Positions 1 to 1,007 of a DNA stretch of 1,007 nt are shown here, piece after piece; within the stretch, counting starts at the first letter, position 1; every line of letters begins with the position of its first letter. The stretch lies in assembly GCA_000004985.1 (NCBI GenBank), contig GG739623.1; one strand, written 5' to 3'. The position numbers and the translations under genes were made by a program. This DNA comes from Naegleria gruberi (Eukaryota). The notes under the pieces are model-generated. The model made no database searches. It was not told the DNA's origin and saw only the letters and a program-made list of their open reading frames with translations.

Positions 1-138
1 AGTATCAAATATGAATACACTCCTCTTGATAAGGAGAACAATCTGATAAAGTTTCACATTGATGGCTCAGTATCTTACAGTCAACCAATATACCTTAGAA
101 TATAGTTTACATTCCATCTCAGTCATTTCAAAGAGTTA

Positions 139-146
139 TTGATCAA
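139..146. repeat. Third copy of the 8-bp palindrome TTGATCAA.
   Basis: tattgatcaattcc; TTGATCAA at 139-146. Three copies in 1 kb against an expectation far below 1. Confidence 0.5.
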
Positions 147-220
147 TTCCAACACCAATATGTTACTCACACATTATAGTACAATTCATGTTTCAAGAGT
201 GATTTCTATGATAAAGTTGA

Positions 221-254
221 TGGAAGTGAGTGCCAAATGGCACTTTCACTTCCA
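221..254. repeat. 34-bp imperfect palindrome (hairpin-capable dyad): TGGAAGTGA-GTGCCA-aa-TGGCAC-ttt-CACTTCCA.
   Basis: 221-228 tggaagtg pairs with 247-254 cacttcca (8 bp). 230-235 gtgcca pairs with 238-243 tggcac (6 bp). A 2-nt spacer/loop and a 2-nt bulge (ttt against a) separate the arms. It sits immediately 5' of the 14-bp direct repeat at 256-269. Confidence 0.45.
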
Positions 255-255
255 A

Positions 256-269
256 TATAGTAGTAAGCT
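256..269. repeat. Copy 1 of the 14-bp exact direct repeat TATAGTAGTAAGCT, in a non-coding context (it closes a short frame-1 ORF 106-273).
   Basis: Identical 14-mer at 256-269 and 877-890. Both are in frame 1 and both encode YSSKL. A W codon lies 6 codons upstream in both copies (KWHFHFQYSSKL versus NWYGVQKYSSKL). Confidence 0.5.
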
Positions 270-344
270 TTGTTAATCCTTTCGATTCTGAGCCATTTTC
301 ACATCAACTTGAATCTATTTTTAACTTTTCCGCGCGTTTTTCGG

Positions 345-380
345 TTTGATCAAGCGACAAAAATAATTTTGATCAAGTGA
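345..380. promoter_or_regulatory. Two tandem 13-bp direct repeats, TTTGATCAAG(C/T)GA at 345-357 and 368-380, 23 bp apart. Each contains the 8-bp perfect palindrome TTGATCAA. This is a candidate binding site for a dimeric DNA-binding protein (operator or iteron-like).
   Basis: Read directly from the sequence: tttgatcaagcga…(10 bp)…tttgatcaagtga, 12/13 identical. TTGATCAA is its own reverse complement. A third TTGATCAA lies at 139-146. Confidence 0.35.
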
Positions 381-489
381 TTTTATTACCACTAGCCACC
401 ATCATAACTTGATATATATAAATATTTAACAATTTCACATCAGCCGTATATTGTGCCCCATTACAATCACCATCTTTTGACATCATTTG

Positions 490-520
490 TGATATATATT
501 GTTAATGTATTTAAGGAGAA
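490..520 (+). promoter_or_regulatory. Weak candidate sigma70-type signal: extended -10-like TGaTATATA (490-498) followed by a strong Shine-Dalgarno-like TAAGGAGAA (512-520). No adequately spaced start codon or ORF follows.
   Basis: The TTGACA at 476-481 is only 11 bp upstream of the tatata hexamer, which is too close for a canonical -35. ATG at 544 is 25 nt from the SD and opens a 6-codon ORF. The same TAAGGAGAA word recurs at 30-38, again without a properly spaced start. Only meaningful if the host is bacterial. Confidence 0.12.
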
Positions 521-530
521 AAGCTTAATA

Positions 531-562
531 AATAGGGGTTGACATGGGATCCAAACCCTATT
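531..562. repeat. 32-bp imperfect inverted repeat: AATA(G)GGGTT - gacatgggatcca - AACCCTATT. It is a stem-loop candidate with a 5-bp core stem extendable to 9 bp with one bulged G and a 13-nt loop.
   Basis: 536-540 gggtt pairs with 554-558 aaccc. With G535 bulged, 531-534 aata pairs with 559-562 tatt. The loop contains the GGATCC palindrome. TTGACA at 539-544 overlaps the left arm. Confidence 0.35.
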
Positions 563-595
563 AGGAAAAAGAAAAAACTAGGCAGTCCTTTTAAG

Positions 596-703
596 TCTGC
601 TATTGTTCTTCGAAACGTGAATCTGAGAGTTTCCACTACTAAGGCAGCCGATTCCCCATGTATGGCTGTAGATAAAAGTGAACTCTCAGAGGAGGACAAT
701 TAA
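596..703 (+). pseudogene. Possible out-of-frame remnant (frame 2) of the N-terminal part of the same EEP domain. If so, a frameshift would be needed near 680-700 to join it to frame 1.
   Basis: Frame 2 is open from 536 to the TAA at 701-703 and reads …KSAIVLRNVNLRVSTTKAADSPCMAVDKSELSEEDN*. 'IVLRNVNLR' resembles the EEP N-terminal motif (ExoIII 'FVSFNINGLR', L1 'ILTLNINGLN'). 'DSPCMAVDKSEL' loosely resembles the 'D(i/p)..C(l/i)QET.L' block (L1 'DPSVCCIQETHL'), but the catalytic E appears lost. The distance to the 'NIINWY' block (~76 aa) is shorter than in ExoIII/L1, which implies internal deletions. Confidence 0.25.
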
Positions 704-1007
704 ACATCACCTTAGAATGGCCAGTTGCAACCTCTCGTCCTTTTCAATCGACAAACAGGCCATTCTTCTTCACCACAATTTCTTTTGAAGTGCTAGTTTC
801 AGGCAGAGTTTCATGTTTAAAATTAGAAACTGATTATGGTGTTGTCAACATCATTAATTGGTACGGTGTGCAAAAGTATAGTAGTAAGCTCTCAGAGTAT
901 TTACTGGAAGCTATGTTTCACTCGGAACATGTTATTATAATGGGTGACCTTAATATCAACACCTTGTTTGGCTCGGAGAAGAGGAAAGCGAGCGCCTTCA
1001 ATGAATG
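682..1007 (+). CDS. Partial EEP-superfamily (exonuclease III / AP-endonuclease / LINE-EN-like) nuclease domain. Frame 1 is open from the TGA at 679-681 to the window edge. There is no in-frame ATG before 913; GTG at 790 is the only conventional alternative start. The 3' end is outside the window.
   Basis: Frame-1 translation: TLRGGQLNITLEWPVATSRPFQSTNRPFFFTTISFEVLVSGRVSCLKLETDYGVVNIINWYGVQKYSSKLSEYLLEAMFHSEHVIIMGDLNINTLFGSEKRKASAFNE. The blocks 'GRV', 'VVNIINWYGV' and 'HVIIMGDLNI' correspond to the EEP motifs '(E)GR.i', 'v.N.Y.Pn' and 'vIl.GDfN'. Compare ExoIII 'VTVINGYFP…VLIMGDMNISP' and L1 EN 'LNIYAPN…HTLIMGDFNTPL'; spacing is about 34 aa, as in L1. 108 codons without a stop in a ~66% AT sequence is itself improbable by chance. 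All motif comparison was done from memory, not by a search. Confidence 0.55.
877..890. repeat. Copy 2 of the 14-bp exact direct repeat TATAGTAGTAAGCT, inside the EEP coding frame (…VQKYSSKLSEY…).
   Basis: Exact identity to 256-269; the flanking bases differ (a/g before, t/c after). Confidence 0.5.

What the first reader, a model, noticed from the sequence alone, without database searches (positions are those of the whole stretch)
596..1007. EEP-fold nuclease whose N-terminal motifs sit in a different frame, so it is either frameshifted or decaying
The C-terminal EEP blocks (GRV / NIINWY / IIMGDLNI) are intact in frame 1. That frame has no ATG and is closed at 679-681. Recognisable but degenerate versions of the N-terminal blocks (RNVNLR; DSPCMAVDKSEL) lie in frame 2, directly upstream and ending at 701-703. 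The two frames overlap by ~20 nt around the GGAGGA at 691-696. This is the signature of a +1/-1 frameshift inside a single ancestral ORF. It could be a pseudogenising indel, a sequencing/assembly error in a live gene, or, less likely, a programmed frameshift. The motif spacing (about 34 aa between the N.Y and GD(L/F)N blocks) matches LINE L1-type endonuclease. If an RT domain follows downstream, this would be an APE-type non-LTR retroelement, which is routine in eukaryotes and remarkable in a prokaryote.
Basis: partly seen in the sequence, partly recalled or inferred. Interest (0 to 1): 0.6.

Follow-up and report, generated by a model that had tools for sequence, protein, structure and literature searches.

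The report
Broken LINE endonuclease fragment from an amoeba
The window holds the start of the endonuclease gene of a LINE-type jumping gene whose only named relative is from the amoeba Naegleria gruberi, and this copy is dead because a 188-base deletion removed a catalytic block and shifted the reading frame; it is ordinary eukaryotic repeat debris.

Summary
The EEP (endonuclease/exonuclease/phosphatase) call is right. The frame-1 peptide (769-1005) matches a small protein family at E 5e-17, and a profile of that family at E 2e-28. One member passes Pfam Exo_endo_phos. The family profile hits human LINE-1 endonuclease structures at about 1e-7, and a model of an intact member has LINE-1 endonuclease as its 12 best PDB matches.

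The frameshift story is wrong in detail. The true N-terminal block is MASCNLSSFSIDKQAILLHH in frame 3 at 717-776, starting at an ATG. It is not the frame-2 peptide at 596-703, which matches nothing above chance.

Frames 3 and 1 meet at 777|778, where 188 nt present in intact relatives are missing. That loss covers 61 profile positions, including the catalytic Glu block (VQETHW). Frame 3 then stops at 786-788.

This is an internally deleted pseudogene. It is not a ±1 slip and not a programmed frameshift.

The only named relative is a Naegleria gruberi "predicted protein". No relative was found in 185,579 prokaryotic genomes, in viral contigs, or among phages and plasmids. GC is 35.5% and CpG o/e is 0.54, which fits a Naegleria-like eukaryote. 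A downstream reverse transcriptase is inferred, not shown. Interest is low.

The parts
717..776 (+). Start of the endonuclease ORF in frame 3: ATG at 717, peptide MASCNLSSFSIDKQAILLHH. It contains the Asn (729-731) that aligns with catalytic N14 of human L1 endonuclease.
   Evidence: Family profile E 6.5e-8, profile positions 2-25. DNA identity is 84.6% to L001 136-187 and 82.8% to L006 507-570. The N14 equivalence comes from the profile alignment to 2v0s/8sp5.
774..781 (+). Deletion junction at 777|778. It lacks 188 nt that are present in L006 (571-758) and L001, which shifts the frame from 3 to 1. Short microhomology (ATTGAA / ATTTGAA) flanks the lost segment in L006.
   Evidence: tblastx and blastn coordinates, local alignments, junction sequences. 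Profile positions 26-86 are absent and the alignment shows a 65-column gap.
786..788 (+). TGA that ends frame 3 just after the junction, so translation from ATG 717 gives only 23 residues.
   Evidence: ORF list and translation.
778..1007 (+). Central part of the endonuclease domain in frame 1: ISFEVL 778-795, GRV 802-810, NIINWYG 847-867 (Tyr equivalent to L1 Y115), IIMGDLNI 934-957 (Asp/Asn equivalent to L1 D145/N147). It runs off the window end with no stop.
   Evidence: E 5.2e-17 to P0001. Family profile E 2.3e-28, positions 87-172. Motif coordinates. dN/dS 0.23 against L001.
883..888 (+). Site of an in-frame 21-nt (7-codon) gap relative to all four intact relatives.
   Evidence: Protein alignment and DNA alignment.
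539..703 (+). It is not part of the endonuclease domain and its origin is unresolved. Its stop lies 13 nt before ATG 717, where relatives have an ORF1 stop 17 nt before the ATG, but no similarity to those ORF1 tails is detectable.
   Evidence: No profile hit, shuffle tests, no DNA similarity upstream of 714, no Pfam hit.

Best explanation
Window 714-1007 is the 5' part of the endonuclease domain (start of ORF2) of an L1-like, APE-type non-LTR retrotransposon. It belongs to a small, poorly sampled family whose only named member is from the amoeboflagellate Naegleria gruberi. In intact copies this domain would nick target DNA to prime reverse transcription. That function is inferred from its homology to LINE-1 endonuclease.

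The copy in the window is dead. A clean 188-nt internal deletion at 777|778 removed about 61 residues, including the catalytic Glu block (VQETHW), and shifted the frame. Translation from the ATG at 717 therefore stops at 786-788, and the remaining motifs sit unreachable in frame 1.

The remaining 96 aligned codons have no stop and show dN/dS of about 0.23 against a relative. So the lineage evolved as a functional element, and the deletion is recent relative to that divergence.

Shown here: homology, fold class, the missing segment and the frame change. Inferred: a reverse transcriptase downstream, the eukaryotic (heterolobosean) host of this particular contig, and the deletion being biological rather than an assembly error.
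For: Homology of the window:
- The frame-1 peptide hits P0001, P0002 and P0003 at E 5e-17, 1.5e-14 and 3.7e-5.
- A six-frame search with family profile A2 gave frame 1 at E 2.3e-28 (positions 87-172) and frame 3 at E 6.5e-8 (positions 2-25). Positions 26-86 were absent and frame 2 gave nothing.
- In L001 and L006 both blocks lie in one uninterrupted frame, with 188 extra nt between them.

Family identity:
- P0003 passes the Pfam Exo_endo_phos gathering score, 28.4 against 24.5.
- Profile A2 hits human L1 endonuclease structures 2v0s, 8sp5 and 1vyb at E 8.5e-8 to 1.5e-7 over the full length. ExoIII scores only E 0.12.
- The AlphaFold model of P0001 (pLDDT 76.9) has LINE-1 endonuclease/ORF2p as its 12 best PDB matches (E 6.5e-11 to 1.3e-9, TM 0.64-0.69), ahead of APE1, DNase I, TRAS1 endonuclease and ExoIII.

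Element context in relatives:
- A coiled-coil ORF ends 17 nt before the endonuclease ATG in L001 and L006, and overlaps it (ATGA) in L004.
- The ORF continues after the endonuclease domain into a conserved linker in L002, L005 and P0003.
- Some copies carry stops or frameshifts (L002, L005).

Host:
- P0002 is Naegleria gruberi XP_002681148.1.
- Window GC is 35.5% and CpG o/e 0.54. Naegleria genomes are 35-37% GC and carry LINE fragments (PMC6125883).
- No relatives turned up in prokaryotic genomes, viral contigs, phages or plasmids.

Selection: dN/dS 0.23, dS about 1.2.
Against: - No reverse transcriptase domain was demonstrated in any family member. All contigs are under 2 kb, and the post-endonuclease linker profile found nothing in the PDB.
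- P0003 alone also gave no L1 ORF2p hit.
- The N. gruberi scaffold could not be fetched.
- L001's ORF ends with a stop after 238 residues, so a stand-alone nuclease cannot be excluded from that copy alone.
- Upstream of 714 the window shows no ORF1 and no similarity to the ORF1 tails of L001 and L006, although those two are conserved with each other.
- The source organism of the window itself is unknown.
- Without reads, an assembly artefact at 777|778 cannot be formally excluded.
Confidence: 0.85

Rival explanations
1. One reading: a single ancestral ORF with its N-terminal EEP motifs in frame 2 (596-703), joined to frame 1 by a +1/-1 frameshift near 691-696. The cause would be an indel, a sequencing error or a programmed frameshift.
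For: The two frames do overlap at 682-703, and the frame-2 peptide contains strings that loosely resemble N..N and D..E blocks.
Against: - Frame 2 gives no hit to the family profile even at E<=100.
- Its similarity to the family N-terminus, L1 endonuclease and the ORF1 tails is at shuffle level.
- The true N-terminal block, identical in 17 of 17 residues to L001, lies in frame 3 at 717-776. That is downstream of the proposed shift site.
- 61 profile positions are physically absent, so no frameshift can restore the domain.
Confidence: 0.02
2. The gene is intact in the organism, and the 188-nt gap is an assembly or chimera artefact of a low-coverage metagenome contig built from several repeat copies.
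For: - Related contigs are short, and the only coverage figure seen is low (the L001 record name says cov 1.87).
- Repeats are prone to collapse.
- The retained codons are stop-free and look selected.
Against: - The flanks of the lost segment share only about 6-7 nt of microhomology in L006. That is far shorter than an assembler k-mer.
- The junction is clean, and the window also carries a second, in-frame 21-nt difference. This fits a real diverged copy.
- Internally deleted LINE copies are common (established knowledge).
Confidence: 0.1
3. The family is a stand-alone or domesticated host EEP nuclease gene family rather than a retrotransposon. The window would then be a pseudogene of it.
For: - No RT domain was shown.
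- L001's ORF stops after 238 residues.
- The Asp before the catalytic His appears to be replaced by Gln (QHKM) in all members (by-eye alignment).
Against: - The closest sequence and structure neighbours are LINE-1 endonucleases, not repair nucleases.
- A coiled-coil ORF sits immediately upstream, with a 17-nt spacer or an ATGA overlap, as in ORF1/ORF2 elements.
- The ORF continues beyond the endonuclease domain through a conserved linker that ends in an SGYDNISVKFLK string. That string is like the start of LINE RT domains (the resemblance is from knowledge, not tested).
- Several diverged and broken copies occur in four samples.
Confidence: 0.08
4. An APE-type non-LTR retroelement, or an xthA/exoA-like gene, resident in a prokaryote or a virus.
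For: None beyond the fact that the source of the window is not stated.
Against: - No relative in one genome for each of 185,579 bacterial and archaeal species.
- None in IMG/VR.
- None among phages or plasmids.
- ExoIII structures score only E 0.12 against 1e-7 for L1 endonuclease.
- CpG depletion, 35.5% GC and stop-rich flanks with no gene-dense coding are unlike prokaryotic DNA.
Confidence: 0.01

Closest known systems
Human LINE-1 ORF2p endonuclease domain (PDB 1vyb, 2v0s, 8sp5; full ORF2p 8uw3, 9hdr)
   Same: - Same EEP fold, and the best sequence and structure match.
- Same motif order: N...E...(N)xY...GDxN...D-H.
- The domain sits at the very N-terminus of its ORF, directly after an upstream coiled-coil ORF in relatives.
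   Different: - Only about 17-20% identity.
- The family has NWYG where L1 has NIYAP, and QHKM where L1 has SDHS (by eye).
- The window copy lacks the Glu block and is frameshifted.
- RT has not been shown for this family.
Naegleria gruberi XP_002681148.1 / EFC48404.1 (NAEGRDRAFT_46456), 'predicted protein'
   Same: The only named member of the same family. It is 49-57% identical to the window's frame-1 peptide over about 80 residues.
   Different: - It has the 61-residue block that the window has lost.
- Its gene model fuses a 350-residue coiled-coil N-terminus to the endonuclease domain and lacks the MASCNLSS start.
- It is not annotated as a transposon.
Metagenome contigs L001 (ENA ERZ12289962) and L006 (Logan SRR3989338)
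   Same: Closest DNA relatives. They are 83-85% identical over the first 52-64 nt of the ORF and 71-75% further on. They share the same ATG and the same first 17 residues.
   Different: - The endonuclease reading frame is uninterrupted, with the VQETHW block.
- The conserved ORF1 tail upstream is absent from the window.
Cellular AP endonucleases (APE1, E. coli ExoIII/XthA) and the TRAS1 endonuclease
   Same: Same EEP fold.
   Different: Clearly weaker matches than L1 endonuclease. ExoIII scores E 0.12 by sequence profile, and Foldseek E-values are about 100 times worse.

Membership tests
EEP superfamily (Pfam Exo_endo_phos PF03372 / Exo_endo_phos_2 PF14529) | Significant match to the family profile. 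| tested here: met
   The window peptide alone fails (PF14529, E 0.22, 11.8 bits against 27.4). It is nonetheless homologous at E 5e-17 to 3.7e-5 to proteins of which P0003 passes the PF03372 gathering score (28.4 against 24.5). Membership therefore holds by transitive homology.
EEP superfamily | Four-layer alpha/beta sandwich fold. | tested here: met
   Tested on the intact relative P0001, not on the window. AlphaFold gave pLDDT 76.9 and pTM 0.79. Foldseek found 250 PDB matches at E<=0.001, and every one of the 50 listed is an EEP enzyme.
EEP superfamily | Complete catalytic set: N, E, Y, D/N of GDxN, and the C-terminal D and H. | tested here: not met
   The window keeps the Asn (729-731), the Tyr of NWYG (862-864) and the Asp/Asn of GDLN (946-954). 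The Glu block (profile positions 26-86) is deleted. The C-terminal D and H lie beyond the window end. The copy cannot be an active enzyme.
APE-type (L1-like) non-LTR retrotransposon | Endonuclease domain closest to LINE endonucleases and placed at the N-terminus of its ORF. | tested here: met
   (L1 endonuclease is the top match). The ATG at 717 opens the domain in the window, L001 and L006.
APE-type (L1-like) non-LTR retrotransposon | Reverse transcriptase domain downstream in the same ORF. | tested here: inconclusive
   The window ends inside the endonuclease domain. Relatives continue in frame into a conserved linker, but the contigs end before the RT core. There was no PDB hit for the linker profile or for P0003, and the N. 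gruberi scaffold was not retrievable.
APE-type (L1-like) non-LTR retrotransposon | ORF1 immediately upstream of ORF2. | tested here: inconclusive
   Relatives have a coiled-coil ORF ending 17 nt before the ATG (L001, L006) or overlapping it (L004). In the window there is only a 54-codon frame-2 ORF ending 13 nt before the ATG, with no detectable similarity to those ORFs.
APE-type (L1-like) non-LTR retrotransposon | Dispersed multi-copy family with defective copies, a 3' poly(A) or repeat tail, and target-site duplications. | not testable with these tools
   Six short contigs from four samples, some with stops or frameshifts, hint at multiple copies. No host genome assembly or element ends are available.
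Programmed ribosomal frameshift | Two overlapping frames that together encode the complete protein. | tested here: not met
61 profile positions are missing between the frame-3 and frame-1 parts.
Prokaryotic ExoIII/XthA-type AP endonuclease | Best match to xthA/exoA and presence in prokaryotic genomes. | tested here: not met
   ExoIII scores E 0.12 against 1e-7 for L1 endonuclease. There are no relatives in GTDB representative genomes.

The most novel reading that the evidence does not exclude
The window and its handful of relatives could represent a LINE lineage of Heterolobosea (Naegleria and allies) that has not been formally described. It would be L1-like by endonuclease structure, have a coiled-coil ORF1, and carry Gln in place of the conserved Asp next to the catalytic His (QHKM instead of SDH). 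It is so thinly sampled that only about 8 proteins among 15 billion match it.
Probability: 0.3. Interest if true: 0.25.

Novelty: new member of a known kind. Interest (0 to 1): 0.1.

Why it matters
It matters little beyond annotation. The result removes a candidate 'prokaryotic LINE' or 'programmed frameshift' from the list. It also shows that low-coverage metagenome contigs can carry protist repeat debris that looks odd to a prokaryote-centred scan. A minor use: it flags a poorly annotated LINE family in Naegleria-like amoebae, including one N. gruberi gene model ('predicted protein') that is probably transposon-derived.

Tried and rejected
- Pfam and PDB searches with the window peptide alone gave nothing significant.
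- The word-index protein search with the window peptide found nothing. Only the exhaustive phmmer search found relatives.
- Rfam, tRNA, promoter and terminator scans found nothing relevant.
- Phage and plasmid DNA searches gave only 33-nt chance hits.
- The search for related loci with the family alignment found no relatives in viral, JGI metagenome or GTDB genome contigs.
- A 50-nt degenerate DNA pattern that fits the window, L001 and L006 gave 0 hits in the metagenome and genome collections.
- Exact-product look-ups failed for P0001, P0002, P0006 and two window ORFs. The N. gruberi scaffold and the window's own source could therefore not be read.
- The attempt to show an RT through P0003 or a linker profile against the PDB gave no hit.
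- A test of whether the frame-2 ORF is an ORF1 tail gave no DNA or protein similarity above shuffles.
- Pfam on all upstream window segments of at least 34 residues found nothing.
- Literature searches found no description of this family. They found only that Naegleria genomes contain LINE fragments.
- L003 (P0009) is a distant L1/Tx1-like element at 43% GC from another organism and was set aside.

Full report
**What is in the sequence**

The window is 1007 nt, 35.5% GC, with CpG observed/expected of 0.54. Stops are frequent in all six frames, with one exception: frame 1 is open from 682 to the end of the window.

- TGA at 679-681 closes frame 1 upstream.
- Frame 1 has no ATG before the motifs.
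- GRV is at 802-810, NIINWYG at 847-867 and IIMGDLNI at 934-957.
- A frame-2 peptide containing RNVNLR and DSPCMAVDKSEL ends at TAA 701-703.
- GGAGGA is at 691-696.

**Is the frame-1 peptide an EEP nuclease?**

On its own it does not reach significance. Pfam Exo_endo_phos_2 gives E 0.22, 11.8 bits against a cut-off of 27.4. Nothing sensible appears in the PDB, and the word-index search found nothing.

The exhaustive phmmer search of 1.84 billion representatives found three relatives:
- P0001: E 5.2e-17, 55% identity.
- P0002: E 1.5e-14.
- P0003: E 3.7e-5.

Further evidence comes from those relatives:
- P0003 passes the Pfam Exo_endo_phos gathering score (28.4 against 24.5). P0002 and the L001 ORF give sub-threshold hits to the same two families.
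- A profile of four intact members (A2, window excluded) hits human LINE-1 endonuclease structures 2v0s, 8sp5 and 1vyb at E 8.5e-8 to 1.5e-7 over essentially the full length. ExoIII reaches only E 0.12.
- An AlphaFold model of P0001 (pLDDT 76.9, pTM 0.79) has LINE-1 endonuclease/ORF2p chains as its 12 best Foldseek matches in the PDB (E 6.5e-11 to 1.3e-9, TM 0.64-0.69). APE1, DNase I, TRAS1 endonuclease and ExoIII follow.

The EEP and L1-type calls are therefore correct.

**Where the N-terminus really is**

P0001 begins MRGPLRMASCNLSSFTLDKQAILQNLIKTERLGVVNIQESHW. The window encodes RMASCNLSSFSIDKQAILLHH in frame 3, with an ATG at 717.

A six-frame hmmsearch with profile A2 gave exactly two hits:
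- Frame 3, E 6.5e-8, profile positions 2-25, window 702-773.
- Frame 1, E 2.3e-28, profile positions 87-172, window 769-1005.

Its best local alignments were no better than shuffles: the fraction of shuffles scoring as high was 0.29-0.89.

**The lesion**

Two metagenome contigs carry uninterrupted copies: L001 (ENA ERZ12289962) and L006 (Logan SRR3989338). In L001, frame 2 reads MASCNLSSFSIDKQAILMSHIDRERLNVINVQETHW...GRLTCLKLETNEGIVNVVNWYG...ILGDLNIN...RPDHI...QHKM without a break.

The coordinates line up as follows:
- Window 716-767 aligns to L001 136-187 (84.6%).
- Window 714-777 aligns to L006 507-570 (82.8%).
- Window 778 onward aligns to L001 386 onward and L006 759 onward.

The window therefore lacks 188 nt at 777|778. 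Because 188 = 3 x 62 + 2, the frame changes from 3 to 1. Frame 3 then runs into TGA at 786-788, so translation from ATG 717 gives only 23 residues.

The lost segment holds the block with the Glu that aligns with catalytic E43 of L1 endonuclease. All four intact relatives have this segment, so the loss is specific to the window's copy. In L006 the lost segment is flanked by ATTGAA and ATTTGAA. This short microhomology fits a slippage or end-joining deletion. It is too short to explain an assembler collapse.

The window also has a 7-codon in-frame gap at about 885|886 relative to all relatives.

No ±1 correction, sequencing slip or programmed frameshift can rebuild the domain.

**State of decay**

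The 96 codons alignable to L001 contain no stop. They give dN/dS 0.23 with dS of about 1.2. Against L006, dN/dS is 0.08 with saturated dS. Most divergence from the relatives therefore accumulated under purifying selection, as expected for a lineage of once-active elements. The deletion is late relative to that divergence.

**What kind of element, and whose**

Several features in relatives point to a two-ORF element:
- A coiled-coil ORF ends 17 nt before the endonuclease ATG in L001 and L006, and overlaps it (ATGA) in L004.
- After the endonuclease domain the frame continues into a linker conserved between L002/L005 and P0003.
- In P0003 this linker ends in SGYDNISVKFLKACP. From general knowledge of LINE ORF2 proteins, that string resembles the start of the RT domain (compare L1's SPGPDGFTAEFYQ).
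- Some copies carry stops or frameshifts (L002, L005).

This is the layout of an ORF1/ORF2 non-LTR retrotransposon. However, no RT core was seen. All contigs are under 2 kb, and neither P0003 nor the linker profile hit L1 ORF2p. RT is inferred, not shown.

The only named member is Naegleria gruberi XP_002681148.1 / EFC48404.1, annotated 'predicted protein'. Naegleria genomes are 35-37% GC, and RepeatModeler reports LINE fragments in them: 190 pieces, 0.25% of the N. lovaniensis genome (PMC6125883).

No relative was found in any of these collections:
- One genome for each of 185,579 prokaryotic species.
- IMG/VR viral contigs.
- JGI metagenome contigs.
- Phage and plasmid records.

With 49-57% identity to the N. 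gruberi protein, the window is probably from a different subfamily or a related heterolobosean. It is not that exact locus.

**Upstream region (1-713)**

I found no Pfam, Rfam or tRNA feature there. There is no similarity to the ORF1 tails of L001 and L006, although those two are conserved with each other.

Homology starts at 714, three bases before the ATG. With synonymous sites saturated, weakly constrained sequence would be unrecognisable. I therefore cannot tell whether 1-713 is decayed ORF1/5' UTR or unrelated flank.

**Verdict**

This is an ordinary, internally deleted pseudogene copy of an L1-like LINE endonuclease from a Naegleria-like eukaryote. The proposed frameshift geometry was wrong. 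The exciting options (a prokaryotic LINE or a programmed frameshift) are not supported.

Noticed in passing
window 256-269 and 877-890 (also 672-691 against 878-897): An exact 14-nt direct repeat, TATAGTAGTAAGCT. A repeat this long arose in only 0.5% of 1000 first-order Markov simulations. The second copy sits exactly on the 7-codon in-frame gap of the window relative to all relatives. Its continuation, CTCTCAGAG, recurs at 683-691. Templated filler at a repair junction is a guess only.
   Followed up: partly
L001 794-805; L004 1108-1119: All four intact family members have QHKM where L1 endonuclease has SDHS, so Gln replaces the conserved Asp next to the catalytic His. This rests on a by-eye alignment and lies outside the window.
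   Followed up: no
P0002 (Naegleria gruberi XP_002681148.1, 640 aa): The gene model fuses a roughly 350-residue coiled-coil, ORF1-like N-terminus to the endonuclease domain and skips the MASCNLSS start. It is annotated only as 'predicted protein' and is probably a transposon-derived or mis-joined model.
   Followed up: partly
L004 442-445; L001 117-137; L006 490-510; window 701-717: The ORF1 stop and the ORF2 ATG overlap (ATGA) in the distant member L004. They are 17 nt apart in L001 and L006. The window has a frame-2 stop 13 nt before the ATG, but no detectable ORF1 homology.
   Followed up: partly
L004 and L005 (both from ENA ERZ4903137): Two clearly different subfamilies occur in the same sample: L004 at 29.5% GC (its product P0003 is 32% identical to the L001 ORF) and L005 at 37% GC. 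L005 carries frameshifts within the endonuclease domain.
   Followed up: no
window 714-726 / 754-766: A 13-nt inverted repeat, 92% complementary (AGAATGGCCAGTT / AACAGGCCATTCT), spans the ORF start. It lies within conserved coding sequence and is probably incidental.
   Followed up: no
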